DNA of 64,000 nucleotides from Kudoa neothunni (Eukaryota > Animalia > Cnidaria). The position numbers and the translations under genes were made by a program. The DNA lies in assembly GCA_964304625.1 (NCBI GenBank), contig OZ199840.1, forward strand, positions 10,881,224 to 10,945,223. The letters run 5' to 3'. The notes under the pieces are model-generated. The model made no database searches. It was not told where the DNA came from and worked only from the letters and a program-made list of their open reading frames with translations. Positions 1-64,000 of the stretch are shown piece by piece (the stretch's first letter is position 1; the number at the start of each line of letters is the position of its first letter).

Positions 1-261
1 TCATCGAATATATCTCCACTCATAAAGCAATATAATTAATTCGTTCATCTTCGTGAACCCTCGGAAGTTATTTTTATATAGTTTATAGTACGAACAAATT
101 CAATTTTATTCATCTCAAATAAAAAACCGAAAATGGTATAATTATTCCAGGGTTGACAGTATTTAGGAGAGACAAAAAAAGGATAATGTTGAAATTATAA
201 AAAATCATTTTTAATGGGGAAAACTGTATAATAAGAAATCAAAATTGTTGTTATAGGAAAT

Positions 262-1088
262 TTATTTTTTTGAATGATTGATCAACCATTTCAATGTTTC
301 GCTTGTGTTTTCATGGTTTTTGCACGATACAGAATAGAAACAAACTTCTCGCCCTCTAATTTCATTGAGTTTTCTAATTATAATGTAAATTAGATAATGA
401 TTAAAAATCCATCAAATTTAAAACTTACAATCTTTGAATCAGTTCTCTAGATGGGACAGATTCAGGCAAATCAGATTTATTCCCAATCACAAGCAACTTC
501 AAAGTGAGTTAAATCAAAAATTGAATCATTAATCTTTTATCAACTACCGGAATTCCACGTAATGCGTTGTTAGAAAGAAGGCTGTGTAGTTCAAGAGTTG
601 CCGAATCGAATTTAGCGATATCAGCGGAATCCACCATAAAACTAAAATGTGATTATAAAAATAAAATCTAACCAGCGAACACCTACATTATACAACTGAC
701 ACCTTTACAGTATCGTTCCCACATAGATCTAAAACGAGGCTGTCCACCCACATCCCAAATCTTGGTTAATTAGTTATGATTTTTAATTGAATTTTAAGCA
801 AACAACAATCAACAGGAAAAAACCTTAATGGTCACATTTCCTCGTGAAATTTTCTTCATATTAAAGCCAACTGTTGGTACTATATCTTCGATGTACCTTC
901 CACTCTAGAATTAGTTTACATTGGAAATTTTTGAAACATTATTTATCCAGAATAGAAACTGTTCCTACCGATAACAACTGTACATAGGTGGATTTTCCGG
1001 AAAACTGTAACCCTACAATAGCCACATTCATTTCCAACTGCCAAAAAAGCGATCTAAACCAATCGATCAAACGTTGTAGCCAACCCAT
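262..1088 (-). CDS. ARL8: ADP-ribosylation factor-like GTPase 8 (lysosomal Arl8), 6 exons
   Basis: Spliced translation: [34 protein letters not shown]..|[27 protein letters not shown]|[21 protein letters not shown]..|FMVDSAD..LRGIP|[10 protein letters not shown]..|..[23 protein letters not shown]. It has the Arl8 amphipathic N-terminus and all G-box motifs. Five short GT-AG introns. Confidence 0.96.
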
Positions 1089-1747
1089 GTCAATTTATAA
1101 TTTTAACGAAGTTTTTCCGAATGAATTAATTTGGATTATTACATATTCAAGATTAGTAGCTATTAGAATATTATGTAAATAGAGGCAATAACAAAATCGG
1201 TTAATATAATTAGAAAATTTAAAATCAAGTTTCTCATTGTTTTTCTATATTGGTTGAGTGTTAATTCAACAATTTTAAGTTATATTTTACTATATAATTA
1301 GATGGATAATCTATTATGAGGTAATCACGCAAGTTATGATTAATCAGATTTTAAAAATAACATCATTAATTGTTATTACCGATATTAGAGGGTTATTTAA
1401 TTTTTATTGTTTTACACAAAAATGTTATAGAATTTAATCGTGATTAATTATTCCTCTAATATATAGATAATTTTAAATACTTCCATCAATTTGACTCTTA
1501 ATAATTCTAATGGGGGCTATGTGTCATAATTTATTAATATTGACACAATATAAATTGCTAATACTTAAATTTGTGATAAAATAAATCCAGCTAATTTAAC
1601 TCTATTTAATTATAAATTTAAATAATGTCACATCATCAATAAATCAATAATATTTGTGGAAAATCAAAAAATTGATAATTGTTTGTTAATAAATATATTA
1701 TCAAATAATAAACATGATAACAGCCCATTCTTATTAGTTCGCCAGGT

Positions 1748-4700
1748 CTACTCAAGGAAATTCTCAAAGTTTTCATAAATCTAGGAAATAAACAAATTAA
1801 TGAATAATTAAATAAATAAATAAATAGATAAATAAATAAATAAATAAAGAGTACGCTTCTGTGCTTCTTTTGAAGTTGATCGAACTCACTGTCGAAACCA
1901 GCCATCCAACTGTTGCCCCTGGAATGGGTGACAGGTTGAACAATGTTATCAACAAATATGGTGGATTCCCCAGTTGCTGAAGGAGACTGTCCAACCACTC
2001 GGTAAGATAGGGTGCTCAATTGAGAGCAGAAGCATTTCGAACAGCAACAATTTATTTTGTTGTTGTTGTTGTTGTTAAGATTTTGGTTGCCATAATGCCT
2101 TGAAAAACACACCTTGTGTTCCCAATGGCCACACTCAAAAACGAGAATATAATTGTTTAAGTGTTTAACGGTGGTAGTGATTCCTTCTGCATTGTGGGCT
2201 GTCAAATAATGGTCCATTGTGTGATTGCAAAGGTTGCAAAATTCCGAACGGCACGAAAACGCCTTTTTAGAAGCTTGGAAAAACCTTCTGCTCCATGTTA
2301 TCACTTCGGATGAGGCTATTGTATTGGCCAGCTGATACCTAGTCTACTCACGCAAATAGTAATGAAAATTATTTAAATCAATTTAATGTAACAAATCGAC
2401 TTACTCGATTAAGAGATTTTTGTTGTGTAAGATTGGTAAACATAATGCTCAACTTGGGAATAATCGTTCTGTAGAGGGATTGTTTCTAGATACCCACAAT
2501 AATCTTTAATATATAGCCAATAGTAACAAATCACTTGTAGTATTCGTTGCAACACAAGAAATATAGAAACGTATTGGGTCATATTTTCGAATATTCTTTT
2601 ACAAAGATCACCAATATCTAAAAAATCAATGAGTTAATATAAATTAATACGAGGGTATCATACACACCTGATAACAGGGTGGAGTTAACGTTCAACAACG
2701 AGAGACAATTTTCGAGAATATCTCGCCAAAGATTCTATATATGATTTAATATTTAATAAACATCAAATTGATAAATAGTACCCAACTGAACTCATTCTCA
2801 AAGAGGTGAAATTTGGTGGAAAAAAACTCGAAGAATTGGTCAAACAATTCACTCACTGCCACAATGAGGGTGGTCCATTGTGAACAGTCCTCATTCGATA
2901 ATAGTTGATTAGCAACTACCTTCAGCTTTGCAAACTCGCTTATTAATAACTAAACATTATTTTATTCAATTTATTAGTTATTAGTTTGGGTTAGGTAATA
3001 AAGTTACATTCTTGTAGATCAAGCTTACACTTGAAAAATCTTCCATTTGTGAATATACTTGTATAAGACAAGATTGAAAGTTGTGTTTTTTAAACAACTA
3101 TCAATAGAATATTATTATGATTTATTAAGTTTCAATAATATAACAATATAACATACTGGGATGAGCTTTTCGTACGATGTGTATATCTTGTGATGGCGTA
3201 AATATTGCAGTAGAAAGTTTTCAGTGTGTTGAATGCATGCAAGTCCAATAAAATTCAACTGAAGGGTAAATACATCTTGAAGCACGTCGGCGATCACTCC
3301 AAAACGAGTCTCCTCACTAATATTTGAATTAATGCCACATTCTTTTGATATGTACAATAAATTTTTATCCATAATTTAGAAATATATGTATATTCGAGTA
3401 AAATTTATTATTCATGATAAAATAAGTAGAATTTATCGATTATAAATTAATATATACAATATATTAATAAGAATAACTTACATTTGAATGAAAAGTGCCT
3501 CAAGAATATTGTAATAAATCGAAGAATCTTCTTTACACAATTGAACTGTGTAGTCCAACATACTGGGCACAAAATCAACCACGAACAATAACATTGTGTT
3601 GAGATCCATATCTATCAGTTTCTAAATAAAATGATATATGAGATAACAACAAAATTTTAATCCTTGTAAAATAATATATTTTATTATCTATTAGTATTCA
3701 ATTAATTAAAATATTTTATTTACAAAATATTTGTATTATAAATGATTAAAAAATTATATTTATGTATATATGCATGGGAACACATTTTTTAATTAAATAT
3801 ATAACAAGTTTAATTTATATAAAATGTAAGAAGTACCACAATTAATGAAAAATTGACCAATCGAAGTTTGAGATATTGTTTGTCGTTAAGTTTAAGTCTC
3901 AAGATTGAATGTAAAATAAATTAAATATTTTTAGGGGATATTACAGAAAACATTTTATATTAATTTTTAGGAAATAGGAGATGGTTGTGTGAATAAATAG
4001 GTATTAAAAATAACAGTTTTTATGAATAATTATGGGAAAGTTGAATATTTTAATGAATCAATTATGCAATAAACAAAAACGAAAAAAATGTATTATTAAT
4101 ACAAAAATGATGAAGTGCGTATACGCGAACTAAATTTTTTAAGGGAATTTATTGTTTAACAAAAGATCAAACTTTTATCAAAAAAATAAATCAAATTTAA
4201 ATTTAATAAAGAATAGTAAAATTAGACTTTCTTTAAATTAGGTCAAAAATATTAAAAAGCTTAACAAAATAACATAAAAGCTTTATTTTGACAAAATTCT
4301 TTTTTATTACTCTAAGGTTTAGAATGATGGCTTTCTGATAAGCTTCCATTTGAGTGTTGTTTGAGGTGGAAACAGAAAGGAAAACACTTTTCATCTGATC
4401 AAATATGTTGAAATCCTATCAAATGTTTGTGCAACGTTAAAAATATAGAATCTTATAGTTTAAATACATTTTCAAGCCTTGATTCGTGCATAAAAAGATA
4501 GAGTTTTATTAATTCTTCATATTGATGAGATTTTTCGTAGACCAATGCAATAACATGATAACTAAGAATTGAGTGTTAGAGATTTTCCCACCTCATAAGT
4601 TACTAGTGGCATTTCTTCAAGATTTTCACTATTACGGGCATAGAATAAAAATTTGAGCTATCAGTTAGGTCATCAATGTTTTCCACCAATTTTTTGTCTT

Positions 4701-7700
4701 TATTTTCTGAGGGACATTAAATAAAACAATCTATTCAAGAAACGTAAACTACTCATAATTGACGTATTAGACAAATTAGAAGGTAAGGTGGCGATGGAGG
4801 TAAAATCAACAAAATAATTCCTCTCGAACAACGCATATAATATGGATTGTTTGTCGGCTGACCGATCCAAGTTAGTGATGGTCAAATAATCAAACAACTA
4901 ACATAAAAAAAATTATTCATGATTTTTGTTAGAAATAATATTCACTCGATTGAAAATAGCCTTATTAACGGAAACTGTATTTGGGTTGTGGACGATTTCT
5001 CTGGCCAGAAACAAATAGAATAAGGACTTGTCATTGCTCTATATGTATAATAAATAGAAAACCTACATAAAATGAATGAATTCCTACACCGAATTCATCG
5101 TGTGACATCATAACGTTTGCGATGGCGTTGATTAATTCATTCTTTTTAAGAATAAGCGTGTTGTAGTTAGAGCTAGGAAAAATCAACTAATACATGGGAA
5201 ATAATTTTTGATTAATCTACTCGCCAATAACTTCTTTAGATTGAGCGAATGCAACAGCCATGATATCGAGAAAAATTGTGAGTCGATTATCGAGAAGCAA
5301 TTTGAGTATATCAAATTGTGTGCGTCTCGAATCAACATTCAATCTTTTGTATAATAAGAAATTGAAGGTCTGTACAAATAGAGAGAATTTGAAATCATTC
5401 CATTGATTAGAATAGCCAAAATTACGTCCTCCATTCTTTTCACATTGATATCATTCATTCGATTGGAGAGGGCTGTTAGATTTTGGTTGATATTTGTAGT
5501 GAGTGCATCAAGGATCGAATTTATTTTGTGCGAATGAGTAGCGTCTGTCAAACGCTGATCGATTATGATACTGGCTAAGGTCTACAAAACAAGGCTAAGT
5601 TGAATAATGGATGTTTTAGTTTCAATCACTAGCAGTGGTTCACAGTACTCATGTAAACCCTGATTGAACATATAAAGATAGGGGCCGTAGAGCGACGAAT
5701 TGATAAGTGTGGTAAAAATGGGATCGTCTTGTTCGACATTGAATTCGTTAAGATTGAGAATGAATTTTTCAAACAACGAGATTTGGTTGGTAACCATTAG
5801 ATAATCTACAAAAAGTAACTAAATTACAACAAAATTTGACACAAAATATACTTTTCATGTCGTTAAATAAAAGTGAGGGAACGTGATCAATTTTTCTAAA
5901 TACCACAGATTAGATAATATTAATTTTAATTATTTAAAAATATGAATAAGACATGTTACTTTTTCTCGATTACATGATCTAAGACAACGTCAAGTAAAGA
6001 CCTCTTTTCTGTAAAATCTACCAAAAATTCCTGATACACAGTCGACATGAGTAGTGTGAAGCTGGCAAGGATATTAATGTTATTTTTAGGAGGCATATGA
6101 AATAAATACCAAATGGACTTTAGTTCTTTTAATGTGCAAAAATACATCGCTATAGTCCACAAAATCTAACTCAACTAGGTCAAAGTGAGGTTTATGGTCA
6201 AAGGATTTACTCTGAGAAATTGATCATAGAATGGACTGCCGTTAGAAATAAAACGCATGTGATTTAACGAATCATGCAAATATTTTTCAAGACAAACCGA
6301 GCTCTAATATTTGAAATGAATTAAAAAGTATAAACATCAAAAATTGAATAATCGACTAAGCCTAATGCTTCTTAGAATACTTTTTGAAATTTTTTCAAAT
6401 TACGATGATATAAATATATATATACGACGATATTTATGGGTATATATTTTAAAGTATATTCAAATTGTGAACGTGCTAATTAAATTCCCATAAAGTCATC
6501 ATATGTATAATGAATAATTAATTGATATTTAAATAATTTCTTTTATAATTAAATCAACTAAAAATATTTTATTAGAAGTCGTGAGAATCGAGATTAATGT
6601 ATTAATAAAATCCTTAAATAATGATTATAGTATTATTTTTTGTAAACAAACGGATAAGAATTGGTATAATTATTTAAATTCTCAAAAATAATTTTACCGA
6701 ATAAAGTTTTAAAACACATCAAAATTTAAGAATGATTTTTAGAGTTAAACATTTAATCAATTATTTAACTAATAAAGAAAAATTTATTACAATATTTTAG
6801 TAATGTTGTAACAACACACCTTTTTATATTAATATATTCATTTAATATCTAATTTACTAAAAAAATAAAGTTTATTCAAAAATTTGTCAAAATGAGTTTA
6901 ATATAAATTTAACTGTCACTGACTTATTATTCTATTTGACACATGCATTATTTAATTAATATCGCCAATTTATTTGTTTATACATCTGAAAAACGTTTAA
7001 ATATTAAACTCAGTCGTCGTTTTATTGTATTATACATACATAATAAAATAATTCTTCTCTAGATGTTTCAATTTCTAAACAAATATTTAAAAAATCCTTG
7101 ATCAAATATATACAAATATTTTACGGTTTTTGTTAGAGTTGAGTTTTTGATAGCAGTGTTTGATCATTAGCAGGGCCTTCAGCTGATGGTTTTTTCGGGC
7201 GAAAAATTCAAGACGCTAAAGTTTAAAATTTTTAAAACTAATATTAAATTGAAGTTTTAATCACTCTAATATCGTTGTTGGTGGAAAAATCTAATAGCTC
7301 CTGCCAACAAATTTTAAAAAGTAAAAAAAATTGTACTGTTTTTGTAAAATACATGCGAGCCAAGGATCACAAAATTCTCCCTTGTAACTCGAGTCATAAC
7401 ATTCATATAACCACATCCAAAAGCAGAATACAAAAAACTTTGGGATAATTTCAAAGTGGACAGTGATCTAATTTTCTCCTCACTCCAACATCCGTTAAAA
7501 TGCACAATAGTCAAATCTTCGTTGTTATCGATTCGAAAAAATGTTTCCGAATCAATCCACTAGTAAAATATTTTATTAATGTCAATTGATATTTTTCTAA
7601 TACATTATGTTAATTGGGCTTAAATTATGCATTATTTACATAACTTTTAAAGTTAGAAGTACAACAAAGTGTTATCAAGCAATTTTCGATAGAATGAATT

Positions 7701-10700
7701 ATTGTTAAAGAGTGTATTATTCGTAATTTTTACCAAGCAGCAAAAAATGACTATGAATTACGAAAACTGAAATTGAATATTAATAATATAAACAACAATA
7801 AAATTTAAAATTAAGAATTAATAATTATCGTGAAATATAATCTTGAATCAAAAGAAATTCTATTTTAAACATTTATACCATCTCATTGCAAACAAAATAA
7901 AATTTCTTCTAAATGATTGGCATAAAATTTTCTTAATGTGAATTTATAGGCAATAATTAATTTTAATGAATTCTGCAGTGTGTTTAAAAACTTAATATAG
8001 CACCTCGAATCATTTGTATTGTATTATTTTAATATATTTAATAATATTATATTGATCATATAAAATTATCGAATAAGTATGTTTGCATATTTCGATTAAA
8101 ATAGTAATAAAAATTATTATAGATTCATGTGAAATAATTTTAATTAACAAGAAAATTCTTTATTCTCATATTTATTCCTACAGCATTAAAATTTAATAGA
8201 TTTCGTTAGTAATTGGGAAATTTATTAAATGCACTGCCTGAAAATAATACTAATGAAAAATTGTATAAATTATATAAGCTGTCAAACTAATTTTTTAAAG
8301 CGACATACTTTGTCGATTATGATTTCAAAATTTAAATCATGATCAGTTCTGTGCAGGAGTGTATTAATCCTGGTTTTTAATTAACAATTTCTTGTCCCCT
8401 CGCCCACACTAAATAATTCAAGGTGAGTGTCATATTAATTTTCGTTCCCGAATTATTTAAACTTTCTTAAAATGCAATCTAATACGTTATTTTTTGACCC
8501 AGGGGATTCTTGAAGACGAATTCTGGACCGGCTCAGAAAATGTGTATAATACTAACTTTTTAAGGGATAAAAAAATAGAAGAAGTAATAGAGATGAAGAA
8601 AACACAAGAAAACTAATTTTGTTGCTCAAACTAAGATCCTTTGGTCCCGAAGAAACTTTGATATGCTCTTTTAAACAAACATTGAATCAGCTTGTTTTTT
8701 CTTAGTTACTTATTATTACTATTTAAATTTGTTATCAGTGATATATAACAATTTTATATAAACTAACATTAAAAATAAACGTTTTTCAAATTTCACAAAA
8801 TCATGTCATGTTTCATTTTAATAAAATATTTTGTGAATTTTTGAATATAGATATTAATGTAGTAAGATTGTTTTAGTTTATAATTTTTTATTAGAAATTA
8901 AGAAATTATTCAGTTTTTATTATTAAAAATCAGGGGCGTAATTTTTTAAAATGATTACATTAATGGTTTTTACTTTGAAGTACGTGTAAAATATTGAAAA
9001 AAATTTAAACTATATTTTTATTGTTTTATAAGTTTTTTCATGTTCCAACATTTCCTAACAAAAAATTCGGCCAAATATACTAATTGGGAATATTTTAAGA
9101 TGTAAACACAATATATTAACTTAAGGTTATTATATTTATCGGTACATATATAATTCATTATAACTAATAATTTTATAGAAATAACAATTTTTCCATTTTT
9201 ATGTTTTAATATAACCACATTTTTACGTTTATCGAATGCTATACTAAACACTCATGTAAGAATTCTTCCTAAAAAGTGATAACTTACTATAACCTATCTT
9301 AAATTATTTCCTTATTGAATTAAACGTTGATTAATTATTTAAAAAACTCATCCACTCCAAGAAAACTAATAAAATATATTTAGAGAGCGTGTGGTTGTCT
9401 TCTCGTTTTTAAATTATTCATGCTAAAAACCTATAAAAATTGTATAATTCAATTTGATATTGTAAAATTTGTGTTTATATGGTAAAAATATGTAATAGAA
9501 TCAATTTATGAATGATTATCAAAACAAATTAGAGATCAATTCAACGTTTGTTGCGAAAAGATGAAGATTACACATGTATCCTACCGCGTTCAGATGAAAA
9601 ATTCTCAAAATTTTAAAATTATTATTTTATTTTATTATCAAGAATCGTGAAAAAAAAATCGAAAAAACATACGCAAGAGGACGTTTTTTTAGGTGCCGCA
9701 TACTTTACCCTTTCTCGATATTTTATTGACAGGCCTAACGAATAATGCAAACCTAATATGTTTTCTGTATTCTTCAATGGTGAAATTTGTAGAAATTTAT
9801 AAAAATGTAAGAATAAAATTAAAGAGCAAATTTAAAGATATTTTGATATATTATAATGTAATTGGACACATTATTCTTCATTATATACTGGTTTTAAAAA
9901 AGGAATTTTACAGGTATCGATCGGTGCAACCCTACTAACTTTGTATAGGACATTGCGTAATTAACCGGATTATCTCGAATAATAATTATTCAATTTCTCA
10001 ATATTGTTAAGGGAGAATTTTTAAAAATCTTCCATATCGTTCTATAATAATTATCTACATTCATCGAACTAAAAAACTCTTGGGGTCATTTTTACCCCAA
10101 AACCCGTTGGGGGAAAGAATTTTGTTTGAAAAGAAATAATCAATATTCCACATAAAATTTTTTATGAATCAATTTATTACAGTAATTTGGTGGAATAGAC
10201 GAAATATTAAGTAACGCAGATAATTATTAAATATTCTATGAACAAAATAAAAAAATTTGGGGTCTAAAAACCCCAAGCCCGTTAAACGGTTAATTATAAA
10301 AAATAAAAATATCAACCAACCAAAAAATATAACAAACGCGCATGTGGATAAATTATATTTAATTTTTTGTAATTTAAACTTTCTCATGCATTAAAACAGA
10401 TAAACAATTACTTCAAAACATGTCGTATTGGAGGCAGGAAAAATCGTGATCTCCTTGAAGGTGAATTCGCCGGCGTACTCGAAGCTAACGAAGAAAATAG
10501 CCACAGTTGAAACACATGCCAGTATCTATATGATAATATAGATCCACTGTTATGGATTTATATCAGTAAATTTTGGGTATTCTCTGTTTAAGTTTGTAAG
10601 AGCTTAAACGGTCGAAAAAAGACATATACCATAGTTACATTATAAACCATTAATTTTTTAAATATACACACATGGATACAGCTTTGAAGATTTCATATAC

Positions 10701-13700
10701 AGTCGAACCTCTATTATCCGGAAGACGTTTTAAATTTTATTAGGATTTTATTGAATTTGCGTGTCGATAAGTGTTTGAATATTCGGAATCTCGGTAATTG
10801 AAAACCGGAGCAACTATTTAATTTAAATTCCGGATAAATTGCCACCTGTTTACCGTACGATATATACAATGTAGCTTATATATAATTGCGATACTTAAAA
10901 CAAAAATATTTCTAAATTAATTGTTTATAAATTTTTCTTTTTAAGTTAAATTAAATTAAGCATTCGGTTCTTATATAAATTTGTGCTATATTTTAACATA
11001 TGCCTGATTGTATGTGTAATAAAAACAAATTAATTACCGATTATTTAAAAAGATAGGTTACTCCTCTGTAGACGTGTTTTTCTCCTATAATTATGTATTG
11101 TTTTTTCTTTTAAGTCTCTATATTCTTAGTTAATAGATATTCCAATATTTTTAATTTAAGTTGCAGAAGTTGAAATTTTTTATAAATAATGTAAACAATC
11201 CTTTAAGTAGGCATTTAATTTAATAAATATGCGTGTGTGACAACGTTTATGTTTGATTAACAGGAACCTCGCTGGTCTCAAATTTCCCGGATAATCAAGG
11301 TTTGACTGTATATATATATATATATATGAATTTATTAATTAAATTTAAAAAATATTAATCTTTTAATAATAAGAAATTAAATAAAATTATTAATTAACGA
11401 ATTTTATTGGAATTTATAATAAATAGTACAAAACCTATTCAAATAACCATTATTTTCATAATATAATATTAAGAATCGTAAAGAACAAAGTAATTAAAAG
11501 ATTATATACTTTTTTGACCGATTAGGCTCAACAAAAGTAAATTATGTCATTTATTATGTTACTATGTGAGATAGGTTACTAATGTACCACTTCATTTCCA
11601 TGCACATTAGTTTGGATGAGTCAATTCTTATGTTGTGAGTTTCCGAATAAAGTTTCTATGTTGAAAATTTATATTAATTCATTGAAATTTAGAATTTTAC
11701 TATTAGATTTGTAGTGTATATATTTCTCTTCACTTGATTTAATCCCACTACAAACACCTACATAATTAATAAAATGAATTCTAAATAAATTTCAATCATC
11801 GGCAATTTCCGGTATGTAATTGAATTTCCAAATTTTAATTTAAAATAATAAGATACTCACTACTGGAATTTTTAATCATATTTTGTATTTAAAATATTAT
11901 TTATTAAATAAAATAAAGTACTAAAAATATCACTTAATAAATATCAAAAGTATTATTATATAGACAACGAAAAAGATAAATTTTCGGATTTGTTCGGTTA
12001 ACAATTTAAATATTTTCACTAAAATCAAAATATTTCTAAACAAAAAAAGTAATCATATCCAATAATTTTTTTAATTGATCTACAAATATAAAATGTTAAA
12101 AAATAATAAATCAATTTAAATAATCTTCTCTTCATATTTTCATTTATTTATCGTAAAAAAATTAATGACGCGAATTCTTTAAATAAAGATTCGTGTAATA
12201 TTTTATGAAAATACAACGACAATCCTCGACAAATGTATAATATAATAAATACATTAGTAGAAGTGGCCACCGCCAAAATGCAAGGATCTGCTTGAAGTTT
12301 TTTGAGATATTTCGAATGGAAATAGAGAGGAAAAACTCTACTATGAGATAAATTTGAAGTGTAGATTAGAGTTTTTCGATAGTGTTTATAATTCTGACTA
12401 GATATTTCATAAATTTAAAACAATTCACCAACCGAAAACCTATATTAAATCCCACCTAAATTTGACATAATATCCGTTACCATTGGATTCGGTAATATAC
12501 AGCGAATATTTATCATACATCTAAATAATTAAATCGGATTACGAACAATTCCGACTCGATTAAAATCTACCACAATTTGGTTTATAGTTGGATTTGTGGT
12601 CTCATCCTTTTTGTGCATCTTTGTTATAATTTTTCCTAATTTGATATCCCATATGACAACCTGAATAAATGATTTAATAATTGAATTTATTGGAATTGTA
12701 ATTACTCGGTCATTTTCGTACAACACGAAGAGATAGCGATGATTTTCCACCCGTTCTATTTAAATCGAATATCAATATAAAATTAAAAATGAGTTTGAGT
12801 TAATTACTTTTAATATTTTTATGCAGCAAATTTGACATTTTATAACTACTGTTTGTTGATCCAATGGTAATGCTATCAGATGGCGGTAAATTGTCGCTAA
12901 GACTTAAAGTGGGGGATATCTCATGCATTGATTGATCATTGTTCACATGTGACACAGAAACTGAATCAGAATTTGACGAGGATTTATCACATGGGCTTGC
13001 ACATCTGATCGAAATCATGTTCACACAATTATCTTATTAATCACATTAATTAATAATTAAGGCATTAAATATAATAAAATATTACTATAATTTGGATCGT
13101 ACAACAGCTTTATGTTTCGCACATCCAATTCATCAGTAATCTTTTTATTGTATTGATAATATATCACGATAATTTTCCCAGTGTTTGTGCCAATGTAAAG
13201 ATAGTATTTTTCATCGCTAGCAATCGCCGTAAAATGGCCGATATTTAAATGACTATTTTTTTCCTATAATACAATTTAAACTGAAATATATGAAAAATTG
13301 TATAAATAACCATAAAAATCTGAAGTTTCTCTTTAATTATCGATCCAACATTCAAATATGAGAGATCATAAGAATATCCATCATTCACTATCAAACGCCC
13401 GGCAGATGTAATAGAATTGAAATCTAAACGAATTACAATTTTATTTAAATACTAGTAGGTAAATGTGGAAAATTATTATTTTATTAATAAATAATTTATT
13501 AAAAAATAATAGTTGCGCATGCACCGCTATTTTTCATAATAGAAAATTTATATTATGAAAAAAATACAACTCATTTGTGATTTACACATTTATTTTTTTC
13601 CGCCAACAAATTTTATTTTACTAATCTGGATTATAAGGAAATGAGGAGTATGTTTAATCTGCTTAATTATACCAAAAACAATTATATTACACGAAAAAAA

Positions 13701-14963
13701 TTCAATATATTCAGGGCTTGGTTTTTTCATTAAATAGGAAATCTTGGGTTTTTGTGGAAAACCTGTAAACATTAAAGAATGTCTAAATTTTTTTATGTAT
13801 AGCATTAATATTTATATGTTTAAGATGTATCCCATTCAGATTATATCATGCAGTAGCGTTTCCCGACTAAAATTGGACTCGCACCCCCATTTGATGACAA
13901 AACAAAATCTGCACCCACTTACATATGATAAGATGTAACTGACTCAAAATTTATCAAAAATTATTTTCTATTTTGCTCGAATCTCGCACCTCAAACCCAT
14001 AGTTCATAGTTCACAGTTCACAGTTCACAGTTCACAGTTCACACCCTTAGTGATGTGGGAACCACTGTCATGCAGGGTTTAAACACTTGCGGTATTGAAC
14101 GACAACACATTATTAAAACATTTAAACGTTATTTCAAAATATATTTGGAACTATGAAGTAATAAACTGTGAGTGTATTGATCTACACTAGACATTAAGTA
14201 TGAGTGAGTGTTCGTGCCAAAATGTTGCTATCATACCACGATATATTTAAATTCAGTCATTGAATTTAAATTTATTGAATCGGAGAAGAGTTAAAAACTT
14301 TAATAGATACGATTCTATTTTTTGTTGTATTTAAATTAGTTTTTTATCCAAACTTGGATTTTTTGACCGTCAACCCTGAATATATCGGTCCATACGCACA
14401 TATAAATATCATACCAATAAAATTTGAATCATCCGGCCCCGGAATCTTTTCCATTTTCTCATTCTCTCCAATTAATTCTGGTAATTTGTCGTAGGGTTGT
14501 TGGCTTATCGACTTTTTCAATTCACAATCCAAAAACATCTCTTCACTGAGTAAATTATCACGATAATTTTCAAATTCCACATTCTCCATAGGAATTATAT
14601 CTTTTAATGAAGGCTCAAACTGCAAAAATTCGGTTGTAGCTTCCTAATGAAAGAAATATCCCTCTAAATCTCACATAAAAATGAATTTCACCTCCATCAA
14701 CATATTCAACTCTAGTTTAGTGTCAGTATTAGAGACCTAATTAAATAAAAAAAATTATTTCTCTACTAGCAGGTGTTGCAATGATACCATTGATTTCAAT
14801 GAGTGACAATGGTCCTACATCATTCAATTAGAAATTGTCTTAACTATTCGAATAGTTAATTCACATTAGAGTGTGTGGAATCATTCACGGAAAAATCCAA
14901 ATCATCATAAACAATAAAACTATTTTCTCCAAACACAAACGCCCTATCACCTGCTAATGACAT
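1748..14963 (-). CDS. VPS8: Vacuolar protein sorting 8 (CORVET subunit): WD40 propeller, helical solenoid and C-terminal RING-H2; multi-exon
   Basis: Exon fragments follow the order of metazoan VPS8 motifs: FTAIASD..YIGTNTG (~13200), VVIWDIKLGKII (~12650), ILAVATS (~12270), VFVVGL (~11750), WIDSETFFRID (~7550), LYGPYLYMFNQGLHEYCEP (~5680), LFLAREIVHNPNTVSVNKAIF (~5000), YEKSHQYEELIKLYL (~4530), RING-H2 C-x2-C..FECGHWEHKVC..CSKC (~2040-2245), FDQLQKKHRS then IYENFENFLE*. The 5' exons (14963-14410) join by open GT-AG splicing, but the exact start is less certain. Confidence 0.88.
1808..1848. repeat. (TAAA)n microsatellite inside the last VPS8 intron
   Basis: Run of aataaataaataaatagataaataaataaataaataaa. 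It explains the spurious IYLF repeats in the ORF track. Confidence 0.9.
10700..11308. mobile_element. Tc1/mariner-pogo (Tigger-like) MITE in a VPS8 intron
   Basis: TA|CAGTCGAACCTCTATTATCCGG ... CCGGATAATCAAGGTTTGACTG|TA: imperfect TIRs, TA target-site duplication, non-coding interior. Confidence 0.85.
13740..14290. repeat. Dispersed repeat, with an inverted copy at ~32200-32565; this copy is interrupted by a hAT MITE
   Basis: Colinear similar blocks: atcttgggttt.., ttcagatta..atgcagggtttaaaca.., gaactatgaagta.., tattgatcta.., acattaagtatga.tgagtgtt. Confidence 0.8.
13854..14067. mobile_element. hAT (Charlie/MER5-like) MITE containing a 7-bp tandem repeat
   Basis: Exact 8-bp TSD TCATGCAG at 13846-13853 and 14068-14075. 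Ends are TAGCGTTTCCC / GGGAACCACTG. Internal (AGTTCAC)n at ~14001-14042. Confidence 0.85.
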
Positions 14964-15303
14964 TGCTATTGAGATCGCCGACTTAAGGTTTAACGATTAC
15001 GGATTATTTCGTTTCGAAATTGATGAATCGGTGTTATTTTTTAAAATTAGAGCTATGTTACGAAGTTTATTTAATTTTTTAGATCTGTGTGTGCGTAGCT
15101 TGAAATTATATGTTAATTTTTATCGCCTGAATGATCATATCGTAATATATTTTTGACTGTAATCCTTATTTGTTGGTTGACAATTAGAAGATATTAATTT
15201 ATTTTATACTAACGTCAAAATATTTAGATAGAATTATTGATTTTCAATTAATTTTTAAAAAATATATAAAAATAGCGAAAAATATGTTCATTCTTTAAAT
15301 TAA

Positions 15304-17662
15304 CCCTCTAAATAACTTGAAAAGTCACAAATAAGACTAAAAACTGAAGTGTATTTCTACCCCACATTTTTTTAAATTTTTTCGTAGTAAATATAAATTA
15401 TGTTGTTTATACAAATTTTAAGCAATATCCATCCACAAAGTATTGTAAAAAAAGCGTAATAATATGCCAACACATTTCACGCGTGCGCATTTAATGGGTG
15501 AATTTAAGTTTTTGATGATTTAATTATATTCTAAAATAAGGAAAAGCCAGTATATAATAATAAAATTTTATTTATTATTAATCTATAATATTTTGAACAG
15601 TTTAACGTTATTAAACAAACTTAATCTCGATATAAATGAGACAAGATGTTAAATAACAGAAATAGTATTATAACCAATTCAAACCATTTTAGAATGTTTT
15701 CTGCAACATGACGCGTTGCAACTATGACATGTTGCTGAGGTTTAATGATCTTTTTTTCTTTCACACAATTAAAATCTTTGAGTCGAAATTTTTTGAGCGT
15801 TTCTAAACCGCTTTTCAACTCTCTACCCATCCTTTTTAAATAATTTCTCCTGCTTACGTTGGTTTGATGAAATATTTCTTTATAAACTGGAAACCCATTT
15901 ATCAATGAAATATCAACCATGTTGAAGAATACAATCAGGGGCCAGCGTCTAGTGAATCTTCTTACACTTACCGATACAAGTAATCGAGAAATAGCATCAA
16001 TTCCCCCCTTTGCAGAATTATAATGGACTATTACATTGCATCAGTCTTATAAGGCTCTTCTTCGGAAACTTTGGTATTAGTTGCAGAGATGCACAACATA
16101 TACACAGGTTTGTTTCTCTTGGGCAATTGTCTTAAAATCATCTTTTTAATATCAAACACAAACAGAGAAGAGTTGACAGGAGTATTTTGCAATGGTCTTA
16201 AATATGGCGGAATTTCTCTTTTATTAGATCTCAATATCCCAAGTAAGGTTAGTATTTTTCTTAACAGTTCGTCGGCCAGTTCTACAGACGTGAAAGAATT
16301 ATCACAAACTAAATTTCGACCAGAACCATGCAACAATACAACAATACGACAATGCAACAACGCAACACTGTAAAAATGTAACAATGCAACAATGTAACAA
16401 TTTAAGGGGTTAAATAACTTCAATACTATGTTTTTCCGATGTTTGTTGTCTTTTTATCTAGTTGGTTCTGCTTTCCCAAATAGACGTCGATATTATATAC
16501 ATTGGTTGATCTAGGATCAATTGCGAGATAAAACTTAATGCCATATTTTGCTCGTTTGCTAAGCATGTATTGCTTAAATGGGTAACGTCCTCTGAAAGAA
16601 ACTAACTGCTCATCAATGCATACATCCTCAAATGGACAGAAATTACGTGTAAGCAAATTCCTCCCAATGGTCCAGACGTCCCGAATATGGCAAAATTTAT
16701 CAGACTCTTTTCCCAGCTCTCGACTCTCGAGTTGCCAGATCATTATAGTCATCAAATTTAACAGCTCTTGTAATTCGCCTGAATCTATTAAGACAAAAAA
16801 GATCTCTATAAATTTGTCGACCTTCGTCAACTCCAAATAACTCCAATTAATTCCAAGTAACTCCAAGTAACTCCGAAATTGGTTCCTATCGGTCTTTACG
16901 GATAGCCATTAACAACAGACATCCAATAACACCCTCAAATTCGGTTTCATCGAAATTATTCAACTACTGCCAAAATGATAAGCATCAAATAAATTTGAAA
17001 ATTTTAGGATTATATCGTAAACTTCTTGACTCGAAAATAGTCGGAATATATCACCTAAATTAATCAATCTCAATAAAGCGAAAGGTGATACACTAGGACG
17101 ATTATTAAAAATATTTTCTGATCCATTTCTTGAAATTATTGGCTTATTAACTGATTAGAAAAATCCAATTTTGTCAAGCAAAGAATCGGTGGCCAATTCA
17201 ACGCCATCATCAGATAAATCAGATGGGATTTTATGAGATTTTATGAAGAAGTGAATTTTCAACATCGAGATAATCAAAATCGAATCAACTATCGCAGTAA
17301 TCAGAGGAAGCACTCATAGTTTAAATGAAGGCGTGCACACAAATATAATGTGTCACTAATATATTGTTATTTAATCAATGTTTTATCGACCAAATTTCCT
17401 TAAACCTCAAATATAAATATTATTTTTTATTTCTTACAATTTTATCTAAAAAAATCAGGGTCGATTTATATCCCATTTTTACCCCATTTTTATTTAGGTG
17501 TTTTTGATTTTTTAAAATGCAAATACTCTATTACATTTTTGTAAAGATCTCTATAATATAGAAGATTACATGAAATCAAAATCAAATTAACAACCATTTA
17601 CGTTTAAAAAATGTCGTCATAACATGCGTGGGGCCGAAATACACCCCATTTTATTTAGGAGG
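15304..17662 (-). mobile_element. piggyBac DNA transposon with decayed transposase
   Basis: TTAA|CCCTCTAAATAA ... TTATTTAGGAGG|TTAA. Transposase motifs IDEQLVSFRGR..KYGIKF, GRNLVCDNSFTS, GILRSNKREIP and NSAKGGIDA..RRWP are present, with frameshifts and stops. Confidence 0.93.
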
Positions 17663-18765
17663 TTAATATACGCATTGGAGAAATTAAAATTATTTTATAG
17701 TATCATACTTTGAAGGTTGTATTTAGCTGAATTAAAATTAATATCATTTTAAGAGCATAAAAATAGCGAAAAATATATAATTAGTAAAAAACGTACGAAA
17801 ATTAATATCCCGTTATTCGGGAGGAATTTTAAGATATTCTTTATTACAAGCGGCTGCTTAAAACATTATTATCAACCCGAAGAGCTTTAAAGTTTTGATA
17901 AAATTAAATTAAAGTATCTTTATTAAATGGAATGTTAAAATTTAGATTTGGTGTGAAGTTTTAAAAAAATCCTGATGTCACAGAGCTTTTAATTGTTTTT
18001 AATAGCATGCACAACCAGTTCACTATTTATTATGACTTATTAAGTAGGCATGCATCTTTTCGTCATATTTAATGATATTTATAATACGACCTATGTTTAT
18101 TTTTCAGACCGTACATTTAAAAAGTCTCTATGGGCAAAGTGAATTTAACACAATGCTATTGTATATACAGATGGATGAAATTGTTTAATTAATAGTTGAA
18201 CATAGCTAATGAGAAAGATTAATACCTTGAACTAACCATCTTTATTGAAAAAAGCGATTTTAATCCTGTTATTAACATTGTTTAACCCGATAACAAATTT
18301 AAAACGGATCTCGTTAAAATTTTCCGTTTTTAGAGTCTTTATTTGAAAAAAAAAATTAAAAAATACTTAAACTATTAAATAATTATATAAATATTTGTTA
18401 TAAGAGAAGTTATTTATTATTAACACACATATTTAGAGGAACGCTACAAATATAAGTAAATTATTAATTTATCTATAAATATAGAATAAATATAAGTGAA
18501 ATAATAATTATCTTTAATAATGATTGTGTATCTTGACATATTCAAATGGGAATAAAAAAAATATCAAAATTAGGATCTAAAACAATGATTGATATGATAA
18601 TTAAATTCATAGTCTAATTTAAAAATTCTACATTCAATATATGAATAAATATTCCAAATAAATAGAACAACGCTCAGGACAAAAATCTACAGTCATTTGA
18701 AGGTTTGAGATGTCTAAATTGTTTTGACAAACATCCAGAATAATTGTTGTATATATATTTTGTAG

Positions 18766-19598
18766 CTATTCGTATGAAATATCACTTTTCGAGTTATCTT
18801 CGGTGCATGATGAAGATTCTAATTTGAAATCTGAAAGATCCTATTTCATGAATACGTCTTAATGTAATCGAGTTTATTCAATTACCAAGTCGAAATTGTT
18901 GATAATCTGGGTTATCATCGGAGCATCTTTGTTGGGAACCAATTTTTCAATATTATTAATATTTTTCCCCAATAAGCTAGCTTCCGTAATTTTTGTTAGA
19001 ATTTCTTCTTTAATATCCTGACCAGCATCAGGCTATAATCGGTACTTTTTAGAGAAGATTCCCATTATGATTTCTTACGAGAGTAACAGATTCCAAATGA
19101 AACATGGTCAATGTTTTTATCATTTTAGAGTGTTGTAAATAATCCATTATAATTATCTTGGCAATGTAATCTAAAATCAGGGTGGTTCAATACAAATCTA
19201 ATAATTGGTATTTTATACCGTATATTTTATTATTTTTAGATTGTTGGCAATCTTCAGAGTCGCTAAGGTGTGTCGATGAGTTTGAATTCACCTAATAATC
19301 CGGTAAAATGAAAACCTCAAAAGAAATCATAATAGTCTACGTTGGGAGCAACGCTGATACCAGATGCTTCAAATTTCTAAATGAAATAAACATCTCTCCA
19401 TAAATTTAACAGCAACTTTATTGTTAACTAAAGCTGAAAATATTTCTGCCCGTAGTTTCGCCTAAATAAAATACACAGAATTGTTTGGTTTTTAATACGA
19501 TCACATACCTTGAAATCATCAATAAAATCTTCATTTAATACATACTTAAGAATAGAATGCTTCAAACTCTTCTCCAGCATTTCCTCCTTCATATCCAT
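18766..19598 (-). CDS. FOP/CEP43-FOR20(CEP20)-TON1 family LisH protein, about 170 aa, 7 exons
   Basis: Not in the ORF track. Spliced: MDMKEEMLEKSLKHSILKYVLNEDFIDDFK|AKLRAEIFSALVNNK|..|..YIAKIIIMDYLQHSKMIKTLTMFHLESVTL|..DAPMITQII..|..ISYE*. KAKLRAEIFSAL matches the TOF motif, DYLQ..TLTMFHLES is LisH-like, and PMITQII is PLL-like. Confidence 0.72.
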
Positions 19599-22500
19599 AT
19601 TGTTAAGCCTATTAGTAAGATCCTCATAAAATCCTTATCCCTTTATCGTAATTAATTTTGTTGGTTTGAAAACGAAATCCAACAGGAATAATTGATTCGC
19701 TATTGGCAATATAAATATTTTATAACTTTATTTAAATACTTGTAATTTTTCTTTTAGCCCATTCTAAAATTTTCTTGTTGGAGCCCCTCAATAATACTGA
19801 ATATAGTATTCGATGAACATAAAAATTTACACAAATCTATTTCAATAACTATTATTCTTTAAATAGATATTATTCTTTAATGTAACTGTATCTTTAGCAA
19901 AAAAACTGTCATTAATTAATCCCTTGTTCTTATTATCTGATTGGTCTTAATTAACTTCAAATAAACATTACCAAGTGACTATTTAACTGATAAGCAATAA
20001 CTCTTAAACTAATATAAATTAAAATGAAAAATTCTTGCAATCATTGCTCAACAAATATTTATTCGACTTTCATTATGGTATTCAAAAATAAATTCAATTA
20101 CAGTTACGCAGAGAAATTTGATAGAATAATTTATACAATAATCCAACTTGTGCCATGCATGCTATAAAGCTTGTGAGATAATTCTTCTTATATTTAAATT
20201 GAGAAATTTTTAAACGATCCTGATCCTAACGGTTAAAAAATGCATAGATTTAAAAATACATTTATAAAACTGTGTATTTTTTTGTGGAAGGCATGGGAAT
20301 AATTTTGATAGACCTTTTATATTTTATCATTATTATCGTATGTAATGATGAAAACAATGTTGGAAGAATTGGATAGGGAACCTGGAAGCGTCTGGACAGT
20401 TGATAAAGTTAAAAACTTAGTATCTGACAAAAATTCGGTATAAGTGCGCATTTTTGGTTCATTATTTTTTGACGTTTAGAAAAAAATTGATGGAGGGGTC
20501 GAATGTTACTATAAAAAAAACTCAACATAGTGAAGTTTAAATTATTTACATAATATACTTCTATATTCAGAAGCAACTTTACCATATCCAACACTAAAAA
20601 TTTGATTAAAGCGGTTGCAAATGACGTTTATTTGTTTATTTACATGTGTGGTTGATGGAGCTGAAAAAATTACCAAGTAAGAATTATAAAATTATATTTT
20701 CTCTGTTGATAAAGACAAAGTAAAACTTTTTAATAATAAAATAAGGAATATGTTGTATTCTATTCAATCGGTTGAATTCTGAATTTCAGAATGACTGCAC
20801 TTTCTACGAGTTTAAAAATATCTCATTTTACAAAATCAGAAACATTGGTAGCGTATGTAGCTTTCATGGTTTTTCCGAAGGAATGTTTCTAACTATACGT
20901 CATTCGCGGTAAAATAAATGGGGAGGACATTCCCCTCGACCTCTATTTTACATTTTACTCGGTGAAAAAAGTGAATTAATGTTAGTGTATGGAAGAAATG
21001 TTAAAATTAAAAAAAACTACCATATATATTTTCTATTTAGTCATATCATTGATTTATATTAGTCTTCATTTAATTCATTTTAGAAAATAATCACGTAATA
21101 AAATTAATTTTACCCTTCTATTTTGGGCAATATATTTGGAAGAAGGTGCCAAAGTTCAGATCGTCTATCGACTACAAGAAGGACTCGATTTAAGCTTATA
21201 TCTAAGAGTCAAATGCATTCTAACATATCAATATTACCTTCAATGCATCAAGATTAGGAAGAAAAACCACCACATATAAATTGATTTCACGGAATACGTA
21301 CGACCATGTCGGAGCTAGAGTTGAGTAAACATCAAATGCAGCCGAGCTATTTGAAATCATTTTTATTCGAGTTTTGATCATTCAAATTCAGGTTTTACCA
21401 CATTTTCTGACAAGTTTAATTGAGCAAAATATTAATTTTTTTCTGTGTAAAAAAAAACAATAATTATAAGATTAATTATTGTACAGAGAAACTTGAAAAC
21501 TTAAGGTTCATATAATAAAATTACCCGAAATATTATAATCTATACCGTTTAGAAACCATCGCCAAAACATACTGATTGAAAATAGATGATTTTAGATATA
21601 TGCAGTCAAACCTGGATGCCGGGAAAATTTGGAACCAATGATTTGATTGGAGGTGGGGGGTAGCGAGGTTTATCGAGCATAAAAAACGTCTCACACGCGA
21701 GTATTTTTCAAAATTTCTATTTAAGAGATTGTTTGCTTGATGTACAAACACTTTTTACTATTTATTAAGGAAAACAGTTTAACTTAAGTCAAAAATATTT
21801 CCATTTCTTTAAAATGCGAATACGGACAACACTTCATAGAAAAAACAATGCATATTTATGTTACAAAAGTACATCTACAGAGGAGCTATCTACTTTTGTA
21901 CATAATCGGTAATTAATGTTTGTGTAATATACACATAGACATATGTTCAGGTATAGTACAAATTTATATAAGAAATGAATGCGTAACTTAAGTTTAAACC
22001 GAAAAATTAATAAAAATATTACCTAAAAATATTTTTGTTTTAGATACTGCATTAATATATATATATACATATATTAATTATATATCGTACGGTGATTGGT
22101 GGTAGCTTTATCCAGAAATATGATTTAAGAGTTGTCCCCTATAATAATTAATAATAATTAATTAATAATAATAATAATCGAGCATTTATCGACACATAAC
22201 ATCAATAAAATCCAAATAAAATTTAAAATACCTCCCGACTAAAATCGAGATTCGACTGTATAAATATAATTAATTGATAGATACCTTCTATTTATTTATT
22301 TATTTATTTATTTATTATCACTCATGTATTTAACAAAAAAATGAATATTCGTCAGGTATCCAGTGTTCGTATTACGGAATGAGTTAACTGGATCGATAAA
22401 TTCATTTCCAAGATTCAATGGAAGCGTAAAAATTGATGAATTGATTCGTGGAATACATTCATCAACAAAAAATAATTAGTCTGTAAGTTATATTGTTCCA

Positions 22501-22781
22501 ATGAAATTTTAACTTAAAATTTCACAAGGGACATTTTTAAGACGAAAACGAATAATTTCGATAAATGTTGCCAATTAATCGATATTAAATATTAATGCGC
22601 CATTTGCTTTGAAGACCTACCTACTGAATGAATGAATGAATGAAATTGTTAATTGTTCAGCAAATTTTTTAACTCATTAGACTCAATAACACGCGAAAAA
22701 TCAATAAGACGACAATCACATTAAATAATGTACAAAATAATTACAATATCTTATAAGGTTATTGGGTTGGGTTGGATTGGA

Positions 22782-23617
22782 TTATAAAAAACGACAACGC
22801 TTTGATGTTTTTTTTGGACAAAGGTAATAGGAGGACTTGTAGTTTTCGAGGAAATCAAGTTGTCTTAGATTGATAGCGCCACGACGTTGATGTCTAATGT
22901 ATTCGACCGCATCCAAAAAATTCATCCCAGCTTCCACCAGCGCAATAGCAACAAGAACCGGCGCTCTAATTAACATCAATTCGTCTCAGTTTATTGTTGA
23001 TTACCTGCCAAGACCTGCCACACAATGAATGGCGATTTTTGAATCAGGATACATCGAAAATTGAGCCTTAACATTCTCCAGAAACAGATCTATAATATGT
23101 TTTGGAGGTGGAAATCCATCTTCAAATTGATAATCCTGACAGAATGTTCGAATAAATTAGTTTGATTGTCACACAGTCATTTAACCACTCAAAAATTTAC
23201 CGTCACAGTTATTCCTTGTTCGATGATTGGTTCGGTTGGATAGTCGGATTCGCACACACGAATAACCTGCTTAACGTTGTGTTTCATCAGATCATGGATG
23301 TAACAGCTTAGGTTGGCTTTTGCCGGCCGATCGGTGATCAGAAAATTCAACCCATTATACTCAATAACACCATAGGTCAATGAGAAGTGATCAGGAGGAA
23401 GATCGTTTATTCCAATAACCCCTATTTTTCTGAGTTTGTTATGCAATTTCACGTCGTCCGAGTTGACCGTAGTTTTGCAGGCCAGCTCCGAATGGTTTTT
23501 GTTGGGGATTAAAAATGGTGGGCTGTTTTTGTCTGAGTGGAGAGAACAAAAAAAATTGAATGAACGCAAAATCGTATGGATGTTTTTACCGTAATGTGGG
23601 TTTGTTCCACCATTCAT
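22782..23617 (-). CDS. PTP4A: PRL/PTP4A prenylated tyrosine phosphatase, 3 coding exons (23617-23201, 23135-23005, 22965-22782)
   Basis: Motifs FLITDRP, IRVCE, DYQFEDG..PP, P-loop HCVAGLGR|APVLVAIALVE, RRGAIN..QL, a polybasic stretch and CAAX-type end CRFL*. Confidence 0.96.
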
Positions 23618-24215
23618 TGTGTTCGATAGCCCAAAATAAATACTCTAACACAACAATGAGTTGATCTTATGATGGTAGTTGTTGATGAGAGGAGATAGAT
23701 CAGAACTACCAACTCTAAAGGTTGTTTGGTAGTGACTGCAGAATGTTTATAATCTACGGACTGTAACGATTGCACCCGCTTGTTTGCTTTGTTGGGTATG
23801 CGCAAAGGAGTTGCCGTTGTTTTTTTCTCTGTACATGCTCCAAAAATTATACTTATCGGATATATTATAATCTACTGATATTTTTGCTCATAATAAATCC
23901 AATTATTGTTATCAATGAAATACGCCTAATCCTTTATTTTTTATCAACTATTAAATTTTCTACATAATTTGAATTGTAACGCTTCAACAGGATTAATAAT
24001 GGCTAATTCTGAGGTAAGAGAGGAGGTTACTGCTGTCTCATCTTTACATCTATCTAGATATATATAGATACATAGATAGGTGGTATATAGACTGTTATGT
24101 TTTAAAAATACGACAGTGCAGTTTTATGAGAACAACTGTTTGATTTGTTAGCCGACACTTCCAAAAGAATCGGAGTTAGGATAAAGCAAATATTGTTGGC
24201 CTCGATGTTATATTA

Positions 24216-24763
24216 TTAGGAGTCGGTGTGTTTCAAATAGAAACACTGACACATTTTTAATCCCACATTATTGAATAGATGAAAATAACACCTGATGCAG
24301 TACAGCAGGTCAAACACAATTTTTATATGAAAATACATCAAAAGTTTTAACGAAAAAATATAATTCAAATGTATTCCAATAAAACGAATGATTCAAAATT
24401 CATCCGTTAAGAACGTACGAAACACCAGGCACAATGAACATTAACTGGTAAACCACATGTAGAACTCTATTCAATAGCAATCAAAGCTACACACAACAGT
24501 AGCAACATACTTGCCAAAAACCTTCTCTGAAGGCAACATGGCACCTGATCTCGACCAAATACTCATTTTATTTTTCATATCCAACGGTCTTGACTATAAC
24601 AGAGTAGAAGAGAATTAGTTGAAAAACCAACAGTGTATACCCATATGTAGACCATTGTGCGCAAAAAATCATCGTCCTGATGACGTAACCTATTTGCGCA
24701 CATATATCGGTTAACTGCATAGCAGCTTATTTTGGGCGCAATCCTTTGAATTCTCTGTGACAT
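24216..24763 (-). promoter_or_regulatory. Putative spliced PRL 5' leader with two overlapped uORFs
   Basis: uORF-A, 24763-24575, 62 aa. Its TGA overlaps the ATG of uORF-B at 24578 (ATGA). uORF-B stays open across two GT-AG introns (24510-24467, 24418-24292) to a TAA at 24216. The region is visibly more GC-rich than the flanks and on the same strand as PRL. Confidence 0.5.
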
Positions 24764-26065
24764 TTTGAATATGGTTGCGCCTGCGATAGAGGATCGTTTT
24801 CATGCGACGATTTGCGGATGGTGTTAGTTAGCTGCGCGAGATTGTATGTGTTTAATCCAATTATTAAACTGCGCATGTGAGAAATGATAATTTCAAATCT
24901 TCGATAGGGTACTTTTATCGATTATACATAAATTATGCATTGAATATACCAGAATCCATGATAGATTATGGAAAACAGAAGTTTTTGATAATTGTCAATT
25001 TTTATCATAAATTCACAAATGGCATATATGCTTGTGAATTGTGAATTTTTAATCACAACAACTCTTATTCATAAACTGTATACAGATAGAATTGAATATA
25101 GTTCAAATTAGCCACATTCGAATGTATTTATCGCACCTATATCAACTAATTCCTTTCGAAAATCATACCTTAAGGCAGGGCTGCTTCTCAACCAGGGGAA
25201 AATTTTGAACGACAGTGGGTAAATTTAATGATATCAAAATTGGATATGATAATTTTTGTATAAGGAAATTTGTTACTTATTTATTATTTTCATGGATTTG
25301 TATTATTAAGGGCTATTAAACCAAATTAAGATGATGGTAGAAATGTTTTCAATATTCATTATTTAACAATTATTTATTTACATTGCTATTATCATTTTCC
25401 TTGTTCTATATCATGTTTTTTTAAATTTAATAATGCATCTGAATAATACTTAAATAAAAATATCAACTTAAAGTACATATGAATTTAGATTCCAACTTAA
25501 AGGGGTAAAATTTAAAAAATAGTTGAGATAAAAAATATTACAAATTTTTAAATTTATGTATTAAATTATTTATAGATGATTGTACTTATTTTGAATTTAT
25601 TTTACTCATTATATCCGGTGAAAACCAACTCATATAATATGAGTCATATTCCGTTGATTAATCCTCTTAAATACTGCGGCCTATACCTGATTAGATCGTT
25701 GAACATTAATTTACGTAAAATTTTATATGATCTATTCAAAGAAAATTACATATTTTTATTAAAAATATTGTCTGATAAATGAAAGTGGAAGTAGAATTAA
25801 GCTTAATTAACATTTTGATAAAGTTATTTTTTTATTACGTTGAAAAATGCATAATGTGTGATTAAATAATTTTACGATGTAACTTTTGTGAAGGTATGAA
25901 AATCAATGGAAACTTGAACATTTTTTCTGCATCTTTCTGGATTGGTAGGTAGTGGTTGATAAACAATTTCTGAGATTTCATTTAGAAAATTACACCCCAG
26001 CTTATTTTATCACGAATTAGAGTTTTGTAGCTTGAAAATAGAATTATTGCAAATAACTCTATCAT

Positions 26066-26113
26066 TATAATAATAATAATAATAATAATAAATAATAATA
26101 ATAATAATAATAA
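26066..26113. repeat. (AAT)n microsatellite
   Basis: Uninterrupted taataataat... run. Confidence 0.95.
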
Positions 26114-27987
26114 CGACCTTAGACTATTTTCAGCTAAAACAAAGTTTGGAAATTAAGCCCTAGATACGACTGATTGAGACTTATGTGGTTGGTTCCTATT
26201 ATAAATTAAGTTTCCATTATAAAAATCTATTAATCTAACACTTGTCAGAAAATTAATTCCCTTTCTTCAATTAAAATTGGAGGATGTTTTATTGATAAAA
26301 ACGCCGATCTATGAAAGAATTGTGTTTTAGTTTAAAACTAGAAATATGACGTACACTCCTTTTTGGTGTGTCTGAAAGTTTGTGAATAGAGAAATATTTT
26401 CTAGAATAATTTAGTTATCGGTAAAAACGGCTCTCATTGAGTAATACAATGGGTTGTTGAACGACAAAACCATTCATGTACAAGCCTTATATTCATTCGC
26501 ATGCTCTCGTTCATGCTTTCCAAGAGATATGGTGGCTTTTAAATATATTTTTTCTGGTTCTACAAAAAGAGGAAATTCTAAACATAATTAAATGTTTAAA
26601 ATGACAAATATTGCAATAATTTTTTTTTATTAATTGTACGCAAATAGTTTTTAAATAATTTCCTTAACCTCAACCAAAATTATAAGCGTGACAAAAATGT
26701 TTTTACTTATATTTGTGATTCTTAACTATAGATAACATTCCTAAGGTTGTCTAATACCCTATTTCAACTGAATCAAAAAAGAAATTCTTAAAGTAAAGCG
26801 TTTTAAATATTTTTACGGTGTTTATTTTGTTATAGTTACGTCTTCTCAATATATAATTAAACAACTAAAATATTGTCGACTGCATTTAAATAATGTTTTA
26901 TTAAGCTGGAAAATAAATATTTGTTTAAATGTAGGAATATTCCAGGAAATTCTTCAAAATCAATTTCCAGCGTAGCGTATTCGAATTCTTCACTATAACT
27001 TCTTTATATATGAGATCAATAATTGATCTAACACATGAAATTATTAACTTATAATTAAATTTTAAGCACATAAATTGCTTCTCGAATCTAGAAGAAATAT
27101 TATCAAAATAAATAATCCAAACTTTGAAAAAATAGAATATTCTATGAAATATTATTTCACTAAAAAATTGTTTCACATACTTTGGTCAATTATAGTAGAC
27201 ATATACGAAAAATAACTGAACTTTTATCGTAAGATAAGTATCACTATATTTTATGAGGGAATAAACTCTTTTTTTTGGAGTAATAACCACATATTACTTG
27301 AAGGGTTATAAAATATCTAAAAAATCAGTAAAATAATATTTTATGAGTAAAGTTTTAAGATTTTTTTAAATATATCATCCATATTGATAAATTTAGTAAT
27401 ATTTTAGGATTGTTAGTTGGTAAAGATATTCCATTAATTAAATTAAAATAATACTTGATGGATACTTAATTGTTAGGATAGATTCGCTTTATTCATTACT
27501 GTAGTTACACTTTAAGCAATTAAACTATGCTTTTTAAGATATTACCATTAAAATCTCAACAAAGTATTTTAGAACATGACTTTAACTGTGTATTATTATA
27601 TAAAGAATTCATTATGCTCAATTATGTAGATCAAACAAAGTGTTTCGAAAATTAAAAGTTTATCGAAACATTCTCTCTCCTATAGGTTGGAGTTGGGTTG
27701 GTTTCAAACATCCAAGCCTGTTCAATTCGATAATTATCACGAGAATCCCTCTGATTGGAATCCACGATAAATAGCCCAGCTCTACCACAGACACATACAT
27801 CACAAATAATTTAAAATTTTCAATTTTTGAACCATGTGGTCATAAAAAACTTATTCAAATAATCAATGAATCAAAAATAAATATAATGCGTACAATTATT
27901 TTAAATTCTATTAAAAGATAGCATATTCCGACAAAAAAAGAATAAAAATAACTCAACACTAAAAACAATAACACATCAACTATTAAT

Positions 27988-28530
27988 TCAATCTAACAGA
28001 TCGATCATGCCGATACTAATTAAATAATCTTCAACGTCTGATGTGGGGAAATCATCGATACCACCGAAAGCATCAAACCCCACGATTCTCTTGGCAACTA
28101 CTCCTTTTTTGAAACAGAAGATAGTGGGTATAATTCTACATGCCAGTTTCTCACACAATGGTACAAATCGTTCAACATTGAGAGAACAAATTCTAGTTTC
28201 AAGATGTTTTTCGGCGAGTAGTTTGAGGTGCATGTCCAAAATTTTACACCTGGTGGAATCACCCTTGAAAAAGTGAATAATTAATCGCTCTTCATCTCGT
28301 CCGATAATGAAAAATTCTCTCTCATCGACCAATTCTTTGTATTCGCCATGCCCTATAGAACGAAGTCGTTGAGCATCTTCCTTGCGTTTAATCATTTTCT
28401 TTAATCGTTCACTTCTCATCTTCTCGAGTTCATCCTGGTTTCCCAAGACGTTATCCAAGTAGTTGATTTCATCATCGATGATGTTCTCTACATTGGAGAG
28501 GACTTTTTTTTCAATTTCCTCCTGTTTCAT
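27988..28530 (-). CDS. TXNDC9: Thioredoxin domain-containing protein 9 / phosducin-like protein 3; intronless CDS
   Basis: Motifs ELEKMRSERL, GHGEYKEL..E.EFF, HFFK..STRCKILDMHLKLLAEKHLETR and IPTI..IVGF..FGGIDDFPT are typical of PhLP3. Confidence 0.93.
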   Translation of the reverse strand: MKQEEIEKKVLSNVENIIDDEINYLDNVLGNQDELEKMRSERLKKMIKRKEDAQRLRSIGHGEYKELVDEREFFIIGRDEERLIIHFFKGDSTRCKILDMHLKLLAEKHLETRICSLNVERFVPLCEKLACRIIPTIFCFKKGVVAKRIVGFDAFGGIDDFPTSDVEDYLISIGMIDLLD

Positions 28531-28883
28531 CGTCGTTGACAGACCAATGGCGTGCGCAATTGTAAAAATAAAGGTTTATTTTTATTTTTTAAAGTTTTTC
28601 TAGAGTTTCACTATTAGAGTGGCAGAAAATAAGTTGAGGAGAGAAAATATTATTTTTGAGATCACCTTTATTGAACTTTAAATGATAACATGCTTTAAAA
28701 TGAATGAATAGACCAGATGTTATTGTTCATGATCTTTACATTATGAATAATTATTTTTAAATGTAAAATTAAATAGACGACATTTATCTCACAAAATCAA
28801 TTCATAAATTTTAACAAAATCTTTGTTCAATTCAATCATGGTCGAACAATCTTGTAATCTTAATTTTTTTCCAAAAGTCCATA

Positions 28884-29386
28884 CAATGCAGCAACCTCGG
28901 CTTTCGACCATAATCCGTTCTAGAAATTTGTTCGAACTCCGAATCGATTTTCCCGTGTAAAATAATGACTATTTTTGTTCTTATTTGTTAAAATCCAAGC
29001 ATGCCTTGTGTTTATAAATATATAACAAATCAACATTAAATATAATAATCAAAATGAGATGATATACGATGCAACAAAAGCTCCGAATTGGGATTCGAAC
29101 ATGCGTTATTAGCATTGAAAGGCGGTGGTGCCGTGTCGCTCTGCTCTGCTCTGCTCTCGATTACAATCCACATGTCATGTTACGTAAGATAAATATTTGT
29201 TGGTCGTCATACGATAGATTATAAAGTGTTTTCTTTCGATGACACAATAATTTGATCGAGCTAATCTTCTTTCTTCTCTGTTTTTTGCTCCAACTGGATT
29301 GGATTTGTTCTGAATATTCTGTCTACGTGCTCGAACTCAAAGGTGTTCCTGACTTAAAATTTTTGGTCGAACTCCGAGGTTTAACT
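28884..29386. mobile_element. pogo/Tigger-like MITE carrying a tRNA-like segment (copy 1)
   Basis: TA-flanked. Ends are ..CAACCTCGGCTTTCGACCA / TGGTCGAACTCCGAGGTTTAACT. Colinear with 63462-64000. A B-box GTTCGAATCC lies on the minus strand at ~29091-29100. Confidence 0.8.
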
Positions 29387-30071
29387 TAACTCTACTTCGT
29401 ATATATTTCATTAGATATAGCAAATAAAACGTCAGTGAAGTTGATAACATTTTTGAAGTAGTTTTGATGAAAGAGTTAATACGGAAGTTTGGAATTCCCT
29501 CGATGGTATACCTTCAAGAAAAAACAAAAAATTAATTTACTCGTTTTATAATAGTATATTTTATTTGTTCGCATTATTAACTTTTTATTTTAAATAAATG
29601 CATTTTTCATAAAACTGTGCGGGACGTTTAACGCGGAATTAGTCATCAAAATGTTGTGTATAATTCAAAATCTGATTCTTTTTAGTTTTAGGGGACGCAG
29701 CCCCACCTATGCCCATTTTAGGGAGTATGAACCCCAAAGTAAATGGGGAAGCTCTACTAGTTCAGGATTAAAATTTATCAAACAAATAACATCCTCCTTT
29801 TATATTATATAGAAACAATCAAGAATAAAATTGTTTAAATTCAGAAAAATATAAAAATTAATCTTATTCGTAATCAACAACAGACAGCGAATATTAAAAG
29901 AGTTTCTCAGCTTTATAATATTTATAATAAGAAGAGTTAGAGAATATTAATGTGTAAATCAGGAGAAAAAATCAGAAAAAAGATATCAAAAACAAACCTA
30001 AAAAATCTAATCAAAAACTAATCTCTATCATATTCCTACATGTTTAAATAAACATAAAAATTAATTTTTAT

Positions 30072-33000
30072 CTAAAACATTGACATTCCAGTAGATTCTT
30101 TGGGATGAGGCTTAAATTAAAAAATCAAAACAATTCACTATGTCCAAGGACAGATTACCACAGCATTAAATTGTACATATTTTGGTGTGCAATCCGAGTC
30201 GATATGTATGAATGCCCCTTTGTTTGTGTTGATATCACTAAATTATGGTGAGTGGAATATTCAAGATAGCAAATAAATTACCAATAATTTGGCGCCGAAA
30301 AAATAGTTATACACTTGCCATCGTGGTCAATTCTGTATCCATCTTCGACCATCTCATGACTTCTTATGATGAAATCTAGATTGGTATAACAATGATAAAA
30401 AAATTAATCTGAATCGAATTAAATTGAGAAGAAAACCAACCAAGATTGTTTAAAGAACAGAACCGTTCAGTAACATCAGGTCCAAACAACTTGCTAGTGC
30501 CTCTGTGACTGGGAGCCCATCCATCCTACAATTGGATTTAGTATAGCACTCAATTATCAAGTGTTACTTTGTTGTGAGGATCAGCCCATAAAAGATCACA
30601 CATAACAGCTAAATATTTAGCCATCAATTGAGAATACCACCATAAATATTATATATATATATATATATATATAACTATACATCCATCGGTAACTTCGGTG
30701 AATCGACTTATTCGACTAATATCATCCAAAGTGACTCCATCTTTGGAAGGAAGCCCCCCGTGCACCACCTAAAACAAACCCGTTACCACAAACTCACCAA
30801 GTTAATATACAAATATTTTTCCGTTGATAACAGTGGCAAGTGGTAGATGTTTGAAAACTTCACTGAATAGGTTGAACACATACGGCGAATATTTATTATG
30901 GACTTGTTGTTGGAACCCGAACATTTGGTTCATTGCTATGGTTTCATGGTTTCCTATAAAAACAGTTTCGTTTTACTTAGCACAGGAAGCTCATTGTATA
31001 TTTTGAAATGATATTTAATTGTATATATAGTTTGCGAATGTCCACCACCATGTGCATTCGATAGTGATGGTCATCAGACAAACAAATTAATATTGGTCAA
31101 GTATCTGAACTGCACAACACACATTTTATTGTACAAATCACCAATTGACCGTCAAACATAGATGCATACACATATTTTTAAAATGGAGCATTCGTTTGAA
31201 GTACCTCGGTTCAACAAAAATTTTCCGGGATACAAAACCATGTAACAGAACAGCACTGTTATGACTTCAATTGAAAATGCTCCTCTGTCAACAAAATCCC
31301 CATTGAAAAGCTAAAAATGGAACGGATTAATTAAAACCGAATATATCAAAATTTTTGAGTAAATTATTAAAATTCATTTAATAATTACGCAGTAAATAAA
31401 TAATGTGATTTTTATAATACAATCCTATAATAAATAATTTATGATTAATTAAAAGCACTAAGTCACATCGTTTTCAAACTATCAACCTTATTCTATGAAT
31501 ATACATACATATTCTGTGGTCACAATAAAACTATCACCTTTCATTATTTCTAATTAAGCACTAATTATATTTACTATTATTTTAGAACGAACTATTAAAG
31601 ACTGAAATTATCTAATACAACAAATTCTAGTGTTTAATGATGAGTTATCCATTTGAGAAAAAAAAGTGAAATCGAAATTAACAATACATGAACTAAATAC
31701 AATAAACTAACGGCATACTGTGTATGTCATTATATTTTAGCATATTTTTTCATAATCTTATCCTTATAAGAAGAGAAATAATAATAATATGATTTCAGGG
31801 TTATACTTTTGATAGTTTAATCCTTTTAAACTTCAACGTGCTTTACAATAAATACCGAAAATCACTCGTTCTCAGAGAATATTGACAATATAACCAAATA
31901 TTTTATGCAACGAATAATCACAGCTTTAACTTTAAGGCGACGGACCATACCGCTCTGCAGTTGACTGTGTATATATAAGTCTTGGTTACAGTCCTTACAA
32001 CCAACCATTGCATCAAGTAATCAGAAAAATGAATAAAACCATCAAATTAACAAATATTCTCAAAAAATAATTCTTTGTATTTATCGGGCATGCATTCGCC
32101 TAGGTAGTGCAAGGCTGCCAGGGGTGTTTAAAAAAATCCAAGGATGGACCACCAAATAATATAGTCGTATCTATTAACGATTTTAATTTTCTTCCGGTTC
32201 TGTAATTACGTCTTCAAATATTAAATTTAAATTAATCGTCGTATTATTTAAATTTTTTGGCGTTAACACTCAATCATACTTAATGTTTAGCATAGATCAA
32301 TATTTTCACAATTAAATACTTCATAGTTCAAGTTATATTTAGAAATAACGTTTAAAATTTCCAATAATATGCGACGGTGTTTATTGAATAATTATGCAAT
32401 TGTGCCAAGTTAACAATCTAATGTGCTGTTGTTCAGTATCGTAAATGTTTAAACCCTGCATAATGTAATCTGAATAGAATACCTTATTAAAAATATGAAT
32501 GCCGCGCATAAAAAAATTATGTTATTATTCACTGTTTACATATTTTAAATAGAAACCCAAGATTTTGTAAAAAATAAAAAAACCACTAAGAATCTAAAGG
32601 AATCTAAAGTGATCATAAAAACACAAGCTCTGTGTATTGCATAAATTTTAGTTATTGTCGAGAAATTCGAAATTTACATAATAGAAAGGATAACTCACAA
32701 TTAATCAGTAATAACACTAGATTATCCTTAATTTAAATTAAAAAATTGGTTCAGTTGTATCGCATTAATATATTAATATAATCGACAGTTATTGAGTATT
32801 TTTTGTTGGTCCCAAAAATTACACAACATCCAAAGTTTATTGTGGTTCGAGCATTCACGAAAATGTGAAAATTAAACCAATAAATTATGGCACAATTAAA
32901 TTTTATTGTAATTGAATAAACAATATAAATGGAGAATAATTCCGCACACAACTAAGCTAAAATGATTTTATTTAAGAATTTTATAAAAATTAGACTTTTC

Positions 33001-33543
33001 AAAAGGATTATTATAGAGTTTGAATAATTTATCGCCAAATCCCCGTTACGTTTTCAATACACCGTAATGTATTAAATGAGCGGATTTAGTGATAAAAATA
33101 TTTGACAAATTTATTCACATTTTATCATGGATTATTGCGATCAACTTAATTAACCTTCCGCGCGCTTTAAGGTCTATTCGACACCAAAACATTTTGTTTT
33201 ACTAATTTTATATACTTATTGGAATCAGATAAGGTTAATATCTGGTGTATTCTCCTAAAAGGAACACAATAATTTTATAATCATTTATTTTATAAAAATA
33301 TTACAGTTTTTATTGACTCTAACAACTGCAAAAATTATTATATGCATCATACTAAAATTAAAACAGATTTTATCGAATAAATTAAGAGAAAATAACGAAA
33401 CAAAGAACGACGATGTATACTCCGACCAAAAATAGTGTGATATGGAATACTGAAGTCCCGAAAACATCGAATGTGTGCAAAGAAAGTATTTTAAACAATT
33501 ATCAAATGTGGAATTCCGCGCCTACATAGTACATAGGTGTGCT

Positions 33544-33574
<31 letters not shown>

Positions 33575-36500
33575 CAATATTCAAATCAAAATTAGAGTCT
33601 AAAAACACTTTGGAGTAAGGATAAAGGTAGGGAAATATTTAGAAGTATCATGCCTTTGAGAGGATTTATTGAAATTACAAGAGCACTCCATTTCGACGAT
33701 GATACAACCAGAGCCGAAAGAAAACCAACCGATAAACTTTGTCAAATACAGGAAATATTTGAAAATATCAAGAAATTAGTCCAATTTAACCGTTAATGAA
33801 CAACTGGTTGCTTATTTGAGGAGGAAATGCCTTCTAAACCGGCTGGCTGTATATGTAATCAAATTTTTCTTGTTTGTTGACCTATCAACGAACTTTTGTC
33901 ACAATATCTCGATTTATCTTGGAAAACAAAATAATCTAAAATAATCCAAAATAATCAAAGAGTAGAATGTTTGGGTGAAAACATAGTGTTAGACCTTGTG
34001 TCGTATTTAAAAGACAGTGGTAGAAATATTGTCGCTGATAAACTATTAAACCTCGGTATAACTATAACAGTGGTTGGAACAATCAGGCCAAACAAAAGAG
34101 ACATCCCCGAAGTATTGAAGACAAATAAATCTAGGGAATTTTATAGTACACTTTTTCTTTTCCATGGGGAAGAAAAGTTGGTGTCTTAAGTCCCAAAAAA
34201 AAATGAGTCAGTTATACTTTTGGTTACCTCCTCAGTAAATACAAATGTGGCTTCTGATGAATGCAAAAAACCTGAAGTCATTACATATTACAACAACAAA
34301 AAAGGTGGTGTGGATACTGTCAACCGAATTCTCGTTTCGACTAATGTCAAAATATACTCAAAACGTTGTTGTTTATTTTATTATTTTAGATATCAGTCCA
34401 ATAAATTCATTTTATCTTTATAAACTCGTACTTAATGGAAACAAAATTAGGAAAGAACAGTTTCTGGATAAAATTGCGGACGAATTTGTCAAATTGCCGA
34501 AAAAGATGTGGCGCTGTGTTCAAGGAATAATGACCGAAAAACTAAGAATTCTTGCATTATTTGTTTAAGATTTTGTTGTGAGAAACACTTTCAGTTTGTC
34601 TGCATTGAGTGCTCAGCAGATAATAGAAATTAATATGATTGATGATGGTTTTCTATCATTTCACCTCCATTAATTTGAGATTTCTCTCAATTAAAATTTA
34701 AGTTACATGTAGGGTCATTCGAATTCGCTTGAACCATTATTAATTAATGATGACTATTTTAATTCTTATGAATAATAATAATAATAATACGATATTTATT
34801 AGAATATTTAATAAATTTTCTACTAAATCTAAATCATTCAGGTTTATAAATGTTATAATATTATCACACGAGATTGGAGCGAAGGAATTAAATCTATCGT
34901 AATGCGTTACTCCCCCTCGAACATTGTCGCCATTTAATAATTTTACATATTTTTACGTATTTTTACAATAATGTCTAAATTCCCATGCGAGCTTTAGATA
35001 AACTATCGCCTTTAAACTTTAAAGAGCCAATAATAAAAACGTGTGGTATAATAGTTAAATAGACCCCAAAAAGCACAAAGTATGTAGTGGATTTTGATGC
35101 GTTCGGAAGGTTAAAATGACAAAAACTACTGGCAAGGTAAATTATAATTCTCAAACGTATCTGCGTAGTCGCGGTCTAAATTTGTTTGTAATCTCAACAA
35201 CTTTCACTCAAAAGTGACATACACATTCAAATATTTGTGGCCCATCAATTCGTCCTTAGAAGTCAGAAATAATGATAATTAAATATAATAAATACCAATT
35301 TTATAAAAAGCGTTAACGTCACAAATAATTATTTTTAAGTATTTATCGCGAACTAAAAAAAGATATAACTTACGTAAAAATGTTGATCAGAGGGATAACC
35401 ATCGGTTTCAAAAATATTGATGAAATCAAAAAACTGACCATGCACATCACCACACACAGTCATTCTGCCATCCTAAGAACACATGATATCTACCACATGT
35501 AGATAGAAAAGCAACATTTACTTCAGGCGTATTGACACGAACTAATGATGGCAAATTAACCAAATAATCCTTGGCCAATTTCAATATCTATTAATTTTAT
35601 ATAAATCTCCAGATCTCAGCCAACTGTAATCTACTGTAAGAAGGTATTTTGAGCAAAGCATTCGTCGATCTTTGTAGAATTTTATGAGATCGGTGACAAA
35701 TTCCAACGTTATTTTGTATTTGCCTTCGGTCTCATCGTACAACAAATGTGGACCTTCGTATTTGCTATCTACACCTAACAACCAACCATCAAGAAATAAA
35801 AAGCTCGTCAAACAAACGACAATTATCTCCTACTTAAAGATTCCACATTCAGTGAATCTATCATCAACTTCTGTTCGTATGATATAGCTTCGGCGAATAG
35901 ACTTTGGTTGATTTTATTTTGGCAATATTTATAATTATTTAATGTATTTTTATCATGAGGTTTAATCTTAACGATCTAAAAATAGGAAAAAACTCATGAA
36001 ACTATTAACGGGTAAATTCGCGCAAATTTTTATGCTAAAATTCAACTCGTACATGCTTAAAATCTGAGGAGGCCTCCCTAAATTTCAACATTGCCATATA
36101 GGCAGCACCACGTCTATAATATGCTTTCAAATAGTTAGAATCCAATTGGATAGCTAAATTAGCATCTTCAACCGCTTGTTGATATTTCTCCAATTTCAAA
36201 TAGCAAAAACTTCGATTGGCATAAAGAATCGCATTCTCTTTGTCCAAATCGATAGCTTGGCTATAAAGATCACATGATCTAATAAACTTCCCACCTAAAT
36301 TTCACACATTACCAATTACTCAAACCAATAGATAATAATAGATAATCATAATAGGTAATAGATAATAGGTAATAGATGGGTGTATATAATTTAATAAGTG
36401 GCCAATTAAGTTTATTGTCTCGTAATTCCTTAGGGATTAAATAACAACAACCTTCTTGTGCACACAATACATCCCATACATTCAATACAATAATTCTATC

Positions 36501-36613
36501 GAATACAGCTTTTAAACATCCATTATAATGAAACAATAATATGAAAAATAGAACAAACTTGAAAACAACTCGTTAGCTTCTAGCCGAATGGACTCTGATG
36601 TGGCCATCCTCAT
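30072..36613 (-). CDS. PPP5C: Serine/threonine protein phosphatase 5 (TPR plus PPP catalytic domain), multi-exon
   Basis: (MR)MATSESIRLEANELFS|SGKF..LYSQAIDLDKENAILYANRS..KAYYRRG (TPR), then YEGPHL, VCGDVHGQFFD, FNGDFVDRG, RGNHE, VHGG, LLWADP, RSHE, FSAPNY and PHPKESTGMSMF*. The start is either 36613 or 36607. Confidence 0.96.
31017..31152 (-). ncRNA. Candidate intronic box H/ACA guide RNA (snoRNA/scaRNA) in a PPP5C intron
   Basis: Hairpin 1: GGUCAA/UUGACC lower stem and UUGUACAAU/GUUGUGCAG upper stem. H box AUAUUA at 31093-31088. Hairpin 2: GUUUGU/GCAAAC and CCAUCACUA/UGGUGGUGG. Tail AUA/ACA. About 130 nt, same sense as the host gene. Pockets are complementary to recalled U2 snRNA and 18S rRNA sequences. 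Confidence 0.72.
32200..32565. repeat. Inverted, uninterrupted copy of the 13740-14290 dispersed repeat
   Basis: The reverse complement reads ..ttcagattacattatgcagggtttaaacattt.. with no hAT insert. Confidence 0.75.
33154..35110 (+). mobile_element. piggyBac transposon, decayed, antisense in the large PPP5C intron
   Basis: TTAA|CCTTCCG ... CGGAAGG|TTAA. Fragments FRSIMPLRGF..LHFDD, DSGRNIVAD, VGTIRPNKRDIP, KKPEVITYYNNKKGGVDT and Cys-rich tail remnants, with many frameshifts. Confidence 0.92.
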
Positions 36614-36714
36614 GCACTATAGATTATCGATGGTGTTCGGTATTCATCGAACAAATATAGGTGCACCTTTCGTTTTTGAACTAGTTGCTCCTTTGCACAT
36701 ACTCCCACTTAATC
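36614..36714. promoter_or_regulatory. Putative bidirectional promoter between PPP5C and MRPS25
   Basis: The divergent ATGs at 36613 (-) and 36715 (+) are only about 100 bp apart. Confidence 0.7.
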
Positions 36715-37344
36715 ATGGTCATCACAAAAGTTCCATATAGACAAACAATAGAATTTCTGGAAGATTTCCCCCACAGATTTAAACCTTTTGTTAAAGTGTT
36801 AACTATTTTTGTTAATCACACTCCTTCCTCCCTTGGCACCAAGTGATTAATTAATGATTAATAATGTGTTGGTGGAGAAATTTGAAATGTTTTTTTCACT
36901 TTAAATTCAGACGATTTTTAATGAATTATGTTCCTAAAATCAGCTATTCACATCCCCACATTCAAATTTCCACCATGAGACAAAATATGTATGGACCATA
37001 TATCCGAATATTTTATGGTGGGAATCTAATATTAGAATTATTGATTTAATTTTATTGCAGAAGATGGAAGTGAGACTTTGTGTGATACGGCCGATAGAAC
37101 CTCAGATGAAATTATGAAGAATCTTGCGTTGTTGATTGGTGTGAAAAAGTATATTCTGTGGTCGTGAGTGTTGTGTGATTTGGTTTGTATTTCTGAAAGT
37201 GATGAAACCAACTCCCCAATTTCGAAACCTTACGTCCCAAACTTCGGTTATGATTGTCGATACTTTTGTATCTGTCAACGGCCAGGACAGATGCCGTGTT
37301 CTAGATTCAAGAAAACATCGGACTCCACAAATCCCTCCGATTAA
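36715..37344 (+). CDS. MRPS25: Mitochondrial small-subunit ribosomal protein mS25, 4 exons
   Basis: MVITKVPYRQTIEFLEDFPHRFKPFVKVLTIFVNHTPSSLGTK|RFLMNYVPKISYSHPHIQISTMRQNMYGPYIRIFY|EDGSETLCDTADRTSDEIMKNL..|..PNFGYDCRYFCICQRPGQMPC..*. This follows the metazoan mS25 layout, including the NFG..C...CIC..GQ.PC zinc motif. Confidence 0.9.
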
Positions 37345-38667
37345 TATACTATTAATTAATTTACTACTTTTGTATCTGTTGTATTTTTTTGTGAATTTTT
37401 GCGCTTGGGGGTTAAATACATATATTATATAATCCTAATCCACGGGTCATTAGAGTTTTTGATTAAGGGGCGCATTTTGTATATTCATAAACTTTGAAAG
37501 GTTGGACTAAAAAAAGTTTGAAAAATAACACAAAATTATTAAGTTGTATTTGAATGTAAAAAGTGAAATCAATCCATGTCCCATAAAAATTTAACCCACT
37601 TAGATATCGAATATATGAGTAGTTCCAATCATAAGCAATGCATTATGACGTTTATTTGGCAGTTGATCCCTGTGTACAAAATGAATTAATGTAGTTCCAA
37701 ACAGAAATAAATACTCTATAAAACTTTTTTAATCAGGAAAATCCATACGTGAGTAAACCTAATATAAAATTCAATTAGATCTAAAGCTTTGGATTTGTCA
37801 TTTAGTTGAGTATCGGCTTGTAAATCAATCAGTTACATTAGTAGCTCGGATGGAAAATATTCGATAACAAAAGTATGTATGTCACTTTGAAATAAAAATT
37901 ATGTGTAGGTAAATTTTCGCCCTGAATTTTTATATCAAAATCATTAAGATGGATTATAATACCCGCTTATATAGGCTGATTGTAATATATATATTATGGG
38001 ATTGTGAGAAAAAGAAATCCTTAACAAAATAGCACAAAATACATTATTGTATTTACATTACGAATCTTTATTATTAGTAGTTTTTCTCATTACAAACTAA
38101 ACGCCACGCCAGAACCGCTCCAATTGATTTTGGATCTTGTGTAAATAATAACACAGTTTGTAAAAATGGTGAAAATGCGGAAAAAGCGTAATACGTGATA
38201 TCAACAGATTTAAATCTTAAAATAAAGGCATATCCTATGGTGAAAAACTTATAACTCTCGTATGCATTTTAAGAAAACAACAGGGTCAATTTGGAAGATT
38301 TCGTCACCATTTGTAGTAAATATTGATTGAAAATAGCCCTATTCCTTTGGTCTAGAGTTAGATTCTCACTTAAGTAGAATTCTATTTTGAAATCTATTTT
38401 CACATCGCCAATATTACAGGACTATACCTCAAATAGGAGTTAAAATGCGAGTATCGGAATTAACTCACACTCAAATTTTCCGAATTTTCACGAACTTTAT
38501 AGACAGAGTGGAACATTTCAAGTTTGTTCGAGATTAGCTTAGACGTTGTTTATCTGCATTTATTATGTAGATAAATTACAAAAGAATTTCTAGTTTCACC
38601 AGGAGTCGGAAATTTTCTAAATTGAAAAATCTCTTAAAGCCATTTCTAAAATACGATAATCCTTTAA

Positions 38668-40090
38668 CCTTCCGAATGCTCCGAAAATTACTATACATTT
38701 GATGCTTTCGGAGTTATATATGACCCCAAAATTTGCTCCCATCATTTTTTTTAATATATTGGAAAACTTTCTGGTAAACTTTAAAAAAAATCTATCTACG
38801 AATTCATATTGAATTTCGAAAAAATATATAAAACGAAAACATACGATTCGTATGTAATTATTAAAATTTTCTTATAGTTTATTTAATTATTTTGTAACTT
38901 ACATTAGCTAAATATTAAATGAACTTGTTGAGGATTAATCTAATCCTACCTCCACAATAATTTGCACAATTATATTTACGTAGTAGTCGGGCGTTAATGT
39001 GTATTATTATAGCAAACAACGTGTCTCTGTCAACGTACATAACAGAACCTATACTTTATCTGGGTGAAAATAATTTCATTTTAGTAAAATCGAGTTTTTA
39101 CCAATGTAGTAAATAATGCGAATATTGAGTGGACTTCATCATTGTAAAACCATGAATGTTTGAATAAATTACTTAAAAATGACAGAATTTAAAATATTAT
39201 GACTAACAGCGTGTGAACAAATTAAGAAAATAACAAATGGCAAAAAACATACGTATATCGAACAGAAAGATTAGATTAATAACCAAGAAAGTCTAGTTCG
39301 GCGTTTTCCAAACTTTTTTCCACCGCACGCACCCTGATTTTAAAAAAAAGAAAAAATGTTCCGTTCCCAGACTTTTCCAAAAGTATTGGTTCTTAAACTT
39401 AAACCATTTACAACTTTCAATCAAACTTCCTGTCACATTAAAATATGAAAGCAATTAATATACATTTATTTTCGCATTAAAATTAACTTTTTAATTCTTG
39501 ACTTCGTCAAAAACCGCGCGAAATGAAACTAGTGATAATCCAACCTACATCACGCAAAACTTTAATGTATACGGGGCTTATAAACCTAAAATAAATAACC
39601 TTGATATAAAATGATCAATAATACATTAGGTTAAATCAAAATCAGGGAGATCGTGGTTATAAATAACAAAACATTGGGATTGTATTATAATATTCATAGT
39701 CATTTAAAAATAATCTATATCAAAAATCGAGGTATTGATTTCAACGTATGCAACATAATTGCTCAGGATTATAGACGTCCCCTTAGAGCTGTTCATTAAG
39801 TATTAAAACATTCCAATTCCCACAAAAATTCTTCCATGTCTCACCAGTGGGTCGTGGTTATTATGTTGGGAAACAATGCACTATACGATTTGGATTTCTC
39901 TGCAGTCCATACTTCGTTATATTTGTCGTGATGCAAAATTCAATTAATGGCAATTTATCAGAATTAGAATCTAATCCAGGATCATTATATTGAGTAGAAT
40001 TGAAAATTTCATCACAGTTACTCTTAAAATCCGTGGAACATTCTTCGTCAAAACTGTTCGTCATCCGACTAATCCCTTTCGTTGCCACTC
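38668..40090 (-). mobile_element. Highly decayed piggyBac remnant related to the 33154-35110 element
   Basis: TTAA|CCTTCCGAATGC..GACCCC terminus resembles the 35110 end. There is an acidic N-terminal fragment (39861-40088) and an LVSFR-like remnant at ~39520. The other terminus was not found. Confidence 0.55.
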
Positions 40091-42319
40091 ACATGAATTC
40101 ATGAAAGGTTTTTCCTCATTTCCTCTTTATTTTATCGATAGAATTCCATATAACTTTGGATTATGGTACTTTAATTTTCCGAATTATTCAATGGAAAAAA
40201 TTACATACGTAATAAAGGAGAAAACTTAAAAAATAATAATTACTTATTTAAAATATTAACCGACTAACCATTGGCTTCACTAGTTCATCTTTCCATTATT
40301 TTTTTATAAAACTTGGTATATATTTGTAATTTCGCCAAACCTTTAATTAATTTTATTATGTCGGTAGATAATGCTTTATAACAACATTTATAAACAATAT
40401 AATACAAAGGTGAACTCGCGAATCAAATGATTAGCTGTTTAGGTCTAAGAACGATCAGATGTAAATTTGTTGCCCCTCACATATCACATATTGCAAAAAA
40501 TCGTATAAATTATAAAATATATTTATAACATGTTGTCGCTAAAATCTATTTGGAGTGCATTTTTTTATTTTATATAATTGGCATCATTCAATAATGAGTC
40601 TTTAAAAGTTAATCAATTATAATTTGTTTTAACGCACAAATAAATCAACCCAAAAAAATTTATAAACTAAAAAATTCTTTAGTTTATATCACTATTTATT
40701 TAAAAAGTTGATAGATGATTTATGACAATGATAGGGACGATAGTTTTAATATAATGTGCAATGCTTACTTAATTTAAATGGTTGAATCGTATAGTTTTGA
40801 AAATGAAATATCCTTAAAAATGTTTCTAAGACGTATAAATAATTTAAAAGTGAATATATGAACAATGGAGTGAGTTCTAGTTGATTTTTGGAAATTTAAC
40901 GAAGATTTCACGTGTCGGCGATGTTGTAACTGTTGTATGTGTTGTATTGGGGATTTGATAACAAAATCACAAGTTACCCTAATTAGCTGAATCATTCCTT
41001 ATGTTGTTCTTTTATTACCTTATAAACAATCTTTTAAGAATAAACAAAAAATTATATTCGTAATGGAATTTTCTAGATATCTAATCTCTCTTATTACTTG
41101 ATCTAGAAATCAGCTTCTCCGATTTTGATAAACATCCATTGATTAAGATGGATGACCCAACATAAGGAGTATCACATATTTTAAGATAGTATAATCAAAA
41201 TATTAACAATAATTTATATAAATCTATACTTAATAAAATCCCAGACACCAGGTCGACCCTGTGACTTAATACATTAATCTTCAATATGGTAATAAAAAAG
41301 TATCGACTTTAAGCGAAAAGTATCTCGACACTAGGTTCTAAACACATAATATCAAAGTGATAGAATTTCACGAACACAAAATAAATCAGGAAACTATTAA
41401 ACAATTCGTGGGTGTACACTACCAATCACGAACTAATTCAGCATTTGGTAGAAATTTTGTCACAGACTCGAACGAGAGAAAATTCATTTTCTGGTTGTCA
41501 CCCACCATTGGATGTCTTTACACTTCACCATTTTATAAGTAATGAAGCAACTCTGTTTTATTTGTTTAACTAATAATCAGTTTTTAAATATAATTAAACC
41601 CTAAAAGTTCAGGAATGTCGTCTCTGTATAAGGAGAGAATTTGTGTACCTACTACATATAAGGACACTTAAATTTTGTATACATAGGATACAGTAGAATA
41701 TGATGTTTAAACTAATTATTTTATAATTAATTCTTTATAATTACAACAGAAGTATATTTAAATCATACTCGCTTCATGGTTAAATCCCATCGCGTTAGAA
41801 ATTATTTAATAGCTTTAATTTATTTATGTTTGAAGATTCAAACTGATCTTTGAAAAAAAGTAAATTAATTATTTTATTGATATTATTGAGTTAAATGAGT
41901 AATTCCTAATTTTAATGTTATTTTACAATGGATTTTTATTTTTGGATTTATATCTCAAGAGGGCATATTATTATAATTTGTTGTCCCACGGTGGTTAAAA
42001 ATGTATAATTACAAATCAAAACATTAGTTTTGATTAAAAATATGTGATAAAGTATCCTTTACATTTAATTCAGTTAAAATATGATTATGTTCGTTTTGAT
42101 GTGAGTAGGTTTAAACCATAAATATCATTCAATCTTTGATTAATTAAACCAAGAAATTCTGTTATGACTATAATTCAGCATGGAATTCGAATGTAGACCA
42201 GTGTTTGGGGTGTCAATCTGTATACATCTAAAGTATAGGGATAGTTATTGTGCTATGATAAGATATTATAATTAGAACAGATTAAACGTAAGTGTGGCAT
42301 ATGATTTAATGTTTTCGCT

Positions 42320-43321
42320 ATGATATTAATTCTATTATATATCTCATCGTACCTATTTGGCTTTACGCTGGCTAATAGAGTATTAAATGATGAATATGAA
42401 GCAATATTAAATATGAAATTGATCAGTCAATTCAAAATATGTATGAAATATGTAAGATCTAAAAAAATTTTTCAAGTAGCCAACGTCGCAACTATTGATC
42501 CCGAAATAGTTATTATAGTGAATTCTATACCAGACGATTATATTAGTAGATGCGGAATCCGCGTAAGTTGGAGTCACTTGACAGCCAAAGAATATTTTGG
42601 AATAAATTCGTATTTGGTTTTATTTCAAACTGGCCATAGCCAAAGCTACAAAATGGATAGGCTGATAAAAGAAAATCACACATTCGGGGACATGCTCATC
42701 CACACGAACGTGCATGATTCCTACAGAAATTTATCCAGAAAGAATATTGAGTCATTAAAATTCATTACCCGTTATTTTCCTAACGTCAAGTTGATTGTTA
42801 AAACCGATTCTGATGTTTTTATTAATATGGAAGCATATATGCACCACCTGGCCAATGTGAAAAACTCAAATATCAAATATGAAGGTTTAATGTAGTATTA
42901 ATGTTTATTTTGTATTCATCTAGTAAATAACTAATGTTTTAGAATGAAAAATCAAAGTGTAGTGAGAGCGAAACAGTTTAGAAATTACGAATCATTTGAA
43001 AACTACGCCGAAAGTCATTATCCATCTTATTGCACCGGAGGTGGGTATTTCATAAGAGTCAATACTTTGCGCTGCTTGATCGAAAATACATTGAGTTACC
43101 CATTTCTAAATAATGAAGATACAAATATGGCTATTAGCTTGTTGAAGTGCGGAGTTCAACCTTCCACTAATGAATCGTATTGCCGCCATGCAATGTTCAA
43201 TCCTAGCTATGTTTATGCGTTCAAACGAATAAAGGACTTCAAGAATTGTTTTTTTATTCACGGAATCAGCGGTTATTCGCAAATATTACTGAAAGAATTA
43301 TTTTTAAAGTGGTCCATTTAA
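42320..43321 (+). CDS. GT31 family beta-1,3-galactosyl/GlcNAc transferase, 2 exons (intron ~42892-42942)
   Basis: N-terminal hydrophobic anchor, then R..IR.SW, E...FGDML, DSYRNLS.K, KTDSDVF (DxD), YPSYCTGGGY and ED motifs. The splice EGLI|MKN keeps the frame. Confidence 0.9.
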
Positions 43322-44293
43322 CATAAGACAGATTTTATCCATTAATTTACTTTTTTTTGTTATTTTTGTTTTTATCTTTGAATCACCACATTATTACTAA
43401 CATTTTAACGGTATGTTTAGTAAGTAGCCGATAGTAGGTAATACTCTCGGGCCCCTTTAAAAATTGCGTATTAAATGTTACAACTGATCGATCATACGCT
43501 ATCAAACTGCATGCGCCGTTATTTTTTCATTATGTTTTCTTTATCATTCAGAATGAATCATAAAACTTTTTTTAGATTAGAATAACCAAACATATCTTTT
43601 AAGACTGCTGAATGAAAAGAATATGTAATTTTTGATAAAATATTTACAATTGTAACGAGGACTCGAATGCATAATAACCCCTCACGACTGTAATCTTTTT
43701 ATGTTAAGATAAAATTTAGCCAATGGTCAGTTCTACCAACTTATGAATATTGTTTTTTTCTAATTTATTTTTTAACGCTTTATGAAATAAAATTACTTAT
43801 ATTTTACCCATAAATATTTTTTTATTTTTCATCTATAACACGACTTTTTAATTGATTACTATATGTTAAATATTTCAGATACGCTTTATATATTGACGGT
43901 AAATCAAATGATTATGTTTATTTTTGCCTAGTTAACTTCTTATATGTCATAAACATACTCTCAATGTTTCCACCATTGGATTTAATTTAGTATAAATCGT
44001 TTCTAATAAAATCAGATGATTTTATTTCAATGAAATATAAACTCTTAGGACAAACTTACAAAAAATTTACGACTAGGATGAAAACTCATTATCTGTATTT
44101 GTATTAACGTTAACATATTATAAATGAAAATATATTTGATCCATATCCAACTCTCTTTTATGACTATGCTAGCTAATATTGATGTCAATGTCTACTGCAT
44201 TAAATAACTCTTTCGAGCATGGCTAAATTTCGCCGATGAAGTGCGCAATAGGAACCGACCTTGACTTGAATTGGATGTTTTTTCGCCAGCGCG

Positions 44294-45430
44294 ATGTCAG
44301 AGGAGATTGACTCCAATAAACCAAAATACATACTTCTAAAAAATATTACAAGTGGAAGAACAATTTTTTACAACAGATGTATTTATGTTGAAGTTTATTC
44401 TAACAACGAAAATATATTTTGGAGATGTCAAACTCGAGAATGCAAAGGAAGATTGAAAACATTCCCATTAAATGGAATAAAAGAGATTAAGGAGAGGAGA
44501 ACACTAAATACCTAACAAACAATATATACTCAATGGTTACGAACCATATTAACTTTTATAACCTTCCAATTGTTCAAAAAAATCAATATACAAAAATATA
44601 CAGAATTCTCAAAAAAGGGATGCAATCGAAATTAACAATGAATCAAAAGACCTCAATCGAATTATTATATTTTCTACACCAAAAAATCTAATTCATTTAA
44701 GTAATGCTAGTGTTTGGATATCTCATGGAACTTTTAAGGTAGCCGAAAAAAATTTTTCACAGTTGTATGTATTATATGTAATTCATGGGAAAATATTTTG
44801 GAAATATTGTACATTAATGCATATATTCATGACAAAACGTACTGAGGCCACATATTGTAAAGTTATCAATTCTTAAAGTGAATAATTTTGTTTTCCCGGA
44901 ATACTTAGTGATAAATTTCGAAATCCAGTCGTTTTATGCGTATAAAAAAGCATCAGGAAAAATCTCCATTAGGTTTTGCTTATTCCACTTCAGCCAATGT
45001 ATTTGGAGACGAATTCAAAAATTGAAGAATAAGGCAAGTCAATTCTCTGATGTCAATTTGGACTCATTCATTAATTATTTTGAGAAGAATTTCGTTAAAT
45101 CACTAAAATATCCCCTAGAAAATTGGAAAACTTATGATCGCATTAAGGAGGGGGTCAATTTAGCTTAAGCATTTAATTGCCATTTTCATAAAAGATTTGA
45201 TCAATCTCATGCTGGGTTGCACTTATTTATTGAAAAATTAAAAGTGAACCAAAGCAACACTGAACAAGAAATTCAGTTTCGTATGTGCAATCCTAACATG
45301 GTCTCATCAGAAAAAGATCAAATTGAGAAGATGGAGAAACTGAAAGATATATGCTCCAATTACGAAAAACATTATGAACTTATTATTTAGAAGTGATCGC
45401 CACAACTTATAATTGGACTCTAGAATAACT
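44294..45430 (+). mobile_element. Mutator-like (MULE) transposase pseudogene with FLYWCH-like N-terminus
   Basis: FWRCQTRECKGRLKT, degenerate WISHGTFKVA..FSQLY (DGTF motif) and FCLFHFSQCIWRRIQ, with stops and frameshifts. Confidence 0.8.
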
Positions 45431-45489
45431 AATATATTATTATTTGATTTATTTTTGTTACAATATCAATGTTCCCAAACGTTTTAAAT

Positions 45490-45695
45490 AGGAGACCCAT
45501 TATAGAAACTTATCTGACTATGGATATTAACGTCGTATCATTAATCATTCAACTGAATACGTTCGAAATAGTGTCCATTCAAACTGTATTGACTGTTTCT
45601 GGAGTCATTATAAACTTAGACTCATTAAAATAAAGAGAGGGATGGCCCCAAAAAACCTTGTCTCATATCTTCATGAGGCCTGGTATAGATAATGA
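45490..45695 (+). mobile_element. Merlin/IS1595(ISXO2)-like transposase C-terminal fragment
   Basis: YRNLSDYGY*RRIINHSTEYVRNSVHSNCIDCFWSHYKLRL...RG..KNLVSYLHEAWYR matches the vNHs..hTN.IE.fWs.lK..rG..YL.E..wR signature. Confidence 0.78.
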
Positions 45696-46889
45696 AACGG
45701 GAGACAATTTACACTATTAAATAATATTACGAAAACTATTAGTGGATTCTGAAGTTATTTTGTAATTTTATTAAGAGTCAAACTCTATTTTTATGGTTTT
45801 TAATAATATCGTAATCGCACGTGAATTGATTATAAGATTTTTTTATTAAACAGGTTATACTTGACGAGAAGGTAAAATATAATAGTTTTACTCGTGGCAT
45901 AATATAATCTTAATTTAAACTCTTCAAAATATAGGCTGTATGTTAATTAAAATGTCTTATACCTTCGCATTGTACTCTTTGTTATATAACAAAAACTTAT
46001 CAAACAAAATTTATATTATTGTTCGAAATTTATTTTAAAAGAATATAAGTTTTTAATATAACGAATGAATGTTTAATAATAATAATTCAAATTGGACAAA
46101 ATGATACAAATAATAAAATTAAGGATAAATTTAATTGTATACACACATATAAAATGTCTGGTAAACATATTTATTCGTTTCTTCCACTTATTGAGGTACA
46201 ATGTATCGAATATATCATTCAAATACATAGAATTTTATTTTTTAATAACAAATATAAAGAATGTAATTCATAAAAATTGATAAACTAAAATAAAATAGAA
46301 TCATGCAATCTATCCATGAATTACAGAATATGACTATCGCAGCAGCTAGAAAAACGCAACTTTCGGAGAATTTGTGCTGATTCTTAAAAGTTGTTGAAAT
46401 TAAGTAAAACATATATTAATCAATAAAAAAAATAACACTATGATACGACAGAATTATTGTCTCAGTAAGTCCAAGAATCAAAGAGAAAACAGTCAATCAA
46501 AATTCCCACGAGAACATAAAAAAGCTAATACCATCGATAATCGGATTATGATGGTGAAACTATTGGAAAAATACCATTTATATTTTGATATGATTCCTTA
46601 ACGCTCCATGTGCTTTTTGTTTGAAATACACAATCGTGAGGAAATTAGAACTAGCATCTATTCGCGGTTAACTAGTTTCGCGTATAATGAGTTCAGAAGG
46701 TCACAAATTATTCATCGAACGTTTCTCTTTATTCGGTGATTTTAAAGAATCACCAAATTATTATATAAATGTAAAATACTTTATATTTCGCTTATTAATA
46801 CCTAATTAGAGTTCTGGCTATTCATATCGAATAGAAAAAGGTGTAAAATTGTTACAATATTTTGACAAAGAAGATCTTTTATATAAATA

Positions 46890-47060
46890 TATTAAATGTA
46901 TATGTTCGTATGGGAAACAAAGAGGGGAGCGATCCGACGTGATCAGGTAAAGTCAACAATTGGGTACCAACTGCGAAGCGTATATAACTCTGCCATATTC
47001 CCATGATAGTTTGTATGTATCCAAGTTTAATATTAACCCCAACCACAAAAAATTCCATAT
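46890..47060 (+). pseudogene. Possible FAR1/WRKY-like MULE DNA-binding domain fragment
   Basis: TNCEAYITL..LYVSKFNINPNH resembles T.C.A.I....V..F...HNH. Short and degenerate. Confidence 0.35.
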
Positions 47061-47264
47061 ATATCAACATCAACACAATCAAAATATTCCGTCCCCAACA
47101 AGACAAGTTCTAACCAAATGTTTCACTTTAAGTTGCGATAACAAAAAATTAAAGTTATCCTTGGAATCTGAACCAGATTTCCTCATTAGTTTGGAAAATA
47201 TTTGTAATTTAAAATTTAAAGAAAATTCGAATTAATCAATAAATAATTATTTTTGAAGACTTAA

Positions 47265-49516
47265 CCCTTTCGTGCCAAATGTCCACCCTAGTACCCAAAA
47301 AATTAAACGTCCCATAAATATGCACGTTAAATTTATTTAGATGATTTATTGAATTATTACACTTTTTAAAAGTTAAATGTTTGTTTTTAGTGATAGCCAA
47401 TTAAGTAAACTAAGAGACCTAGCATTTATAGTAAGTTAAATAGAAATCCTTACATAAAATAAACAGGGAGTACAAGAAATTCAAATTTATGCACATGCAG
47501 TCAGTTTTTTCTCGTCGAAAAAAATTTGAATTTGGAAACGTTAAAACGTGATTCAATGTGCTACATTTCATTAGACACATGACAACCTATCAAAATATAA
47601 TGACTAATCAACACATGGATCACGATTTGGTTTTTAGATGTTCAAAAGAGGGAAAAACGACAACTGAAATTGTGGTATTTCCTGATGCGGATATTTCTGA
47701 TCCAGAAGAATACGTTGAAGATTTTGGAACACAAAATCTCGAAGAAAGGGTGCTTTAGGCGTACACCGAAAATAATCAAGATTCAGACTGTTCTGATGAG
47801 GAAGTTGTACCAACCTTTAATTGGAATATAGGTGAAACCTTTGCAAATACGCCAAATAAGTCGGAGACGGAAGATATTGTTTTTAGTGAAGTTACCGATC
47901 TCGTTTTACCGATAAATTATTTCAACTTCTTTTTCAATGAAGACCTGATTCTGTTAATTATTGAAAAGACAAATTTATATTCGGTTCAGCAAAATTCTAG
48001 TTTTCGAGTTGGTAAAGATGATATAAAAAAGTTTATAGGAACGTTGATTATCATGGGAATTGTCAAAATGCCGAGATATCGTTGCTATTGGTCTAAAACT
48101 CTAAATTACCCACCTGTTTCTGAGTTTATGTCGAGAACCCACTTCTAAAATATTTCAAAATATTTACATTTCACTGATAATTCAAAATTTATCACAAATC
48201 CAAATTCTTCAGAATATGATAAATTTGCAATGATTCGACCGGTTTTGGATTCTATTAGAACAAATTGTTTGAAAGTTGAATGTGGACGAAAGAACTCAGT
48301 TGATGAGCAAATTATTCCATTCAAAGGTAGGTGTAAAGCGAAACAATATGCTCCAAAGAAACCGATGAAATGGGGACTCAAAATGTTCACGAGATGTGGA
48401 GTTAATGGGCGGCTAGTGCATGATTTTTATCTGTATGATGGGAAAAACCCCAAGGTGGTTAAAAGTTGTGGTCTAGTATCCGGTGACTTTGTTATAAAGT
48501 TGTGCGAGAGTTTACCCTTGTGCAAAACTTACTTTGTCTACTTCGACAATTGGTTTACATCCATTCCTCTTCAAATTTTATTAAAAAAAGGAGAATTTGA
48601 GAGTTTGCACGACTCTAATGATAATATTTCCATAACGCGTTGGTTTGACGGATCTGTTGCAACTTTCTCATCAACCCATTCTTCAATCCAACCGATTAAA
48701 ATGGCGAAAAGATTTGACCGTTCCAAAAAAATCATGATTGACATTCGGTGCCCTGCAGTTGTAGCTGAATATAACCAAAATATGGGAGGAGTGGATCTTT
48801 CAGATATGTTGAGTTGATGTCGCTCTATGTAATGAAACATAAATGTAAGAAATATTACATGCGAATTTTCTTCTGGGCCCTCAATACATGTATTATAAAT
48901 GCGTGGTTATTATATAAGCGAAATTGTACGATTCGAAAATTTCCAAAGAGAGATATACTGAACTTGGTGAATTTTTCATTGAAAATAAGTGAAAGTCTTC
49001 GTTAATACCAAATAGCAAGTGCTCCCAAAAAACGTGGTAGACCGACTCTTAATAATTCTTTCGAAACAATTGATGATAAATATGAAAGAACTGAGAGAAT
49101 AAGAACACATCCTCTCAGTAATCATATTCGACCGGATAACGTAGGGCTTTATCCTGAAATAGTGTCAATTAAATCCAGGTGTAGAATATGCCAACGAAAA
49201 ACTCAATTTAAATGCACTAAATGTTATTCTTTTTGTTGTATTGTTAAAGATAGAAACTGTTTTTTAAATTATCATAGTTCAAATATCTAAAAAATGTTCA
49301 AATTTATTTTGTTTGTTTTGTGCGCAATTCAATGCGCGAAATCGTAGTTTTACCACCTAAGCCAACTGTCCACCTCAGTACCCACGTTAAAAACGGCTGA
49401 AATTATACTTCTAATTAATTTATATCTCAATAAAATCATTAAATATAGGATTTTTAGTGCCTATAATATATTTTAAAATATCGTGAAATGAAATAAAAAA
49501 TATGGGTACGAAAGGG
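47265..49516 (+). mobile_element. piggyBac transposon with both termini and an inactivated transposase
   Basis: TTAA|CCCTTTCGTGCC ... GGTACGAAAGGG|TTAA. Motifs SVDEQIIPFKGR..KKPMKWGLK, YFDNWFTS, EYNQNMGGVDLSD and a C-terminal Cys-rich domain RCRICQRKTQFKCTKC..CFLNYH. It has premature stops, a frameshift and an internal deletion. Confidence 0.95.
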
Positions 49517-50224
49517 TTAAATTTGTTAACTCGCCCACAGAATAATTATTTTGAATGATTTGATTATTCGCAGGAAGGTTTCTTTAACGTTGTGTGTGGT
49601 TAATTGGATTTTATTATTTAAGTTGGGATTACGTGGAATCCCTCGCTGCATTTCATACGAACCATATTTTTGATTTATTTGTTCACAACGAATGATAATT
49701 TATCATTTTTATTTATTTAATAGTCAAAAACTTTCGCATTATTATTAATAAGAATTAGAAAATTTCAATTTAGTTAAGTGTAAAAAAGATGGCGATTCAG
49801 TACAACATCTGCATCTGTTATGTACGAAATTAGTTGTGCTGTATTTGAAGGCGCCAAAGTGGCTTCGCGAATTTTGAAAGTCACAATAAATTTTCATCAA
49901 AAATTAAATAAGGCAATTAGATGAATACAAAAATTGATAAGATTATTAAATTATAATTAGTTATTATGCACGTCATGTAGGAAGTTTAAAATGCATATAA
50001 CCCAACAACCGATTCACTTGAAAATATTTTAATTTCGAATATTTAGAAAATTATAAATTTTTGATGAATTAATAATAAATTATCATTTTAATTATACTAT
50101 AAGAAATTACCAATTAAGGTGGATTAGCACTGATAATATCCTTTTTTATTAAAGATCTTTTTTAGAGAATCCTTCGATATCGACTATAGTTGTCGTTGGT
50201 TAAGTCCATCTAAAAAGTAATACG

Positions 50225-52616
50225 ATGATGAAGCGTAGCTTTAATTTGGGAATATACTTGTATTTTTATGGTAAAGCTATTCGTATTTTTAAATTTTTTG
50301 TTCACTTATCCTTTAGTACTGTTGAGTGGTAACTACTGTATAGAAAGCACGGAATCTCCGAGAGTGTTATATTATGAAGCTATAACTCTTAACAACAGAA
50401 AAGGACTCAAAGTTTTATTGAAGGGGACCAAATATTCTGATGAAAAAGGATGCTCTGTAATGATAGACAAACGCAATCTACAAGGCTACATGGAAATCAG
50501 ATCCTGCACGGAAAATGTTGAATATAAGATCGAAACATGTTACGTAGAATGCGGCAAATTGCCAATTAGTTTAAGTTCAACAGAAAGAAAATTGAGAAAT
50601 AATTATATTTTAATCAGAGATAGATCTCAATTTGAGGACCTAGAGGACGACGCTATTTTCACAATGGCAAAAGTTTATGGGACATTAATACGTAATATTT
50701 GATAGTTGATTGGAATTTATTCTCTTTAGCCCCATTAACAAACCCTCTGTTTGAAGTGGCGGTGTCAGGATCTGATATATTGTTTAAGCAAAATATGTGC
50801 CCACATGTGACCTGTGGCACATATTATAATCAGATTCGCTTTGATGCCCATGTTGACATTGGAAATTGTGTCAGTCCTTCAATACATCATATACGCAGTT
50901 ATCATTGGGTGCCTGAATTCGAATTTAGATGCCCCGACTTCCCATCCCTTTATTATTATTTAAGAAACATATATATTCAGCGAAACATTGATATTTACAA
51001 ACCGCAATTTTATGTTAGTAAAAATGAAGATAATGGACCGCATAAATATCACCTGAATTTCACAAATAGTTTTCCTGGCGAAATTTGCAAATTTTATATC
51101 AAAAAATTTGTTAAAGGGGAATTTTTTAAGTATTTTTCCAGTTGCAAAACAGGAATCCTTGGTTGTTATGCTCCATGTGATAATGTTCAACTTATTTATT
51201 CATCTCCCTCGACTATTGTGGAAGTTTTGATCCAGCAAAGACACCATGACAGGATTTCCAATAATTTTGGTTACATTTATAGAAAGATAGGTAAATTTTT
51301 TCTTGTTAAAACCGCTAATACTAATATGGCAATGTAGTTGTAATGAAGGGATCGGATAAAAAAGAAAAGCTAATAAAATCGAGCACAAGTTCTACAGTTA
51401 GCCTAAATGTACTCTTATTCAAATACTTTGATTCATATTCATTGGTCGATTCATGCACTGTGTCCTATTATTATGCGGATGAATTGAGGAGTGCTTCGAG
51501 AATAGCCACCTGTGAAGATGATTCGTTATGCGACACATCTTGTGATTCTGAGCTTGACATTAAAAATTTACAAGTAGGACGTTCAGTTACTCTTGAAGTG
51601 GATATACGAATAAATAGCACAATTAAATTTCAAGAATATTTATACATTAAAATGAGTAATCTTGAATATTGATTCTGTTATAATCATAGAAATATTTATA
51701 TAGAGGCAAACGAAGAAAATAAATTTGCCAAAGACTTAATATACGTGGGAGATAAAATCCTATCAATAATTGCAGTAAATGGCTCTATTTCTGACAAAGA
51801 TGACATTACATGCGAATATCACGTTAGAGAATTCCTAACCAATAGTTATTATCCAGCAGAATGCGAACAAATTTTGCCTTGCAGGGGCTTTTGCAAAGAA
51901 AACAAAACTATAACTAACCTGCGTTGGAATAAAAACTACGATATAAAGGTTATATCGCAAGCAAAGTATGGTATTAAAATATACAAAAATGTTAGAAACG
52001 GTAAAATTAATGTCGCTGCTAATAGAATAATCTATTTTGTAGAACCTACTATTGATTATAAAAGTATAATTTCTGCGTTGGGATTAAATTACAGTCGTAT
52101 TGATAAAAATATTATGGTCACCACAAACTTCATATCCAATATTAAAGATCCTAAATGTGTTTGGAAATTGTATCGTTCGTACGGTGACATAACTTTAATG
52201 GTAAAAAAGTGTATGGAGATTAACGATGTTGATTGCAGACATGTTCCATCCTGTAATGCGTTCGTCATTGAAAATACAGATAATGACATAGAATACAACC
52301 TGAGTGTATTCTTCTATCTAGACCAATATCTAAACCAAGATATTACAATAAAGAAAGGTAAAAATGTTTATTGTATCTACTATAGTGACTAATTTATCGT
52401 ATATCGTATAGGCAAGGGAAAATTTTCTACGTAAATTTGTTCTTTACTACCAAACAAAAATAATTTTAATTTAGGTTAACATTAATTATGTACTCGGCTT
52501 CATTATTTTCAATTTGTTATAATGCTCTAAATTTATTTAGAATAATTGGAACCTTGGGAGGAATATTTCTCATTATATTAATTCTAGGGATTAGTATTAA
52601 ATATGCAAAAAGATGA
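50225..52616 (+). CDS. Uncharacterised type I membrane protein with repeated 4-Cys modules (paralog 1)
   Basis: Signal-peptide exon MMKRSFNLGIYLYFY|VLLSG, then ORF-track exons 50268-52392 joined by short introns, two micro-exons and a TM exon IIGTLGGIFLIILILGISIKYAKR*. Exon structure is shared with paralog 2. Confidence 0.82.
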
Positions 52617-53077
52617 TGATGTATCAGAAAAATAACTTTGTTAATTTTAATTGTTTTATCCTCATAATCTCATAATATTATTAATTATGGTAATGTTTTG
52701 ATAATGCGTCATTCTGTTAGAAAATAGGGAATTCACGCAATATTTACACTATTTCGCGCGCATTCTTATTTTTGTTTCTTAATAATATTTGGAAGTAGAT
52801 TCCTTCTCTCGTTGTCTATATTATATTAATAAATAAATATAATATTGAATATAAATAATTGAGAAATTCATTTCTTTATAAAATTTTCGTGAAGACGCAT
52901 TTATTAGTGATTTAGTGGTATTTTTATGTTCTTAAATTGAAGCCGGTTTTCTTTAATTAGTCACAACGATTAATTTAATTTATTTTGATAAATTTTATAA
53001 TATTTTTATTTTCACTCCTACTATTCCGATAAAATAAAGTTCCATATTTAATCTTCTAAATCACATGAAAATTTACA

Positions 53078-54155
53078 CCCTCCAGGTATAATTGGGGTCT
53101 AAAGACTCTCCGTTTTTGTTTGGTAAAATATTTTATCGTTATATATTCAGTAATTCCATAAATGACATAATGTAATATTGTGTGCGCACAATAAAGAAAT
53201 ATTTTTACCACAGCGTATGTGTATGTATTACTTTTGAGATCACATATTTTCTATATACATAACTTAAAATTCAGCTCATTTAGAAAAATTAATTCTTTAT
53301 TTAATTTGAGCTTAAAGTGATAAAAAATATCATAATTCTGACATAGACATAGATACGCTTGAAATGTTCATTAGGGCGGAAACTACGCGTTTTTTTCACA
53401 TCTAAATATGCCGTAGTTCACCAACATGGCAAAAGTTTCCGGATTATTTTTGTTACCTCAATATTTTCCGTATCATCAAAATGTGAAACTCACATTATTT
53501 GGAGAAATTTATGTAATGAAATAAATCATGATATATCTTTCCTTTTTCTAGCCCAAATAACTCTTTAACCAATTCTCGATTATCCCTATGATATCCCGTC
53601 AGAAATAAACTGCTAATGAACCCATCCAATTCGATCCATCTATCACCAAAAATATTTCCACCCATGTACTGGTATATTTTTAAATAATGGCGTACATAAC
53701 AGAATTAAAAATTATTCTAAAAGTATCAATTGTATTTTGTAATAAAAACGGAGAGACACCAGAACAACTATTCATAATATCTGCAACACATGTTCTAGAT
53801 GCCAAAGGCCGATTCATTGACCGTGATATACTTTTCTTGTGTATTAATGAGTTAAATTGTATATATGTATCAACATCATATTTTTCTAACGATAAATAAT
53901 CATGGATCGCTGAAAATAAATCTGAAGATTCGGTATCAGAGTCATTACTATTAAGATCACTTGAACACATCATTGAAATAAATTATGGTGCATGTGCAAT
54001 GTAGATTAAGATATGTTATTCAAGCAATAAAAATATATTTACTTAATAGAATTTTTTCAAAGTTTCCTCAAACATTTAAATAAATATTTTGGATAATTAG
54101 ATGAAAAAAAATCGAGGGGTCAAAAATACCTCAATTTTAAATTATACTTAGAGGG
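53078..54155 (-). mobile_element. Internally deleted piggyBac element
   Basis: CCCTCCAGGTATAATT ... AATTATACTTAGAGGG|TTAA. An acidic/Ser-rich transposase N-terminus (53680-53973) is followed by frameshifted remnants. Confidence 0.7.
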
Positions 54156-54553
54156 TTAATTATCTAATGCAATGATAAGTAAAAATATCAAAAAAAATAT
54201 ATTCGTTTCGAGAGTTTAACAAAATTTTAAAGTAGGGTTGTTTTTAAAATATTTTCGACAAAGATAAATAATCTAATGACTACATAATTAAAAAAACATT
54301 ATTCAATTTGTCTTTGATTTAAATTATATATGATATAAATTATTTTATTTTTATTTAATATGTAAAAAAATTTTGCAGGCTATCTCATTTTCTTAAATAA
54401 ATTATAAAAATCTTAATAGAATCAATAATACTTGCACAAAATATATAATTAATCGAAAAACGTACTTAAAAAAATTCAGAGATTAATAAACAAAGCTAAG
54501 AATTATGTATTTTAAGAAGATATAAAATTCTTTATTAAATTAAACCTCTAGTG

Positions 54554-56029
54554 CAGCGTTCCCCTACAAATTTTACACCCTCATCCTAATTTCCACGTTC
54601 ACTTCGCATCCCCTTCTCCATGTGAATGTCAAGACTCAATTATACTTTTTATTTAAATGCGAAAATATAAATGTATTAAAATAACAATTTTTATTATTTT
54701 AGTTTATATTTTAACTTCAAATTTTCCCATTTACTTCTAAAATAAAATAAATTAAAACGAAAATGTTTTTGTTAACTCAATTTGGTATGTATAATTGAGT
54801 AAACATGAACATTATCTTTTCACTCCTCCTGATTTAACATTCAACGATTGGAGTTATTATTCATTCCTGCCTATATATGCCATTTTTATGTAAAGTAATA
54901 AATAACTAGAATAAATTATATTATTATAATTATTCCAAAATATTAGACGTAAAAAATAAATATAAATCTAAATTATAAAAAGTATGGTCGCTTAAATAAG
55001 TTCTGTACTTAAAGATGTAAATTAAATGGGTCAAATAAAAATGGCCAATTTGTATAATTCAGAAGAAACATTATTTCAAAATTAATTGTTATTTAGTATT
55101 TACTTGAACTGGCGGTTCTCTTTCTCTCGCCGGGTTTTCATAAGTAATTCAAAGCAGGACATTTTGTTGGACTATGAAAGATGAAAATCGTTTCACGCGT
55201 TTAATGAATTCCAATACTTATTATTTGTTTATAATGAAGTCGATAAGCTTGTTTCATATGCTATCTTTTATTGACTTAATCTAGCGACTACTTTATTCTA
55301 TATTGAGTCATACGTTAGCTTATATTTTGAGGCAGTGGGTTAATAAAAATTCGATAGATTCAAGAAATTTGACTTCTAAATATACTTGACTAAAATAATT
55401 AATATATATGTCTATAAATGAATGATTTGGACCTTATTTTACCTATACTTTAAAGAACAATTTAACTTAGATTTATTTCAGAGGCAAGGTACAAATTCGA
55501 AAGTAAAATTTGAAACAAAACATAATAAAAACTATAAAATTAAATGATGAATCTCAAATTTGGACATAAGACAAAGTTAAGATTACGTGGTTGTTTTATT
55601 TTTATGGATATGGATTATTTGTAAGTAGAAAAAAATGATGACAACCTAATTACAGCTTGAGAATATATGTTATTTTGAAAGATAACAAAGTTAAGATTTT
55701 ACATAAAAATGGCGAAAGTTAAATTTTTTTAGCTGAACAGGCTTAATATAAACTATTACCTTACTGCACTATTTCGTAGAATAAATTATAAATTAAATAA
55801 CTTATCATAGCCCATTTTTTGAATCGAAACTAAATGACATCAAGACAACCAGATATAGTATTGTACGCATTACGTTCTTACATGATTTAAACGGGGACTA
55901 ACGAAAATTACGAAGTAAATAAATTAAGATTAATTTTTAAATTTATTCTTGAATGATTCCCGCACCACCAATGATGGCTCTTCGCATCCCTAGGGGGTGC
56001 GGGAACCCCCTCCTTGTAAGGAAACATTG
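54554..56029. mobile_element. Possible hAT (Charlie-like) non-autonomous element
   Basis: Ends CAGCGTTCCCC / GGAAACATTG with subterminal cgcatccc/cgcacc motifs like the 13854 MITE. The TSD matches only partly. Confidence 0.4.
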
Positions 56030-56034
56030 ATCTA

Positions 56035-56900
56035 CAATCAATTGGGAAGATAGGTTGTAACTTTCTTTACACGCCCTCATAAATTCATCAAATATATATC
56101 TGATGGTGACAAGTTTATCCTCTCTATCACTGGTTCTTCTCTTGTCGAATCTGAGACAAGTTGCGAAATCTTCAAAGCGATTTCCTGTTATCTTTGTAAT
56201 TAGCTATTGAAGGCCAAATTTTTTAGTCAAAAATTATCGGATATTTTCCTTTTTGCCTCTAATTACGCCAATTAATAATATAGCTACGGAAAAAATCCTT
56301 ACCTTATCCATATTTATCTTGTTGACATTGAGTTTTTCTTGTTCAATAAATTTGTTGGTACAATATTGGATCTCTTCCAACAATTTATTGGTCAAAAAAT
56401 TATTAAAGCCCTCATGGGAGTTTGACAATTCTGGACAGTTTTTTTGTAATTTTCGATTATGCATTATAAATATTTTCCATTGTAGGGATCCATTCAAAAC
56501 TAATTGGGGTTTTACGCCGTATTCTCCATCTTTGGAGACAATAAACGGGACATGGGTCATATCTTCAATTCTCGCATCATCATCATCGTCATCGTAATTG
56601 TTGGCTGGCTCATTAATTATTTCACCCAAATCCTCCGAACAACTTACATAATCGTTTTAAAAAAAATATGTTCCTCGTCAGAATTCATTTTTTAAGCGAA
56701 TTTTTTGTTGAACGCGCAAGCTTGTCATAAAATAAATTCAATTAAAATTTTTGATTAAACATATAATTAGTAATAAGTTATTTCAGAATATTTTAAATTG
56801 CGTATGAAATATAATATTAAAATTAGAATGATGTAATTACAATACAAAATATTAATTCTGTTAACAATTACATGTGAACCGAAATGGTCCATCTCAGGTA
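56035..56900 (-). mobile_element. piggyBac transposase 5' fragment
   Basis: Acidic N-terminus, FIVSKDG, FLTNKLLEEIQYCTN, ILLIGV and a frameshifted DKLVTIRYIFDEF segment. Confidence 0.7.
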
Positions 56901-57854
56901 TTTAGGTAATTTTTTTCACAAAAATTCTCAAAATTTACAGATCTATTATTTTAAAATGTAATAAAACATACTTACAGAATAAAATAGGAATGCATAAAAA
57001 AGTTTAAAACAATGTACGCAAAAAGATATTCAAAGGTTGTTATTCCCACTTGTTGTCTTTTTGTTAAATTTAGTGATCTTAATTTTTTTATGAATTTAGT
57101 TTATAGCTTGTTTTAAATTGGTTTAATTTAAAAATGACAGGAAATTACTATTAGTTTTATAAGGATAAACTAATAATAAATAAAAAGAATGTAGCAATAA
57201 AAATATTAAAATTTTTGTCGATAAAAAATATGTTAAAATTAATATAAATAATAGTAGCTAAACATAAACTGCTAACTTTGTATGAGCACCTACACAACAC
57301 CCTAATTATATTTAATTTGTTTCGTCCAACAATTGGTAGGTTTTAATTAAAATATTATTAATTATTTATAATAACTAACAAAGTACAACAATATATATTT
57401 TTATAAATCCTAATATCCATTAAATCTACAATATTTTGTATGTTAATATTCATAAATAATTATCTTAAATATTTCAGAAATTGTTATTTTGTAATTTTAT
57501 TACGACATTAATAATGTATATTGTATTAAAAATAATTCGATTTTTATTATATTGATAAGAAGAATATGGATCGTTGGAAATAACATAATTTTGCCAACTA
57601 ATTAAATACAAATATTATTAAAATAAATTAATTTACATGAGGTATCTTTTGAATAATTAATTAATACATTTTATAGAAAAGAATATCTAATTAGCAACTA
57701 TTATTAATATGTGTACATCGTTATGTGTAATTTAGAGTGTGATCCTAATCTTAATAAATGCTAAATAATTAATGTATAACCAAAATATATCAAAGCGATA
57801 GTTATTAGCCAAAATCGTCTTCAATAAACTCAATTTATCTATAGACAGAAATAA

Positions 57855-60233
57855 ATGAGAAACTTTCTCAATAGTCTTGGATGGATTTTCCTCTTGAAAA
57901 GTATGAATGTTGATGAATTATTATTACATTGATAGTTTAGCAATATGGGAAGCTCCGGCTATAGAAAATAATAAACCTCCAAGAGTACTTTTTTATGGAA
58001 TCTCAGCGTATCATACTCAGGAAGAGTTTGTGATTTATATGCGTGGAAGCGAATATTTGAAACCCAAAATATGTCATATAATGATAGAAAATAATATGAG
58101 GGATGATTATATAGATGTAGACGCTTGTACAGGATATATCAGAAATGGAGGCAGGAAATGTTTTGCTCGTTGTAATAAAACCAAAATCAGAATCCCTTTT
58201 GGTGAATTTGGTTCCAGGATAAGGTATGTATTTGTAAAAGATGCAGATTCGAAAAGGGATTTACACAATGAAAGCCCTATAATTGGAAAAACTGTTTTTG
58301 GTTTCCAAACACGTAATAATTTTGCTATAAGCAAATTTTTGAACTTTTATAGCCATGCTATTAAATCCTGAATTTAAATTATCTGTATCCGAATCCAAAA
58401 TAATACTAGGATTCAAATCATGTCCTCCTGTTCCATGTCGCACTACATATCATCAAATCGAATTCGATGAGAAAATTGAATTTGGAAGTTGCTTCACTTA
58501 TTCATTCCATCATCTAGCCAGTTATCACTGGATACCCAAGTATGAATTGAAATGTCTTAATAAACCATCCTTCTATTATGATATGAGAAACAAATATATT
58601 CGAAATAATATTGATATTTACAAACCGCAATTTTACGTTAGCAAAAGACTGAATCAACAAAATAAATATTATTTGAATTTTACTAATAGTTTTCCTGATG
58701 AAATTTGCAAATTCGGTATAAGAAAATTGATAAACGGCGACAATTCAACTTTGAAATATTCTTCTCTTTGCAATAAAAGGAGAGATGGGTGTTACGCCCC
58801 GTGTAATAATGTTGAACTATTTTATGATTCTCGCTCAATACTAGTGGAAATACTGATCCAATCACGATACCACAATTTATCATCAAATAAAAATGAATAT
58901 AATGACGTTGGATTTATATATAGGAAGATTGGTAATTAATAATTTATAACTTATAAATATTGCGTATTAGTTATAACAGAAGGGTCTCATGAGAATGAAA
59001 AATTAATATTATCTTATTCAAGTTCAAGTGTTCGCCTGAATATACCCTTATTTATTTATGATTCGAAATATCTGTTTGAAAAATGTGTGACCCATTACTA
59101 CTATGCAGGTGAATTTAAGGCTGATAGAATCAATATGATCATCCCAAGTTGTGATCTTGAAGCAATATGCGATACATCCTGCAAATCGCCGCTTGACATA
59201 AATGATCTACCAGAAGGTAGTCCACTTATGTTCGAAGTTAAAATATTCTTTAAGAGCTCGTTTATCATGAATGAATATATTTTTGTTAGAACATGTAACG
59301 AATTTGTATTATTCACTTTGTAATATATTTTTAGCTTCGAAAGAGGTTAACTATTTTTCTAACAATCAAATTTACGTTGGAGATACATCGGTATCAATAA
59401 TCGCGCGTCGAGGCATAATTTATAACAAAGATGATATCACTTGCGAATATTATCTCAGAGTTGTTGAATCTAACACATTCTATCCAGCACAGTGTGGCGG
59501 AATTACTATTTGTCGTGGTTTTTGCAAGGAAAACAAAACCATAACAAATATCTCGCAAGGAACTAATTATGATATAAAAGTTGTTTCACAAGCTTTTTAC
59601 GACACTAAAATATACCAAAATATAAGAAAAGGTTAAAATAATATTACTATAATAGAGATATAGTTATTATAGAATTTAAGATTGATTATGATATCGATAA
59701 AAATACTAAAATGAAGTTAAACTTTACATTCACGAATAATACCATTATAGTGAATACCGACTTTGTCAGCAAAACACACAAACCAAAATGTCTTTGGGAA
59801 TTATATTGCCTCTCTGGTCCAGTCACTGAAATAGTAAAAAAATGCACACAACCCAAAGACACCGACTGTATACATATTCCGTACTGCCAGAGTTTTATTA
59901 TCGATAAAGCGGAAAAAGGAAAGCTATATCTATTATTAGTATACTTACAGGAAGATAAATTCATACGGGGCAGAATTTTAATTGATGCCCATGAAAATAT
60001 TAAATTTCTCAATGAAAACACTGATTTGAATATCACAGAAACAGAAATAATTTCTATGTAATCATTTGTTTCTTTAGAAAAATAATAATTTTTAGGACAT
60101 ATTTGGCTATGTAATTTTCATATGATTTAAGTTGATATTTTTAGTTAATTTTAGAATCTCTGTCATTTTAGGCATAGTTGGTTTAGTTATCGTGTCCTTT
60201 GGATTCTATTATGGATATTGGAATGAAGAATAG
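57855..60233 (+). CDS. Uncharacterised type I membrane protein with repeated 4-Cys modules (paralog 2)
   Basis: MRNFLNSLGWIFLLK|TIWEAPA.., colinear with paralog 1 (SYHW.P..E..C, NIDIYKPQFYVSK, LNFTNSFP.EICKF, CDTSC, DDITCEY, CRGFCKENKTITN, PKC.W.LY), then a 15-nt micro-exon and TM exon ISVILGIVGLVIVSFGFYYGYWNEE*. Confidence 0.82.
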
Positions 60234-60289
60234 TTATAATTGTTAAATATTCATTCTAAACATTTTGAATTAGAATAAATTTTATCCTT

Positions 60290-61289
60290 TATTATTCGTG
60301 GGACCAACTGGGGTCATTTGTGACCCCAATATCAATAGTTTTCCTTTTTTACGCATATAACATTAAATGAGAAAGCTCAAAGCTATTTGATTCCTCATTT
60401 AAAGTTTGTAGTTAATAATCATAAGGTTATAAAGAAAATAATATGTTTACTGATATAAATATTTTACCTTTAATAAGCGATGTACCCTCTACTTCATTTA
60501 AATGTAGCTATTACGAATTAATATCAAAATAACAAATATTATAAAAAAAGCTAATGACATTAATTTTCATTAAAAAGCATTAGAACATTATTATAAGCGT
60601 AATAAATACATTTTTTGGTTTCGCGTCGATCAACTCCGTTTGATTATGTTGAGTATCCAAAGATTATCCTTTAGAAGAGATTTCAACAGGCAATGTAATG
60701 AAGGACAACACACATCGAACTTTTACTTTAAATCAAAAAGAAGTCAAAAAAATCCGTTATTAGCTTTAAAATATATTCAAATTTTATTAAAAATATATTT
60801 TATGGTTTCCACATCTGAATAAGTATAAGTTAGTTGGGAAGGGCACCCCCTGTTTAATAATCAAATATCAAATCATAATCTACAGTTGCATTCAAATATT
60901 ATTCAGTAGCCCTGGAGATTGTAATCATCAAACATTTGTGGTCCCGTGCTCAAAGTTCACATTAAAACTCAATTAGATGTTCTACTATTATCGTTCTCCT
61001 CTTGAAAATACTCGAAGATAATTGTATCTATCTATCTATCTATCTAAGACATTACATCCATTAATATACAAATGATATGGATAATGGTGTATGGAGCGAT
61101 GTAAGAATTTAATGATAACTTAGCAGTGGTAGAAATACCAACACCTAATTTTTATTAAATACATACAATAATTATAACAACTAGATGGACTGAAAGGATA
61201 TAACTGTTTAAAAAATTGAAAAAGTCCTGGGGTCAAAAATGACCCCAGTTGATTCCTCGTGAAGTTTTTTTCAGTAGGTCCTTCGGGGG
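60290..61289. mobile_element. Non-autonomous piggyBac-like element
   Basis: Subterminal palindromes CTGGGGTCATTTGTGACCCCA (~60308) and CTGGGGTCAAAAATGACCCCAG (~61227). The right end is CGGGGG|TTAA; the left end is unclear. Confidence 0.55.
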
Positions 61290-62989
61290 TTAATTATTTT
61301 CAAGGCAATAATTTTTGATTGTTGATTTCGATAGGTTTCAAAAGTGAATTCTATAACTTGGAAAAATTGAAATTTATTAGGTTTTGTTTTTATCAGCTTA
61401 ATTATTTCAAAATATTTTTGTTTTATTCAATAATGTGTAGTTTTGATTGCTATAAATCTTAAAATCCTGCTGAATTCATAAATTTATCTTGGTTAAGAAT
61501 AAATAAAAAATTAAAATCATTTTTTTCAGATTCTGACTAATAATTTTAAAATATTGTGACATGAACCTTGAGATTATTGAATTTTTAATTTAACTTACTA
61601 GTTGATATTCACAATTATAATTACTAACCTTTTAACTAATAAAATTTAAATATATTGTTTAACAAAATAAATCAAATTATATTATACTATCAAAATGATT
61701 TTATAAAATTTATGGACATACACAAAAAATTTAATTTTTAAGTTTTTTTAATATTTTAAGTAATATTTAATTTAGATTTTGGTTTAAAAATCACGAAAAT
61801 ATCCGAAATGGCATTTGTTTCTAAATTATCTTCAACGCTGTAGTAATCCCCCTATGAACAGAGGCTGAGCCCGCGCTAACTCGCTACATTATTGGGCGGA
61901 AATCCTCAAGACCACTACGACTATCGGTTTTATCGCTATAGCTTCTACTGATATTATAACTATAATAAATAAAGATCTACATACATTATTATAAACATTG
62001 ATAGTTTCTTCGCGCAAATGCCACTAACGTAAGCACTTTTTTCATTCGAAGTAATTACGATATATTTCGCCTTTATCGAAAAAATACAATATTAAACTCT
62101 TTGATCGATATTTTGATTATGGTCCTATTTTATTTTTCTATTTTAAAAATCCAATCTAATGTCGAGGTAATTAATAGACTCGGTATTACTAACTAGTATA
62201 TGGCCTAACAATGAAACAGTGGTCAGGATAAAGCGATAGACAAAAAAAGTCTTGACAACGAATCAAAATAATTTATCATATTTTTTCATACAAATATGGG
62301 ATTAATTGAAGTTTTATTTCTCATTTTTTTCTAATTTGAATAATTGGTTTATTCGTAGGCAAATTCTCTACTAAAATGTAATTAAATCATATACAGATTA
62401 TCAAAATTTATTATAATTAAAAAATTTTGCTTATTTGATGCATTAAATTTTAAACTTAAATTATATAAATTCATAAATAAACTAAATGAAATGTTTGATT
62501 TGTTAAAAGTTAGTATAAAACTGATGTTCTACTGTTTATTAGTAATCAATTACGATGATAATGATTAAGAAGCCTCATCAATTTGTTACCCCTAAAATAA
62601 CTAATAATTATATTAAAACTATATATATATATATAAGTTTATTGAACAAAAATTACCTTTTTTATCTGACTCGGAGGGATTATTAATATTATTTAAAATA
62701 GTGGATCATTTCGTCTAAAATTTCAGATTTACTAATGTTGTTTGAATCAAGTTTTAGTTAAATTAAGATATAATCAAGAAACAATTTTAAATATTAAATT
62801 GAAGATTAATTCAAGAATTTTAAAATTATGGAGTGAATTTAATTGTCTCGGTGGAATTATATTATTAAAAAATTTTTTGTAAATATGACAGGATAATATC
62901 ACTTAATGGCACCATTTATTTGGGCGGATATCAACGAAAATTGAATTCCTTCATTGTCACACACTTAATCCTATTTCATGCATTTAAAA

Positions 62990-63447
62990 ATGAAAAAATA
63001 CTCCTATTTTCTTTCCTTAATTTTTACATTCAACTGTAAGTATACTACAAACAATTTATAAATCTTATATCAATTTAGTAATAACGAAAGGAAACGTTTC
63101 AGAAAATGAACCTTCAAGAGAACTCAAATACGAATTTTTATATGGTAGAATTTTAACAAGACTAAATTTTTGGTTGGTTGGAAAAAATTACTCAGAAGAC
63201 AAAATGTGTCATTTAATGATTGAAAATGACATTAAGGATGGATATATGGAAATCAATGATTTTTCGGAAGACAATGAAGGAATTTCTGCGGAAAATATTA
63301 TGTACTGTGAAGAGGTAGAGATTGGTCTGCGTATCAGCGAACAAACAATAAGTAAAAAATATCTATTCGTAGAAGATGGAACGACAACAAGTGATATAAT
63401 GGCCCAAAACTCCGCTGTGAAAAAAACTATTTTTGGAATGCAAATAC
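62990..63447 (+). CDS. Paralog 3 of the 4-Cys-module membrane protein family (first two exons; remainder presumably beyond the window or disrupted)
   Basis: MKKYSYFLSLIFTFN|LITKG..LVGKNYSEDKMCHLMIENDIKDGYMEI..KTIFGMQI, with a donor at 63448 in the same position as in paralogs 1 and 2. Confidence 0.75.
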
Positions 63448-63461
63448 GTAATATATAACTA

Positions 63462-64000
63462 CAGTGCAACTTCGGTCTTCGACCATAATCCGTTCTAGAC
63501 GTGTGTTCGAACTCTGAATCAATTTTTCCCAAGTAAAATAATGAAAGTTAATTTAATTCGTGCTACTCATCAAATAAATGACTATTTTTATTCTTATTCA
63601 TTAAAAAACAAGCATGCCTTGTGTTGATAAATATATAAAAAATAAACATTGAATTTAATAATGAAAATGAGATATACGATGTAACGCAAGCTCCGAATTG
63701 GGATTCGAATCTGCGTTATTGGCGTTAAAAAGCGGTGGGGCCATACCGCTCTCGATCGCGCTTATGATTGGTGGATTACAACTCTTGTAATCCACATGTT
63801 ACATGGGATAAAAATTTGTTGATCGTCATAAACTAAATTTTTAAGGTTTTATTTCGATGACGTTTGCATTATTTGATTGAGCTAATCTCCTTATAGAATT
63901 CCTTTTTATTTCGGTTTTTTGCTCCCACTTGAGTTGTTCTGAATACCCCTTCCTATGTATTCGAACTCAAGTGTTTTTGACTCAAAATTTTTGGTCAAAC
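63462..64000. mobile_element. pogo/Tigger-like MITE with tRNA-like segment (copy 2), in intron 2 of paralog 3; truncated by the window edge
   Basis: TA|CAGTGCAACTTCGGTCTTCGACCATAATCCGTTCTAGA.., colinear with 28884-29386. Confidence 0.82.

Follow-up and report, generated by a model that had tools for sequence, protein, structure and literature searches.

Few snRNA modifications are as strongly conserved as pseudouridine 43 of U2 snRNA (Psi43), the most conserved pseudouridine of U2, and H/ACA guides for it are established (PMC5473140, PMC8763049). Known guides for Psi43/44 are SCARNA8 (U92) in vertebrates, a Drosophila counterpart for position 45, and an RNA of S. pombe (PMC5473140, PMC8763049), the last of which shows that the site is guide-dependent in distant lineages (PMC5473140). 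SCARNA8 makes both Psi43 and Psi44 (PMC8763049), and in guides of this type two neighbouring uridines can be served by the same loop (PMC5473140, PMC8763049). Also known are guides that combine an snRNA target with an rRNA target, namely snR81 and Drosophila scaRNAs (PMC6298559).

The window studied here (the whole stretch of DNA that was analysed, 64,000 nt of a Kudoa neothunni contig) had been given a first-pass annotation, which proposed a dual-target H/ACA guide RNA in a PPP5C intron, with one pocket for U2 and the other for 18S rRNA. Its novelty was overstated, since U2 Psi43/44 guides and snRNA-plus-rRNA guides are both established, and the function in question is known from the guides of other organisms. 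We predict that this PP5 intron probably encodes a genuine box H/ACA guide RNA for U2 Psi43, and perhaps also for Psi44. Coordinates of all features are given in the table.

The identity of the host gene was examined by searching the PP5 exons singly, each as its own query. The exon immediately downstream of the intron (30811-30953) matched PP5 structures in the PDB at E values of 8e-12 to about 1e-11, and PP1 and PP2A only at about 1e-4; TPR-repeat exons occur upstream of the host intron, at about 36035-36247. Because the PP5 matches beat those to PP1 and PP2A and TPR exons lie upstream, the host is, as judged by sequence similarity, a PP5 (PPP5C-type) gene, just as had been proposed. Across the intron the exons join as ...LLNR-G-NHET..., the glycine codon being split G|GA. 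The intron had been placed at 31204-30957; it is indeed a GT..AG intron of the minus strand that starts at 31204, but its 3' end is at 30954, three nucleotides further on. Likewise, the statement that it lies among introns of about 50 nt holds for the four introns downstream (about 42, 72, 43 and 64 nt), than which it is several-fold longer, but not for its immediate upstream neighbour, which is about 4 kb long and carries piggyBac-like ORF remnants on the opposite strand. The H/ACA candidate is the sole content of the host intron, and about 65-70 nt separate its 3' end from the 3' splice site downstream. There are no tRNA genes in the region of the candidate.

Features of the candidate H/ACA RNA and of its host gene (positions are those of the window, position 1 being its first nucleotide)
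Feature	Position	Strand	Remarks
Candidate box H/ACA RNA, ~125-134 nt by 3' box used	31017..31150	(-)	Hairpin-hinge-hairpin-tail; single copy
5' hairpin: 6-bp lower stem, 8+9-nt internal loop, 10-bp upper stem, 7-nt loop	31095..31150	(-)	Predicted fold
5' pocket, 5' strand UUGGUGA	31138..31144	(-)	Pairs with own U2 U46-G52 (UCAUCAG), 7 bp, 2 G-U
5' pocket, 3' strand CAGAUAC	31101..31107	(-)	Pairs with own U2 G36-G42 (GUAUCUG), 7 Watson-Crick bp
H box AUAUUA (fits ANANNA)	31088..31093	(-)	In 11-nt hinge, 1 nt past 5' hairpin
3' hairpin: 6-bp lower stem, 7+6-nt pocket, 10-bp upper stem	31030..31083	(-)	Predicted fold
3' pocket, 5' strand UGAUGA	31071..31076	(-)	Putative partner 18S UCAUUA (sequence from other species)
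3' pocket, 3' strand ACAUUC	31036..31041	(-)	Putative partner 18S GAAUGU (sequence from other species)
Tail UAUAUAUACAAUU	31017..31029	(-)	AUA at 31028-26, 31026-24 and 31024-22; ACA at 31022-31020
Host intron of PP5 gene, GT..AG, 251 nt	30954..31204	(-)	Flanking exons join in frame
PP5 exon upstream of host intron, LFNGDFVDRG...LLNR	31205..31310	(-)	With PPP-family motif GDFVDRG
PP5 exon downstream of host intron, NHETIAMNQ...GKIF	30811..30953	(-)	Best PDB matches are PP5

The candidate (31150-31017) is in sense orientation within the intron, and its hairpins of 56 and 54 nt, joined by an 11-nt hinge (31094-31084, AAUAUUAAUUU), have the hairpin-hinge-hairpin-tail layout of about 120-140 nt that is characteristic of H/ACA RNAs. 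The unit of hairpin, H box, hairpin and tail read from the sequence at first pass is thus borne out by the predicted fold and by the AUAUUA in the hinge, the latter being weak evidence by itself in DNA that is 71% A+T. The lower stem of the 5' hairpin, GGUCAA/UUGACC, consists of six Watson-Crick pairs, and the internal loop above it is UUGGUGAU / UUCAGAUAC, in which the pocket strands are UUGGUGA(U) and (UU)CAGAUAC; left to fold freely, this hairpin has an energy of -18.9 kcal/mol, and it still reaches -14.5 kcal/mol if the pocket is kept open. The 3' hairpin has the lower stem GUUUGU/GCAAAC and the internal loop CUGAUGA / ACAUUC, and its energy with the pocket forced open is -15.3 kcal/mol. 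In its tail the three AUA triplets start 13, 15 and 17 nt from the top of the 3' pocket (1, 3 and 5 nt beyond the stem), the first being the AUA that had been noted at 13 nt, and the sole true ACA starts at 19 nt (7 nt beyond the stem). The geometry of the 3' hairpin is weaker than that of the 5' hairpin: in the predicted fold its pocket is able to close on itself by 4 bp, and it is AUA rather than ACA that stands at the right distance. A 151-nt region containing the unit has a more stable fold than its dinucleotide shuffles (z = -2.7), of which 3 in 200 equal it. The candidate is present in single copy in the A+T-rich, 40.3-Mb genome (four contigs) and has no paralogues, so it is not a repeat.

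The U2 pairing was evaluated against the organism's own snRNA. The genome has a single U2 gene, whose branch-site region is GUAGUAUCUGUUCUCAUCAG; human numbering is retained, with C47 instead of U47. On this U2 the 5' pocket pairs as GUAUCUG|UUC|UCAUCAG, that is, 7+7 bp, leaving U43-U44-C45 unpaired. Three G-U pairs had been counted for UUGGUGA with a U2 sequence from other species; there are only two with the organism's own because it has C47, and the pocket therefore fits this U2 better than that sequence. Both guide strands abut the lower stem of the 5' hairpin, and the H box comes 14 nt after the start of CAGAUAC, the spacing originally reported, which is within the 13-16 nt rule (PMC8763049). 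The unpaired target nucleotides number three (UUC) in place of the canonical two; more than two are tolerated in H/ACA pockets (PMC8763049). When the pocket was scanned against a target set of about 7.4 kb (the organism's own U1, U2, U4, U5, U6, 5.8S, 28S and the 3' part of 18S), the U2 site was the best with a score of 13, the runner-up scoring 10.5, and this upholds the proposal that the pocket frames U43/U44. What the analysis shows directly is the sequence and its fold, together with the pairing to the organism's own U2 and the sense placement within the intron.

Is this a guide RNA gene, or merely a long intron in which hairpins and complementarity to U2 coincide and from which no stable RNA arises? 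Complementarity is cheap when taken alone: if stems are not required, about 100 pocket-like 9+10-mer pairs in the 64-kb window score at least 13 on U2 nucleotides 31-60. The box motifs ANANNA and AUA/ACA are cheap too at this A+T content, long introns do occur in the PP5 gene, as the 4-kb one attests, and Rfam, expression and conservation lend the candidate no support. That 4-kb intron is, however, explained by its piggyBac remnant, whereas the host intron has no repeat content. Shuffled 5' pockets, moreover, reached a score of 13 within U2 nucleotides 31-60 in just 43 of 200,000 trials. A degenerate pattern combining the 5' pocket with the H-box spacing was found at 271 places genome-wide (111 for the reversed control), and among the 38 places examined only one, the PP5 intron candidate, had a perfect 6/6 lower stem. 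For the candidate to arise by chance, several things must coincide: a pair of hairpins, each with a 6-bp lower and a 10-bp upper stem; a hinge of 11 nt containing ANANNA; a pocket that abuts the lower stem on both sides; 14 bp to a known conserved pseudouridine site of U2; the right distance; and a sense position in an intron. By a rough estimate from the 271 pattern places, 38 of them examined, a genome would be expected to hold far fewer than one such case. It is the combination of pocket, stems, second hairpin, tail and sense-intron position that is rare. We accordingly consider a chance structure unlikely, though not so unlikely as to be dismissed.

Covariance models were of little help. 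Rfam gave no meaningful match on the window at gathering score or on the intron at E values up to 10, and none of its scaRNA families appeared on the intron even at E up to 10. However, the same genome contains a second H/ACA-like unit of similar layout, in a 228-nt RPL32 intron, whose pocket fits the organism's own 28S at the snR10/SNORA21-type site UUGA|UC|CUUCGA; since Rfam misses this unit too, its blank result on the PP5 intron says little here. The top match on the intron was non-significant: the box C/D family snoZ199, whose 19.7 bits (E 0.85) fall well short of the gathering score of 47. This match, together with a C-box-like CUGAUGA at 31077-31071, might suggest a box C/D snoRNA. The intron has no D box (CUGA) downstream of that motif, there is no terminal stem, and the motif lies inside a stable hairpin, so that we rejected this reading as highly improbable. 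As to expression, three RNA runs with the same species label yielded 0 reads, the PP5 exons included, and hence do not constitute a test; the only sequencing runs containing the locus were four DNA runs, all from one sample. No relatives emerged from word-based protein searches that used a 180-aa ORF or the PP5 exon, and a metagenome scan with the exon-containing ORF gave no confirmed relative.

If the RNA is real, its fit to U2 could still be fortuitous: the RNA might be an orphan, or its true target might be something else, such as a tRNA, an mRNA or the part of 18S that the assembly lacks. The pocket is G/U-rich, and in 5.7% of trials a shuffled version of it attains a score of 13 at some place in the target set; the three unpaired U2 nucleotides also point this way. 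But U2 is clearly the best target among the organism's own RNAs, and the site concerned is the one U2 site with guides conserved from fission yeast to vertebrates (PMC5473140). We regard such an alternative target as quite improbable.

The reading we prefer, then, is that the PP5 intron carries a guide for U2 Psi43 and perhaps Psi44. Intronic snoRNAs are usually released by debranching of the spliced intron and exonucleolytic trimming, and the predicted guide RNA would be freed from the PP5 intron in this way, would accumulate, and would be bound by the H/ACA proteins. Its 5' hairpin loop would pair with U2 on either side of U43-U44-C45 (CAGAUAC with G36-G42, UUGGUGA with U46-G52). This would place U43, the unpaired U nearest the 5' end, at the foot of the upper stem, 14 nt from the H box, and present it to dyskerin/Cbf5. 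U43 is taken to be the substrate because the canonical rule takes the 5'-most unpaired U; three nucleotides being unpaired, U44 may be positioned as well. The 3' hairpin would form the other half of the H/ACA particle and supply its 3' box. The outcome of this U2 modification would be the conserved pseudouridine(s) adjoining the branch-point recognition sequence.

A second target was also proposed, in which the 3' pocket of the same RNA guides modification of the UU in the 18S loop GAAUGU-UU-UCAUUA by way of an AUA box. This proposal is a sub-case of the U2-guide explanation. The pairing is 6+6 bp with one G-U and uses the whole of the small pocket, and shuffled 3' pockets reach the same score in 0.45% of trials on the ~7.4-kb target set. 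No rival target for this pocket scores above 9 among the organism's own snRNAs, 28S, 5.8S and 3' part of 18S. AUA positions at 13 and 15 nt fall inside the 13-16 nt range (PMC8763049), and mixed snRNA-plus-rRNA guides are not without precedent (snR81; PMC6298559).

The difficulty is that the 18S site sequence is taken from other species, the 5' half of the organism's own 18S being absent from the assembly. The Rfam SSU model finds only positions 1158-1823, in the one rDNA unit of the assembly, and this fragment is preceded by unrelated A+T-rich DNA. The 10 kb upstream and the roughly 20 kb downstream contained no further SSU, and genome-wide patterns for the claimed site, for the 530 loop and for the AAGAACGAAAGT motif had no matches. 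A species-specific 18S word was absent from metagenome contigs, and only distant eukaryotes were retrieved when a spurious antisense ORF of the 18S served as query. Aphid 18S differs at the claimed site: it reads GUACGUUCUCGUAUGAUC, and forms the same small hairpin, UACG-UUCU-CGUA, with covarying pairs. On this sequence comparison the claimed site is a small variable hairpin and not a universal feature, and it is not known to be pseudouridylated in yeast or human. The features of the 3' hairpin noted above, a pocket that can close on itself and a true ACA only at 19 nt, also tell against the proposal, as does the finding that the predicted rRNA targets of Drosophila scaRNAs are not modified in vivo (PMC6298559). 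A dual-specificity guide, acting on U2 Psi43/44 and through an AUA box on a uridine in the tetraloop of a variable 18S hairpin, is therefore possible but doubtful.

If the candidate is real, it adds a guide RNA invisible to Rfam in a compact, divergent animal genome, and offers one well-defined locus, in single copy, that could be deleted or probed; it opens no new mechanism. The only somewhat new part is the putative 18S loop target. Were the dual reading true, a lineage-specific rRNA modification would be coupled to a spliceosomal one through a single intronic RNA of a signalling-phosphatase gene.

How does the candidate compare with known guides? With respect to the dual reading, yeast snR81, which directs U2 Psi42 and 25S Psi1051, combines one snRNA pocket with one rRNA pocket, as proposed here, but its U2 site corresponds to vertebrate position 41 rather than 43/44, and the rRNA it targets belongs to the large subunit whereas the putative target of the candidate is in 18S. 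Drosophila scaRNA:PsiU1-6 and scaRNA:PsiU2-55 similarly pair an snRNA pocket with a predicted rRNA target (PMC6298559). With respect to the U2 site, the S. pombe H/ACA RNA encoded downstream of RPC10 has the same Psi43/Psi44 target as the candidate (Deryusheva & Gall 2017, PMC5473140); since it sits downstream of a gene and the candidate is intronic, the two are likened by target only. SCARNA8 (U92, pugU2-34/44) and Drosophila scaRNA:PsiU2-35.45 are, like the candidate, intronic two-hairpin H/ACA RNAs with a U43/U44 pocket. In SCARNA8, however, that pocket is in the 3' hairpin and the one for Psi34 in the 5' hairpin, whereas the candidate has its 43/44 pocket in the 5' hairpin, and its 3' pocket can form only 4+4 bp (two of them G-U) on U2 U34. 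In contrast to the scaRNAs, the candidate has no CAB box (UGAG) in its loops AAAUGUG and AAUGCA, the CAB rules being uncertain beyond vertebrates and flies, and it has no covariance-model match to the SCARNA8/U92 family of Rfam. By its layout and pairing the candidate is a probable functional analogue of SCARNA8, and not necessarily an ortholog.

The single U2 snRNA gene in the genome has C at position 47, which is U in human and yeast, so that one G-U pair between the 5' pocket of the candidate H/ACA RNA and its U2 target becomes G-C. The sole rDNA unit of the assembly contains complete 28S and 5.8S genes; its 18S starts at position 1158 of the Rfam SSU model with unrelated A+T-rich DNA directly 5' of it, and the 5' half of the 18S was absent from all four contigs. 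The 18S of one aphid reads UACG-UUCU-CGUA at the site proposed for the 3' pocket, as against AAUG-UUUU-CAUU, which we take to be the metazoan sequence. The site is a small hairpin maintained through compensatory changes, so that it differs among animals.

AUGUUUGA and UUAAAUAU, which immediately flank the candidate RNA, are able to base-pair with each other and would thereby draw its two ends close; within its hinge, UUAAUU is complementary to AAUUAA 3' of its ACA. Both pairings are A+U-rich, and both may be due to chance.

The PP5 intron directly upstream of the host intron carries degenerate piggyBac-type transposase ORFs with motifs such as ...YYNNKKGGVDTVN... Word-based protein searching found no relatives of the ORF with a weak thioredoxin domain.

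Coordinates of features (G000, K. neothunni assembly; C2 and C3, its contigs; L001-L015, loci within it; L046, aphid rDNA contig)
Feature	Position	Strand	Remark
Flanks of candidate RNA	window 31152-31159 and 31011-31018	-	
PP5 intron upstream of host intron	window 31311-35365	-	about 4 kb
piggyBac-type ORFs	window 33971-34568	+	within this PP5 intron
Additional DDE_Tnp_1_7 ORF	window 48230-48814		
Galactosyltransferase-domain ORF	window 42320-42892	+	PF01762
Weak thioredoxin-domain ORF	window 27991-28530	-	
U2 snRNA gene	L001:1501-1685 (G000:C2:7003100-7003284)		
rDNA unit	G000:C2:5421060-5426748		L002, L008; outside window
Aphid 18S stretch corresponding to proposed site	L046:6050-6150	-	
RPL32 intron	L015:3225-3452 (G000:C3 about 5893225-5893452)		228 nt

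Another hairpin-hinge-hairpin-ACA unit, undetected by Rfam, lies inside an RPL32 intron. Its 5' pocket is complementary to the organism's own 28S at U3130 (UUGA|UC|CUUCGA), which is a site of the snR10/SNORA21 type.

What the first reader, a model, noticed from the sequence alone, without database searches (positions are those of the whole stretch)
50225..63447. Tandem family of unrecognised type I surface proteins built from a repeated 4-cysteine module
Seen: three co-oriented paralogs with shared exon structure. The two complete ones have a signal peptide, a large ectodomain, one TM helix and almost no cytoplasmic tail. The ectodomain repeats a C-x(15-19)-C-x(5-10)-C-x(3-5)-C unit five times in a beta-rich context (paralog 1: GCSVM..SC..TCYVEC; ICKFY..SC..GCYAPC; SCTVS..TC..LCDTSC; TCEYH..EC..PCRGFC; KCVWK..KC..DCRHVPSC), plus a distinct CP..C..C..HW.P..C module. 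The membrane-distal module is the most divergent, while internal blocks are nearly identical (26 nt shared at NIDIYKPQF). I recognise no family. Inference: a lineage-specific adhesin, receptor or variant-antigen array, conceptually like parasite SRS or 6-Cys families.
Basis: partly seen in the sequence, partly recalled or inferred. Interest (0 to 1): 0.8.

Follow-up and report, generated by a model that had tools for sequence, protein, structure and literature searches.

The report
Shortened branch of Kudoa surface family
These three genes are real members of an apparently undescribed family of about 250 membrane-anchored proteins, built from fibronectin/antibody-like folds, in a jellyfish-related tuna muscle parasite; they form an old branch that has lost one whole domain, and the family is a strong but untested candidate for the parasite's variable host-facing coat.

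Summary
Confirmed and enlarged. The genome is Kudoa neothunni (40.26 Mb, one TAAACC telomere; PMC12239612). P1 (673 aa) and P2 (698 aa) are intact type I membrane genes. P3 continues past the window edge and has a frameshift in the assembly. They are not a three-gene array: the C[YFH]APC motif occurs 260 times against 15 for the control, so there are about 245 paralogs on all three chromosomes, plus relatives in four other samples. The 4-Cys unit is not a new fold. Modules A, C, D and E are FN3-like and B is Ig-C1-like (Z 6-8; Pfam fn3 below cut-off), not SRS/6-Cys. Co-loss suggests C1-C4 and C2-C3 pairing. This trio is one clade and, among 78 genes measured, alone lacks the mucin-insert module X. 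The distal module is the most divergent (23-25%). 'Nearly identical internal blocks' is not supported. Best reading: non-signalling, host-facing adhesin/variant coat (0.55); expression and location are untested. This scan found the family before on other DNA (s1-704274, s1-695904). No paper I searched describes it.

The parts
50225..50270 (+). P1 exon 1, most of the signal peptide (46 nt, as in most paralogs)
50317..50691 (+). P1 exon 2, module A: membrane-distal 4-Cys FN3-like domain, most divergent
   Evidence: AF2 pLDDT 67.7; VIA top hit IFNAR1 subdomain Z 7.9, then mostly FN3 domains Z 6.2-6.9
50730..51290 (+). P1 exon 3: module B (CP..C..C..HW.P..C; Ig C1-set-like) then module C (4-Cys FN3-like, CYAPC)
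   Evidence: AF2 pLDDT 65.7; B Z 7.0-8.0 to MHC/b2m/Fc C1 domains, C Z 6.0-6.1 to LAR, L1CAM and fibronectin FN3
51338..51655 (+). P1 exon 4, module D (4-Cys FN3-like; variable C2-C3-C4 loops)
51704..52000 (+). P1 exon 5, module E (4-Cys FN3-like, CRGFC)
   Evidence: Pfam fn3 weak hit in 20 of 39 paralogs; relative L058 E 9.7e-5, 23 bits, cut-off 25
52043..52357 (+). P1 exon 6, module F (membrane-proximal 4-Cys module); follows E directly because module X is absent
52412..52616 (+). P1 micro-exons (52412-52430, 52475-52489) and last exon (52541-52616): stalk, TM helix, very short tail, stop
57855..60233 (+). P2, intact paralog, 698 aa; exons 57855-57900, 57941-58312 (A), 58353-58931 (B+C), 58971-59294 (D), 59335-59631 (E), 59673-60057 (F+stalk), 60096-60110, 60155-60233 (TM, tail)
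   Evidence: its module A has no genomic relative above 33% identity among those scored
62990..63447 (+). P3 exon 1 (62990-63035) and exon 2 (63079-63447, module A lacking Cys2 and Cys3)
63448..64000 (+). P3 intron 2 (605 nt, unusually long); the rest of P3 lies beyond the window in L002, with a frameshift in exon 4

Best explanation
P1-P3 are members of a Kudoa multigene family (about 245 or more in K. neothunni) of single-pass surface glycoproteins. Each is a rod of beta-sandwich domains in the order A(FN3)-B(Ig-C1-like)-C-D-E-[X]-F, then a TM helix and a tail too short to signal. Shown from sequence and models: the architecture, the fold class, purifying selection on the frameworks, near-neutral evolution of the disulfide-stapled C2-C3 loops of modules A and D, and mosaicism in another cluster. 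Inferred: the protein is displayed on the parasite membrane, where it contacts host cells or matrix (fish or annelid) through the variable loops, and the large, recombining repertoire gives antigenic or adhesive diversity. The trio is an old sub-clade that lost the symmetric phase-1 exon for module X (the mucin-like insert domain). Its members have diverged rather than homogenised, so they are more likely specialised members than interchangeable variants.
For: Gene models; family size; signal-like exon 1 across the family and tails under 10 aa in the trio and in two distant relatives; folds (Pfam 41, 78; Atlas 79, 80 as leads); dN/dS 0.13-0.48 for most modules, with A and D C2-C3 loops at about 0.9-1.0 locally against 0.2-0.5 in C and E; nearest-neighbour switching at 96-100% identity in the C2:9.8 Mb cluster; same module order in distant samples; trio clade support 100/99; exon-3 to module-F spacing 1310-1317 nt in the trio against 1718 nt or more in 75 others. 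Stage-specific antigen change is reported for Kudoa thyrsites and other myxozoans (PMC8481699).
Against: There is no RNA or protein evidence: three metatranscriptomes gave no reads, which is no test. No region has dN/dS clearly above 1 on local dS, so relaxed constraint explains the loops as well as diversifying selection does. The models are of middling quality (pLDDT 66-68, Z 8.0 or under). Kudoa sporogonic stages are intracellular in muscle, which weakens the need for antibody evasion at that stage. The family is not confined to subtelomeres. P3 carries a frameshift in the assembly.
Confidence: 0.55

Rival explanations
1. Self or kin recognition, or parasite cell-cell adhesion code (Hydractinia Alr-like): isoform-specific homophilic binding through the distal module sorts cells in cell-within-cell development, spore assembly or mixed infections.
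For: Cnidarian precedent: Alr genes are a clustered family of single-pass Ig plus FN3-like proteins with one domain per exon and unusual disulfides (PMC9546547). The distal module is the most divergent here.
Against: Alr has 1-3 distal V/I-set Ig domains, one FN3-like domain and often ITAM/ITIM tails. Here the distal module is FN3-like and the tails seen are under 10 aa. No sequence link was found. About 245 loci is a lot for an organism of few cell types.
Confidence: 0.18
2. Cytokine-receptor-like decoys or scavengers that bind host cytokines or other immune proteins at the parasite surface.
For: The top fold matches include IFNAR1, IL-2Rgamma, IL-7R, IL-17RA, PRLR and tissue factor. Cys-stapled FN3 tandems are typical of such receptors (own knowledge).
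Against: These matches are tied with ordinary FN3 proteins (Z within about 1), at 5-14% identity. No WSXWS motif is seen in P1 or P2. A decoy does not need 245 variants.
Confidence: 0.1
3. Repertoire of sensing receptors for host cues that signal through a separate co-receptor.
For: Divergent, unique distal domains under purifying selection, as in the trio.
Against: No tail motif, and the TM segments of P1-P3 have no charged residue for adaptor pairing. Gene conversion in other clusters fits variation better than fixed sensing.
Confidence: 0.1
4. Largely non-adaptive expansion (duplication aided by transposons, weak selection) of a redundant membrane protein.
For: The genome is 46% repeats (PMC12239612). 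There are piggyBac remnants around the trio, and some copies are broken.
Against: Most exon-3 matches are open frames (149 of 150 without stops). dN/dS is well below 1, and the architecture is kept in distant species in a lineage that lost most other genes.
Confidence: 0.07

Closest known systems
Fibronectin type III domain (Pfam PF00041), as in fibronectin, LAR, L1CAM, class II cytokine receptors IFNAR1 and tissue factor
   Same: Seven-strand beta-sandwich of about 100 aa; L-x-P-x-T-x-Y in module E; one domain per phase 1-1 exon; best structural matches for modules A and C.
   Different: Four conserved Cys per module; the strand-B Trp is not seen; scores fall below the Pfam cut-off; 1-14% identity to solved FN3 domains.
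Hydractinia Alr family (PMC9546547)
   Same: Cnidarian, clustered, highly divergent single-pass proteins of Ig-like and FN3-like domains with unusual disulfides, one domain per exon.
   Different: Alr has distal V/I-set Ig domains, one FN3-like domain and often ITAM/ITIM tails, in a few dozen genes in one complex. Here there are 5-6 FN3-like modules, very short tails, about 245 genes on all chromosomes, and no detected homology.
Apicomplexan SRS and 6-Cys (s48/45) families
   Same: Parasite multigene family of Cys-stapled beta-sandwich surface proteins (own knowledge).
   Different: SRS and 6-Cys are mostly GPI-anchored with six Cys and their own fold. These have a TM helix, four Cys and an FN3 fold. 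No SRS or s48/45 Pfam hit; only a 31-residue, non-significant match to Plasmodium CSS (E 0.08).
Giardia-type VSPs, including the 18 reported in Sphaerospora molnari (10.64898/2026.02.11.705288)
   Same: Signal peptide, large Cys-containing ectodomain, one TM helix, short tail, multigene.
   Different: [quoted passage not shown] P1 has 25 Cys in 673 aa (3.7%), no CXXC arrays and a beta-sandwich fold.

Membership tests
FN3 domain (PF00041) | Seven-strand beta-sandwich with FN3/C2 topology | tested here: met
   Module A: most of the top 50 VIA rows are FN3, best Z 7.9, rmsd 2.3 over 83 aa. Module C: Z 6.0-6.1. Middling models; D, E and F were not folded.
FN3 domain (PF00041) | Pfam gathering score of 25 bits | tested here: not met
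   No fn3 hit for P1 or P2 exons; best paralog E 0.0045; best relative 23 bits, E 9.7e-5.
FN3 domain (PF00041) | E-F loop Leu and strand-F Tyr (tyrosine corner) | tested here: met
   Module E: L72 at least 90% conserved and Y78 invariant in 39 paralogs; aligns to titin FN3. The equivalent L-x-x-G-K-x-Y is in module D. Not evident in A or C.
FN3 domain (PF00041) | Strand-B Trp | tested here: not met
   No conserved Trp among invariant or near-invariant columns of modules A, C, D or E.
Ig C1-set domain | C1-type fold with B-F disulfide and C-strand Trp | tested here: inconclusive
   Module B Z 7.0-8.0 to MHC, b2m and Fc C1 domains at 4-10% identity. There is no family-wide Trp, and the disulfide geometry could not be inspected.
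SRS / 6-Cys (s48/45) | Six positional Cys in an SRS or s48/45 fold; usually a GPI anchor | tested here: not met
   Four Cys per module; TM helix plus tail; no Pfam or listed structural hit.
Giardia-type VSP | More than 10% Cys, more than 5 CXXC/CXC motifs, conserved C-terminal motif | tested here: not met
   3.7% Cys; the tails differ among P1-P3.
Hydractinia Alr | Distal V/I-set Ig domains, one FN3-like ECS, often ITAM/ITIM tail | tested here: not met
   Distal module is FN3-like; tails are 4-7 aa; no named homologue. No direct profile comparison with Alr was run.
Class I/II cytokine receptors | WSXWS or the class II pattern, plus a Box1/JAK-binding tail | tested here: not met
   No WSXWS and no tail long enough in P1-P3.
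Variant surface antigen system | Surface display with mutually exclusive or switching expression | not testable with these tools
   No RNA run holds the organism.
Variant surface antigen system | Large paralog repertoire with segmental gene conversion | tested here: met
   About 245 members; L041 alternates between L017 and L025 at 96-100% identity. Not seen within the window's trio.

The most novel reading that the evidence does not exclude
The family is a true antigenic-variation system in an animal parasite, built on an FN3 scaffold: one or a few of about 245 members are expressed at a time, variable disulfide-stapled loops in modules A and D act like CDRs, module X carries a cleavable mucin loop for shedding, and the X-less trio is an invariant, non-shed receptor class.
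Probability: 0.2. Interest if true: 0.88.

Novelty: new variant of a known kind. Interest (0 to 1): 0.62.

Why it matters
Myxozoans change surface antigens during infection, but the molecules are almost unknown (PMC8481699). A family of about 245 genes, comparable to 4-5% of the 5,316 predicted proteins in a genome famous for gene loss, is not mentioned in the genome paper (no hits for fibronectin, surface, paralog or transmembrane). It gives a concrete, testable candidate for the Kudoa host interface, and so for diagnostics or fish vaccines. The trio adds a natural domain-deletion variant with unique distal domains, which is useful for separating conserved from variable function. The family itself was already flagged by this scan on other DNA, and function remains inferred.

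Tried and rejected
Pfam on P1/P2 exons: nothing significant. PDB sequence search with profiles of modules A and B+C: nothing significant. NMDA-receptor ligand-binding domain resemblance of module E (Pfam Lig_chan-Glu_bd in 28 of 39 related members, best E 7.6e-4; GluN2 E about 0.3): rejected as probable chance. It covers 35 aa, the members are not independent, and the same stretch matches FN3; module E was not folded, so this is not formally excluded. Gene conversion between P1 and P2 from the 26-nt run: not significant on the stricter null. Module-to-module homology by hhalign was weak: only D-E reached 49%, E 1.8e-4 (the F-X hit is an artefact of read-through in my X set), so 'one repeated unit' rests on Cys spacing, size, exon phase and fold rather than on sequence. 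Word searches found one relative and none. Sample accessions are not in the paper library.
Full report
Organism. The window is G000:C3:10881224-10945223 in a 40.26 Mb, 4-contig assembly. An earlier scan note named Kudoa neothunni, and I tested it. The published assembly is 40.2 Mb with N50 12.0 Mb, three chromosomes, median intron 49 nt and a (TAAACC)n telomere at one chromosome end (PMC12239612). G000 has a TAAACC array only at the end of C2, at 12.04 Mb. A 2021 run of the same sample holds the P1 locus unspliced with no differences, so the P1 sequence is sound; that run may be the source sample and is not independent support.

Gene models. P1 (50225-52616, 673 aa) and P2 (57855-60233, 698 aa) splice cleanly with GT..AG introns of 38-54 nt. 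All ectodomain introns are phase 1. The layout is signal exon, module A, modules B+C (one exon), D, E, F, micro-exon(s), then TM with a 4-7 aa tail. There are 6 (P1) and 10 (P2) N-glycosylation sequons. P3 starts at 62990. Its 605-nt intron 2 crosses the window edge, and locus L002 holds the remaining exons through TM and stop, with a change of frame at a G run in exon 4; this may be a real lesion or a low-coverage error, and I left it as it is. One junction has outside support: a distant relative (P0002, L058) encodes A and B in one open frame with the same joining motif. Joined models were built only inside local scripts, for alignment and for BLAST against the window and the loci already fetched.

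The 4-Cys unit. The spacing pattern occurs 5 times in P1 and 4 times in P2, against 0.06 in shuffles. Across 38-40 paralogs the Cys columns are 90-100% conserved. Losses remove Cys2 and Cys3 together (P3 module A; L026 and its close relative L030, module A; L051 module D), which implies C2-C3 and C1-C4 disulfides (inference from about three independent events). AF2 on exon 3 (pLDDT 65.7) gives two sandwiches. Module B matches Ig C1-set domains (Z 7.0-8.0) and module C matches FN3 (Z 6.0-6.1). Foldseek's best row is the NCAM Ig5-FN1 tandem (E 1.6e-3). Module A (pLDDT 67.7) matches an IFNAR1 subdomain (Z 7.9) and then mostly FN3 domains. Module E has weak Pfam fn3 hits in 20 of 39 paralogs and reaches E 9.7e-5 in a relative. 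Atlas feature neighbours are FN3 clusters at scores under 0.9, which are leads only. These Z-scores show a fold class, not a function. Modules are barely alignable to each other.

Family size and range. Exon 3 gives 150 scored matches out of 430 candidates, all with E at or below 1.2e-26, nearly all open. The motif C[YFH]APC matches 260 places against 15 for the reversed control, so there are about 245 members, in clusters of both orientations on all three chromosomes. The local co-oriented array has at least three more copies downstream. The exhaustive HMM search found only 19 proteins in 1.84 billion, all unnamed Logan or ENA singletons. The nine I traced come from four samples (ERZ795007, SRR33849685, SRR31175926, ERZ28624939). 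ERZ795007 is at most 77% identical to G000, and SNF5 beside a member in SRR31175926 is only 41-44% identical to G000's. These are therefore other species, probably other myxozoans (inference; the organisms are not named). They keep the A-BC-D-E-X-F order and short tails. No named protein matched.

What is special about this trio. It is one clade (100/99) on a long stem, and the next-best exon-3 match in the genome drops from 55% to 41%. Other members have an extra module X between E and F, an FN3-like domain with a 45-75 aa S/T/P-rich insert between Cys2 and Cys3. The distance from exon 3 to module F is 1310-1317 nt in P1-P3 and at least 1718 nt in all 75 other genes measured. The simplest reading is one loss of a symmetric phase-1 exon in the trio's ancestor. 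Within the trio, identity is 23-25% in A and 40-61% in B-E, synonymous sites are near saturation, and dN/dS is 0.13-0.44 (rough at this divergence). The 26-nt shared run lies in a motif conserved across the family and is not clearly beyond chance. By contrast the C2:9.8 Mb cluster is mosaic, in agreement with earlier notes.

Selection. Within young clusters the frameworks are under purifying selection (dN/dS about 0.2-0.6). The C2-C3 loops of modules A and D, and the three residues C3-C4 of D, evolve at about the neutral rate (0.9-1.2 on local dS; up to 1.4-1.8 on genome-sample dS), while the same loops in C and E stay at 0-0.5. This locates the variable surfaces, but it does not prove positive selection, and conversion confounds the estimates.

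Mechanism. Most likely (0.55) the family is a membrane-anchored, non-signalling coat or adhesin repertoire facing the host, diversified by duplication, exon loss and gene conversion, with the trio as specialised short members. Rivals are an Alr-like self-adhesion code (0.18; PMC9546547), cytokine decoys (0.10), sensing receptors with a co-receptor (0.10) and non-adaptive expansion (0.07). Surface location, expression and ligands are all inferred. Three metatranscriptomes gave no reads, which is no test.

Novelty. The genome paper and the S. molnari preprint do not mention it, and literature searches found no myxozoan FN3 surface family. It works like parasite variant surface families but fails the membership tests for SRS/6-Cys, VSP, Alr and cytokine receptors. 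I class it as a new variant of a known kind. This scan has already reported the family from other windows.

Noticed in passing
L016:2841-3340 and 35 other loci (module X, absent from the window): A 45-75 aa S/T/P-rich insert between Cys2 and Cys3 carries a conserved [IVL]-A-R-like motif in nearly all 36 loci; relative L058 has module X without the insert. Candidate protease site in a mucin-like loop, with the two halves still held by a disulfide.
   Followed up: partly
window 60297-61259: Element of about 960 nt with 32-nt inverted ends (88% complementary) between P2 and P3, probably a piggyBac-type MITE.
   Followed up: no
window 48230-49005 and 16426-16866: piggyBac-type transposase remnants (PF13843); 56234-56629 (-) may be another remnant but has no Pfam hit.
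   Followed up: partly
L022/L023 (G000:C2:9841732 and 9846113): Two tandem copies collapsed as identical at all five sampled segments across about 3.5 kb: a very recent duplication or an assembly duplication.
   Followed up: no
L062, L064, L065 (other samples): Distant relatives have extra FN3-like modules or tandem genes (module A-like after others; two TM exons in L064), so architectures vary more widely than in the loci sampled from G000.
   Followed up: partly
window 51706-51999 (module E): The CRGFC..YD..V..K.YG stretch gives weak hits to the NMDA receptor GluN2 ligand-binding domain (35 aa); probably chance.
   Followed up: partly
window 27988-28530 (-), 42320-43321 (+), 23189-23617 (-): Ordinary neighbours: thioredoxin-domain protein (PF00085), galactosyltransferase (PF01762), and a PRL-like phosphatase exon (recognised by eye, no Pfam hit).
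   Followed up: no
window 63448-64000: P3 intron 2 is 605 nt against about 40 nt in paralogs, suggesting an insertion of unknown kind.
   Followed up: no
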